64,000 nt of DNA from a virus (Duplodnaviria; Caudoviricetes), in the IMG/VR virus record IMGVR_UViG_3300022660_000043; one strand, given 5' to 3'. Under the pieces are notes generated by a model. It had not been told where the DNA came from, did not search any database, and saw nothing but the letters and a program-made list of their open reading frames with translations. This document shows, piece after piece, positions 1-64,000 of the stretch. A program made the translations under genes and the position numbers. Each line of letters opens with the position of its first letter. Position 1 is the stretch's first letter.

Positions 1-879
1 CCAATTCTTTGCCATACACTGAGCAAGGAAAGCATTAGCATCATTGATATCATCAAAATAACAAGTACAGTCAGCATAACCATGAGAACTGCTAATAAAT
101 ACCTTATTGATACCATTGCCGTTATCACCCTGCTTACTAAGAGGTTTAACTAACGCGTATGCAGGAGAAGCAGACTTAGCATTATCTGCTACAATACAAA
201 AGCTGATATTAGTATTTGCATATACCTTCTGTCCAGGCTGACCCTTAAGGGCTCTTGCATTACCAGACTGTGGGCCAGAACTTTTATAAGGATTAGCTGG
301 GCCCTGACCTGGAGCTTTTGGAGCGCTAGGAGTTCTAGGAGTTCTAGGAGCTCTTGTCGCAGTTGAGGCACCAGTTGTTGTAGCAGCAGAGGCGGAGGTT
401 GTACTACCTTTTGCAAGTTGCTGAGAAAGGAAGCATTCAAAATCCCAGAGTTTACCTCCAATAAGAGTCTGTCTATACTGATCCATTTCCTGAGTAGTTT
501 TATTTGTATTTACATCATCCCAGTAAATACAGTTTTCAGCACAGAAATCTGCAATATAGCCACTGAGAGTGTCAGGTGCACGTTTTACCATTCTTGAACC
601 TTTTACTCTGCCAAATGCTGTAGGATCTACAAAGAATTTGCATTCAGCTACTGAGGCGATTGCTTTATCTACATTAAAAAAATCAAAGCCTCTATGCACA
701 ATTTCATCGCATATAGTTTTAATATCTGCCTTTTTACTATAATTCGAAAGACCAGTCCATCTTCTGCCTAAGGAGCTACCAATTGAGGTGTCGCCAGGCT
801 GAATAATACCGCCTTGCCAAAATAAGTCGAGTAGAAAGCCTTTTGACTCTAACTTGTCTTTAGCCGAAAGTTTTGCCAT
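1..879 (-). CDS. Hypothetical protein, runs off the window edge; Ala/Thr/Pro-rich linker
   Basis: ATG at 879 with AAGGAG RBS and GCTAAATTA motif at 927-935; frame stays open to position 1 (MAKLSAKDKLESKG...). Not in the ORF track. Confidence 0.8.
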   Translation of the reverse strand, partial: MAKLSAKDKLESKGFLLDLFWQGGIIQPGDTSIGSSLGRRWTGLSNYSKKADIKTICDEIVHRGFDFFNVDKAIASVAECKFFVDPTAFGRVKGSRMVKRAPDTLSGYIADFCAENCIYWDDVNTNKTTQEMDQYRQTLIGGKLWDFECFLSQQLAKGSTTSASAATTTGASTATRAPRTPRTPSAPKAPGQGPANPYKSSGPQSGNARALKGQPGQKVYANTNISFCIVADNAKSASPAYALVKPLSKQGDNGNGINKVFISSSHGYADCTCYFDDINDANAFLAQCMAKNW

Positions 880-982
880 TATATATCTCCTTTTACCTAA
901 AATAAAGTTTTTGATTTCAAATCAATTAATTTAGCGCATATTATTTGTTAATCTTAGCTACTTTAGTCGATATAGACTATTT

Positions 983-2836
983 TTAATCAATTCCGATGAG
1001 CCCATGACACTGTGGGTATCTAGTGCAACCATAGAATAACTTACCAAAACGACTTCTTCTTACTACCATGAGAGACCCACACTGTGGACATTGCTTTTCT
1101 GCTACTTGTGTAGTTTCTCCAACCGTTTCCTTATTTGCCTTTAAAGCAGTTTCAAGATTTAAATAAAAAGTCTTTAAAAAGTCTAACTTAGTAAGCTTAC
1201 CATTTGCAATTTTATCAAGGGACTCTTCAAGCTGTTTTGTATAATCAAGGCTAATAATGTCGGAAAAAGACCTATCCAAGAAGCTAGCTAATTGAATTCC
1301 TTTTTCAGTTGGGATAATATATTTATCTTCAAGAGTGCAATAATTTCTAGTAGGGCTTAAAACAGTTTCTACAATAGTTACATAAGTTGACGGCCTGCCT
1401 ATCTCTCTTTTTTGCAGCTCTTTAATCAAAGTTGCCTCTTTATATCTAGAAGGCGGTTGGGTTTCCTTTAGTTGCTCTTGTAATGTAGTTTGCGTTAAAA
1501 CTTCATTTTGAACAAAAGTCTCTTTAACCAACTCTGATATATCCTCTGTAACCCCATAAAGACTACGATATCCAGGATTTAAAAGCTCTTTTGAAGTAAG
1601 TTTAAATAAATGGTTATTATTCTCAATTATATAAGTTGTCTCAGAAATAACTGCAGCTGGTAAAGCAGAGGCAATAGTTCTTTGCCAAATCAGTTTATAT
1701 ACCTTAACCAGTAAATCATTACTAAGATGTGTAGCTAAAATGTCTGGAGTCAGAGCTGGGTTAATTACTCTTAAAGCTTCGTGACCCTCCTGGGCGTTAT
1801 CTAACTTTTTACCAATTCTTGGTTTTGTGTAGGCACCTGATCCAAAAGTTGTCGTAATATAATTCTCGAGCTCCGGTAAAAATTCTGAAGAAAGGTCTGT
1901 AGCATCAGTTCTCATATAAGTAATTAAGCCTACATGTTCACCGTTTATAGAAATTCCCTCAAATAGTTTCTGTGCGCAAGACATTGCATCCTTAACCTTT
2001 AGCCCGATCTGATTAGCAGCATCTTGCTGGAAAGTTGCAGTACAATAAGGTGGTTTTGGATTTTCAAGTTTTTGTTTTGTGTTAATAGCTTTGATAATAT
2101 AATCTTTAGAGCAACCAAACTTGATTAATTTTAAAAGATCTGTTGATTTAATTCGATCTATAGGATTATCTTCTGTACCAATATATTTTGCTTTAAACTC
2201 AGTATTATTTTTTACAAACTGAAGCCAGAGATCATAATACTGCTCAGGCTTAAAATCTTGAATTTCTTTTTCACGATCTACAATAAGTTTAAGACCTGCA
2301 CTTTGACAGCGACCAACACTTTTTGCACCAACATAAGCCTTTGCCACAGGGCTTAGAGTGAAGCCAATCATCTTATCAATAGTAAGACGGGCCAATGCAG
2401 CATCTACTAATTCATTAGATAAAGTAGTAGGATTCTCTATAGCATTTACAACGGCCTTGGGGGTAATTTCATGTGTAATAGATCTACGAATCTTCTCTGC
2501 AGGAATATTAAGAAACTTAATTAAGCTCCAAGAAATTGCTTCTCCTTCACGGTCGCCATCAGACATTAGGTATACAACATCTGCTGCTTTTACTTGAAGC
2601 TTAAGTTTTTTTACAATATCTTGTTTGTCCGAGGAAATTTTAAGGCTTAATGCAAAATCTGCTAGCGGCTCAATACCTGAGTTATAATACGTACCACCAT
2701 TAGCAAGTTCCATAATATGTCCATAGCTAGCCACAACAGTTGCATTAGAGTAGCCAGCTTTTTTAAGAATATTAGCTATTGTTGAGCATTTGTTGGGAGA
2801 TTCTACAATGACTAATATTTTGTTGTCTTTAAGCAT
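983..2836 (-). CDS. topA: DNA topoisomerase IA
   Basis: TOPRIM VIVESPNK, DGDREGE, SVGRCQS, catalytic LITYMRTD, IGRPSTY, C-terminal Zn ribbon CPQC..C..YPQC; ATG 2836 overlaps the upstream stop (TAATG). Confidence 0.95.
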   Translation of the reverse strand: MLKDNKILVIVESPNKCSTIANILKKAGYSNATVVASYGHIMELANGGTYYNSGIEPLADFALSLKISSDKQDIVKKLKLQVKAADVVYLMSDGDREGEAISWSLIKFLNIPAEKIRRSITHEITPKAVVNAIENPTTLSNELVDAALARLTIDKMIGFTLSPVAKAYVGAKSVGRCQSAGLKLIVDREKEIQDFKPEQYYDLWLQFVKNNTEFKAKYIGTEDNPIDRIKSTDLLKLIKFGCSKDYIIKAINTKQKLENPKPPYCTATFQQDAANQIGLKVKDAMSCAQKLFEGISINGEHVGLITYMRTDATDLSSEFLPELENYITTTFGSGAYTKPRIGKKLDNAQEGHEALRVINPALTPDILATHLSNDLLVKVYKLIWQRTIASALPAAVISETTYIIENNNHLFKLTSKELLNPGYRSLYGVTEDISELVKETFVQNEVLTQTTLQEQLKETQPPSRYKEATLIKELQKREIGRPSTYVTIVETVLSPTRNYCTLEDKYIIPTEKGIQLASFLDRSFSDIISLDYTKQLEESLDKIANGKLTKLDFLKTFYLNLETALKANKETVGETTQVAEKQCPQCGSLMVVRRSRFGKLFYGCTRYPQCHGLIGID

Positions 2837-2988
2837 TATTCGTCCCTCCAAGCAGATTTATGCAAAACCTCCCGTTCAAGAAGCTGACGAACATAAGCAG
2901 AAACGGAAATACCTTCATGAAAAGCTGCTACCCTTAAAGCTTCCTTTATCTCAACAGGAACCTCAAAGCTGATAATTTTCTTTTCCAT
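2836..2988 (-). CDS. Small ribbon-helix-helix-like DNA-binding protein (50 aa)
   Basis: Hand-translated MEKKIISFEVPVEIKEALRVAAFHEGISVSAYVRQLLEREVLHKSAWRDE; GAGG RBS; strand-helix-G-x-S-x-S-helix pattern. Confidence 0.7.
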   Translation of the reverse strand: MEKKIISFEVPVEIKEALRVAAFHEGISVSAYVRQLLEREVLHKSAWRDE

Positions 2989-2990
2989 GA

Positions 2991-3236
2991 TTAACCTCTA
3001 TTTACTTTTTTATTATTAAAGTAGTCATAAATAAATCCAACTACACAATTTCCTTTGCCAACCATGTGGCCATAAAAATCAGTAGTAATATCTTTCTTTT
3101 TTCTATAGAACCCAAGAATACGTCTGCTGCTAAACTCTCGTGCTTCGACATCTCCATTTGCATAAGTACGAACAATACCAATAATCTTACGAGAGTTAAA
3201 CTCTCTAACATATTCCTGCTTTACCCAGCGTGCCAT
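2991..3236 (-). CDS. Hypothetical protein with short internal repeat (REFNSRKIIG/REFSSRRILG)
   Basis: ORF translationally coupled to both neighbours. Confidence 0.7.
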   Translation of the reverse strand: MARWVKQEYVREFNSRKIIGIVRTYANGDVEAREFSSRRILGFYRKKKDITTDFYGHMVGKGNCVVGFIYDYFNNKKVNRG

Positions 3237-4024
3237 TATCTCTTACCCTTTCTATTTAAAAATTGCTTAAGCTGATTTTTATTGTTAGTCCTCTCAATAT
3301 TGTCAATATGTTTGATTTTCAAAGCGGCCTTAGCTCTGGCTCTCTGTTTCATGTCTTTAATGTTTGAATCCTCTGCTACCAAAGCTGCCTGTCCATTTAC
3401 AACTTTTTCTGCAAAAGCCAACTTTTTATAGCTATCTTGCAGCTCAGTATCTTCTTTAAGCGCTTTCTGGGCAGCTTCAGTCTTTACTTTTACGTATTCT
3501 TTATAAAAATCAACCAGTTCATTGATTTCTTCCTCTGAAAGATCTGCTAAAGAACCATCCAGTTCTACATCAGAAACTAATCCTAGATCATCTGGAAGAA
3601 CACCATCAAGAAGCTGAACTTGCTGATCAAAAAGTCTAGCTGCTGCACCAAGCAGTTTATTTTCCTCATATTTAAATTCAGCAGTATGATAAACTACTGT
3701 TATATTTTCCGGACGGCTGATTAGAATCTCTTTGCCAGGCATAGAAACACAAGTTTCAGGTGCAATCTTATAATCTGCCTTCTTAGTAATAATAGGATCA
3801 ATAAATGTTTTAATGGTATTCTCAAAACGGATACAAAAAACACGCTTGTTAATACCAATCTGGGGTGCAGACAAAACAAGGATAGTTTTATCAGCTTCCA
3901 TTACTTCATGAAGCTGCTTAATAATATCTTCACCCTCAGTTTTATCAATACCTTCAGTAGAAAGAAACTTAAGAGGCTCAGAAGCCTGACGCAATAAATC
4001 AAGGTTTGTAATAATTTCAGTCAT
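3236..4024 (-). CDS. Peptide deformylase-like protein, metal motif degenerate
   Basis: LSAPQIG, ETCVSMPG and ARLFDQQVQLLDG align to PDF motifs GLAAPQIG, EGCLS and QHExDHLxG. Confidence 0.8.
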   Translation of the reverse strand: MTEIITNLDLLRQASEPLKFLSTEGIDKTEGEDIIKQLHEVMEADKTILVLSAPQIGINKRVFCIRFENTIKTFIDPIITKKADYKIAPETCVSMPGKEILISRPENITVVYHTAEFKYEENKLLGAAARLFDQQVQLLDGVLPDDLGLVSDVELDGSLADLSEEEINELVDFYKEYVKVKTEAAQKALKEDTELQDSYKKLAFAEKVVNGQAALVAEDSNIKDMKQRARAKAALKIKHIDNIERTNNKNQLKQFLNRKGKR

Positions 4025-4089
4025 ATAAACTCCTATTAATTTAATAGATTATTAATTTAATAATTTAATAGCTTAAAGTAAGCAGGCAA

Positions 4090-4455
4090 TTATTTGCCTG
4101 CATCCTTTAACTTGCTAAGTTCAATTCTTAAGTTGTCGAGAGCACTTTTGTTTTCAATACTTACGGATTCTTGTGTTGAACCGGACTCCGTAAAATATTG
4201 CTCGAGTGCTTTATTTGATTTCTTATATCTATCTTTTTTCTTTGAACGATTAGGCATTTCAAGAAGGTACATGATGTAAGAAATTCTGTCAAAATTAGTT
4301 TCAATAGTAAAAACTTCATTTTGCGCAGCAACCAGCTGATCCTCAGTAATATGCCCGTCAGCTAACGCTTGCTCAAAGTCTGTCAAGTCAGCTTTCATTT
4401 CAAGGTACTGATTTAACATTGTGTAATAATACTGTTTTACATCTTTAATTGCCAT
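4090..4455 (-). CDS. Hypothetical protein
   Basis: ORF with GAGG RBS, followed by hairpin 4082-4101. Confidence 0.7.
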   Translation of the reverse strand: MAIKDVKQYYYTMLNQYLEMKADLTDFEQALADGHITEDQLVAAQNEVFTIETNFDRISYIMYLLEMPNRSKKKDRYKKSNKALEQYFTESGSTQESVSIENKSALDNLRIELSKLKDAGK

Positions 4456-4462
4456 AATATCC

Positions 4463-4822
4463 TCACAAACTATTAATAAAACTTTCTGCCGTTGGCATCA
4501 TTGCGAGTGCCGCATACTCTGGGATAATTTCAACTTTACTTATTCCGTTTCTGCCATCATTTAAAAACTTATCCGTCTCTCGCTCTATGGTCATCTCTTT
4601 GAAATCAAATTTCTTAAAAGAAAGCTCCATATTTTCTAGTAAAGCTGTGATATCTGGATAAACCGGTCCAAACTTTAACATCGCAACTTTTCCAAGATAA
4701 GTTTTAACAATAATATACCACTCTTTTCCTTTGTCATTAGAACAACGTAATGCAAAGTTTCCAATATCATCTACTTGAATATTTTGCATGAAGACTGGCT
4801 GCTGGTCAAATTCAAAAATCAT
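4463..4822 (-). CDS. Hypothetical protein
   Basis: ORF in tightly packed operon. Confidence 0.7.
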   Translation of the reverse strand: MIFEFDQQPVFMQNIQVDDIGNFALRCSNDKGKEWYIIVKTYLGKVAMLKFGPVYPDITALLENMELSFKKFDFKEMTIERETDKFLNDGRNGISKVEIIPEYAALAMMPTAESFINSL

Positions 4823-5124
4823 ACCCCTAGCTTTTCTCCAATCTTTACGAAATACTTATCATTGTCGAAATCTGCAAAAAGAAAAATATTATAAGTAGTA
4901 TTATCTTCATCTAGCTCAAAGTAATTAATAATCTTAGTGGTATTATCACTAGAATTCTTTGTAAACTCTGGATACTCTGTATTAATCGCATTTTTATCCA
5001 GCTTAGTATACATTCTTGCATACTCATTACTATCCGCAAGAGGAATTACATAGAAATGATTATCATAAGCGCCAGTTTCCTCAATCTGTAGTCTATGTAA
5101 TACTGTTTTAATATCAGATATCAT
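4819..5124 (-). CDS. Hypothetical protein
   Basis: ORF with overlapping start/stop codons. Confidence 0.7.
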   Translation of the reverse strand: MISDIKTVLHRLQIEETGAYDNHFYVIPLADSNEYARMYTKLDKNAINTEYPEFTKNSSDNTTKIINYFELDEDNTTYNIFLFADFDNDKYFVKIGEKLGV

Positions 5125-5654
5125 TATGGTTTATCCTCCTCAGTTTTATCTTCAAAAGTAGCTTCTTGCACTTGAGGTTGCTGAATCTTTTGTAAAAGAC
5201 CTAATACTGCATTTTTAACTTTATCTCTAGACTCTCTAGGAAGCTCAGTAGCACCAACGTTAATAGAATTATCCTGTGAATTAATTTGAATAAAAGGCTG
5301 CTGTTCGTCAGCTCCACTTACTTGACGCTGACCTCTCTCAATAATATCTTGAACAATTTTAAGACCGTCCATAAGCTCTTTATTAGAAATCTCATCTGGG
5401 CGTTCCGCTATTCGCTTTACAAATTGATCAACTAAGTTATCTTGTAATCCGCTTAGCTTATCCATACGAACCATGGTCTTCTTATTTTGGTTTAGATTAA
5501 ATAAATAAGTAAGATCTCTGGTCTTGGCCTCATCAGATTCACTAATAATTTGACTTAAAAGTTTAAGAGATTCTTCATTGAGAGCAGAAGAGTCATAAGG
5601 AACTACTGCAGCTTGACTATCAGTCTCAAGTGGAGTAAGTTCATTATGATCCAT
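5124..5654 (-). CDS. Hypothetical helical protein (possibly terminase small subunit-like)
   Basis: Helical body followed by IQINSQDNSINVG tail; function is a guess. Confidence 0.4.
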   Translation of the reverse strand: MDHNELTPLETDSQAAVVPYDSSALNEESLKLLSQIISESDEAKTRDLTYLFNLNQNKKTMVRMDKLSGLQDNLVDQFVKRIAERPDEISNKELMDGLKIVQDIIERGQRQVSGADEQQPFIQINSQDNSINVGATELPRESRDKVKNAVLGLLQKIQQPQVQEATFEDKTEEDKP

Positions 5655-5983
5655 TACAGCACCTCGTTACAGAAGTTAACTAATTTCTCAGCAAGTATCT
5701 GTTCTAGAGTACACTCAAGTGGATCAATGCCAGAAGTAACTCCTTGCTTAATTGTGGCTTTTAAATCTTTACTTGGTACAAATTTACTCTGCATGTTAAT
5801 CAAATCAATACTGAGTGTACCAATACCAATATTAATAATGACTGCCTGTTCTCCATTATTTTTTGCATCTGCAATAATACTGCCGATACAAAGATTAATC
5901 TTATGCACTAACTCATTTAAAGTCTTATTAGGGATTTTCGTGAGAGTGCTAATATCATTTACAATATTCTGTTGTGTTGACAT
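5654..5983 (-). CDS. HU/IHF-like DNA-binding protein with shortened arm
   Basis: ISTLTKIPNKTLNELV...IGIGTLSI...KFVPSKDLKATI resembles HU pattern (GFGTF...FKPSKxLK). Confidence 0.55.
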   Translation of the reverse strand: MSTQQNIVNDISTLTKIPNKTLNELVHKINLCIGSIIADAKNNGEQAVIINIGIGTLSIDLINMQSKFVPSKDLKATIKQGVTSGIDPLECTLEQILAEKLVNFCNEVL

Positions 5984-5992
5984 ATTATCTCC

Positions 5993-6220
5993 TTATCCGT
6001 CAATTCGACGTAATATAGCCATAGGGTCTTTCCCTGACAGCTTCCATAAGCTTTTGTGAATATCTTTTATATAAGCCTCAAAAGATTTATTTAATTTATA
6101 CTGAATACAGCTTGCCATAATCTGATCACTAGAATAAGTATCAGAAAAAATTTCATTAATAAACTTTAGACGAGATTCAAATGTTCGTTCAGACTCAGGC
6201 GGACGTACCTTATTTTCCAA
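5993..6220 (-). CDS. Hypothetical protein
   Basis: ORF in operon. Confidence 0.6.
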   Translation of the reverse strand: MENKVRPPESERTFESRLKFINEIFSDTYSSDQIMASCIQYKLNKSFEAYIKDIHKSLWKLSGKDPMAILRRIDG

Positions 6221-6614
6221 TTTGAATCTGCCCCCTATCTATATTATACTGTTTCATAATAGGAATTATCTTCAGATAAAGCTCAGTAATTTTATCTTTT
6301 TGTTTAGGAGTTACCCCATCAAGCTTAGACTGTGCCTCAGATAGTGAGTTACCGTCTAAGTTAATATACTGATATAATAGTAAAGCTTTAGACATAGTTG
6401 CAAATTCCTCTGCTGTTGGGATCGTAATTGTCTTGCCTGCAAAATAAGTAAGCAGACGAGTCAAATTTGCGCCATCTAATAAATAACATAATTCAGACAG
6501 TACGGCACAGTCAGGAAGATCCTGAAGCTTATAAGTAATGAACAGCATCAGAGAATAAATATCTGATAGATGAAGGTTATTAAGATTTTGTTTAATACTG
6601 GTCCTCGTAGACAT
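6210..6614 (-). CDS. Mor-like transcription regulator (putative)
   Basis: LLTYFAGKTITIP resembles the Mor-family FGGxxxYIP motif. Confidence 0.45.
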   Translation of the reverse strand: MSTRTSIKQNLNNLHLSDIYSLMLFITYKLQDLPDCAVLSELCYLLDGANLTRLLTYFAGKTITIPTAEEFATMSKALLLYQYINLDGNSLSEAQSKLDGVTPKQKDKITELYLKIIPIMKQYNIDRGQIQIGK

Positions 6615-7416
6615 CTCTTTCCTCCATGGGTACCTGAAGAAGCTTATCTACTAGGTCATCATCCATAGAACTTAGACGATGGCACTCCATAATCTCCTTC
6701 TTAATTTCGGTATATAGCTCTTTAAGTAATATTCTAACGTAATTAGCCATTGATCTTGGCAACTTCCATAAGATAACTGTGGGCAATTCTGAATTAAGTT
6801 TATTTTTTACATTGATTGAATTTATAGTATTAAGAAGCAAGGAAATCTTTAGATTTTTATAATCTGCAGAGCTTGGAGCAAAAGGTGATTTTTGTACTAC
6901 TTTATCAACAAGAGCTCCAATACTTTGAAACGTATCTGTTACATAAGCTTTAAATTGCTCATTGCAACCTTGTCGGTCTCTGGCATCATCTCTCATTTTT
7001 TCTTGAAACGCCAGAGCATCAAATTTCTTCGATACAAATTCTTCTGAAATAACTTCCTTAAAAGTCTCGTTTTGATACTCAATCTTCATTGGGTATAAGA
7101 GAGCTTTTGTATAATTAAGACAAGATTTAATTGGTCTAATCTGCTTGCCTTTAATTGTTTTACCTTGATTCCAATAATTCTTACGTATCGCTAAGTATAA
7201 ACGATTTGCTGCGTAAAATGAAAATGGGTCGTAGTCTTGGAAGTTAGTAAACATACACTTCTTTATAGCAAGTGCCTTAACTAGTAGCCATAGATAGTTA
7301 TATAATTTATCTTCAATTTCTGGGTTTTCCCCAGGGTTTACAATATCTGTTATATGCGAGTCTATCCAGATGCACATATCAGTATATTTCATGTTTGGGT
7401 CTTTTTTCCATTGCAT
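6592..7416 (-). CDS. Putative phage sigma-factor-like protein
   Basis: Helical 274 aa next to gp46/gp47-like genes, as gp55 is in T4-like phages; weak region-2-like pattern. Confidence 0.35.
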   Translation of the reverse strand: MQWKKDPNMKYTDMCIWIDSHITDIVNPGENPEIEDKLYNYLWLLVKALAIKKCMFTNFQDYDPFSFYAANRLYLAIRKNYWNQGKTIKGKQIRPIKSCLNYTKALLYPMKIEYQNETFKEVISEEFVSKKFDALAFQEKMRDDARDRQGCNEQFKAYVTDTFQSIGALVDKVVQKSPFAPSSADYKNLKISLLLNTINSINVKNKLNSELPTVILWKLPRSMANYVRILLKELYTEIKKEIMECHRLSSMDDDLVDKLLQVPMEERDVYEDQY

Positions 7417-7422
7417 AATAAA

Positions 7423-9297
7423 TTAAGCTCCTACTAAAATTTCACTGATGCCGATTTCATTCTTTTGAATAACTAACTCAGAGTCAATCGGCAGCTCGAG
7501 CTCTGAAGCATGGTGAGATACAATGAATACTGATTCGATAGTGTTGAGTTCTTTTGTAATAAGTTCAAGAATTGCGGTGCAGCTCTTCTTGTCAAGAAAG
7601 TCTGTTATTTCATCAAGGACTAAAATGTTAGAATTAAAGTTTAGATACGCAGTAAGCATATTACGTATAGTAAACTGCAGAATCAAGTCAACTCTTTGCT
7701 TTTCTCCACCAGAAAGGTTATCAAACATTTTGCCGCAGTAAGAAATATTAAGGTCATTTCCGTCAAGAGCTACTTCAAGATCTCTTGTATTAAATACTAC
7801 CTCACAGTAATCTTTTGCCTTCTTATTAATATACGATATTATGTTAGAAAGTAGGAAACCTCTAAAATCACGTTTTGAAAGACCGTCCATCTTCTTAACT
7901 AATTTACAATGCTCCGATAATTCCTCTCTTGCAGCATCTGCTTCAGCTATTGTTGTAGTAGCTTTCTCAATAGCTGCTTTATTATCTAGAACAGCTCGAT
8001 AAAGTTGCTGATATCTTGCATCCCAAGTATCTCGTTCATAGACCAGCCTATTACAAGCCTCTTGTTCCTGTGTAATATGAGCCTCAAGATCTCTACGTTC
8101 TCTAGCAAAATCTGCAATTAAACTTTTAAGCTGTGAGTTTCGTGTATTAAGTGTCGTCAATAGCGCACTGTGCTCTGAATTAACTCGTTTCTGATCTTCT
8201 CTCTCAGCGTCCTGCAAATTATGTAAATCTGATTTTGCTTTAGCTAATTGGTCAGTCAAGGTTTGTAACTGTACTTCTTGCTCTAAGGTGTCAGGCTTTA
8301 CAGTACCAGGAATCTTTTGGCCACAAGTAGGACAAGTATCTTTAATAGCTTTTATTCTATTAATCTCACGTCTAAGGGAATCAGTTTCTGCTTGAAGCTG
8401 TGCCTGTCTTTGTACAAGATCATGGCTGGTTTGATCATATTTTGCATGTACCTCAGCCAAAGCTGCAGCTAAACTTTGATTGGCAGTTAGCAATGCGGTA
8501 TCAACTTCAGCCTGTTCTTTTTGAATACCAGCTAAAGTTTCTACTTGTGCATTAATAATCTGCTTAGTCTGCTCAATGGTATCAGTATGTGCTTTGATCT
8601 GTGCTTCAAAATCAGGCTTTTGCATTCCTGCAAGGTTTGCCTCATTTGTTCTCAGATTAGACTCAAAGACTGAAAGCTGAGATCTATTAATGAGCAACTG
8701 ATCCTCAATAGCCCTAATCTGCTGTGACAAAGTACCTTGTCTCTCAGATACGCGTCTTTTGATATCCTCAATCATAAAATCTGCCTTAGTAAGCTTTTCA
8801 AGTAGCTCTTTACGTCCGCTTGGGCTGAAAGAAGAAAACTTGTTAGGCATTCCTTGACCGATAATTATAGTAGAAGTAATAAGATTCTTGGTGAGTTCTG
8901 GAAGAAGCTCAGTAAGTTTCTTTTCAGACTCTCTAATACCCTTACCACTAAGATCTATACTATTTTTAATAATTTTCAAATCAGACTTGGGAGTAACATA
9001 TCTAGTTATTACATAATGATCTGCATCATTTTGAAAACTAAGCTCCACAAAACAGTCAGGATCATCTACAACATTAATATTTTTAAGGTTAGTGTGTAAA
9101 CCGTTAATTGTCTCACCCACAAGAGCAAAACAAATAGCATTCCATAAAAAGCTTTTTCCAGAGCCATTAGAAAGCGCATTATCCTTCTTAAAATGGTTCT
9201 GACCTGTTACTAAACAAAAACCTTTATTTTGTAGATTAATCTCTGTATGTTGATAGCTTCCAAAATTATGCAGGATTAGTTTTTCAAAATTAAGCAC
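7423..9297 (-). CDS. sbcC: SbcC/Rad50 (gp46-like) ATPase
   Basis: Walker A SNGSGKS, coiled coil with CPTC zinc hook, LSGGE signature, Walker B LVLDE, SH; GTG start at 9297 with GGAGG. Confidence 0.92.
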   Translation of the reverse strand: MLNFEKLILHNFGSYQHTEINLQNKGFCLVTGQNHFKKDNALSNGSGKSFLWNAICFALVGETINGLHTNLKNINVVDDPDCFVELSFQNDADHYVITRYVTPKSDLKIIKNSIDLSGKGIRESEKKLTELLPELTKNLITSTIIIGQGMPNKFSSFSPSGRKELLEKLTKADFMIEDIKRRVSERQGTLSQQIRAIEDQLLINRSQLSVFESNLRTNEANLAGMQKPDFEAQIKAHTDTIEQTKQIINAQVETLAGIQKEQAEVDTALLTANQSLAAALAEVHAKYDQTSHDLVQRQAQLQAETDSLRREINRIKAIKDTCPTCGQKIPGTVKPDTLEQEVQLQTLTDQLAKAKSDLHNLQDAEREDQKRVNSEHSALLTTLNTRNSQLKSLIADFARERRDLEAHITQEQEACNRLVYERDTWDARYQQLYRAVLDNKAAIEKATTTIAEADAAREELSEHCKLVKKMDGLSKRDFRGFLLSNIISYINKKAKDYCEVVFNTRDLEVALDGNDLNISYCGKMFDNLSGGEKQRVDLILQFTIRNMLTAYLNFNSNILVLDEITDFLDKKSCTAILELITKELNTIESVFIVSHHASELELPIDSELVIQKNEIGISEILVGA

Positions 9298-9694
9298 TTG
9301 GCGACCAATCCTCCACACACATTTTTACTAAATTCCAAAAAGCTTCCCAGTGATAAAGTTTTTCTTTTGTATACTTTTCCTGTACCTCCTGCTCAGTACC
9401 TTCAGCGATTCTTTTTACAACACCATTTTCAATAGCATAATAATCATAAATACAATTTTTGTATTTGTCATATTCCTTGAGAGCTGTAATAATTGAAGCA
9501 AGCTCGACGTTTTTCGAATCAAGCTCCTCATTAAAAGGCACATCAAGTAACTGCTTATCCCTAAGCATCATTAGGTAGGTTACAAAATACTCTACTGGGG
9601 CTGCTGTTCCTTGCAGAAGCTTTTCATGTAAATCAGTTAATCTTTTCTTATAGCTTTTATACAAAGCTTTCTGTTCTTTTCTAAATACTTTCAT
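9290..9694 (-). CDS. Hypothetical protein
   Basis: ORF directly downstream of a TATTGTATAAT motif. Confidence 0.7.
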   Translation of the reverse strand: MKVFRKEQKALYKSYKKRLTDLHEKLLQGTAAPVEYFVTYLMMLRDKQLLDVPFNEELDSKNVELASIITALKEYDKYKNCIYDYYAIENGVVKRIAEGTEQEVQEKYTKEKLYHWEAFWNLVKMCVEDWSPSA

Positions 9695-9725
9695 ATAATA
9701 TTATACAATATTTCCAAATCTATTG

Positions 9726-10757
9726 TTATTTTAGAATTTCGGCCAATTCAGCCTCTAGAATATCACTATTACCGAGTTTAGCTCTGCAGCATTCTGCAAA
9801 CTTCGCACACTGGTCTACACAAAGAGAAGCAATATCGAAGTCATCAGTTTCGCTTTCTGTAGGATCTTTTATAGCAATAATTCTGGATTCTACAATATTA
9901 GTTAGCGTTGCAAGTTTATCTCTTACTTGTTGAATGCACTTATCCTTGCACTTGATAGACAAAACAGCATTCTGTTTCAAATTATCAAACTGTACTAAAT
10001 CATCTACTGAGTTAACTTCAAGTTTATAAAAATTAAAAGCATAAGGATTCTCAATAAAATCACAACTCATTTTCTCAGTATCAATAATCAGTACCCTGTG
10101 CATATACTTATTTGCATCCTCACTGAAATCCTTGCCAGTTAAATTACCGAGATTCATTACAGCTGGAGCAATAGGCATACCATTATGTAAATGACCATTA
10201 ACGCATAAGTGGCTAATCTTAGAAAACTCATCAATAGAAAAACCTGTTCTCGATATTACAGGCCCCATTTGAATACCTATAATATCATTATGAGAAAACA
10301 GAATTCTGAGCTTATCTTTAATAGGTGGAAAGTATTCAGTAATTGGCTTTCTGTTGCTTTCAACAACATAAGGTAAAAAAGCAAGTTCTACATTTTGTCC
10401 AACATAGCGGATAATAGGCTCATTAATAACATAACGAGAAAAACCACTTAAAGCCATAGTAGAACTATATTGCAGATCATTCTCTTCACTTTCATGATTG
10501 CCTACTAAAAAGTAATGAGGAATATCAGACCACTGAATATCATTCAAAGCTGTAAGCTCCTGATCAGTAAGCTGTGGATGGTCAAAAAAATCGCCTAAAC
10601 AGACTATATGCTCGCAGCCTTGCTGTTTTGCTATATCCTCGACCCAATTAAGCGATTGAAGCTGATTTTCAAGTCGTAGTGTGTATCTAGTTCCATATTT
10701 AGTAACTATTGAAGACTTTTCACTGAAGTGATTGTCTGTGTAACATAAAATTTTCAT
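9726..10757 (-). CDS. sbcD: SbcD/Mre11 (gp47-like) nuclease
   Basis: Phosphoesterase motifs TDNH, LGDFFD, GNHE, SH, GHLH. Confidence 0.9.
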   Translation of the reverse strand: MKILCYTDNHFSEKSSIVTKYGTRYTLRLENQLQSLNWVEDIAKQQGCEHIVCLGDFFDHPQLTDQELTALNDIQWSDIPHYFLVGNHESEENDLQYSSTMALSGFSRYVINEPIIRYVGQNVELAFLPYVVESNRKPITEYFPPIKDKLRILFSHNDIIGIQMGPVISRTGFSIDEFSKISHLCVNGHLHNGMPIAPAVMNLGNLTGKDFSEDANKYMHRVLIIDTEKMSCDFIENPYAFNFYKLEVNSVDDLVQFDNLKQNAVLSIKCKDKCIQQVRDKLATLTNIVESRIIAIKDPTESETDDFDIASLCVDQCAKFAECCRAKLGNSDILEAELAEILK

Positions 10758-10766
10758 ATATCTCCT

Positions 10767-10802
10767 AAAAAAGGTAACGCAGACAAAAGACCACGTTACC
10801 TT
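10767..10802 (-). terminator. Rho-independent terminator
   Basis: aaggtaacg...cgttacctt inverted repeat with minus-strand T-run. Confidence 0.7.
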
Positions 10803-10828
10803 GGTTTAATTTAACGGGTGGGATTAGA

Positions 10829-11398
10829 TTAATCGATATAGGTAGCTGCAAGATCAGCCATCTTAGTGAGAACTACAAGAGGATATTCTCTGTAAATAGT
10901 ATGAATATCTCCGGCATAATCACTCTTAGCTGAAGACTGAATGATAGCTTCTATTTGTTCGTCAGTAAAATCTACAAAGCGCTTTGCTATCATATAAGAA
11001 CCAAAACTTACATCTCCAAAAGTAGGTCTTTGATCTTTATACTTGTAGGCGGGCACAGATTCCCACATCCCGGTATTATCATTTTTAACACTCTTGAGAT
11101 ATTTCTCAAAGAGTTCAGTTTTGTACAAGTCCTTGAATAGTGCCACCTTAATTACATCTGCTTCTGTGTAACGCCCAGGAAAGTAAGCATTTACTAACTG
11201 AGCAAGTTCATAATATAGGTCTAGGGCATAATGACAAAGTCCTCCGTCATAAGCCTTAAAGGCATTGGTAGTAGCAGGCTTATTAAAATAATCCTTCTCT
11301 TCTAGGTACTTTACTAGTTCGGTAATATCAATGCCAAGCCTAGTCAAGAGCTGAGTAAATTGAAGTTTATTCTGATAAATCTGATTTTCGTCTAACAT
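10829..11398 (-). CDS. HD-domain-like protein, HD motif degenerate
   Basis: PATTNAFKAYDGGLCHYAL...ALFKDLYK...ADLAAT matches phage HD family pattern PASxxxHxxxxGGLxxHS...LLHDxxK. Confidence 0.7.
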   Translation of the reverse strand: MLDENQIYQNKLQFTQLLTRLGIDITELVKYLEEKDYFNKPATTNAFKAYDGGLCHYALDLYYELAQLVNAYFPGRYTEADVIKVALFKDLYKTELFEKYLKSVKNDNTGMWESVPAYKYKDQRPTFGDVSFGSYMIAKRFVDFTDEQIEAIIQSSAKSDYAGDIHTIYREYPLVVLTKMADLAATYID

Positions 11399-11408
11399 AA
11401 TTTCCTCC

Positions 11409-12215
11409 TCAATTAAACTTTGTTAGAAGTGTTGTTGCTAGCTTTTTAATATCTTTTTTAGCAGACTTATCTGACAGTGCGCCAATCGCATATACCCCAG
11501 GTACCAAGGTGCTCTCGCAATTTACAGTAACATCTGCTATGCCATTTGGTAACACAGAAAGATAGCGTTTTGTCCAAGACGGAATATCTGGGCTTCTGTC
11601 AAGTGCTACAACAAGAGCTTTAGTTGTAATATTTGTGTATGTGTCCAAAGAAACCTCAACAAGCTTGCCTTCCTTATCATTTTTACAACCAGTAATATTA
11701 CAACCTTGTAAATGTACAATATTAGCAGTCTCATTAATTTTCTTGGCTAGTCTCTTATTATTACCTAATTCAAAATCAGGAGTACAAAGATACACGTAAC
11801 AATATCTTTTTGCAAGATCAAGAGCATAAGAAACTGCAGTATCATTATTTCCATAAATAACTACCGGCTCAGACTTGTGTTTGCCTATTAGATCAATAGC
11901 TTTGTACACGATATTTGAATTTTTTAATGAAGATTTAATAGGTTTAGTACCGGTTGCAAAAACTACATTACAACCAAAGACGGCACCTTTGGAAGTGGTT
12001 GTTTCAACATTTACACCAAAAAGGCCGTGAGAAAAAGATAAAAATACGGCAGTAGCTTCAAGTTGCTCCACACCTTCAAGTTTATGTTTTGATGTACGAT
12101 ACCTAAAGTGTGAACTTATAATAATTGTTTTACGGCCTTCGCCTGAAAGCTGCTCTGCCAAATCAAGGCCTTCAGGTGTAGCACCTATGATGATTGTTTC
12201 GTAAATATGAGCCAT
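11409..12215 (-). CDS. Thioredoxin reductase-like protein, degenerate
   Basis: IIIGATPEG, VFATG, VVIYGNNDTA, TLVPGVYAIG; no CxxC. Confidence 0.7.
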   Translation of the reverse strand: MAHIYETIIIGATPEGLDLAEQLSGEGRKTIIISSHFRYRTSKHKLEGVEQLEATAVFLSFSHGLFGVNVETTTSKGAVFGCNVVFATGTKPIKSSLKNSNIVYKAIDLIGKHKSEPVVIYGNNDTAVSYALDLAKRYCYVYLCTPDFELGNNKRLAKKINETANIVHLQGCNITGCKNDKEGKLVEVSLDTYTNITTKALVVALDRSPDIPSWTKRYLSVLPNGIADVTVNCESTLVPGVYAIGALSDKSAKKDIKKLATTLLTKFN

Positions 12216-12246
12216 AAAATTCTCCTTTTATATTATATAATACAAC

Positions 12247-13161
12247 TTATTGAGAAGAATTCTGACATTTAATATATTCAAATAGCACTAGCTCATGGTT
12301 TTCTAAACCAGCCCAATGAGATGCTACTTGCTGTGTCTTGTTCTCTCTAGTCCATAAAGAATGATAAGGACAAAGATTTTTAGCTTCTGGCGACTGATTA
12401 GGATTTGTAGGACAAAACTCACACCAATGACAAAGAGGTGTAGGCTTAGGGGCAAAATCCTGCTCGTTAATAGCTGTCAAAAGATTTTGAAGCTTTTGTG
12501 TGCCCTCGTGCATAAAGCCTTCGGCTCCTGCGTCTTGCGTGAGATTACAAAAAGGCAGGTCATACTGACACTCTATATTATCTATTTCAACTCCATACAG
12601 CTCTTTCATTGCATGAGTATAGACTACGAACTGGAGTGGCACAGCAAGATTTTTCTTTTCTACTGGAACTGCATAGGTTTTAATATCCTGTACGATATAT
12701 TTATCAGTTCTAATATTATACAAAATACGGTCAATAAAACCATGAAAAGTAACATCTGTTCCAGGTAGAATAAACTCGAACTCTTTCTCTGTATCAACTA
12801 CCTTGAGATGCCCATTAGCCATTAAGAAATTATCCAGTCTATAAATACCGGAAGTAAGGTACTCATAAATTTTTTCTTTACAAGTGCGACCGGATTTATC
12901 TTCTTGACCAAAAGATTCTTTATATTTGTACTCGAGTTCCATAGCCTTCAAAATAAGATTATTCTTAAGAGCTATGTAGTTTATAGGCTCGCCAGCTTTA
13001 ATAGCATTTGCGATCGTTTCTTCAGTCTCATGGATAGCTGTACCAAGCTCTGTAGCAAGTCCACCAGTATCGACGAAGTGCTTATCTACATATCTTAGCT
13101 TATATCTAAAACCACATTGTGAATAAGTGTCAATTTTAGAATAAGAAAATCTTTCTCCCAT
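12247..13161 (-). CDS. PD-(D/E)xK Cas4/RecB-like exonuclease
   Basis: FSYSKI..C, GTAIH, GFIDRI, DIKT, QF..Y, C-terminal CHWCEFC..C. Confidence 0.85.
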   Translation of the reverse strand: MGERFSYSKIDTYSQCGFRYKLRYVDKHFVDTGGLATELGTAIHETEETIANAIKAGEPINYIALKNNLILKAMELEYKYKESFGQEDKSGRTCKEKIYEYLTSGIYRLDNFLMANGHLKVVDTEKEFEFILPGTDVTFHGFIDRILYNIRTDKYIVQDIKTYAVPVEKKNLAVPLQFVVYTHAMKELYGVEIDNIECQYDLPFCNLTQDAGAEGFMHEGTQKLQNLLTAINEQDFAPKPTPLCHWCEFCPTNPNQSPEAKNLCPYHSLWTRENKTQQVASHWAGLENHELVLFEYIKCQNSSQ

Positions 13162-14060
13162 TAACCCACCATCCTTAAAATAAGATACTCTAACTGTCTC
13201 TGATTAGACATGTCAAGTAATCCAGACTTTAGTTTAAGGTCAATAGATGAAAGAATATCCAATTTATGTTGAAGTACTGGTAGAGGCAAGCCGAGAGGAT
13301 AACGTTTACCATTGTTATATTGCTTAGGCGTAATACCAAGATCCTCAGCTGACATATTACTAAACTCTACTAGTAAACTAATCTTAACCTTATTAAGCGC
13401 AAGACCCACAATACCAAGTAGCTCAGCCTTAGTAGCCGAAGAATACTGTAAAAACTGTCTTAGAAGCTGAATATCTGATTTTACCAAAGCATCAGCAAGT
13501 GCAAAATTTGAAACTTCATATAAAGGTGACTCAGGAGTATGAGTTAAATAAAAGTGCACGGTGCTCTGCTCTTCTGGATCAAAAAGATTAATCTTATCTA
13601 ACTCATTTACAATTCTATAGATATTACCTTTTGTTGCTGCATAAAGTTCTTCAATCTCCTGCGCTGTGATATTAGGTCTAAGCTTTTTCATATAAGACTT
13701 TACCTGCCAAGCTTCAAGAACTGGAATATCAATAATATAATCAGCAACAACCTTAGAAAGCTTCTTATCTACTTTTTCGCAGACTACAACAGTATTTGTA
13801 AATCTAGAGTAATCAGTAGCTGCTTCATCAAAAGTCTCCGTATAAATCACTCTGAGATTATTCTCAAAGCCCATGACTAAAGATAGTGCAGAGTCTTGCT
13901 CAAAAATACTATCAGCCAGAGTTTTTTCAAGCTGCTTAATTTCACAGATAGCGTCAATATAAGTATTAGCAATAAAGTTGTTCTCTTCACATACAAAAAT
14001 AATGAAGTTATCAGGAACTTCTCTATTCTGAATGCATTGCTTAAGCTCTTGCAGGTTCAT
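13161..14060 (-). CDS. Clamp loader delta-like subunit (HolA-like)
   Basis: GNIYRIVNELDKI and IDLKLKSG patterns; adjacent to dnaX and holB-like genes. Confidence 0.65.
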   Translation of the reverse strand: MNLQELKQCIQNREVPDNFIIFVCEENNFIANTYIDAICEIKQLEKTLADSIFEQDSALSLVMGFENNLRVIYTETFDEAATDYSRFTNTVVVCEKVDKKLSKVVADYIIDIPVLEAWQVKSYMKKLRPNITAQEIEELYAATKGNIYRIVNELDKINLFDPEEQSTVHFYLTHTPESPLYEVSNFALADALVKSDIQLLRQFLQYSSATKAELLGIVGLALNKVKISLLVEFSNMSAEDLGITPKQYNNGKRYPLGLPLPVLQHKLDILSSIDLKLKSGLLDMSNQRQLEYLILRMVG

Positions 14061-14871
14061 GTGCTACCTCCCATAAATGATTAATAAAATTAAGCATGAA
14101 AGCTTCTTTGTTGATAAACTTGTTAATAATCTTTTGACGCTGTTCTATCGTATAACGATAAACTTCAAAGCTAAACTCATCTCCTGTTGCTTTAAACTTT
14201 TCAAAAGCTGAGTAGGCCAAGATCTCAAGGAATAGATTGAAATCATACTTAGTGTTTTCTTCTTTCTTAGTGCTGATCTTATTTACTACACAAAGAGCAT
14301 CTGAGTAGTCAAAAGTTCTCAATCTCGGAAACTGCTTAAGCATATTCTCGCACAGCTGTAAGATATTTACAAAAGTATCAGAATTGCCAAGATCATTTAG
14401 CTTACCAGGTGTATTACAAAATCTATAGACAAGTGGGTCTGCATTCTGAGGCGCCCAAGAAAAACACTTCAGCTCTTCCTCGGTATAAGCTTCAAAAGTA
14501 AGCTTCAAGCATCTATTAAGAATAGTAGGAAGAATTCCAACCTCTGACTCAGCACCAAGAACAACTTTCATAGTAGAAGAAGGCTCTTCAATAAACTTAA
14601 GAAATTTATTCTGGCCTTTTTCAGTTATCTGTGTCAGATCAATCCAATATAGTCTAGTAATTGGATATTGTGCATAGTCAATAAGATCCTCTGCAGTAGT
14701 CTTATCATCAACAGCTACGATATCAATACCAAGACTATTAGCAAGTTTATTAGCTATGGTAGTTTTACCGCAACCTTTTTCACCGAGTAGAAGGATAGTA
14801 CTAGGCATAGAAGAGAGTGTATAATTAGACAAAATAGATACAAGCTTTTTCTGCCCAATAATAGTATTCAT
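14041..14871 (-). CDS. holB: Clamp loader delta-prime-like AAA+ subunit
   Basis: IIGQ, GEKGCGKT, NKFLKFIEEP, ILPTILNRC. Confidence 0.75.
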   Translation of the reverse strand: MNTIIGQKKLVSILSNYTLSSMPSTILLLGEKGCGKTTIANKLANSLGIDIVAVDDKTTAEDLIDYAQYPITRLYWIDLTQITEKGQNKFLKFIEEPSSTMKVVLGAESEVGILPTILNRCLKLTFEAYTEEELKCFSWAPQNADPLVYRFCNTPGKLNDLGNSDTFVNILQLCENMLKQFPRLRTFDYSDALCVVNKISTKKEENTKYDFNLFLEILAYSAFEKFKATGDEFSFEVYRYTIEQRQKIINKFINKEAFMLNFINHLWEVAHEPARA

Positions 14872-14883
14872 AGCCTTACCTCC

Positions 14884-15897
14884 TTACTTACAAAATTTCA
14901 ACAAAAAGGCCTCAATAGTAGATTTATAAAAAGAATCATAACGAATCTCCAGCTTGACCTGAAGCAGAGTATCAATAAGATTAATCAGCCAATTATAATC
15001 ATGAATAAATCCAATTACGTTCTGAACGTTGGGCTCAAGATAAACAGGAATGTTGGTAGCATTGATATCCTTAAACATGTAGTATTTAGAAAAATCAAGA
15101 ACGAATTCAATAAATACTTCGATAAAGCTCTTAAGATCCGCACCAGAGTTGTAAAGCTGATCTGTAGTATAAAGCACTCCTGCGCTATTTTTTTCAGCAA
15201 GAGAGTAGATCAGATAGAGCATAGCATCATATGACGAAGTATTAAGTACCTGCTGAGCATTTGCAAGAATAAGATCAGTATCAAAGTCTGCACACTGCTC
15301 AAGCTTCATAATAGCATCTCTCATGCAACCATGAGTTGTCTTGCTGATAAGATCGCAAGTCTTCTCAAAATTAGTAAAGCCTTCAGCTAAGCAAATATTC
15401 ATAAGTCTTGTCTTAATTTCATCTGCACTAATTTTGGTAATATTATATCTCTGCATACGATTAAGTACGGCCTCTGGAATCTTATTAGGCTCGGTGGTGC
15501 AGAAAATATAAATAGTAAAAGGCGGTGCCTCTTCAAGACCCTTAAGATAAGCCTGCCAGCCTTGAGTAGTAATAGCATGACACTCATCAATAATGAAAAT
15601 CTTGTATTCACTATCAAGAGCCCTCTGCTTACCTGCTTCCATAATGGCTCGTACATCATCTACACCGTTATGGCTGGCTGCATCAATCTCTTCAAGAGTG
15701 CCTTTTCCTTGATTAATGGCATATCCAAAAATTCTAGCAAGGGTCGTTTTTCCGCAGCCAGAATCCCCTGCAAAAAGGTAGCAGTTCTTAAAATTACGGT
15801 TTTCAACTACTTTCTTAAGAATCTTAGTGGTAATACTCTGTCCACAAACTTCTTCAAAAGTCTTAGGACGGTACTTTACGGCTAATGTCTGTTTCAT
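14884..15897 (-). CDS. dnaX: Clamp loader gamma/tau subunit
   Basis: KYRPKTFEEVCGQ, GDSGCGKTT, EIDAAS, IIDECH, LEEAP, GCMRDA. Confidence 0.92.
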   Translation of the reverse strand: MKQTLAVKYRPKTFEEVCGQSITTKILKKVVENRNFKNCYLFAGDSGCGKTTLARIFGYAINQGKGTLEEIDAASHNGVDDVRAIMEAGKQRALDSEYKIFIIDECHAITTQGWQAYLKGLEEAPPFTIYIFCTTEPNKIPEAVLNRMQRYNITKISADEIKTRLMNICLAEGFTNFEKTCDLISKTTHGCMRDAIMKLEQCADFDTDLILANAQQVLNTSSYDAMLYLIYSLAEKNSAGVLYTTDQLYNSGADLKSFIEVFIEFVLDFSKYYMFKDINATNIPVYLEPNVQNVIGFIHDYNWLINLIDTLLQVKLEIRYDSFYKSTIEAFLLKFCK

Positions 15898-15906
15898 AAT
15901 TCCTCC

Positions 15907-16275
15907 TTACATTACTACTGTACTTAACATAGTTAATTCTTCTGTCGGAAGCCAACCAGACCACAAAACGTTAATATCCTGTCTTGTATTAGGATCAAAT
16001 CCAAGGCTATCCACATAAATCATTTTACCTAAAGACTTTGATACAAAAATCTTTAAATATGGAAAACTAGGAGCGGTACCGTTATTATAATTTGCTGCTA
16101 TTACGGAAGAACAATTATTTACAAGCGCTCCAGAAAGCTGAACAAGGTACATTTTACCCAGTTCATAATGAGGCTTGCTATATCGCGGGATACGAAAAGT
16201 GCAAGTCTCAGGATCATAATTTGTTAGATTGGCATAACTACATTTTTCTAATTGCTGTTTTATTAAATCTCTCAT
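15907..16275 (-). CDS. Hypothetical protein
   Basis: ORF with GAGG RBS and upstream promoter motif. Confidence 0.7.
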   Translation of the reverse strand: MRDLIKQQLEKCSYANLTNYDPETCTFRIPRYSKPHYELGKMYLVQLSGALVNNCSSVIAANYNNGTAPSFPYLKIFVSKSLGKMIYVDSLGFDPNTRQDINVLWSGWLPTEELTMLSTVVM

Positions 16276-16303
16276 AAAAATACCTCTCTAAATATAATAC
16301 AAT

Positions 16304-16330
16304 AAAAGGGCCAGCAATTTGGCCCCTTTA
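16304..16330 (-). terminator. Rho-independent terminator
   Basis: aaaagggcca-gcaatt-tggccccttt hairpin. Confidence 0.7.
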
Positions 16331-16336
16331 CTTATA

Positions 16337-16483
16337 TTAGAACTCAAATAAATTTTCATCCAAAGACCAGATATAATCTGTAGGTTCAGTTAACCGCATA
16401 CTAACCAAAGTATCAATATCCTGTTCAGTAGCATTATCTGGCACCTCAAACTTTTGTACAACAGCATAATAAACAGTTTTCAT
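16337..16483 (-). CDS. Small acidic hypothetical protein (48 aa)
   Basis: Hand-translated MKTVYYAVVQKFEVPDNATEQDIDTLVSMRLTEPTDYIWSLDENLFEF; ATGA overlap with the upstream gene. Confidence 0.6.
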   Translation of the reverse strand: MKTVYYAVVQKFEVPDNATEQDIDTLVSMRLTEPTDYIWSLDENLFEF

Positions 16484-16872
16484 ATAGTTTCCTCTAACTC
16501 CATTAGTTTTTCTTGTAAAAACTGAAATAAGTATTCGTCAATAATATAATGATTTTCTTCGTCAGGCCCAAAGTTAAATACTATTGCTTGATGAGGTGTT
16601 CCAGTAAGAAGGCATTCCTGTTTATTCTTTTCAAACCAATCCTTTTTAATGGAGATTGAATCTGAATGAGAAGTCTTTGTTTTACATTCTAATAAAAAAC
16701 CATTTGCCCCCTTAGTGAGCACATCCCCCTTTGCAAAGGGGGTTGCGCCACTATTAGGGGTTTGTCTTCCGCCAACAGCTTTAGCAACTGTCCTTTCTTG
16801 GCGAGAAGAAAAATGACGGGTAGGTTTAGTGTTTTCGCCTTCTTTATTTCTAGTTCTAAGTCCTGCTGCCAT
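16480..16872 (-). CDS. PD-(D/E)xK nuclease, Holliday junction resolvase-like
   Basis: QERTVAK..GG..TPNSGA...KGDV...LLECKT. Confidence 0.7.
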   Translation of the reverse strand: MAAGLRTRNKEGENTKPTRHFSSRQERTVAKAVGGRQTPNSGATPFAKGDVLTKGANGFLLECKTKTSHSDSISIKKDWFEKNKQECLLTGTPHQAIVFNFGPDEENHYIIDEYLFQFLQEKLMELEETI

Positions 16873-18041
16873 TACGCGTCTGCAATATCAGCTGCTTTTG
16901 CTTCCTCAGAAACAGCTCTTTCCTGAGCATCTATCTCTGCTGTAGCTCTAGCATCAAGAAGCGAACCATAAGAAGCATCTTCATTTGCAATAGCTCTGTT
17001 AAGCATTGCAAGATACTGGGCCTGGAAAGGAATATTAGTCTTGATATACTCAATCAAGTCATTCTTTTTACCCTTAAGCTCTCTGCCTTCTTCATCATAA
17101 AAAGGCTCACCGGTATCAAGATTTACAAGCTGATAGGTAACATTATTCAAACGAGGAATAAAATTAAATCCAATAGCAATCTCAAGAAGGTCATGTAGCC
17201 AATCCATACCAGTCGCATAACGGAAGGTCATAAAACCACCGCCACGATTACAAGGAGCAGTCTTATTCTTCATAATCTTAAACTGAAGTCTGAAACCATC
17301 AGCGCCTTCACCGTTTTGAGCTCCACAGGCATCCATATCATCACCCTTAGTAAACTTACGAGTACCGAATCTTACAGACACTGAAGAATAGAACTGAGGA
17401 GCACCACCACAAGGCTCTTTCCACTTTTGAATACCAGTAAAGGTCTTGCCATCATCGCGCACCTGATTAATACAGATAAGCATATTATTCTTTTCTGTTA
17501 CCGCAGACTGCATAATAGAAAGGAAAGGATAAAGCTTCTTTGCCATAGTACCTCTCATGCCTGCATCCTTAGTAAGATCATTTTCCAGAACAGCCTGAGG
17601 AACCATCGCAGGAAGTGAGTCTACAACAATTAGGCCAATATTATCGCCCTTCTGAATTTCTACAATCATGTCACAAATCTGCTCACCAGACAGACCAATA
17701 GGATCTACATACATCAGTCTATTAGGATCAATACCACACATTGCAATCTGGAACTTGAGGTCCAAAGAATGCTCAATATCTACATAAACACAAATCTGAT
17801 CAGGAAATCTACGTTGATAAGCAGCAAGAACTGCACAAGCTGCAGTACTTTTGCCAGAGTGCTGTAGACCAGAGAACACACAGATTCGTCCAAGAGGAAG
17901 TCCTCCAAACAAAGGATAATCCAAACCAAGAGCACCAGTTGACAATCTTTCATATGTAGGCTTGATATTTGCTAACATACCAAGTTTATCCATCTTATAC
18001 TCTTTACCAAATTTCTTAATAATTTCTTCTACACTAGCCAT
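16872..18041 (-). CDS. recA: RecA/UvsX recombinase
   Basis: STGALGLD, GGLPLGR, Walker A GLQHSGKST, VVDSL, INQVR, GG.A..FYSSV, KNKTAP. Confidence 0.92.
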   Translation of the reverse strand: MASVEEIIKKFGKEYKMDKLGMLANIKPTYERLSTGALGLDYPLFGGLPLGRICVFSGLQHSGKSTAACAVLAAYQRRFPDQICVYVDIEHSLDLKFQIAMCGIDPNRLMYVDPIGLSGEQICDMIVEIQKGDNIGLIVVDSLPAMVPQAVLENDLTKDAGMRGTMAKKLYPFLSIMQSAVTEKNNMLICINQVRDDGKTFTGIQKWKEPCGGAPQFYSSVSVRFGTRKFTKGDDMDACGAQNGEGADGFRLQFKIMKNKTAPCNRGGGFMTFRYATGMDWLHDLLEIAIGFNFIPRLNNVTYQLVNLDTGEPFYDEEGRELKGKKNDLIEYIKTNIPFQAQYLAMLNRAIANEDASYGSLLDARATAEIDAQERAVSEEAKAADIADA

Positions 18042-18055
18042 TAATAATTCCTTTC

Positions 18056-18196
18056 TTAAAATCCCCAAGTTTTTTTACGAAGTTTCTTTCGGGCAGCTTC
18101 TTGTTTTTTATGAGTTTTACGTACAGTATTTTGCATTGCTTTACGAGCTTTCTTAGCCCCTTCATTGCATTTTACTTTATGTAATGTTTGCCTCAT
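18056..18196 (-). CDS. Small very basic protein (46 aa)
   Basis: Hand-translated MRQTLHKVKCNEGAKKARKAMQNTVRKTHKKQEAARKKLRKKTWGF; AAGGAG RBS. Confidence 0.6.
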   Translation of the reverse strand: MRQTLHKVKCNEGAKKARKAMQNTVRKTHKKQEAARKKLRKKTWGF

Positions 18197-18207
18197 AAAA
18201 ATTCTCC

Positions 18208-18738
18208 TTATTCGTTTAGAGTAATTCTACCGTTTGTAGTTGGAGCAATATCATTACTTGCTCCGATATTCATAAACTTAGCTTCTTGCATACGGCTCAT
18301 AAGAATGCTCTTAAGAACATCTACCAAACGATGAATAGCATCAAGTTTAGTTTTCAAAAGGCTAGCTACCAAGGTATAAAGAGCCTCAGTGGCAGTCTCA
18401 GCAGAAGTAGCAACAGTAGCTAATTTATCTTTGACAGCCGCGCTGCCATCAGCACCATTAAAACTTACTGCAAAATGCTCTTTTTGAGTAATTTCTGCAA
18501 GCTCCGCTTTAAGAGCTGCACGTTCTTTCATTTCACTAATACCATAAGCTTTAAGCTGAAGCATTAGCAAATACTCTCTAAGCTGATCTACTGATAAGGA
18601 GTTGACTCTTGTATCAATTTGATTAACTAGCTCATCAATAGGTGCAAAGGTAGGTGCAAGAAAATCATCTGCAATATTCACCAACTCCCTATATTGGGTT
18701 TCCACAGTCGTAAGAGCAGTCTCTAATTTCTGATTCAT
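18208..18738 (-). CDS. Helical protein, possibly UvsY-like recombination mediator
   Basis: Coiled-coil character, just upstream of recA; function is inference. Confidence 0.4.
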   Translation of the reverse strand: MNQKLETALTTVETQYRELVNIADDFLAPTFAPIDELVNQIDTRVNSLSVDQLREYLLMLQLKAYGISEMKERAALKAELAEITQKEHFAVSFNGADGSAAVKDKLATVATSAETATEALYTLVASLLKTKLDAIHRLVDVLKSILMSRMQEAKFMNIGASNDIAPTTNGRITLNE

Positions 18739-18796
18739 ATATCCTCCTCAATAAAAATATCTCTATATATTATACGATTATTCCAGTATTATTTTT

Positions 18797-28083: not shown

Positions 28084-29106
28084 TTAGTGAGTATCGCGTG
28101 GCAATTTAGCCACAAGGTTCTTTATATTATACGATACCTCAATTGAAGAATTTGCAGCTTGCTGAATGCTTCTATCGAATTCTTCTTTTGAGCATTCGTT
28201 CATATCTTTTCTTCCGCGAGGTAAGGTTACCTCAGAAATAATAATATGTTTGTCTAGTTTAGATCTCAAAACTCTAGTAAATATCCGACCAGCTTCATCA
28301 TTATCAAAAGCTGTATACAGAGTTGTGATACCAGATTTATTTAACTGTTCAATTTGATAGTCAGAAATTCTACCAAAAGTAGCACAAGTCGGATAACCAT
28401 ATTCCCAACCAGTTAAAGCATCAAAAGGGCCCTCAGTAATAACTGCAGTTTTATAACCCTGTTTAACAATGTAATCAAGGCAATAAACGGGCTTTTCAGT
28501 TTCTTTATCAAGATAAAAGCTTTTTGTATCTATCGATCTTTTTGGGATCATTACTAAATTTCCTTGAAGATCATAAGTTGGGAACATAACTTGTCTATAA
28601 ATAGGATCATATTTAACCTTAAAGAGCTCACAAATATTTCTAGATAGTTTACGTTGGCCTAAATAAGGGTGCCAAGGCAGATAATTATTTAAAATACTTT
28701 CATTAAGCTTTTTGACTACTCTCTTTGGCTTTTCAATCTGAATATCATCACCCATGTGAAAAGCTGCTGCCACCATATAGCCTTCAAAATGTTTCAAAAG
28801 CCAATTCTTAGCAAACTCTTCAGAGGAGTCAAAGCAGTGAGCTACAAATTTTAAAAACGAGCCGCTTGAGCCACAGACGAAGCAATTAAAATAGCCGTAT
28901 GGAATTTTAGAGTTGGGCCCTACATAAATGTTACAAGCAGGATGAGACTCTCGTCCTCCGCCATGATCAGGACAGGTAACGACAATATTTTCAGTACCGT
29001 CCTTAATGTCTCTTAATTTACCGTTAGTTAAAGCAATTCTAAGATGTTGCAACACATCCATTACTGATGCCTTAATAACATAATTGTCAATTAAAAGTTC
29101 TCTCAA
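28084..29106 (-). CDS. dnaG: DNA primase (Zn finger plus TOPRIM)
   Basis: CPDH...CFVC, ITEGPFDA, FDNDEAG, KDMNE. Confidence 0.88.
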   Translation of the reverse strand: MRELLIDNYVIKASVMDVLQHLRIALTNGKLRDIKDGTENIVVTCPDHGGGRESHPACNIYVGPNSKIPYGYFNCFVCGSSGSFLKFVAHCFDSSEEFAKNWLLKHFEGYMVAAAFHMGDDIQIEKPKRVVKKLNESILNNYLPWHPYLGQRKLSRNICELFKVKYDPIYRQVMFPTYDLQGNLVMIPKRSIDTKSFYLDKETEKPVYCLDYIVKQGYKTAVITEGPFDALTGWEYGYPTCATFGRISDYQIEQLNKSGITTLYTAFDNDEAGRIFTRVLRSKLDKHIIISEVTLPRGRKDMNECSKEEFDRSIQQAANSSIEVSYNIKNLVAKLPRDTH

Positions 29107-30413
29107 TTAGCTCCACCTTCCTCATATTCGCCCTCATAGTAATTCTTAAGGTCTTCAGACTCTTCAGCACTAAGATTAGGATCGAGGAAAATAAAGTTAC
29201 CAAAATTAAAATCAGCCTTGTAAATCAGCTTGCCAGCACCACCGTCTCTGGACTTAACGATATTAATAATAAGTCTATCATCTGCAATCTGTCGTTTCTC
29301 TGGATCCTTAAAGGTAAGATCACGACTAAGCATTAAGATAGTTGTTGCGTCTTGACCAATACGGTCTGAAAGTCCAATCTGTGTAGTATCCTGTTCTCCA
29401 TCCTCATTTTTAGATCTATTCATCTGAGAAACGGAAATGATCGGGATACGAGACATGACCTGAAGATTTTTAACATCCTTAGAAATATTAGCTACTCTTT
29501 CATGAGCTACTTTTGCATGATGCTGATCTTCAAGCAAAGAATACTGGTCGATCAGGAGGATATTAAGCTTTTCTTTCTCTACAAAAGTTCTAAGGGCTCC
29601 GACAGTTGCTGGACCATTAATATCATTAGGAGTAAGAATCTTGATAGTTCCAGGACAGGTAGTCTTAATAGAATCAAGATACATCTTATATCTTACAGGC
29701 ACTGAACGATCGAAGTTATTACCTCTGGTAATTGCAGAGTTATCAATATGACCAAGAAGAGTATCCACACGGTAACCAACTTTATCTGGTGACATCTCAC
29801 CAGAGTAAATACCGACGATCAAACCTTGCTTAGCAGCTTCAACTGCAATTTTAAGCAAAGTCCAAGTCTTACCTTGGCCTGTACGTGCGGCAATAACCAT
29901 ATTCTCTTCTTTCATATCAATACCGCCGATAATCTTATCAAGCTCTGGAAAACCAGTACTGATGTAGTGATTCTTATGATTTTCAAGTCGATCCATATAA
30001 CGATCATATCTTGATGTATCAGAAAAAATATCAGTACAAGTCATAGCTGAACCTGTATGAAGGTCCTGTGCTGCTTGCGTCAGAAAAGCAGCTGCGCCAT
30101 CGACATCATCTCTCTCAATAAGCTGCTTAATTGTATTAAACTTAGAAGCAAGATAAGACTTATTATAATCAGCAAAAAGCTGTTCAATAAGATAGCTGTC
30201 AGGCTCAGTTACATCTACGATATCGAATTCAGTGAAAGTATCTACAAAAGTTAGTCTATCAGGAACTGTCTTATAGTGACTATAGTGCTCACAAATATAC
30301 TTAAACTCGGATCTATAATTAAAGAAATGATCTTCAGTTAAGTTATTAAAAGAAATTAAAGAATAATCCTTAGTCTGAAGAATTTTATTAATAATCTGAA
30401 ACTGTGAAGTCAT
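29103..30413 (-). CDS. dnaB: DnaB-like replicative helicase
   Basis: STGFPELD, ARTGQGKT, SGEM, IDQY, SQMNR, SDRIGQDA, KSRDG. Confidence 0.92.
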   Translation of the reverse strand: MTSQFQIINKILQTKDYSLISFNNLTEDHFFNYRSEFKYICEHYSHYKTVPDRLTFVDTFTEFDIVDVTEPDSYLIEQLFADYNKSYLASKFNTIKQLIERDDVDGAAAFLTQAAQDLHTGSAMTCTDIFSDTSRYDRYMDRLENHKNHYISTGFPELDKIIGGIDMKEENMVIAARTGQGKTWTLLKIAVEAAKQGLIVGIYSGEMSPDKVGYRVDTLLGHIDNSAITRGNNFDRSVPVRYKMYLDSIKTTCPGTIKILTPNDINGPATVGALRTFVEKEKLNILLIDQYSLLEDQHHAKVAHERVANISKDVKNLQVMSRIPIISVSQMNRSKNEDGEQDTTQIGLSDRIGQDATTILMLSRDLTFKDPEKRQIADDRLIINIVKSRDGGAGKLIYKADFNFGNFIFLDPNLSAEESEDLKNYYEGEYEEGGAN

Positions 30414-30424
30414 TAGGCACCTCC

Positions 30425-31099
30425 TTAATTAAACAATCCGAGAGCTCTTTTATCTGAGCCTCTAAGCTCGATATCAATAGACTTGTTACAAATACGGCTT
30501 GCAAGTCTTTCTCCTAAAGCATTACTAAGTTCTCTAGGTCCAAGATTTGAAGTAAAAATATTACTCTTGCCCGCATCAATCCGATAATTGATAAGACTGA
30601 GCAAGTGGTTAAGTTCAAACTCAGAACCAGATTTTGCAGCAATATCATCCCAAACGACAATATCCGCCTCTCTTACATGCTGATTTATAAAGTCTGCATA
30701 GTCGCTATGGCCAGAAATATTTTCCTTCAAAGCGAGCAGATATCGAGGAACATTAATAAACAACGCTTGACAACCAAGATTTGACTTATGCCATATCTTA
30801 TAAATATAAGTAGTAATAAGTCTAATAGCCCAACTAGTCTTTCCATTACCACACCCATAAGAATGAAGGTACAAATTATAGCCGTCAGTCACAAAGCCCT
30901 CAATTTGTCTCTCAATTTCGGCAAGTCTACGGAATTCGTTTGAGTCCGTACCGTCTGCATCTGTTTTGAGAGCTACATGCTGTCTCTGTTTGCCTGTCAA
31001 AAGCGAGTTATTAAATAGAGTATCTAGACGGTACTGCTTGGGACAAAAGTCTTTATCACAGTCACGTCCATTACAATTATTTCGATAAATACATTCCAT
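30425..31099 (-). CDS. DnaC/IstB-like AAA+ helicase loader
   Basis: GCGNGKT, VWDDI, FTSNL, RLASRI, GSDKR; N-terminal Cys cluster. Confidence 0.82.
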   Translation of the reverse strand: MECIYRNNCNGRDCDKDFCPKQYRLDTLFNNSLLTGKQRQHVALKTDADGTDSNEFRRLAEIERQIEGFVTDGYNLYLHSYGCGNGKTSWAIRLITTYIYKIWHKSNLGCQALFINVPRYLLALKENISGHSDYADFINQHVREADIVVWDDIAAKSGSEFELNHLLSLINYRIDAGKSNIFTSNLGPRELSNALGERLASRICNKSIDIELRGSDKRALGLFN

Positions 31100-31120
31100 A
31101 GTTACACCTCCGAGCTTTTC

Positions 31121-31675
31121 TTACTTTGTGCCGGTACTTCCTTGCCAGCCTTCACCTCTACTGGTCTTCTCCGTGAAAAACTCTTCCTCGGTTGCCTCTA
31201 CCATTTCGATCTTGTCAGTAGAAATCATATGAGGAATAAACTGCATGATCTTCTGATCACACTCGATCTCCTGATACTTGTTAGAAGTATTGATCAAATG
31301 AAGATGCCACTCACCTTGATAGCTTGCATCAATAACAGAAGCTCCAAAAACTAGCTTCTTCTTAGTTGCAATACCAGACTTGTTGTTAGCAATCAAAGCA
31401 AGCTCGGGGCCAAACTTGCTCTTAATGCCAGAAGGAATAATAATATCCTTATGCGGCGCAATATAAATCTTGCCTCCACAGGTAATAAAAGTCTTTCTAC
31501 GAAGCTTTGCCAAAAATTTAGCAAAAGCTCTATAAGGGGTAGCAATACCGGGATTCTTAGTAATCAAATCGAATCTAAACTTGAGACTATAAGCAGGAAT
31601 ATAGAAATCAATACCTGCATTCTCATTAGGATTACGGATAGGATCCTTTACATCTCTTATCTTAATAAACTGCAT
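31121..31675 (-). CDS. dut: Trimeric dUTPase
   Basis: AGIDF, KSG, VIDASYQGE, RGEGWQGSTG. Confidence 0.9.
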   Translation of the reverse strand: MQFIKIRDVKDPIRNPNENAGIDFYIPAYSLKFRFDLITKNPGIATPYRAFAKFLAKLRRKTFITCGGKIYIAPHKDIIIPSGIKSKFGPELALIANNKSGIATKKKLVFGASVIDASYQGEWHLHLINTSNKYQEIECDQKIMQFIPHMISTDKIEMVEATEEEFFTEKTSRGEGWQGSTGTK

Positions 31676-31744
31676 ATCAATCTTCCTTTCAAAATATATT
31701 CATTTTATTATACAATACCTATTTTGGAAAATTGAATACAAATA

Positions 31745-31774
31745 GAAAAAGTCGCCTGAAAAATATCAGACGAC
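31745..31774 (-). terminator. Rho-independent terminator
   Basis: Minus strand gtcgtctga-tattt-ttcaggcgac-ttttt. Confidence 0.75.
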
Positions 31775-31796
31775 AGTTAATCTACATATTAAATTT

Positions 31797-31871
31797 ATAA
31801 GGTATCTTATAAGGTATCTTAAAATTATGTATCGTAAATTAACTATCTTTTCTGGTATCTTTTTCGTATCG
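31797..31871. repeat. Six spaced GTATC/CTATC repeats, including tandem ataaggtatctt x2
   Basis: Cores at 31802, 31814, 31829, 31843, 31855, 31866. Confidence 0.75.
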
Positions 31872-32000
31872 TCGGCTTGCTGCCTACATTAAATTTAGCA
31901 GATAATATAGGCAACAATTTTTAAAATTTATTATAGTATACAATATAACTTATTGAATAATCAGTGCATTCCTAATTTTTTCATGACACTATAATACAAT

Positions 32001-32031
32001 AAAAGACGAGCTATTTTACTAACTCGTCTTT
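32001..32031 (-). terminator. Rho-independent terminator
   Basis: aaagacgag...ctcgtcttt hairpin. Confidence 0.7.
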
Positions 32032-32087
32032 AGGTTTATTTAATTGTAGAGTTTCCACTTGCTATTGTCCCAGAAAGTTACATAGTA

Positions 32088-32812
32088 TTAAAAGTCTTGA
32101 TTAAAAATGTTTTCGTCGTCGAGAGCTTCACCAAAGAAAGTTTTTCTAAGTTTGTTTAGTTTATCAGAAGCTTTTCTATAGTCTTTACCTTTTTTATTTT
32201 TAGCTGTTACGGTAAGATCGTCCACAGGTAAGCCTACTTCCTTAAAAGCTTTGATAATCTTAAGATTATTCTGCCTTGCTCTGTTTAACTTAGCATTTTA
32301 GGTTCAGCACTTTGTGTGTCAGTCTGTTGAGTAGCTTCTGGCTTTATATTAGCTTCTTCTGAGCTAAATCTTAAGGTAGATATGTCTATATCGCTATATT
32401 TTTCATAGCCTTTTAATGCATCTCTTAATTCTTCTACCGTCCAGGCAGAGGGCTGATCTATTAAGTATCTATCTAAAGCACTGTCTCCCTGCTCAACGCG
32501 AAAAACAATATCTTCTATTTTATTTAAAATGCTCATAGCTTCATCAAATGGCGCGTTGATGATCAGATCCTGTGGATTTATTGATGCTATTTGCTTAGAC
32601 ACATTAAAACAAACTTTAAACCCCTCAATTAAACTTTTTAGTATCTCTTGAATTTTTACATAATTTGGGTTATCTAACACATCTGCGGCTTTGTCTAATT
32701 TAGGCTTTAATACCTTAATTCTTGGTACTAAATTCTTTTCAAAATTACCGTGTACATCTTCATTTAAGGCGCCGAGTTCTTCATATAAATTCATAAATCC
32801 TGTTTTAATCAT
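32088..32812 (-). CDS. Hypothetical protein, frameshifted near 32296-32299
   Basis: ORF 32285-32812 continues in the -1 frame for about 69 codons (NAKLNRARQNNLKIIKAF...FNQDF). Confidence 0.65.
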
Positions 32813-32846
32813 AATAATCCTCAGTATTATTAATCATTAGATTATT

Positions 32847-33530
32847 TTACGTATTAGTCATATAAAGTCTTTTAATTAAAGGCTTTAAAGCAAAATAGGT
32901 ATCAGATGTTTCAAACAGCTGAAAACCTGTCTTTACTCCACCATCACCATTTTTGTAGGCAATATACTCTCTTGAATAAAAATTATAAAGAGCTACTTCA
33001 AAAGTACCACAATCAGCTACTAGCATATGTCTCTTACCGTCTCGAACAAAAGTCTTACACTCGCCTGTCTCAGGATCTATAACATCATACACTTGACCTT
33101 TTATAGTGTCATATGTAGCATCTTCCTCAGCCTCAAATTCTGCCTGCCATGCAAGATCCTCTTCGTCCCAGTCCTTGCCTTCAAAGTTATCGTTATCAAA
33201 ATCGGCTAACTTAGGAAACCCACAGGTAGACCATTCAAAATCTTCTGTGCCATCGATTAAATAGTTATCTGCTGCAATGTCTACAATATTATCATGATTA
33301 AGGTCTGAGGCTCTTGCTGCAAGATATATACCATCAGCAATACTTAAGCGCAAACCTTTAATGCCAGCGCTTGCTGCATTTTGTAAAAAAGCTCTAAATT
33401 CTGAAACCGAAGTAGAGTGCCAAAGCTTTTTAGGTCCCCAGCCACTGTCAAAAGTTTCCCATTTTTCAGTGAGAGCTTTATCAGGTTTCCATAAATTTTC
33501 CCACAATTTAAATTCTTCATATAATTTCAT
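32847..33530 (-). CDS. Hypothetical acidic protein
   Basis: ORF with AAGGA RBS in the lipase operon. Confidence 0.7.
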   Translation of the reverse strand: MKLYEEFKLWENLWKPDKALTEKWETFDSGWGPKKLWHSTSVSEFRAFLQNAASAGIKGLRLSIADGIYLAARASDLNHDNIVDIAADNYLIDGTEDFEWSTCGFPKLADFDNDNFEGKDWDEEDLAWQAEFEAEEDATYDTIKGQVYDVIDPETGECKTFVRDGKRHMLVADCGTFEVALYNFYSREYIAYKNGDGGVKTGFQLFETSDTYFALKPLIKRLYMTNT

Positions 33531-33561
33531 AAAAAGTCATCCTTTATTAAATAATGATTTT

Positions 33562-34278
33562 TTATTCATAGTCTTTATACTGACCTTGGACGTCATATTG
33601 AGTATGGTAAATCATTGGTCTGAAAAGCTTAATAATGCAAAACTTTTCTGGTCTGACCTTGCAATGATTAATTGCTTTCCAGCCAAAGAAAGGAACCATA
33701 TACCCAACGATATCACAGTGATCGTAGAAGTTATAAGCTTCAGCGCAGCAGCTCTTGACGAAGTTGTATGTATCTTTTCCGTAGAAAGGCTTGACACTTC
33801 CGTAGGTATAAAGATATGGCTTAATACCAAACTTAAAATAAATATCCTCTGCAGCAAGCTGGGCCATACCAGATCCGAGAGACCAGCCAAAAACTTCAAC
33901 AAAACAATCAGGATGTTCATCTAGTAAAGCTTTAATCTTTTGTCTCACAGTTGATTGACAAACAAGCCACATATTACCCCAGCCTCTATGTACTTTAAGC
34001 TGAATTAACTTTCCCTCAAAAGTGAACTTATCATAGATTTTGGATGGGAAGTTAAAATTAACTCGCCAATCAGACTTACTAGATGTTTGCTCAAAAATAA
34101 CTTGAATACAACTTCTAGGCTCATCAAAACGTACTTGAAATTCTACACTGTACTTCTTACCCTTAAACTCATAAGGAATGCTCTCATATCTAGCTATTTC
34201 CAAATTAGTATCAAGCTTATTCAAGTTCTCGGAACAAATAGTAAAATAGTCTTCGAAATTTAGTCTTTTATACTCCAT
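33562..34278 (-). CDS. Class 3 lipase-like alpha/beta hydrolase
   Basis: VHRGW, nucleophile elbow GWSLG, TYGS, DIV, late His; GGAGG RBS. Confidence 0.8.
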   Translation of the reverse strand: MEYKRLNFEDYFTICSENLNKLDTNLEIARYESIPYEFKGKKYSVEFQVRFDEPRSCIQVIFEQTSSKSDWRVNFNFPSKIYDKFTFEGKLIQLKVHRGWGNMWLVCQSTVRQKIKALLDEHPDCFVEVFGWSLGSGMAQLAAEDIYFKFGIKPYLYTYGSVKPFYGKDTYNFVKSCCAEAYNFYDHCDIVGYMVPFFGWKAINHCKVRPEKFCIIKLFRPMIYHTQYDVQGQYKDYE

Positions 34279-34351
34279 AACCTACCTCCATTGCAGAGAT
34301 AAAAATAAACGCCTCTGCTTAATAATTTAGCAAATTAAACAGAGGCTATTT

Positions 34352-34537
34352 TTAATAACGCCAGGAGGTTCTTTTATTGGCTATATTTTTCTTTTGCTGC
34401 TGTAACCATTGATTGTACTCATATTGAGCTTGCCTACAGTAATACGAACTTACTTGACCATTAGACTTAGCTGCTGTGCATTCGTGACCTAAAAAATATT
34501 GACAAAAATCACATTTACTCTTTGGTCTCTGATTCAT
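34352..34537 (-). CDS. Small Cys-rich hypothetical protein
   Basis: MNQRPKSKCDFC...C...C; GAGG RBS; likely start 34537. Confidence 0.55.
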   Translation of the reverse strand: MNQRPKSKCDFCQYFLGHECTAAKSNGQVSSYYCRQAQYEYNQWLQQQKKNIANKRTSWRY

Positions 34538-34856
34538 TCTTTGCCTCAACAGTAGAATCATAATCTGCCTGAAGAAATACGTATCTTTTCGTATAACCCC
34601 CAAGCTCTTCCATCTGCTTCTCATACACCTGATTAAAAGCCTCTACTGCTTCAGCCCCAATAGCTTCAACAACTGCTTTTACCTCAGCTAGAGCTTCGAT
34701 CGAATTAGTCCTTAGAAACAGATTTACTGTTTCAACTAGCTTATCTCTGATCAAGCCATTAAAAAGATAAGTACTTTTAACTTCTGCATAATTACAAGCA
34801 TCTCCCTGCTTTTCGATATTAGCAGGAATGTTGTCTCTAATAAGTGTTCCGTTCAT
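34515..34856 (-). CDS. MazG/PRA-PH-like all-alpha NTP pyrophosphatase homologue, acidic motif eroded
   Basis: LIRDNIP..I...G, KLVE, EALAEV, GGY.KR.FL match the family pattern KLVRDKIP/KLxEE/EELAD/RGGF. Confidence 0.65.
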   Translation of the reverse strand: MNGTLIRDNIPANIEKQGDACNYAEVKSTYLFNGLIRDKLVETVNLFLRTNSIEALAEVKAVVEAIGAEAVEAFNQVYEKQMEELGGYTKRYVFLQADYDSTVEAKNESETKE

Positions 34857-35046
34857 TATTTATTCTCCTTAAGGTTTTTTATTTTATTACTTTTTAATAT
34901 ACGATTTATTTATTTTTTGTTCTGGCTAAAAGCTATTGATTTTTGTTCTAGGAATACTAGAGAGTCTATCCATAGGCTCTTACCAAGATTTCAAGAAGAA
35001 AGTCTCTAATTAATTTATACAAGTTCTATATCCCCTAGTTAATTTA

Positions 35047-35982
35047 TTATTTATTATTTCCAAATAACTCATAGTCAACAACTCCAGTTTCTAAGTCTAT
35101 TTTATTAATATGTAAAAAACATTTACCTGCTGCTAACAAATTTTTTTTAAACGCGGCCAGTAAGTCTTTAAACGTTTGAGTTGTTTCAACACCAACTTCT
35201 CCACTAACTCGATGATAAGCAATATCAGCGGTTCGATATTCAGAAGAAATTAACAATACAGCATCATGTGGATTTTGTGCTGCAATTGTTGAATTTGATT
35301 CTAATAATTTAACATCTACTCGTATTTTACAATTATCAATAATCAAATCATAATCCGCAAGACGCCCCGGATCTCCACGATAAAGATAACCATCAAACTT
35401 ATCTAACTTTTTGAAAATAATTCCACACTCTTTAGCAGCCTTCTCAAAAATATCCTGTTGAATGCTACTATTTAACTTCTTTTGAACTTTTTGCTCTGTA
35501 GAGCCCGTCCAAGTTTTTGAGCCAATTGTTGAAAGCAACTTCGCGGTTTCTGGTGAAATACTGTTCGTTTTAAGTATTGAATCGTAGACATTTTGGCAAA
35601 GAGGACTTCTCGAATCAATATATTTTTCAGCATTCTTTGTATTTTTGCCATACTCATCGAGCCATACATCAAAGGTATGTTTATTACCAGTTGCATCTAA
35701 AAATGTAAGCCATACTAGATAGCTTTTACCAAATTGGCCATAATAAGTCTGACAAATTTCAGCTTTTTTATCTACTCTAACTCTGTCACCACAAGCTAAA
35801 AACAGTTTTAATTTTTCATCCCAATCTGCCTCAGGTAAGACAGATCTATTTTCTATATTATTTGGGCACTTCCATTTTTGTGCAAGGAAATTATATCTCC
35901 AAGGTTCAATACTTAGTTCTACCCAATGGTTTTGTAACGGCTCAATATAGTCTGTTACTAAAGAATCTGTAAAATGTTGCAT
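35047..35982 (-). CDS. Hypothetical protein, possible PD-(D/E)xK nuclease domain
   Basis: LADYDLII....RVDVK motif in the C-terminal half. Confidence 0.45.
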   Translation of the reverse strand: MQHFTDSLVTDYIEPLQNHWVELSIEPWRYNFLAQKWKCPNNIENRSVLPEADWDEKLKLFLACGDRVRVDKKAEICQTYYGQFGKSYLVWLTFLDATGNKHTFDVWLDEYGKNTKNAEKYIDSRSPLCQNVYDSILKTNSISPETAKLLSTIGSKTWTGSTEQKVQKKLNSSIQQDIFEKAAKECGIIFKKLDKFDGYLYRGDPGRLADYDLIIDNCKIRVDVKLLESNSTIAAQNPHDAVLLISSEYRTADIAYHRVSGEVGVETTQTFKDLLAAFKKNLLAAGKCFLHINKIDLETGVVDYELFGNNK

Positions 35983-36497
35983 TATCCTTTAAGCTCCTCC
36001 AAATGAATCTTTTTGTTATAAACATGAAGTTTAGTCTTATAGCCTTCGTCCTCTACTTCAGGCAAAATTTTCCAAAGCTCTAGTTCAGAATATTCATCAA
36101 GATTAGGAAAGAAAACTTCTGCTTCGCCATCTGCGTCCACTTTGTTTACATATACCTTATCATAATAGGGAAGCATAGACTTATAAAGCATTCCACCCCC
36201 AATTATAAACACATTTTGAGTTTTAGATAACTCTGTAATTAGCTTGATTAAATCTTCAAAACTATGCACACAAAAGCAATCATCTCTATCATAGCCTTCT
36301 GGACAAATAACTATAGTAGATCTGCCTTTAAGTGGCTTACTGCTTGGAAAACTAAGTAATGTGTTCAAGCCGCAGACGACAATGCTATCAGCAGTAGTTT
36401 GTTTAAAGAATTGCATATCTTTTTTAAGATTAAAAAGTAAACTATTAGCTTTTCCGAGTCCCCAATTTTTATCTACACAGCAAATACCAATAATCAT
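35982..36497 (-). CDS. folA: Dihydrofolate reductase
   Basis: VDKNWGLG, DMQFFKQTT, KPLKGR, FIIGGG, FFP. Confidence 0.92.
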   Translation of the reverse strand: MIIGICCVDKNWGLGKANSLLFNLKKDMQFFKQTTADSIVVCGLNTLLSFPSSKPLKGRSTIVICPEGYDRDDCFCVHSFEDLIKLITELSKTQNVFIIGGGMLYKSMLPYYDKVYVNKVDADGEAEVFFPNLDEYSELELWKILPEVEDEGYKTKLHVYNKKIHLEELKG

Positions 36498-36500
36498 GTT

Positions 36501-36653
36501 TTAGCTCTCCTTCATTACTTGTTTCATATATTCTTGAAGTGCAATCCTGATTGCGCCACTAACAGTCAAATCTAACTTCTGTGATAAAGATTTAAGCTGC
36601 TCATAAAGCTCAGGACTTAAATCTAAACTAAGTCTTATACGATCTTTTTTCAT
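36501..36653 (-). CDS. Ribbon-helix-helix protein (50 aa)
   Basis: Hand-translated MKKDRIRLSLDLSPELYEQLKSLSQKLDLTVSGAIRIALQEYMKQVMKES; overlaps the endonuclease 3' end. Confidence 0.75.
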   Translation of the reverse strand: MKKDRIRLSLDLSPELYEQLKSLSQKLDLTVSGAIRIALQEYMKQVMKES

Positions 36654-37365
36654 TATTAATCCTTTCTAGCATCAAATTCAAATCTGACTCTCTACACCAA
36701 TAATAACCCTTACCATTATGTAATCTTTCACAACAATATTTTATGTATGCAGCAGTTGTACTTAAAGCTAAACCAGCCTCATGATAGCTTGAAAATATAT
36801 TAATAATATTCCCAGCACTGTTTAACTGGTAAACAGTTTTACCTGCAGTTTTGCCATTACAAAGTTTAAACTTGTACTGCTCATATTGACTAGCCAAACA
36901 CCATCCAAAGCCTCGATACTGGCGTAATTTTCCATTGCAGCAGCGTCCAATATTACTCCTAGCACTATTAAAATCTTCAGGATAAAGCTGTCTAGCCGCT
37001 TCTCTAATGCTTGAATATGTTGCAAGTATTTGTTTATCTAAGCTAAGTTGATAAACAGCTTCACCTTGGGTTGTTTGACCTGAGCCACCAATTAATAAGT
37101 TATAACCATTCTCAATACTATCAAACTGATTTATATAAGCAATTTCAAGCTCATCTGCTTCCTGTTTTGTAAGATTCTCTATTAAAACTTGATGCTCAAA
37201 ATTCTCCCAGCCATACTTAAGAATAGCTCTGTAAAATTTTTGTTGAGACTTATAGCCACTCCCATCAGAGTGCCATCTATGGGTAGGGTTAGTATAACAA
37301 GTTTGCCCAATGTAACATTTACCATTAATTTTATTCGTATGTTTATAAATTAAATAAGATTTCAT
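36628..37365 (-). CDS. GIY-YIG homing endonuclease with two NUMOD1-like repeats
   Basis: LIYKHTNKINGKCYIGQT, E..YI, GYN; VYQL...YSSIREA...I.RCC...G..W twice. Confidence 0.9.
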   Translation of the reverse strand: MKSYLIYKHTNKINGKCYIGQTCYTNPTHRWHSDGSGYKSQQKFYRAILKYGWENFEHQVLIENLTKQEADELEIAYINQFDSIENGYNLLIGGSGQTTQGEAVYQLSLDKQILATYSSIREAARQLYPEDFNSARSNIGRCCNGKLRQYRGFGWCLASQYEQYKFKLCNGKTAGKTVYQLNSAGNIINIFSSYHEAGLALSTTAAYIKYCCERLHNGKGYYWCRESDLNLMLERINNEKRSYKT

Positions 37366-37379
37366 TCAATCACCTCATT

Positions 37380-37389
37380 TAATTTAGCA
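37380..37389 (-). promoter_or_regulatory. Putative late promoter TGCTAAATTW (representative copy)
   Basis: Same motif intergenic at 927, 24976, 31891, 34323, 40391, 44881, 50246, 61518, 63982. Confidence 0.7.
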
Positions 37390-37417
37390 GATAAAATACG
37401 TAAAAATTAAGAAGTTT

Positions 37418-37663
37418 TTACGTATTTTCAAGAGTATCTCTGACGTGCTTAATAGCCGCCTTACATTTATCACAAATAAATACTCCTTGAGCTCTATAAT
37501 CATTAGAATTCATAGAAACATGTTCTTCACAAATAGCACATCTGACCATAATATCTGCAGCGACAGAATTAGCTATAATTTTATCCAAATGGTCAACACG
37601 TGAAACATGTGAAGGTGGATTAACCGTTGAAGAATTTACAGAAACATATACTTTATTGTCCAT
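37418..37663 (-). CDS. Small zinc-finger-like protein
   Basis: CAIC...CDKCKAAI. Confidence 0.6.
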   Translation of the reverse strand: MDNKVYVSVNSSTVNPPSHVSRVDHLDKIIANSVAADIMVRCAICEEHVSMNSNDYRAQGVFICDKCKAAIKHVRDTLENT

Positions 37664-37666
37664 AAT

Positions 37667-38128
37667 CTAACACTCCTTTTCTATAAGTTGTCTTAAAATT
37701 CCATCATCTGACCTCATATAAATAACACCATTCTTATTTATTATACGATTAATACCTGCATTTTTAATTAGGCGCAAACAAATCTCACAGGGCCAAGCTT
37801 CACACTCAAGGGCTATGCCAGATTTTACATCATAACCTGAAAGATAAAGATCTGCTCCAATCATATCTTTACGTGACGCACTGAGCAAAGCATTCATTTC
37901 TGCATGAACTGCGGGACAAGTTTCAAAAGTAGCCATATCTTTGCCACTATTACATTTAGTACATACTGCACAATGTGCTTCACCTCTAGGTGGATTATTA
38001 TAGCCAGTACTGAGAATCTCTCCCTCCGAAACTACCACCGCTCCATAATGTTTTCTAAGACAAGTAGATCTTTCAGAAACTGCTTTAGCTATATTAAGAT
38101 AATATTCATCTAATGACGGTCTTTTCAT
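37667..38128 (-). CDS. dCMP deaminase (ComEB/DCTD family)
   Basis: RSTC, STGYN, HAEMNA, PCEIC. Confidence 0.9.
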   Translation of the reverse strand: MKRPSLDEYYLNIAKAVSERSTCLRKHYGAVVVSEGEILSTGYNNPPRGEAHCAVCTKCNSGKDMATFETCPAVHAEMNALLSASRKDMIGADLYLSGYDVKSGIALECEAWPCEICLRLIKNAGINRIINKNGVIYMRSDDGILRQLIEKEC

Positions 38129-38169
38129 AATTCCTCCTATTGAAAATATTACTCATTTTATAATACAAT

Positions 38170-38198
38170 AAAAGCAGGCTATTTTTCAAGCCTGCTTA
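38170..38198 (-). terminator. Rho-independent terminator
   Basis: aagcaggct-atttttca-agcctgctt. Confidence 0.7.
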
Positions 38199-38201
38199 GC
38201 T

Positions 38202-38471
38202 TTAAAGCGGAATTATTTCAACTTTAGGTAATCTCTGACTAGGTGTTTCAGAACTCGGCTGCTTCACCACAGAAGCCTTAAAATCTTTAATAAAAGCAAT
38301 AGCTTCCTTGCATTCATCACAAACCCAAGGATAATAATTACAACCATAAGGAACCTCTCGTACATTATCACAAAGTAGACACCCTTGCATTGCTTTTATT
38401 GGCCCTATTTCAAGAGTTCTTACCTCTGTAGGGTCTATATCCAATTTTGTTGTACTCTTTTCTGAATCCAT
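38202..38471 (-). CDS. Small zinc-finger-like protein, paralogous to 37418-37663
   Basis: CLLC...CDECKEAI. Confidence 0.6.
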   Translation of the reverse strand: MDSEKSTTKLDIDPTEVRTLEIGPIKAMQGCLLCDNVREVPYGCNYYPWVCDECKEAIAFIKDFKASVVKQPSSETPSQRLPKVEIIPL

Positions 38472-39019
38472 TACATCTCCTCATAAGCTTTCTTTAGAAA
38501 TTCTGTATTATTTTTATACCACTCAAAAAATGCTTCTTCACCGCAGGTAACTAAATTCATAATCATCTTATCAAGAAATTCTTCAGAGGCAGGATGCTGA
38601 ATTCTTTTACCTTTGCATTTATTTTCCCAATAATCTAAAAGTATTTCAGGGACCCATCTATCAGGATTATATGCCTTTGAGGCACCGAGCATATCGCAAA
38701 AGCTTTCAATAATATATTTATAAGGCATCTTCATAGGAATGATTTTACCTTCTTCATCCTCATCCCACCAGTACTGAAAGTGATGTTTATTAGTATGATA
38801 ATGATGAATCCAAGAAGGTGAGTATCCAAGCTGTTCACGCGCTACTTGGTGAGGGCTCTTTCTACCGGTATAATATTTACAAATCTTCATTTCAGTAATA
38901 GAATACTTACTAAGATCATGTACTAAGCCTTGCCAGATAAGCCCCATCTTAAAGCAGGCTTTTCTAACAAACTTTCTATGGGTTCTGATAATTTTAAGAT
39001 GCTTACAGAATTCCTTCAT
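38471..39019 (-). CDS. DUF5662-like HD-related protein
   Basis: H..FV, HDLSKYS, HH..TNKHH..YW, E..CD. Confidence 0.7.
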   Translation of the reverse strand: MKEFCKHLKIIRTHRKFVRKACFKMGLIWQGLVHDLSKYSITEMKICKYYTGRKSPHQVAREQLGYSPSWIHHYHTNKHHFQYWWDEDEEGKIIPMKMPYKYIIESFCDMLGASKAYNPDRWVPEILLDYWENKCKGKRIQHPASEEFLDKMIMNLVTCGEEAFFEWYKNNTEFLKKAYEEM

Positions 39020-39311
39020 TTATATACTCCTCAGGTACTGGAATAGAAATAAAATCTTCATGCAGATAACAAAACAATTTATGATAATTTGGCAAAGCAA
39101 CAAGCTCGCCCTCTAAACACTTTAAATTTACTCGCTTCAAAGATTCAGCAAGCACCTTATCTAAGTATTCATTTGCTTTCTTCTTAGCTTCTTCTGCACG
39201 CTCAATTTCCATCTGCCAAAGTTTAACACTCTCAACAGCAGCTAAAATCTCGTTAGTCTCAGCAAGAGTAACAACGTTAGCTGTCAATTTGTTCATCGGG
39301 ATTTTCGTCAT
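39003..39311 (-). CDS. Hypothetical protein
   Basis: ORF in operon. Confidence 0.6.
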   Translation of the reverse strand: MTKIPMNKLTANVVTLAETNEILAAVESVKLWQMEIERAEEAKKKANEYLDKVLAESLKRVNLKCLEGELVALPNYHKLFCYLHEDFISIPVPEEYINEGIL

Positions 39312-39555
39312 TAGGCTCCTCCAAAAATACTATTTTTTCTATATCGTCAACACTAAACTCTAAAGATAATGCTAAAGTCTTTTCCTTTTCGATTCTAAAT
39401 GCACGAAATTTTTTAGTCCAAATACCTTTCTTATTTTGAGTCACTGTTAAATTTGTAACTTGCCAAGGCTTCCATTTACCAGCTTCTCCATAGTACCAAG
39501 ATCTTGCCCAAATTATATCGCCTACGGAACAAGGTAGCTCAATTATGGTTTTCAC
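39277..39555 (-). CDS. Hypothetical phage protein
   Basis: LPCSVGD..W...KIVFL pattern common in small phage proteins. Confidence 0.6.
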   Translation of the reverse strand: MKTIIELPCSVGDIIWARSWYYGEAGKWKPWQVTNLTVTQNKKGIWTKKFRAFRIEKEKTLALSLEFSVDDIEKIVFLEEPNDENPDEQIDS

Positions 39556-39698
39556 TCAGCCACCTCCTTAAGATAGGCTTCGAGAGCTAAACGGATAAGT
39601 AAACTTAACGTAATGTCTTTTTCTTCTGCAGCAAGCTTAGCTTTGTCGATCAGCTCTTTTGAAGCATCAAAATTAACTCGCACTCGTTCTTTTTTCAT
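39552..39698 (-). CDS. Ribbon-helix-helix protein (48 aa)
   Basis: Hand-translated MKKERVRVNFDASKELIDKAKLAAEEKDITLSLLIRLALEAYLKEVAE; GGAGG RBS inside the endonuclease gene. Confidence 0.75.
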   Translation of the reverse strand: MKKERVRVNFDASKELIDKAKLAAEEKDITLSLLIRLALEAYLKEVAE

Positions 39699-40377
39699 TA
39701 TCTAAGTACCTCCACATAAAGCCGCCTGTTTGATGCAGCTTGCCTGTACAACATTTACTAATATTTTGGTGCTTAATTCCAGTTGATCTTTCTGCCTCAG
39801 AGCATGAGCTAAATTCTGCTACAAACTTCCCATCTTTTGTATATTGTAATACACGTTTAGGTTGTCCTTTACTTGCTCCAATAGGCTTTATTTGATAGCT
39901 ATCATAATCCTCTACGTGGCACCAATAAAATCCATTAGCTGAATTTATTGTACCTAAGCAGCAATGACTAATATTAGCTTGACTAATCCCTGTAATTCTT
40001 TCCGCCTGTCTAGTGGATTCATATATAGCTAATATATTTTTATTGGCATCTAGTTGGTAGATAGCTTTTTGGAAATGCTGAGGCATACTACCACCTAAGC
40101 TCGTATTATAGCCACGATTAATACTATCAAACTTAGCAATGTAATATTGTTCTCGTAAATTTGCATGCTCTGCAGAAATACAGTATTCTAAAATTTCATG
40201 ATTAAATGAATCCCAACCGTACTTACGAATTGCACTGTGAAACTTAGGCTGATTTACGTAACCATTGCCTTTTTGCCAACGTTTTTCAGGATCTTTAACT
40301 TGTACCGTTTGGCCTATATAGCACTTATTATTTTTAATATTAGTATGTCTATAAATTAAATGAGTAAACATCATCAT
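39673..40377 (-). CDS. GIY-YIG homing endonuclease with two NUMOD1-like repeats
   Basis: LIYRHTN..NNKCYIGQT, EQYYI, GYN; AER.TGI...NIS.CC.G....G..W twice; paralog of 36628-37365. Confidence 0.9.
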   Translation of the reverse strand: MMMFTHLIYRHTNIKNNKCYIGQTVQVKDPEKRWQKGNGYVNQPKFHSAIRKYGWDSFNHEILEYCISAEHANLREQYYIAKFDSINRGYNTSLGGSMPQHFQKAIYQLDANKNILAIYESTRQAERITGISQANISHCCLGTINSANGFYWCHVEDYDSYQIKPIGASKGQPKRVLQYTKDGKFVAEFSSCSEAERSTGIKHQNISKCCTGKLHQTGGFMWRYLDNEKRTSAS

Positions 40378-40427
40378 CACCCCACTCATTTAATTTAGCA
40401 TATTTTTACGTAAAATTTATACAAAAA

Positions 40428-41273
40428 TTACTCAGCTACTTGAAACTTAGTTGCAAGCTTTGTAGATTCATAACCGACAAGCTCAAAATCATCTTCAGTG
40501 AAATCATAAAAATCTTTTACCTCAGAATTAAGCTTAAGCTGTGGGCCAGGATATTCAGGATTCTGAATAACCTCTTTGACAAGCTCTACATGACGATCAT
40601 AAATATGAAGGTTATTTACAATATGTACAAGCTCTCCGGGTTGATAACCACAAACCTGAGCAAGCATATGTACAAGCAGCGCATACTGAATTGTGTCCCA
40701 ACCACCAGAAGAGGCTGCAGCAAGTAAATCACCGGATCTTTGAATTACTGTACAATTAAGCTTTCCGTCTGTCACATCCCAAAGAGTTTCATATACACAA
40801 GGCGGAAGGTTCATTTCATGAAGATCCTGAGGACACCACATAGTAGTAATCATTCTACGATCCATAGGCTTGTTCTTCAGAAGATAAATAAGGTTATCTA
40901 CCTGATCAAACTTACCATAACCATAATCAGAAATCTTACCAAGCTGATAGCCATAGGTTTTACCAATGGTTCCGTCGTCGCCTTCCCAGGCTCTCCAAAT
41001 AGCAGCAGACTTTCCAAGCTCGTCTACTACATTAGACTTCTTCTGCCACATCCAAAGTAGCTCCCTTACTACCCCCTTAAAAGCTTGAGTTCTAAGAGTA
41101 AGAATAGGAAATTCCTTGGAAAGATCATAGCGTCTTACAGCGCAAAAAGTTTTAATAGTATGAGCCGGAGTACCATCAGGCCACTTAGGTCTTACCGAAT
41201 AATCCTTATCATTAAAACCATTAGTAAGAAGCTCATTAACTTCATTCTTAAAATAAATATCGGCAACTGACAT
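40428..41273 (-). CDS. thyA: Thymidylate synthase family enzyme (Asp at the Asn177-equivalent site)
   Basis: FPILT, ELLW, YGYQ, RRM, PPC, QRSGD, HIYDRH. Confidence 0.88.
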   Translation of the reverse strand: MSVADIYFKNEVNELLTNGFNDKDYSVRPKWPDGTPAHTIKTFCAVRRYDLSKEFPILTLRTQAFKGVVRELLWMWQKKSNVVDELGKSAAIWRAWEGDDGTIGKTYGYQLGKISDYGYGKFDQVDNLIYLLKNKPMDRRMITTMWCPQDLHEMNLPPCVYETLWDVTDGKLNCTVIQRSGDLLAAASSGGWDTIQYALLVHMLAQVCGYQPGELVHIVNNLHIYDRHVELVKEVIQNPEYPGPQLKLNSEVKDFYDFTEDDFELVGYESTKLATKFQVAE

Positions 41274-41351
41274 ATTAATTCTCCTTAATAAAATTCTACA
41301 ATATATAATACAATAAAAGGCAACCATATTTTATGATCGCCTTTGTTTTTA

Positions 41352-41843
41352 TTAATTTTCTTCTTTAAGAGCTCTCTTAATTGCTGCAAGAAGCTCTTCA
41401 TATCTCTGTTTAGTATTCTTATGAAAAATAATTGTTTTCTTATGGTCCTCATACCACTTGAAAATCTCATCAAGTTTACCTTGTTTATGACTGAAAGACC
41501 AGTGATCACAGAGCATTTCGATAATGTACTCTTCTGGCATTTCAAGAGCATGAGTACCATCATCATCGTTAATCAGTACCCAATGCTGCCAATGATGAGG
41601 GTTTGCATGAATATGATGAAGCCAAGCAAAATTGAACTGCTCTTCTACTTCTTTAGTCTTAGACTTGCCATAAAAATATTTGTCATAAGCATCATACTCT
41701 TCATTGCCCCATTTACTTACGTCATGAATATCAATTACCTGACGATACTGATCTTTGATAATCTTATGGTCTACAAGCCACTGATAAGCAGTTTCTACTG
41801 CTGTACGATGCTCAATAATATAATTGTCGTAATTTTTACTCAT
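41352..41843 (-). CDS. DUF5662-like HD-related protein
   Basis: HDVSK, AWLHH..NPHHWQHW, EMLCDHWS. Confidence 0.7.
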   Translation of the reverse strand: MSKNYDNYIIEHRTAVETAYQWLVDHKIIKDQYRQVIDIHDVSKWGNEEYDAYDKYFYGKSKTKEVEEQFNFAWLHHIHANPHHWQHWVLINDDDGTHALEMPEEYIIEMLCDHWSFSHKQGKLDEIFKWYEDHKKTIIFHKNTKQRYEELLAAIKRALKEEN

Positions 41844-42358
41844 ACTAACTCCAATCTAGAAAGTTTATTTTTTAGATCCTCAAGACTACCTGTATTATAA
41901 ATAATATGATCAAAATCAAAATTATCAAGAGCAGTTTCTGAAGGATGTTGTTTCTGAGTCTCACTAAGACCATTATCAAAATCTGGTCTAATAACTCTAA
42001 TTAAAGTTGTGTCAAAGTTTGCTCTCATCTTCTCAACCTCATTTACAAAACGACAATCAGGAATAATTACTACATCCCAAGAGTCCTCAAAAAGATTAAG
42101 AATACTGATAATAAAATCTACCCAAAAATCAGGCTGTTTAGCACAAACTGTATTTGTTCCTACTTGCTGAAGAAGTGTTCTGCCATAATCGTCTTTCTCA
42201 CCATTCCAGCCGAAAAAAGTCTTACAAATATACTTAAGTAGATCTGCGTAGTGAGTAATCAAAACTCTTTTACCCTTCGCCTTATAAGTCTCTTCAAGAA
42301 TTAAAGCTGAAGTATCTTTACCATGCTGAGCTTTTGCACTGATTAAAATAACTTTCAT
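41840..42358 (-). CDS. Deoxynucleoside monophosphate kinase (phage type)
   Basis: P-loop KAQHGKDT, ADLLK, R.LLQ..GT, DCRF.NE, HPSE. Confidence 0.85.
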   Translation of the reverse strand: MKVILISAKAQHGKDTSALILEETYKAKGKRVLITHYADLLKYICKTFFGWNGEKDDYGRTLLQQVGTNTVCAKQPDFWVDFIISILNLFEDSWDVVIIPDCRFVNEVEKMRANFDTTLIRVIRPDFDNGLSETQKQHPSETALDNFDFDHIIYNTGSLEDLKNKLSRLELV

Positions 42359-42500
42359 AATTTTCTCCCAAAAAATATATTCAATATAAAATACAATATT
42401 AATAATTATATTTTTAAAAATCTTAAAATAATTTTTATAAAGCTTTATATATAATACTTTATAATAAATATATAATATAAAGCTTTATATAATATATTAT

Positions 42501-44096
42501 TTAATTTTTAAAAATTGTAACATTTTCGTGAATTTCTTTAAGCATCTTATTTTTAACTGCGCGATACTTCTTTATAAGCATTTCATAAATATCTGAATGA
42601 TCATCTTCAAGCTCTTTGATAAGTTTTTGCAAATCTAGAATTTCTTGATCATGTGCTTTTGTTAAATAAGACATTGGCTTTTTAAGCACTTCTTTTGCTA
42701 CTTCAGTAGTACCTGCTTTAAAACGCGTAGCTATATAGTTTACAGCATCATCATAAGAAAGGTCAAAAATATCTTTCCAATTATTTGTCTTTTTAAGACT
42801 CTCAATGATTTGAAGTACAAGAAGTCTGTCTCTATTTTCTGCAATCTGCTGTACAAGCCTGTTATTATGAGTGTCAATTAGATATTTTAAATTTGCCTTT
42901 ACAACACTATGAAAACTTGTAGGTACATAAATATATTGCTGATCAAAGAAAGCCATATTATAAGCTTCTGAGGCTTGTAATTTAGTGTATAAACGCTTGT
43001 AAAGCTCTTGCATATTACATTGCTTTTTGTAGACCTTTTCTATTACAATGCGGGTGTCATAAGTAGATTCGTCTCTAAGATCTGCCTTATCCAGCAAAAT
43101 TTCTTTTTCTATGATTTTGCGTACGTGTTCTACAGTTTTAGAAGGTGGCAAGGCTGTGATAGTAATAGTACCATCTTTATCAATAGTCATTTTAGGGGCA
43201 AGTCTAATACTTCCTTTTCCCGTTTGAAGTACGTTTTCCCACTCAGCCTTAGACGATAAAATATCTGTTCCTATATTAGGAATAGGTAATTTTTTAGGCT
43301 TATGATCAAGGTCTTTTGCTTTAAGCACTTCAATATAGTAATCAAACATGCCAGCAATATCAAGACAAGGGATATTAAGCTTAGGAAGACCTGCCGGAAT
43401 ACCGCTCTGACCATTAATAAAGCAGAGAGGCAAAAGAGTAGGCAAAGCTTCAGGTTCAGGCTTATCCAGCTCACCGGTAATATAATTACAATATTCAATA
43501 CTATCACAGAGCAAACTAATAGCAGTATCGGAAATCATACCTCCGATATAACGATCGGCAGACGGCTGAATATCTTTAGAGCTATCTCCCCAGTTTCCCT
43601 GAGTCTTCATAAACTTAAATTTATTGCCACCATCACCAAGAGCTACAATAACCCCTGAAATAGATGTAGGATGCGGGTGATATGGCAGGGCTGCGGCAGC
43701 AAGTTCTGCTACCTTTACAATACTTCTTGGAGAGTCTTTCCACATGCCGTAAATAGCTCTCTTATAAGAAGATTTTGCGCCATCAATTATGCAAGGATAA
43801 GCTCTACCTTGTGAAATATATTTACCATATTCTCTATAATTTTCACGCGCAAGCTCAAGAGCATCTTTTTGCAAAAGCGCATGTACCACCGGTTTTGTTT
43901 TGGTAGTTTTAGGCTTTGAAACAACTGTTTTGTTTGCATTAACTTTTTCAGTTGTCATGACTTTTACTTTTACAGTTTCAAGCTCAGAACTTGCCACATC
44001 GTCCATTTTTTGCTCCTGAGGCTCGTTTAGACTTTCGCTAAACAAGTCAAAGACCCCCAGGTCAAAACTCGATGTAGGTACCTTATTTTTAGCCAC
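42501..44096 (-). CDS. Type IIA topoisomerase subunit A (GyrA/ParC-like, lacks beta-pinwheel CTD)
   Basis: RAYP..IDGAK, YHPH, QGNWG, catalytic SADRY, LP...ING.SGI. Confidence 0.88.
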   Translation of the reverse strand: MAKNKVPTSSFDLGVFDLFSESLNEPQEQKMDDVASSELETVKVKVMTTEKVNANKTVVSKPKTTKTKPVVHALLQKDALELARENYREYGKYISQGRAYPCIIDGAKSSYKRAIYGMWKDSPRSIVKVAELAAAALPYHPHPTSISGVIVALGDGGNKFKFMKTQGNWGDSSKDIQPSADRYIGGMISDTAISLLCDSIEYCNYITGELDKPEPEALPTLLPLCFINGQSGIPAGLPKLNIPCLDIAGMFDYYIEVLKAKDLDHKPKKLPIPNIGTDILSSKAEWENVLQTGKGSIRLAPKMTIDKDGTITITALPPSKTVEHVRKIIEKEILLDKADLRDESTYDTRIVIEKVYKKQCNMQELYKRLYTKLQASEAYNMAFFDQQYIYVPTSFHSVVKANLKYLIDTHNNRLVQQIAENRDRLLVLQIIESLKKTNNWKDIFDLSYDDAVNYIATRFKAGTTEVAKEVLKKPMSYLTKAHDQEILDLQKLIKELEDDHSDIYEMLIKKYRAVKNKMLKEIHENVTIFKN

Positions 44097-44109
44097 AGTT
44101 CATCCCTCC

Positions 44110-44847
44110 TTATTCTGTTAATGTTTTTCTAGTATGCCCACAAATTAAATTTCGGAAGCTTCCGAGGGACATGCCACAATTTTTATATTCTTCGTATAAA
44201 TTTTTCATGGTTTCTCCATTATGATAACGCTGTCTTATATATAATACAGTTTGATCTGATAGTTTACTTCTAGGATTCTTTTCATTTGGGAAGCTATACA
44301 AAAGTCTTGCATTATTTTTATGCCAAAGCTTTACTTCTTCAGTATTTAACTCTGTAAGGACTGTTGGCCACGTTTCCCATGAATATATTTTTTTAAAGCC
44401 TGACTTTTGAATCTTATCAGAATAATCTTCATAAATATCTTGTACAGACTCAACACAAGCTGCATATCTATATCGAATATCTTTGACGTCTGCTTCTGTT
44501 ACTTTATGGTTATGATGTTGTTCCCCAAATATGCCAGAGACTCCTTCTCCACCTAAAGTAGCATTATATCCATTATTATAAGTATCATAAAAGCTAATCC
44601 AGTAAATTTCTCTGGCATCTAAGACTTTACGGTCTTTAGTAAAGAGCTCTTCAAGCACTTCAACTTCGAAGTTGTCTTTTCCATATTTTCGTATAGCTCT
44701 ATATAAAGCTTTATTGTACTCAATATCCTGTTCACAGTCTAAAGAAGCACGTCTAAAGTGTGATTTTAAACGTGCCTCAATATTAACAGATTTTCCTATG
44801 TAGGCGTGATGTGTAATTTTATTAGTTATTTTATATATGCCAATCAT
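44110..44847 (-). CDS. GIY-YIG homing endonuclease between the topo II subunits
   Basis: GIYKITN...YIGKS, REIYWI, GYNAT.GG; two C-terminal K(L/V)(S/T)...V..IR HTH-like units. Confidence 0.9.
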   Translation of the reverse strand: MIGIYKITNKITHHAYIGKSVNIEARLKSHFRRASLDCEQDIEYNKALYRAIRKYGKDNFEVEVLEELFTKDRKVLDAREIYWISFYDTYNNGYNATLGGEGVSGIFGEQHHNHKVTEADVKDIRYRYAACVESVQDIYEDYSDKIQKSGFKKIYSWETWPTVLTELNTEEVKLWHKNNARLLYSFPNEKNPRSKLSDQTVLYIRQRYHNGETMKNLYEEYKNCGMSLGSFRNLICGHTRKTLTE

Positions 44848-44901
44848 TTTAAACTCCTTTCACTTCTCCGAGTCCTCAATAAATTTAGCATATATTTGTA
44901 G

Positions 44902-46764
44902 TTAATTTTCACTGATAATTAAACCTAATCCACGCAATAATTCTCCCTTACCTTCTGAGGTACCAAGAATACGATTAAACTCATCAATATCACTGGGATA
45001 GTCAACCTGTAAGACTTTTCGTGTTGCTTTGTTTACTAAGAAGTGATATAACTGATCGGGATTCATAGCTCCTAAGCCCTTAAATCTTTCTACTTTAACA
45101 CCGTTCGGTATATCTTCTACTTCATCGCACCAGCCATACTCTCCTTTTTTTGTTTCCCAACAATAAAGAGGTGGAAGTGACACATACACTCTTCCCTGCT
45201 TTACCATATCTGGAAACAAATTTACAAATACAGCAAGAACAAGGCAGTTAATCTGAAGACCATCGGGGTCTGCGTCCGCAGAAATAATAATTTTATCATA
45301 TCTTGACTTAGAAGCATCACACTGAGGTCCGATACCGCAACCGATAGAATTGGCAATATCACAAATTTCCTTATTCTTGATAACTTCTTTAATATCTTTA
45401 TAAGTAGTATTTAAGATCTTTCCACGGATAGGAAGTACTGCCTGAGTCTCTTTATCTCGTACATACAAATAAGGACCCATAGCTGAATCACCTTCAACAA
45501 TAAACAACTCAGTATTATCACGCTTTTTCGAAGTACACTCTACAAGCTTTGATACTACAGATCTTCTGCGGATGCTGTCAGAATTATCCTCATTAATTTT
45601 AATAAGGCTGCTGAGCTCTTTTTGATTAAGGAGCGCATTTTGGGACAAACGATATTCCTCAAAACGCTTCATAAGCTGCTGAGCAATTAGTACGTTATTT
45701 TCAAGGTACTTAGCAAGCTGCTTTGAGAACTTGTCCATAAGCTCGTCAAAATAAGCTTTATTTACAACCAACTTTTCCTTAGTCTGAGAAGAAAATTCAG
45801 GCTTAGAAATAAATACAGCACAAACACCCCTAAGACCAACAAGATAATCTGAAGGCTTAAGCTCTACAACAGGACGCAAGTTTTTGTGCTTATTAATAAA
45901 AGCTTCCCACGTAGAAATAACAGCCTTAGACATTGCTTGTACATGAGTACCCCCGAGATAGTTAGACAAAAGGTTAGTGTAACCAAAATAACGATCCTTC
46001 GTATCAGAAGTATATCTTAGAGCAACTTTCATCATTTCCTTTGCTTCATTTTCTACTTTTATTTCAGGAATATCAGCATAGGTTGCAATTTTAGAATCTT
46101 CCTCATGAATTAGGTCGAACATTGTGATATTATCTGCAATATCTACAAGCTTATCATCTACCATCAGATGTGCCTTAAATCCAAGAGCAGACGCAATCTT
46201 ACATCTATTTTCAATAAAGCTGATCGGAATGACAGCAGATTTAAACATTGTTGGGTCTGGCGTAAAAATTACCTCAGTTCCGTCTTGTTCTGTTGTTGAT
46301 CCTTTCTTTAATTCTAGGTCACCTGTATTTTTTGTATGTACAGATACAAACTTATTTTTTCTGATAGATTTAATCTGTAACGAAGTAGAAAGTGCATTGG
46401 TAATAGTAAGTCCGAGACCATTTAAGCCAGAAGAATAATTATAACTTGAATTGTCAAACTTACCACCAGAATTAGACTTAGTAATCAGAATCTCAAGAAT
46501 TTCTTTCTTTTCTCCAGTTTCTAAAGTCTTTGTACCGTGAGGAATCCCACGACCGAAATCTCTTACTCTGTAGGTATTTTTTACAGTATCTACATATACT
46601 CTAAGTTCTGGGCTATAACCCGCCTGTACTTCGTCAATAGCATTATCAAAAATTTCAGACAGCAGCTGTCTAGGGTCTTGGCCATCACCAATATACATTC
46701 CGCGTCTCAATCTAATATGACTTACATCATCCAGAACTTTGATATTATCTGCTGAATATCCCAT
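44902..46764 (-). CDS. Type IIA topoisomerase subunit B (GyrB/ParE-like)
   Basis: EIFDNAIDE, DFGRGIP, SGGKF, GLNGLG, VEGDSA, PIRGKILN, DADPDG, RFKGLG. Confidence 0.93.
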   Translation of the reverse strand: MGYSADNIKVLDDVSHIRLRRGMYIGDGQDPRQLLSEIFDNAIDEVQAGYSPELRVYVDTVKNTYRVRDFGRGIPHGTKTLETGEKKEILEILITKSNSGGKFDNSSYNYSSGLNGLGLTITNALSTSLQIKSIRKNKFVSVHTKNTGDLELKKGSTTEQDGTEVIFTPDPTMFKSAVIPISFIENRCKIASALGFKAHLMVDDKLVDIADNITMFDLIHEEDSKIATYADIPEIKVENEAKEMMKVALRYTSDTKDRYFGYTNLLSNYLGGTHVQAMSKAVISTWEAFINKHKNLRPVVELKPSDYLVGLRGVCAVFISKPEFSSQTKEKLVVNKAYFDELMDKFSKQLAKYLENNVLIAQQLMKRFEEYRLSQNALLNQKELSSLIKINEDNSDSIRRRSVVSKLVECTSKKRDNTELFIVEGDSAMGPYLYVRDKETQAVLPIRGKILNTTYKDIKEVIKNKEICDIANSIGCGIGPQCDASKSRYDKIIISADADPDGLQINCLVLAVFVNLFPDMVKQGRVYVSLPPLYCWETKKGEYGWCDEVEDIPNGVKVERFKGLGAMNPDQLYHFLVNKATRKVLQVDYPSDIDEFNRILGTSEGKGELLRGLGLIISEN

Positions 46765-46798
46765 AAATTCTCCTTTCAAATTGATAGTTCTACTATAT

Positions 46799-46809
46799 AT
46801 TATACAATA
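46799..46809 (-). promoter_or_regulatory. Putative early/middle promoter TATTGTATAAT (representative copy)
   Basis: Variants at about 9700, 12238, 16294, 18769, 28126, 31707, 31935, 31991, 34896, 38160, 41305, 42388. Confidence 0.7.
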
Positions 46810-46859
46810 AAGTTAAAAATAAAAAGACACGTTAAAACGTGTCTTTTTATTTTTAACTT
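46810..46859 (-). terminator. Long perfect inverted repeat/terminator separating the tail and replication modules
   Basis: aagttaaaaataaaaagacacgtt-aa-aacgtgtctttttatttttaactt (24-bp arms). Confidence 0.8.
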
Positions 46860-46870
46860 AAATAACTTTA

Positions 46871-49723
46871 TTAGCTAGTATATATTTCGTGAGCTACACC
46901 ACAGCTAGGACACTCCCAGGTATCTCCCATTTGATAGCCATCTGCACCAGTGCCATGACTTACATGGTCTTTATAAGGACAAACATACAAAGGTATCATG
47001 CCATCGTTATAGTGTGTGCAGTAAACATAGTATTCTCGAGAGCCGACACATTCACAGTGCTCATCGTGATAGCACTCTATACAGTAATAAGTACCATCAG
47101 CTGCTTCATAAGCCGTTCCAGCAGGACTGATACCATTACCACAACCACAAAAATTACTAGTAGTAAGTATAGGCTTACCACAGTCTGCGCAGGATGTCCA
47201 GCTATCAGAGCAATTATCACATAGCTGTTTGCCATCTGAAGATTCAAAAACTGTACCACAGCAGAAGCAAGGAATCTCTGGAGGACTATCTGATATACAG
47301 CCACAATTAGCAGCAGCTTCCTCAGCTGACATATACCAACTATCGCAATTAGCATTTGAATCCCAGTATGCATGCGGATTAGCTCCACATATACATGTAG
47401 GTGCGTCATAATCATAGTGATTTTCAGGACCTTCTCTATCTATCTCATTACCAGCACCATCGTAAGTAACTTTATAGTGGCCTTGGGCATTAGCATATTC
47501 GTACTTAACAGTTTCAGTATTACAGGTATTGCATATACCGCCACCACCATGTACCCATTCTTCATACACAGTTAAGTGAGCACCACACCGAGAGCAATTA
47601 CTCATAGGATCTGCAGTAAGAGTACTGTTAGCGCAAGTATAACAATACCACTCCGTATTATCAGCATTTTCTCGTTCAAAACCTTCATCAATTACGTTGC
47701 CGCACACTACACAGTAAGTACAAGAAGGACACTTGTCATAATATTCTATACCATGTGTACCACACAAATTACTCTTATGGGCGTCACAACAATAATACTT
47801 TTGCTCTCCGCCATAATCAGTACTTTCAAAATTTCCTCTCTTTAAGCATCCTGGATAGCTACACGTATATGGTGCCTTAAGCATGTCGATAATTTCAGTA
47901 AGAGTATTTTCTAAAGCACTACTTGTAGCCGAACTTATGTTATTTCCATTTGTATAGTATCTAGCAGCTACTGCAATGCCTTTCATATAGTCACCAGGAG
48001 TTAGATTTGTCGTTTTTGAACGTGTTAGTGCAAGGTGACTAATAAGAGCATCATGTATTGACTTAATGCCTATTTTCTTATTACCTAGATCATCTTCAGG
48101 TAAAGAACCACATATATTTTCAGTTGCTGAAACTAATTCTCCCCATAGTTCTCTTAGGGTTGTATTACTAAAGTTTATTGAAGGTGCTTCATCGGTTTCA
48201 TCAGTTTCTACATGATAAATTACTGTATTTGAAACAACAGGATCTTTGACAATATCAACAGACTCATCTGTGCAATAAAACTTTACTGCTGCTTTATAAG
48301 AAGATCCGTCAACTATTTCTAATTCACTAGACTCCTCAGCACCAGAAGGAAGATTTTTAAGGTCAATTCCGGTAGTCAATAGACTATTAAAATAATTAAA
48401 GTCGTTTACAGTATCGCCGTTTCCATAATGATACCAAACTCCATTCTCATCTATATCCTCTGTATCTTTATATATATGTAAGTCTATCTCAAACAGGTCA
48501 CTACCATTTGCATCTGCTGTACCGGTTAATATGAGATCATCACTCAAAGAAAGAGTAACTATTGGTTCTGAGGTATCAGCTGATCCTAGGTTAGCTGTAA
48601 ATGTAGTACTGCAACCCCATCCGCCGTCACCAATATCTGGTACGACCAAATCAATATATACAGTGCATTCTCCACCACCAATTTCCTCTACTGCTGATGT
48701 AATATCTAGGCCAGCAGCTAAGGCAGAAACTAAGCTAGAGCCTGAAGAACCCCTAGGATAAATATCTGCAGTATCATCATTAGCATTCTCACAATAGCAG
48801 TCCCCAGTCGTTATATTTTCGATAGAATATGTGCCAGTGATTAAAGTGCCGTATACAACAATTTTATCATCATTTGTAGTTGTTACAGCCAAATCAGAAC
48901 AAAATGGTTCAACACAATTTGCTTGATAAATAGTTACTATACAGTCTTGAGTTTCAGATATTGCAACACCATTATAAGACCATGTACCTGTAAGTAAATC
49001 ACCTTCAAGAGTACTGCCTTCGTCAAATTCAACTTTATAGCCATAGCCATTAGTATATCTATCAGAGTCATTGTCATAGTAATAAGATTTTGGAGTAAGA
49101 ATACCTTTTTCTCCATTAACATAATAAGTGGTTCCAAGTTGTAAAAATGAATGATTATTATGCCAGTTACCAAAACCGCTATTTTCTTTAGCTAGTAGCT
49201 CGTAAAAAGAATGTTCTATTATTTGTTTATAGCGAAAAGAGTCAGTATCATTTGTATATGCTAAAATATATTTAGCATCGTCTTTGAGCTCATCAGGGAT
49301 ATAAGTAGTGTCATCCCCATCATTTATAGACTCATAATACATTTGAATAGTAATATCATGATCTCTTACTTCATCCTCAAGGTCTATCCGACAGCTACTG
49401 TTCATATACCAGTCAGAAAAATCAAGATCAACAGTTACTATATAATTATTAGAGTTGTCGGACTCATATGGAGAGTCGGGAGTAAATTCAGTTTGATAGG
49501 AAGCACTACTCCAAGAGCCATCATCAAATGCAATTGAGTCTATTTCGATAATTTTCTCCATTGGGTAGCCATTAGGAGAACTAAACTCTAGATATAGTTT
49601 ATTACCTTGAATATTAGTATCTTGCATATCATCACTCAAGGTTTCTGCATCAAAACTTATAGAATTTATATCGCCCGCTTGATAGTTTGATGTATTATAA
49701 TAAAATAGCTGTTTATGTGCCAT
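46871..49723 (-). CDS. Large acidic protein with C-terminal CxxC array (putative virion/tail accessory)
   Basis: 950 aa, D/E/Y-rich, more than 10 CxxC-type pairs in the last third. Confidence 0.6.
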   Translation of the reverse strand: MAHKQLFYYNTSNYQAGDINSISFDAETLSDDMQDTNIQGNKLYLEFSSPNGYPMEKIIEIDSIAFDDGSWSSASYQTEFTPDSPYESDNSNNYIVTVDLDFSDWYMNSSCRIDLEDEVRDHDITIQMYYESINDGDDTTYIPDELKDDAKYILAYTNDTDSFRYKQIIEHSFYELLAKENSGFGNWHNNHSFLQLGTTYYVNGEKGILTPKSYYYDNDSDRYTNGYGYKVEFDEGSTLEGDLLTGTWSYNGVAISETQDCIVTIYQANCVEPFCSDLAVTTTNDDKIVVYGTLITGTYSIENITTGDCYCENANDDTADIYPRGSSGSSLVSALAAGLDITSAVEEIGGGECTVYIDLVVPDIGDGGWGCSTTFTANLGSADTSEPIVTLSLSDDLILTGTADANGSDLFEIDLHIYKDTEDIDENGVWYHYGNGDTVNDFNYFNSLLTTGIDLKNLPSGAEESSELEIVDGSSYKAAVKFYCTDESVDIVKDPVVSNTVIYHVETDETDEAPSINFSNTTLRELWGELVSATENICGSLPEDDLGNKKIGIKSIHDALISHLALTRSKTTNLTPGDYMKGIAVAARYYTNGNNISSATSSALENTLTEIIDMLKAPYTCSYPGCLKRGNFESTDYGGEQKYYCCDAHKSNLCGTHGIEYYDKCPSCTYCVVCGNVIDEGFERENADNTEWYCYTCANSTLTADPMSNCSRCGAHLTVYEEWVHGGGGICNTCNTETVKYEYANAQGHYKVTYDGAGNEIDREGPENHYDYDAPTCICGANPHAYWDSNANCDSWYMSAEEAAANCGCISDSPPEIPCFCCGTVFESSDGKQLCDNCSDSWTSCADCGKPILTTSNFCGCGNGISPAGTAYEAADGTYYCIECYHDEHCECVGSREYYVYCTHYNDGMIPLYVCPYKDHVSHGTGADGYQMGDTWECPSCGVAHEIYTS

Positions 49724-49775
49724 ATTACTTATTCCTCCAATCTATATAAAATAATGTAGTCATAAGTAACTTCCT

Positions 49776-50207
49776 TTACCAAGTACCTGTTAATAATACT
49801 GATTCTAAGTATGCTTTAGTTACTACACTGTTACTCTCAGAGAAAGATTCAGAAGTTATAGTAATATTAGAGGCCCTTATATCTCCACCGACTGTAAGAT
49901 CGTAACCGCTTTCGATAGTGACATCCTGGCTTATGGAACTTAAATCAATATCAGTGCCACCTCCAGAAGTAGTGGCGCCACCAGCCCATGGTAAGTTTGC
50001 AAGAGTAGTAGTTCCATCGCCAACCTTAAGTTTACGATAACCATTCTCTGCGGGATATACATATACTTCACTCATTTTTGGAATACAAGTAGATTCATCT
50101 ACAGACTCATTAGTAATTTTATCTGTAAGAGTATATACAGTTCCATCATAAGTACCGTCTAAAAGTCTATATGGAACATTTAATTTAGTAAACTACTGCA
50201 TTGCCAT
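49776..50207 (-). CDS. Mtd_N-like tail adaptor with an in-frame TAG at codon 5
   Basis: AAGGAG then ATG 50207 (MAMQ*FTKLNVPY...), in frame with ORF 49776-50075; KLKVGDGTT..LPW; ends LLTGTW. Confidence 0.65.
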
Positions 50208-50255
50208 TTAAGTAAGTTCTCCTTTATAAAGAATTATTTTTCACATAATTTAGCA

Positions 50256-50302
50256 AATATTCAAGCTTGACTTTAGTTAGCTTTGGTCAAGCTTGAATAT
50301 TT
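50256..50302 (-). terminator. Inverted repeat/terminator
   Basis: aatattcaagcttgac...gtcaagcttgaatatt. Confidence 0.75.
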
Positions 50303-50307
50303 TAGTA

Positions 50308-50826
50308 TCACCATTGAGTGCTTAAGAGTTTGTTATTTACATAAGATTCTACTAAAGAATCTAGTTTGCTAGTCAAATCTTCTTCAACCCTGCCTAACTC
50401 TTGCTCAAAATAGCTCTTATTTATTGCGTGTGTATCAGCCTCTGGTGCAGCCATAATTGATACATAATCTGCAGTTAAACTAGTGCCTGCTAGTTCTCCA
50501 AAGCTTAACGCTCCATTAATGTTTAAATCTCCTCCAACAGTCAGATCACACCCTTCGGCAATAGTGACATCTTGAGTAATATTGGAAAAGTCTATTGATA
50601 CATTATTATCAGAAGAAAAGCCTACAAAAGGCAAAGCTTTTATTGGAGTAGTACTTCCATCGCCAATTTTTAGTCTAACCTGGTCTATACCTTCATCATT
50701 GGTTGTATGATATACTGCAAATTCACCTAAACCAAGTGTTTGATTTTCAAAGTCCTCAATGCTATTATAGTCTAGTGTTAATTTTCTTCCATAATAATTT
50801 ATTAAGTAACAAGTCATTGCAATCAA
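50308..50826 (-). CDS. Mtd_N-like tail adaptor protein
   Basis: LGEF....RLKIGDG...LPF; QDVTI..DLTVGGD; ends LLSTQW. Confidence 0.65.
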   Translation of the reverse strand: MIAMTCYLINYYGRKLTLDYNSIEDFENQTLGLGEFAVYHTTNDEGIDQVRLKIGDGSTTPIKALPFVGFSSDNNVSIDFSNITQDVTIAEGCDLTVGGDLNINGALSFGELAGTSLTADYVSIMAAPEADTHAINKSYFEQELGRVEEDLTSKLDSLVESYVNNKLLSTQW

Positions 50827-50831
50827 TCTCC

Positions 50832-52373
50832 TTAGAGTAACGTAATTGTTGTAGCTGAACTTGGTACTCTGACATATCTACATCTAGTAGAACTGCCTAC
50901 CATACCTGTAGTGGTAGCTACACTAGAAGTTACGCTAGTACTTCCATAATGACAGAATAGAATTAATGTAGATCCTACAGGACAGTAATACTGGGATAAC
51001 GGATTACTCTCGGTAGCAGAGGTAGAAACTGTTAGTATATTAGTTGAAGGTATGACTCCATTAGCTATAGAAAAACTTGTGGATGCGCTAGTAGATAAGT
51101 ATCCGAGTACTTGATATGAGTAGCTCGTTCTATTTACAAATTTTACATTTACTGTATTTGGGTAGTAAGCATTAATTGGGTAATAAGCTAGAAGGCCTCC
51201 TGTATTTAAAGAAATTTCATCTGTGAAATAAGAAGTGCCTTCAATATAACCAGAATCTATAGCTATCTCTGACTCTCCAACAGTGACTGTGCCTCCAGAG
51301 GTTGATACTTGCACATAAGCACCAGAGGTTGGTTTAGTAGTTGTTTTTGAACCTAAGGTTACATATTTACCAGTGGCCATAACCGTCCCTGCTGAAGTAC
51401 TATTAGTTCCTTGAGTGATAGTAGGAGTGACAATAGGAATATCGGTCTCTAAATTTCCAGATAGCTGATAGGTATCTATCCAACCATAATTTTGAAATTC
51501 AGCTGAAACTCCTAGTGTTAAAGTGCCATCAGTATCTTGTATTCCATCATATACAAATGAATCAATAGAAGCATTAGGTAGCTCTTTAGTGGTGGTCTGT
51601 ATTATAGTATCAGCAACCTCTGGTTCTACAATTTTAAACTGTACGGAATCATTGTTGCTATCAACGCTGATATCTTTTCTAAATTTTACATAGATAAAAT
51701 GTGATCCTACTGTTACACTTGAGTAAGTTACGTCAACTTCTGAGGCAGACTGTAAACCACTAAACGACTTATAAATGCTTGCGTCCCCACTAATATCAGT
51801 ATCGAAGCTAGTTGATATTGCAGTATCTATGTTGCCAAATACAGCGTAGTCATAACTAGATTCTGCATAATTTATTACTTTAAAGGTAATATCACAGGCA
51901 GTGGTTACTTCAAAGTTTACTCTACATACTGCTGCTGATTCATGCTCACCATCATCGGGCGCGCCGTTTTGTGACTCCCAATATCCGGCATCATTAAGAG
52001 CAAAACCATAATCGGCGCCATCGGCTTGGGCAATAATAGTATAAGTAAAGCTAGGATTACCACCCGCAATATAACCACAAGATTGTGTAGTAGTAGCTGT
52101 AACAACACCAGCATCAGAGACTGAAATTGCAGGTGAGGCTAAATCTACTTTAATAGCGTCTAAGTCATATAGCCATTCAAGATTACTAAAAGTAGAAACG
52201 CCATCACCAATTTTTATTTTTATAGCGTCTTCTAGATTACCAGTTGTAGTATGCACGACACATACACCTTCTCCAAGTATCTCAGAGTCTGATGGAAGTG
52301 CTTCATCTGTTGCTAAGTCTTGGATAATTATATATTTTCTATTATATTTTTTAAAGTGTGTTGAAGTACTCAT
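50832..52373 (-). CDS. Tail fibre-like protein with Mtd_N-like N-terminus
   Basis: KIKIGDGVSTFSNL; beta-rich domain SSYDY..F...GSHFIYVKFRKD.S..NND. Confidence 0.6.
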   Translation of the reverse strand: MSTSTHFKKYNRKYIIIQDLATDEALPSDSEILGEGVCVVHTTTGNLEDAIKIKIGDGVSTFSNLEWLYDLDAIKVDLASPAISVSDAGVVTATTTQSCGYIAGGNPSFTYTIIAQADGADYGFALNDAGYWESQNGAPDDGEHESAAVCRVNFEVTTACDITFKVINYAESSYDYAVFGNIDTAISTSFDTDISGDASIYKSFSGLQSASEVDVTYSSVTVGSHFIYVKFRKDISVDSNNDSVQFKIVEPEVADTIIQTTTKELPNASIDSFVYDGIQDTDGTLTLGVSAEFQNYGWIDTYQLSGNLETDIPIVTPTITQGTNSTSAGTVMATGKYVTLGSKTTTKPTSGAYVQVSTSGGTVTVGESEIAIDSGYIEGTSYFTDEISLNTGGLLAYYPINAYYPNTVNVKFVNRTSYSYQVLGYLSTSASTSFSIANGVIPSTNILTVSTSATESNPLSQYYCPVGSTLILFCHYGSTSVTSSVATTTGMVGSSTRCRYVRVPSSATTITLL

Positions 52374-52385
52374 TTATTTTCTCCT

Positions 52386-52826
52386 TTAATAAGATTCTTC
52401 GGTATCAAGTTTAAATAAAAATCCACGTGCAATATTTTTAGCATAAGCTTTTCTTATTGCTGTAATATCTTTAAAAATATCTAGGCTATCTAAGTTTTCT
52501 ATTAAAACTTGGCTATTAACAAATTTATAAGATTTTATTAATTTGCCTTCATAGTAGCACATGCAAAAATTACAAAAAGTCATTAGATGCTCAATATTAT
52601 CAAATTGTTCCTTAGTTACAACCTTGCAGTCTACTTTTAATCTATACTTGTGCGCATTCTTGAGCAGCGCCCAAGCAATATCAGTGCTATAAGTACAGCA
52701 GTCAATATCATTCCAATAAGGATACCACAAGTAGGATCCAGTAATTTTAACTTTCGTCTTGTCTATGCCCCGTAACAATAAATCAGCTTCTTCAAAAGAT
52801 TCACGTAATTGAATAAAATCGGGCAT
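52386..52826 (-). CDS. Hypothetical protein (weak YoaP/thioredoxin-like pattern)
   Basis: TKEQ....F...YYEGKLI; weak. Confidence 0.45.
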   Translation of the reverse strand: MPDFIQLRESFEEADLLLRGIDKTKVKITGSYLWYPYWNDIDCCTYSTDIAWALLKNAHKYRLKVDCKVVTKEQFDNIEHLMTFCNFCMCYYEGKLIKSYKFVNSQVLIENLDSLDIFKDITAIRKAYAKNIARGFLFKLDTEESY

Positions 52827-52828
52827 TT

Positions 52829-53551
52829 TTATTTATTTTCCTCCATTATCCAGCATTTTTGCTTATTTAAAGAGTACTTTTTACTCGGCATATATAAGGT
52901 ACTATCATCTATTGGATAATATCCAAACTTTTCAGCTACGTGCCTATCTCCCTTAATCAGTATTGAAAAGTCTTGCATAATACCATCATTAAATTTTTTC
53001 ATAAGAGGTGCTTTAACTAATCTGCCAGTGTTATCTAAGCAAAACAAAGTTTCTTTAGGCATTCTAGCTAAGTTATCAGTTTTTATTGAATGAAAAGTAG
53101 TTACAATCCATTTCTGTAATGCATTATGCCACTTTAAGTGAAAGACATAAGAGTTGCCCCAAGCAAGACTTGGACAGTAACCATTGGCAAATAAAAATTT
53201 TTCTTCAATTAGTAGACATATAGGACGCTCATTATTTTTTTTCGGTAAGTCAATTTCAATTAAAGCTTCTGCCAGAGGATCTGTTATAAAAGGCTCGCTA
53301 TGTAAATAGATACAAATTATAGAGTCCATGCAACTTTCTAGATCATAAAATCCTCGAATAATATACCTACTATTCTCTGAAACTTTTAGATGCCAAATAG
53401 GCATAGTTTTATTAATCGACCCAAGCCAAGTATCCGGCGTTATTAGCTTTGGAAGCTTATCTGCATCATTATAAATATTTAACGGATTAGGTCTTAAGTT
53501 TGAATTGTTTAATGGACTTGGATCAACAGACAATAAATTCAATAATATCAC
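52829..53551 (-). CDS. Hypothetical protein
   Basis: 240 aa ORF, GTG start with GAGG. Confidence 0.65.
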   Translation of the reverse strand: MILLNLLSVDPSPLNNSNLRPNPLNIYNDADKLPKLITPDTWLGSINKTMPIWHLKVSENSRYIIRGFYDLESCMDSIICIYLHSEPFITDPLAEALIEIDLPKKNNERPICLLIEEKFLFANGYCPSLAWGNSYVFHLKWHNALQKWIVTTFHSIKTDNLARMPKETLFCLDNTGRLVKAPLMKKFNDGIMQDFSILIKGDRHVAEKFGYYPIDDSTLYMPSKKYSLNKQKCWIMEENK

Positions 53552-53558
53552 CTCTCGG

Positions 53559-53600
53559 ATATTTGAGTATTGTCTGCTTTTATACAGACAATACTCAAAA
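53559..53600 (-). terminator. Inverted repeat/terminator
   Basis: tttgagtattgtctg...cagacaatactcaaa. Confidence 0.7.
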
Positions 53601-53612
53601 TAGTAGTTTAAA

Positions 53613-56600
53613 TTAGCTTACAGCAAAACGGTTTGATTCATCAAAGTCATCCCATTCGCCACCACAGCCATCACAATACCAGTGTCCGGACTCGTTGTCA
53701 TAAGTAGCATCCCAACCACCAGGTTGTCCACAACCATGAGTATAGTTACCACACTGGTCACAGATAAATGGTAGCTTAATATTTGCTTCATTGTACTGAC
53801 ATTCTACAAACGGGCAGGTACGATAATCGTTACAGCTGGGGCAACGGTAGTAAGATGTAGCATCATAATAAGAGTCACAATTACTACAATAAGCATCACC
53901 TGTGCCTCCACCTCCGCCACCAGTTCCTGTAGAATGAAGAGTTATATCAGCTCCGCACCCTGGACAAGTAAAGTAATATTCACCAGCTGACGCATAGTAA
54001 TAATAAGTATCACCACCATTGCAGCTATGTGTGGTTTTATTTGTAGATGCAGAATAACCATCTGCAAATCCAGAAGTTAAATCGCCTCCATCATAGCAAT
54101 AGTAATACTGGTCTCCTGATGAGCCACTGCTTCCGCTGCCTCCACCTGAGTTACTAGGATGGCCTCCTGCCTCTTCATGCTTAGCGAAACAGCTCATACA
54201 AAGATACGTACAGCAACTATACGCATCATATTCATAATTATCAGTAAGTGTTGTTCCGCAATAAGAGCAGTAAAGTGTGCTATTATTTGATGTTACATAA
54301 CTAGCCCCAGTCTCCACCATGTCTCCACCAAAGACAGTGGTATCATCATAATAAAGTTGCGCTCCTTGATAATACACTACTTCATCGGAAGCATCTGGTG
54401 CCATTGTAGTCCACATCCAAGTAATATCAGGTGGTGGATTTCCGTAATCTTCAGTAATATCATAGTAGTAATCGGCATTAAAGTTAACGGTAACTTCTTC
54501 ATTATTAATATCTACTGTACATGTTGTAGTATAAGTACCACCAGCTACAATCGTATCAGTACTGGGATCTACTTTATCATTACCCTTAAAGAGTGGTTTT
54601 CCATTATAGACAACAATTGATTCATCTACAACTTCAAAGCCACTAGCGCTTATCAGGTCATTACTATCATACCAGGTTAGGCTAGGATAATATGTCAGCT
54701 CTACAGTGTCACCATTTACATAAATGTCGCCAGTGGTATGTTGTAGTATTGTGTTGTCAGTATTAATAATAATTTCTTCTCCACATAAAGGACAGCTTTC
54801 GTAAGCATAATCAGACCCTTCTGCGGAGCAATATAGGGTCTCTTTACAATGAGGACAGCTGGTAGTAGTATAACCAACTCCAGATATTGGTTCAGCAGTC
54901 CAAGCAGGATCGGAATCATAGTAATAATACCTTGTTTCCTCGACGGCATCATAGCTTCTTCCTGAAACTATAGCGTCAGTAGCGCTAATCCTAGTACCTT
55001 GATAATACAGTGGCTTATTTTCATAAGTTATATAATCATTTTCATCCATCGCTACTCCAGGAGTACCTGTTGCATATTCCCATGTATATACTCCATTTAC
55101 AAGTTCACTTACTTTTAATGTGATCCAATTTTCATTAATCATAACCTCTCTTGCATAAACACAGGTATATACATCACCATTTGCTATAGAAGTGCTTTGT
55201 CCTACTATTTCATCACCTTTCCACAAGTTAACGCCTTTATAAAGGAAATGATCTTCATCTCCCAAAATCAAGTCTTCTGGATATCCAGATTCAACAAACT
55301 CCCAAACATCTTCTCCGCCACCGCCGTCAATATCTTCTGTGAGAGCTCTAACTGTAATATCTTCTTGATCACCACTCACAGTTTCGATAGTAATGTTATA
55401 ATAGCGATACTCTTCAGTGTCAGTCGAGTCCGCTTCAGTGACTTTAAATGTATAGCCAGAATCTGTATAATTGCTCTGAATTTCTATATAATAAGTACTA
55501 TCAGAAGCAGCATCAAACGTAAATGATATCTCTTGATTATCATCACTAGTGCCTGATTCAATAGCCGTGCTAAGATTTTCCGAGTTATATACCCTAACTT
55601 CTATATCTTCACATTCGCTACACTCAAATCTATAAGTACCTTCTGTCTCCGGAGTAAATGAAAACCAAGCGCTTTCAATGCCAGCTCTTATGGTGGCATC
55701 AGTAGCTAGGGTTAGACTGTAGGGATAATCTGAGTTAGAACCTTTATAAATTCTATCCTCCGGATCATCATAGCCGCCACGTATAAAGTTGATCGGTTTA
55801 TTACAATACTTACAGATAGCTGCCTCATCATAATCACCATCTGCATAGTACTTAATTTCATCCGAACACCAAGGGCATTGTTCTATATTATAGTCTTCTT
55901 CACTGTAATCCTCAGAAACTGTGGTAGTCCAAGTACCATCTGTCCAGTACCAAGTAATATCTCCGATAGTGATACTAAGTATGCCTTCAGGCATAGTAGC
56001 AAGAGTAAATTTACTAGGGTTTCCAGATTTTGTTCTAATAACTTCAGCCAACTTTGTCATACAAGAATCAAAATCTTCTTGATCATAGCTAGAATTATCT
56101 GTTGTGCCTGTATTTAGAGCATTTAGTGCCTCAATCATGCCTACTATAGTAAGTTTATTTGTGCTATCTAAGGAAGCTTTTGTTCTTACAGCATCAGCCA
56201 AAGCTGTAAATAAAGAATTTAACGTCTGAGCTTCTACTAAACTAAAACCATCAGCTGTTTTAATAAAGCTATTAGATTCAGATGTGTATTCATTCTCTGC
56301 GCTATCGTCCCACCAACGGCCAATAGCATAATAAGTATGTCCTTCAACCCATTCAAAACCGTCAGCACCAGCTACGTCTAAATTGAAAGTTAGACTTGTA
56401 TCAGCTCCAGTTGAATAAACTGTTTCTCCAGCTGTTACATCATAAATATGAAATCCTGTCTCACCAGAAGAATCTGATAGAGTTAATATCGGGTCTCCAG
56501 CAGAATTAATTGCTACAGAACAAGTATAACCAGGATTCCAACCACCAGCTGAACCATCATCTTCAGTAATAGTATATCCATCTACAATAATAGCTGCTCC

Positions 56601-57233
56601 ACAATCACCATACGGGCAACTTGTAACTGTTGTTAGAATACTTGCATTCATGTAAAGCATACGACCACAACTAGGACACGAATCGCTATCCAAACCACTT
56701 ACATTATAATTATAAGCTTCATACCATGCAAGATCAACAGCATCGAAGTAATAAACACTATAAGATGTACCATAAGTAACTGAATCAGTTATTGTATCAG
56801 TTCCATATACGAGGTCGCCATATGAAGTATATAAGGGAGATCCTTCCCAGCCCATATAAGTGCTTTCCTCACTTGTAATTGTGCATAAGTAATCTGGAGG
56901 CGCTGGACAATCATCCGCTATCATCAGATGATCCTCACACCAAGTTAGCCAGTTTTCACCTATCGGAGCTGAATATGAAGTACCTTCAATACTTATGGTA
57001 CCATAAGTAGGGGATTCATCGAAAGCCGATCCAGTTTCATAAGTAGCAGCAAATATTTCATCTGTTATTGATACAGCAGTACCATCATATAATAATAAGC
57101 AATCTTCATAGAAAACATTACCCTCAAAAGAATAAAAACCTGCACTAGATCCGTCTCCATCTATAAAGCTTCCCCAAGTTGTACTTTCTTCTACTTGATA
57201 AGTTTCTTCATTATTTATTGAGAATTCAATCAT
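53613..57233 (-). CDS. Large acidic multidomain protein with Zn-ribbon pairs, ~55-aa repeats and a PPC-like domain
   Basis: 1206 aa; LFTALADAVRTK and LAEVIRTK helices typical of phage tail accessory proteins; WFSFTP..GTY.F...YYI PPC-like domain; many CxxC. Confidence 0.65.
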   Translation of the reverse strand: MIEFSINNEETYQVEESTTWGSFIDGDGSSAGFYSFEGNVFYEDCLLLYDGTAVSITDEIFAATYETGSAFDESPTYGTISIEGTSYSAPIGENWLTWCEDHLMIADDCPAPPDYLCTITSEESTYMGWEGSPLYTSYGDLVYGTDTITDSVTYGTSYSVYYFDAVDLAWYEAYNYNVSGLDSDSCPSCGRMLYMNASILTTVTSCPYGDCGAAIIVDGYTITEDDGSAGGWNPGYTCSVAINSAGDPILTLSDSSGETGFHIYDVTAGETVYSTGADTSLTFNLDVAGADGFEWVEGHTYYAIGRWWDDSAENEYTSESNSFIKTADGFSLVEAQTLNSLFTALADAVRTKASLDSTNKLTIVGMIEALNALNTGTTDNSSYDQEDFDSCMTKLAEVIRTKSGNPSKFTLATMPEGILSITIGDITWYWTDGTWTTTVSEDYSEEDYNIEQCPWCSDEIKYYADGDYDEAAICKYCNKPINFIRGGYDDPEDRIYKGSNSDYPYSLTLATDATIRAGIESAWFSFTPETEGTYRFECSECEDIEVRVYNSENLSTAIESGTSDDNQEISFTFDAASDSTYYIEIQSNYTDSGYTFKVTEADSTDTEEYRYYNITIETVSGDQEDITVRALTEDIDGGGGEDVWEFVESGYPEDLILGDEDHFLYKGVNLWKGDEIVGQSTSIANGDVYTCVYAREVMINENWITLKVSELVNGVYTWEYATGTPGVAMDENDYITYENKPLYYQGTRISATDAIVSGRSYDAVEETRYYYYDSDPAWTAEPISGVGYTTTSCPHCKETLYCSAEGSDYAYESCPLCGEEIIINTDNTILQHTTGDIYVNGDTVELTYYPSLTWYDSNDLISASGFEVVDESIVVYNGKPLFKGNDKVDPSTDTIVAGGTYTTTCTVDINNEEVTVNFNADYYYDITEDYGNPPPDITWMWTTMAPDASDEVVYYQGAQLYYDDTTVFGGDMVETGASYVTSNNSTLYCSYCGTTLTDNYEYDAYSCCTYLCMSCFAKHEEAGGHPSNSGGGSGSSGSSGDQYYYCYDGGDLTSGFADGYSASTNKTTHSCNGGDTYYYYASAGEYYFTCPGCGADITLHSTGTGGGGGGTGDAYCSNCDSYYDATSYYRCPSCNDYRTCPFVECQYNEANIKLPFICDQCGNYTHGCGQPGGWDATYDNESGHWYCDGCGGEWDDFDESNRFAVS

Positions 57234-57251
57234 TTCTTATCCTCCTCATTA

Positions 57252-64000: not shown

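Follow-up and report, generated by a model that had tools for sequence, protein, structure and literature searches.

The gene at 40428..41273 on the minus strand of the window (the whole 64,000-nucleotide stretch of DNA analysed here) encodes a ThyA-fold enzyme of 281 aa (PF00303) that has aspartate at the dUMP/dCMP specificity position and is, judging from its sequence, probably a dCMP C5-methyltransferase. The open reading frame runs from an ATG at 41273, preceded by a good Shine-Dalgarno sequence, down to 40428, and its product matches PF00303 with E=2e-76 in a profile search. The codon at 40695..40697 (minus strand) reads GAC in reverse complement and specifies Asp193, the equivalent of E. 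coli Asn177 and T4 Asp179. BLASTP against E. coli ThyA pairs W-D-T-I-Q-Y with F-N-I-A-S-Y past a three-residue insertion, the register against B. subtilis ThyA (1b02) is identical, and a multiple alignment with T4 gp42, the Xp12 TS, phi3T and clostridial ThyA sets Asp193 in the column of T4 Asp179 and the Xp12 aspartate, where canonical ThyA has Asn177. A sequence-only reading of this DNA had singled out both the aspartate and the short insertion before it, and had proposed these alignments and a survey of related phages; the residue stands in every pairwise and multiple alignment, and the insertion proves to be shared with some N-type phage TS (G-G-F-N-D-I-E-Y in G075, G-G-W-N-L-V-Q-Y in P0190, and also P0127). 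Because these insertion-bearing relatives carry Asn at the site, the register is secure and an alignment artefact caused by the insertion can be ruled out.

The aspartate is invariant in 121/121 close homologues, in which it is encoded by either GAC or GAT, and a dN/dS of about 0.04-0.12 shows purifying selection on the gene, which together rule out a sequencing or assembly error or a pseudogene; a synonymous change at 40695 is present in public contigs. Among about 430 homologues, the residue at site 177 is exclusively N or D. The AlphaFold model (pLDDT 97) best matches B. subtilis ThyA 1b02 in a whole-fold comparison, with a TM of 0.94 and an rmsd of 1.6 Å, and the catalytic set is intact: Cys159, Glu71, Tyr107, Arg139/140/179, Ser180, Asp182, His223 and Tyr225, corresponding to the E58, Y94, C146, R126/127/166, S167, D169, H207 and Y209 (E. 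coli numbering) that, with the fold, define the thymidylate synthase superfamily. The phosphate-binding residues are all retained. Leu156 corresponds to E. coli L143, Val160 to H147 and Asp182 to D169; Asp182 is invariant among close homologues, with no D169N, and the combination of D193, L156 (a non-acidic residue 143) and D182 is that of the Xp12 type. His147 is missing in 29/30 Asp rows of the homologue alignment. Just upstream of the gene, at 41305..41344 (minus strand), a terminator-like hairpin (41344-41316) is followed by the motif TTGTATTAT, which occurs in 5 copies in the window against 2 expected, every one on the coding strand, and a promoter-motif scan of the window did not find it above chance; it might possibly, if weakly, mark a promoter of the gene's own.

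From the sequence, fold, conservation and gene co-occurrence, all of which were observed directly, we infer the substrate, the product and its fate as follows. The enzyme would be a dCMP C5-methyltransferase that depends on folate and descends from a ThyA of the clostridial/B. subtilis type, in which Cys159 would attack C6 of dCMP while Asp193 read the N3/N4 edge of the cytosine; methylene-THF would give both the carbon and the hydride and be oxidised to DHF, which the phage DHFR would recycle, and the resulting 5m-dCMP, or its triphosphate, would be deaminated to dTMP or dTTP by a phage or host PF00383 deaminase. No other thymidylate-type enzyme is encoded by the phage, so the Asp-type ThyA most likely takes the thymidylate slot by an indirect path, via 5m-dCMP. 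In published work, Asp at 177 redirects TS to dCMP and is a mark of phage contigs with modified C (PMC8670742), engineered N177D/N229D enzymes favour dCMP (as cited in PMC8670742), and every characterised natural D enzyme acts on cytosine nucleotides (PMC5175136). Of seven natural Asp-type enzymes for which 5mdCMP synthesis was predicted, five made it in vivo and two gave no 5mdC in a published screen; dTTP is formed from 5mdCTP by mSCD-B5, a deaminase linked to such a TS, and the same step has been proposed for Xp12 (10.1101/2024.12.05.627091). Methyl products go with Leu143, and 5-hydroxy-dCMP synthases with D169N, as correlations (PMC13326640). Here transfer of a methyl group is favoured over that of a hydroxymethyl group, since Leu143 and Asp169 are kept and DHFR is present in 7/7 Asp genomes of the phage family and 0/3 others, a distribution that upholds the sequence-only reading, in which DHFR had been taken to favour methyl transfer.

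The window comes from a virus record of 221 kb that is 95% complete, and the phage was found in animal faecal metagenomes. Capsid, deaminase and TS searches place it in a family of 200-237-kb phages, of which a search of INPHARED found no cultured member (best match 52%); the nearest cellular ThyAs are clostridial, so the host may belong to the Clostridia. The family profile rests on ten near-complete genomes (G000-G003, G050, G054, G055, G075, G076 and G077), each of which has a single type of thymidylate gene: Asp-ThyA in 7/10 (G000-G003, G050, G054 and G055), an Asn-ThyA orthologue 59% identical to the window enzyme in G075 alone, and ThyX in G076 and G077. The window phage genome has no second TS, and deaminase and DHFR are linked to the Asp-ThyA there. 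The only genes confined to Asp-type genomes are those for DHFR, for a thioredoxin-reductase-like protein and for three proteins that match no Pfam family. Formate-THF ligase (Fhs) and FolD are found in 4/7 Asp genomes, both adjoining the TS gene in three, and in 0/3 others; together with the distribution of DHFR this would suit a methylase that transfers a hydride and needs one-carbon units in quantity. The phage Fhs and FolD genes lie beside TS/DHFR at G001:C1:36230-40665, G055:C1:189537-192499 and G054:C1:67155-69788, a DUF1599 gene precedes DHFR in G001 and G055, and a match to Tad5, a Thoeris inhibitor, immediately follows TS in G001.

The genes that had been noticed around the enzyme, all on the minus strand, were borne out by Pfam and PHROG: an accessory dNMP kinase (41840..42358; PF21448, phrog_139), DUF5662 protein a with an HD-type metal motif (41352..41843), DUF5662 protein b with an invariant H..HD..HH..E..D (38471..39019; also modelled), a dCMP-deaminase-family protein with HAE and PCxxC intact (37667..38128; PF00383), DHFR (35982..36497) and, nearby, a trimeric dUTPase (31121..31675; PF00692). 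How much they tell of function is another matter: the sequence-only reading stands for DHFR but has to be qualified for the kinase, the deaminase and DUF5662, which are not specific. The kinase is present in 3/7 Asp genomes and 2/2 ThyX relatives, and the deaminase in 4/7 Asp genomes and 3/3 non-Asp relatives, so that, being missing from 4/7 and 3/7 Asp genomes and present in ThyX relatives, they prove little; a custom HMM, too, found no deaminase in the near-complete Asp genomes G001, G054 and G055. The two DUF5662 proteins had been listed among the neighbours as HD-like; DUF5662 is in every family member and in many unrelated phages: about 75 of 80 viral DUF5662 loci, unrelated temperate phages included, have no TS nearby, and the type of protein a is common in unrelated gut phages. 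The model of protein b resembles HD-domain phosphohydrolases weakly (best Z 6.8, rmsd 3.6, 123 aligned), and a search of the literature on DUF5662 found no papers. A role for DUF5662 as a dedicated dCTPase is not supported, given its presence in ThyX relatives, the roughly 75/80 viral loci without TS and the middling fold matches to HD domains. The window deaminase is 25% identical to that of Xp12 and belongs to another subfamily, not the Xp12/mSCD type; it is a candidate for the conversion of 5m-dCMP or 5m-dCTP to dTMP or dTTP.

Several other features of the region deserve mention. GIY-YIG/NUMOD1-type homing endonuclease genes are scattered throughout the nucleotide cluster (36628-37365, 39673-40389 and 44110-44847, minus strand), one of them followed by a 50-aa RHH-like ORF at 36501-36653. 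A class 3 lipase gene (33562-34278, minus strand) lies directly upstream of TS in several relatives, and a pyruvate formate lyase gene (18797-21013, minus strand; PF02901, E 2e-200), which lies between DHFR and dUTPase in some relatives, possibly supplies formate for one-carbon units. A Dam-like adenine methyltransferase, identified by motif alone, and a thymidine kinase (PF00265) are encoded at G000:C1:161120-161971 and G000:C1:172183-172779. Two of the records call for caution: a frameshift splits the TS at G054:C1:75445-76285, which is probably an assembly error, as further genes of this record (51.8% GC) are split too, and G003, in which both contig ends carry the region from TS to polymerase in divergent versions (G003:C1:1-14000 and 214000-233329), is likely a two-strain chimera.

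If the enzyme does methylate dCMP, then in the window phage, with its kinase, deaminase and DHFR, incorporation of 5mC into DNA comes out very slightly ahead; taken on its own, the presence of 5mC in this phage's DNA falls somewhat short of being the expected outcome. The sequence-only reading had proposed two fates for 5-methyl-dCMP, incorporation or deamination to dTMP, neither of which is new, both being known from Xp12-type phages (10.1101/2024.12.05.627091). DNA protection, in which 5m-dCMP would be phosphorylated and replace much or all of the virion cytosine, with thymine coming from deamination or from the host, is a special case of dCMP methylation rather than an addition to it, and we regard it as a serious possibility without favouring it. 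It draws on MetaGPA data, in which 85% of 104 Asp-type TS with a nearby deaminase lie in contigs with modified C (10.1101/2024.12.05.627091), and on the family itself, in whose genomes a first-look search found no C5 DNA methyltransferase and whose members without a deaminase still invest in Fhs, FolD and DHFR. Each near-complete Asp genome has either the dNMP kinase (three) or, shortly upstream of TS, a small Nmad1/DUF1599-like gene (all four kinase-less genomes; the window has no such gene), and a putative hypermodification cluster occupies the same locus in G075. The kinase, however, is missing in 4/7 D genomes and present in ThyX relatives, and we discarded it as a sign of 5mC incorporation, its presence in the latter making it unspecific; loose first-look searches of the family genomes, which do not prove absence, found no known dCTPase (MazG, PRA-PH or dUTPase_2) and no Tmk or C5-MTase. 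The window phage also shows nothing of the Xp12-like avoidance of AT-only palindromes (observed/expected 0.85 for AATT and 1.06 for TTAA, against 0.00 and 0.32 in Xp12), and its lack of C-site avoidance is common to non-D relatives too. The tests bearing on 5mC in its DNA (palindromes, C5-MTase and dCTPase searches) are indirect, palindrome avoidance says little either way, and no positive genomic sign of 5mC emerged. Restriction-site avoidance (Markov and codon-shuffle) was rejected as a test for 5mC, as it did not separate D-type from N-type and ThyX relatives. The 70-kb phage G007, outside the family, has a D-type enzyme and deaminase and encodes a C5 DNA methyltransferase, and C-containing sites are strongly avoided in its genome (O/E 0.41-0.45), which argues against complete 5mC substitution in its DNA, so that a module of Asp-TS and deaminase can exist without replacement of cytosine; the bacterial cases of Asp-ThyA with deaminase argue in the same direction.

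In the first 50 kb of Xp12 (L482), a fully 5mC genome, AT-only palindromes are avoided and C-containing ones are not, and such avoidance is possibly a screening signature for 5mC genomes. The Nmad1-like assignment comes from the Atlas, where it applies to 11% of cluster members, and is a weak lead. It concerns a conserved 107-aa helical protein, weakly Nmad1/DUF1599-like, that is encoded near the 5' side of Asp-type TS at G001:C1:42388-42711 (L159) and 15 other loci and whose distribution is complementary to that of the dNMP kinase. At G075:C1:66136-72301 (L445), the Asn-type orthologue is followed by a 317-aa gene, genes for a YfbR-like HD nucleotidase and a kinase-like protein, a 497-aa gene and a U32 gene, possibly a DNA hypermodification cluster; DHFR was not found in this genome.

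It is unlikely, though it has to be taken seriously, that the enzyme is an ordinary dUMP-to-dTMP thymidylate synthase that tolerates Asp, or one that accepts both substrates but in vivo acts mainly on dUMP. Deaminase, TS, DHFR and dUTPase are also the ordinary gene set for making dTMP from dUMP, a dUTPase is retained nearby, and Asp-ThyA is mutually exclusive with ThyX and N-type ThyA in the family and is the only ThyA of two bacterial MAGs in which no ThyX, credible TK or Dcd was found. The strongest argument is that 3/7 near-complete Asp genomes (G001, G054 and G055) manage without a phage deaminase, and dCMP methylation in these phages would need a host deaminase or another fate for the product; but a host deaminase or DNA incorporation would explain such relatives too. 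An N-type orthologue inside or beside the D clade is likewise in keeping with activity on dUMP. Against it stand the published preferences for dCMP or cytosine nucleotides of the engineered N177D/N229D and natural D enzymes referred to above, and a D that is invariant and under purifying selection at a site where no residue besides N or D is tolerated. We regard as very improbable a dCMP hydroxymethylase or other C5-modifier (T4 gp42-like, or a 5-hydroxy-dCMP synthase) feeding hypermodification: although Asp177 is common to T4 gp42, and the L143 rule is a correlation to which the Xp12 enzyme, with Asn at 143, does not conform, the window enzyme retains L143 and D169, is 26% identical to gp42 against 45-59% to true ThyAs and belongs to a type strictly linked to DHFR, and the family profile has no D-specific gene recognisable as a transferase.

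Aspartate at this site has arisen more than once. A single D clade is rejected (p-AU 5e-27) on a quick tree, in a topology test that omitted Xp12, a long branch in the wider tree also built, and the N-type orthologue is placed inside or beside the D clade; repeated origin of D at a site tolerating only N or D is more in line with a functional switch than with drift. A family relative (L123/L337) has in the same slot (TS - DUF5662 68% - deaminase 62% - DHFR 52-58%) an E. coli-lineage TS that is 24% identical to the window enzyme, also has Asp177, and keeps His147 (L123:1495-2340, in G009:C151). G007 and the Clostridiales GWD2 MAGs G006 and G010 have clostridial-type ThyA with Asp177 and His181, and a deaminase abuts both of these other clostridial-type D enzymes for which there is context (L027; L106/L127), whereas none abuts at about 77 bacterial N-type thyA loci. 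L106 and L027 group in one quick tree and are apart in another, and we claim no common origin for them. In the MAGs the operon (L106:3870-7560; L127-L130:4468-6691) runs deaminase - Asp177/His181 ThyA - DHFR - dimeric dUTPase/MazG-like and is chromosomal, situated between pta and ackA; no second ThyA, ThyX, credible TK or Dcd was found in these MAGs, which may be incomplete. This bacterial variant is rare and is a candidate for a cellular dCMP-first route to dTMP. Removal of the 147-equivalent His improves engineered dCMP methylases, and the clostridial/Bacillus ThyA lineage is naturally without His147, which may explain the repeated switch to Asp.

It is tempting to speculate that phages of this abundant, ~220-kb animal-gut family independently evolved one dCMP methyltransferase and recruited a second, clostridial-type and E. 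coli-lineage enzymes occupying one slot, and that 5mC in virion DNA and thymine are drawn from the same pool with the aid of phage Fhs, FolD and DHFR, several members doing so without a kinase or deaminase of their own; we advance this combined picture tentatively and think it rather doubtful as a whole. The dCMP methylation route of Xp12 is already published, so the mechanism itself is not new. What is new is the independent origin, as read from the sequences, from a clostridial-type ThyA; the occupation of the same gene slot by a second Asp enzyme from a different lineage; and the operon of Asp-ThyA and deaminase as sole ThyA in two Clostridiales MAGs. Neither this phage family nor its ThyA lineage turned up in a literature search. 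If the window enzyme is a dCMP methyltransferase, hundreds of gut-phage 'thymidylate synthase' genes are misannotated, the Xp12 strategy, far from being exceptional, has had many separate origins among ThyAs without His147, phages that bear 5mC or bypass dUMP should be a common class in the ruminant gut, and the deaminases become candidate 5mC-selective enzymes of a new subfamily. The natural pair of Asn and Asp orthologues, 59% identical, would allow base specificity to be dissected, and with the Clostridiales operon a cellular dCMP-first route to thymine can be put to the test.

Among known systems, the nearest in function would be that of Xp12, whose deoxycytidylate C-methyltransferase has its deaminase and DHFR in cis, alongside the mSCD-B5/PaMx74 modules (10.1101/2024.12.05.627091). 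Like it, the window enzyme has Asp at 177, a non-His residue at 147 and an intact TS catalytic set, and is the sole TS of a phage that, in the window genome, clusters it with a PF00383 deaminase and DHFR. It differs in being only 21-24% identical to the Xp12 enzyme and far closer to N-type ThyAs, so that it is not an orthologue and, by this evidence, arose independently; its deaminase is of another subfamily and dispensable in the gut-phage family, the window phage lacks the Xp12-like palindrome signature, and 5mC in its DNA is a candidate only. The closest proteins in both sequence and structure are B. subtilis ThyA and phi3T ThyP3 (44-45%, TM 0.94 to 1b02), with clostridial ThyAs at 47-56% identity, but these true ThyAs have Asn177 where the window enzyme has Asp after its insertion. 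Asp at 177 is common to T4 gp42, MilA and the RB69/DLP3 5-hydroxy-dCMP synthases, yet all of these have an acidic residue 143, and the 5-hydroxy-dCMP synthases D169N as well, whereas the window enzyme has the canonical leucine (L156) and aspartate (D182); and T4 keeps a second, true TS, whereas the window phage has a single one.
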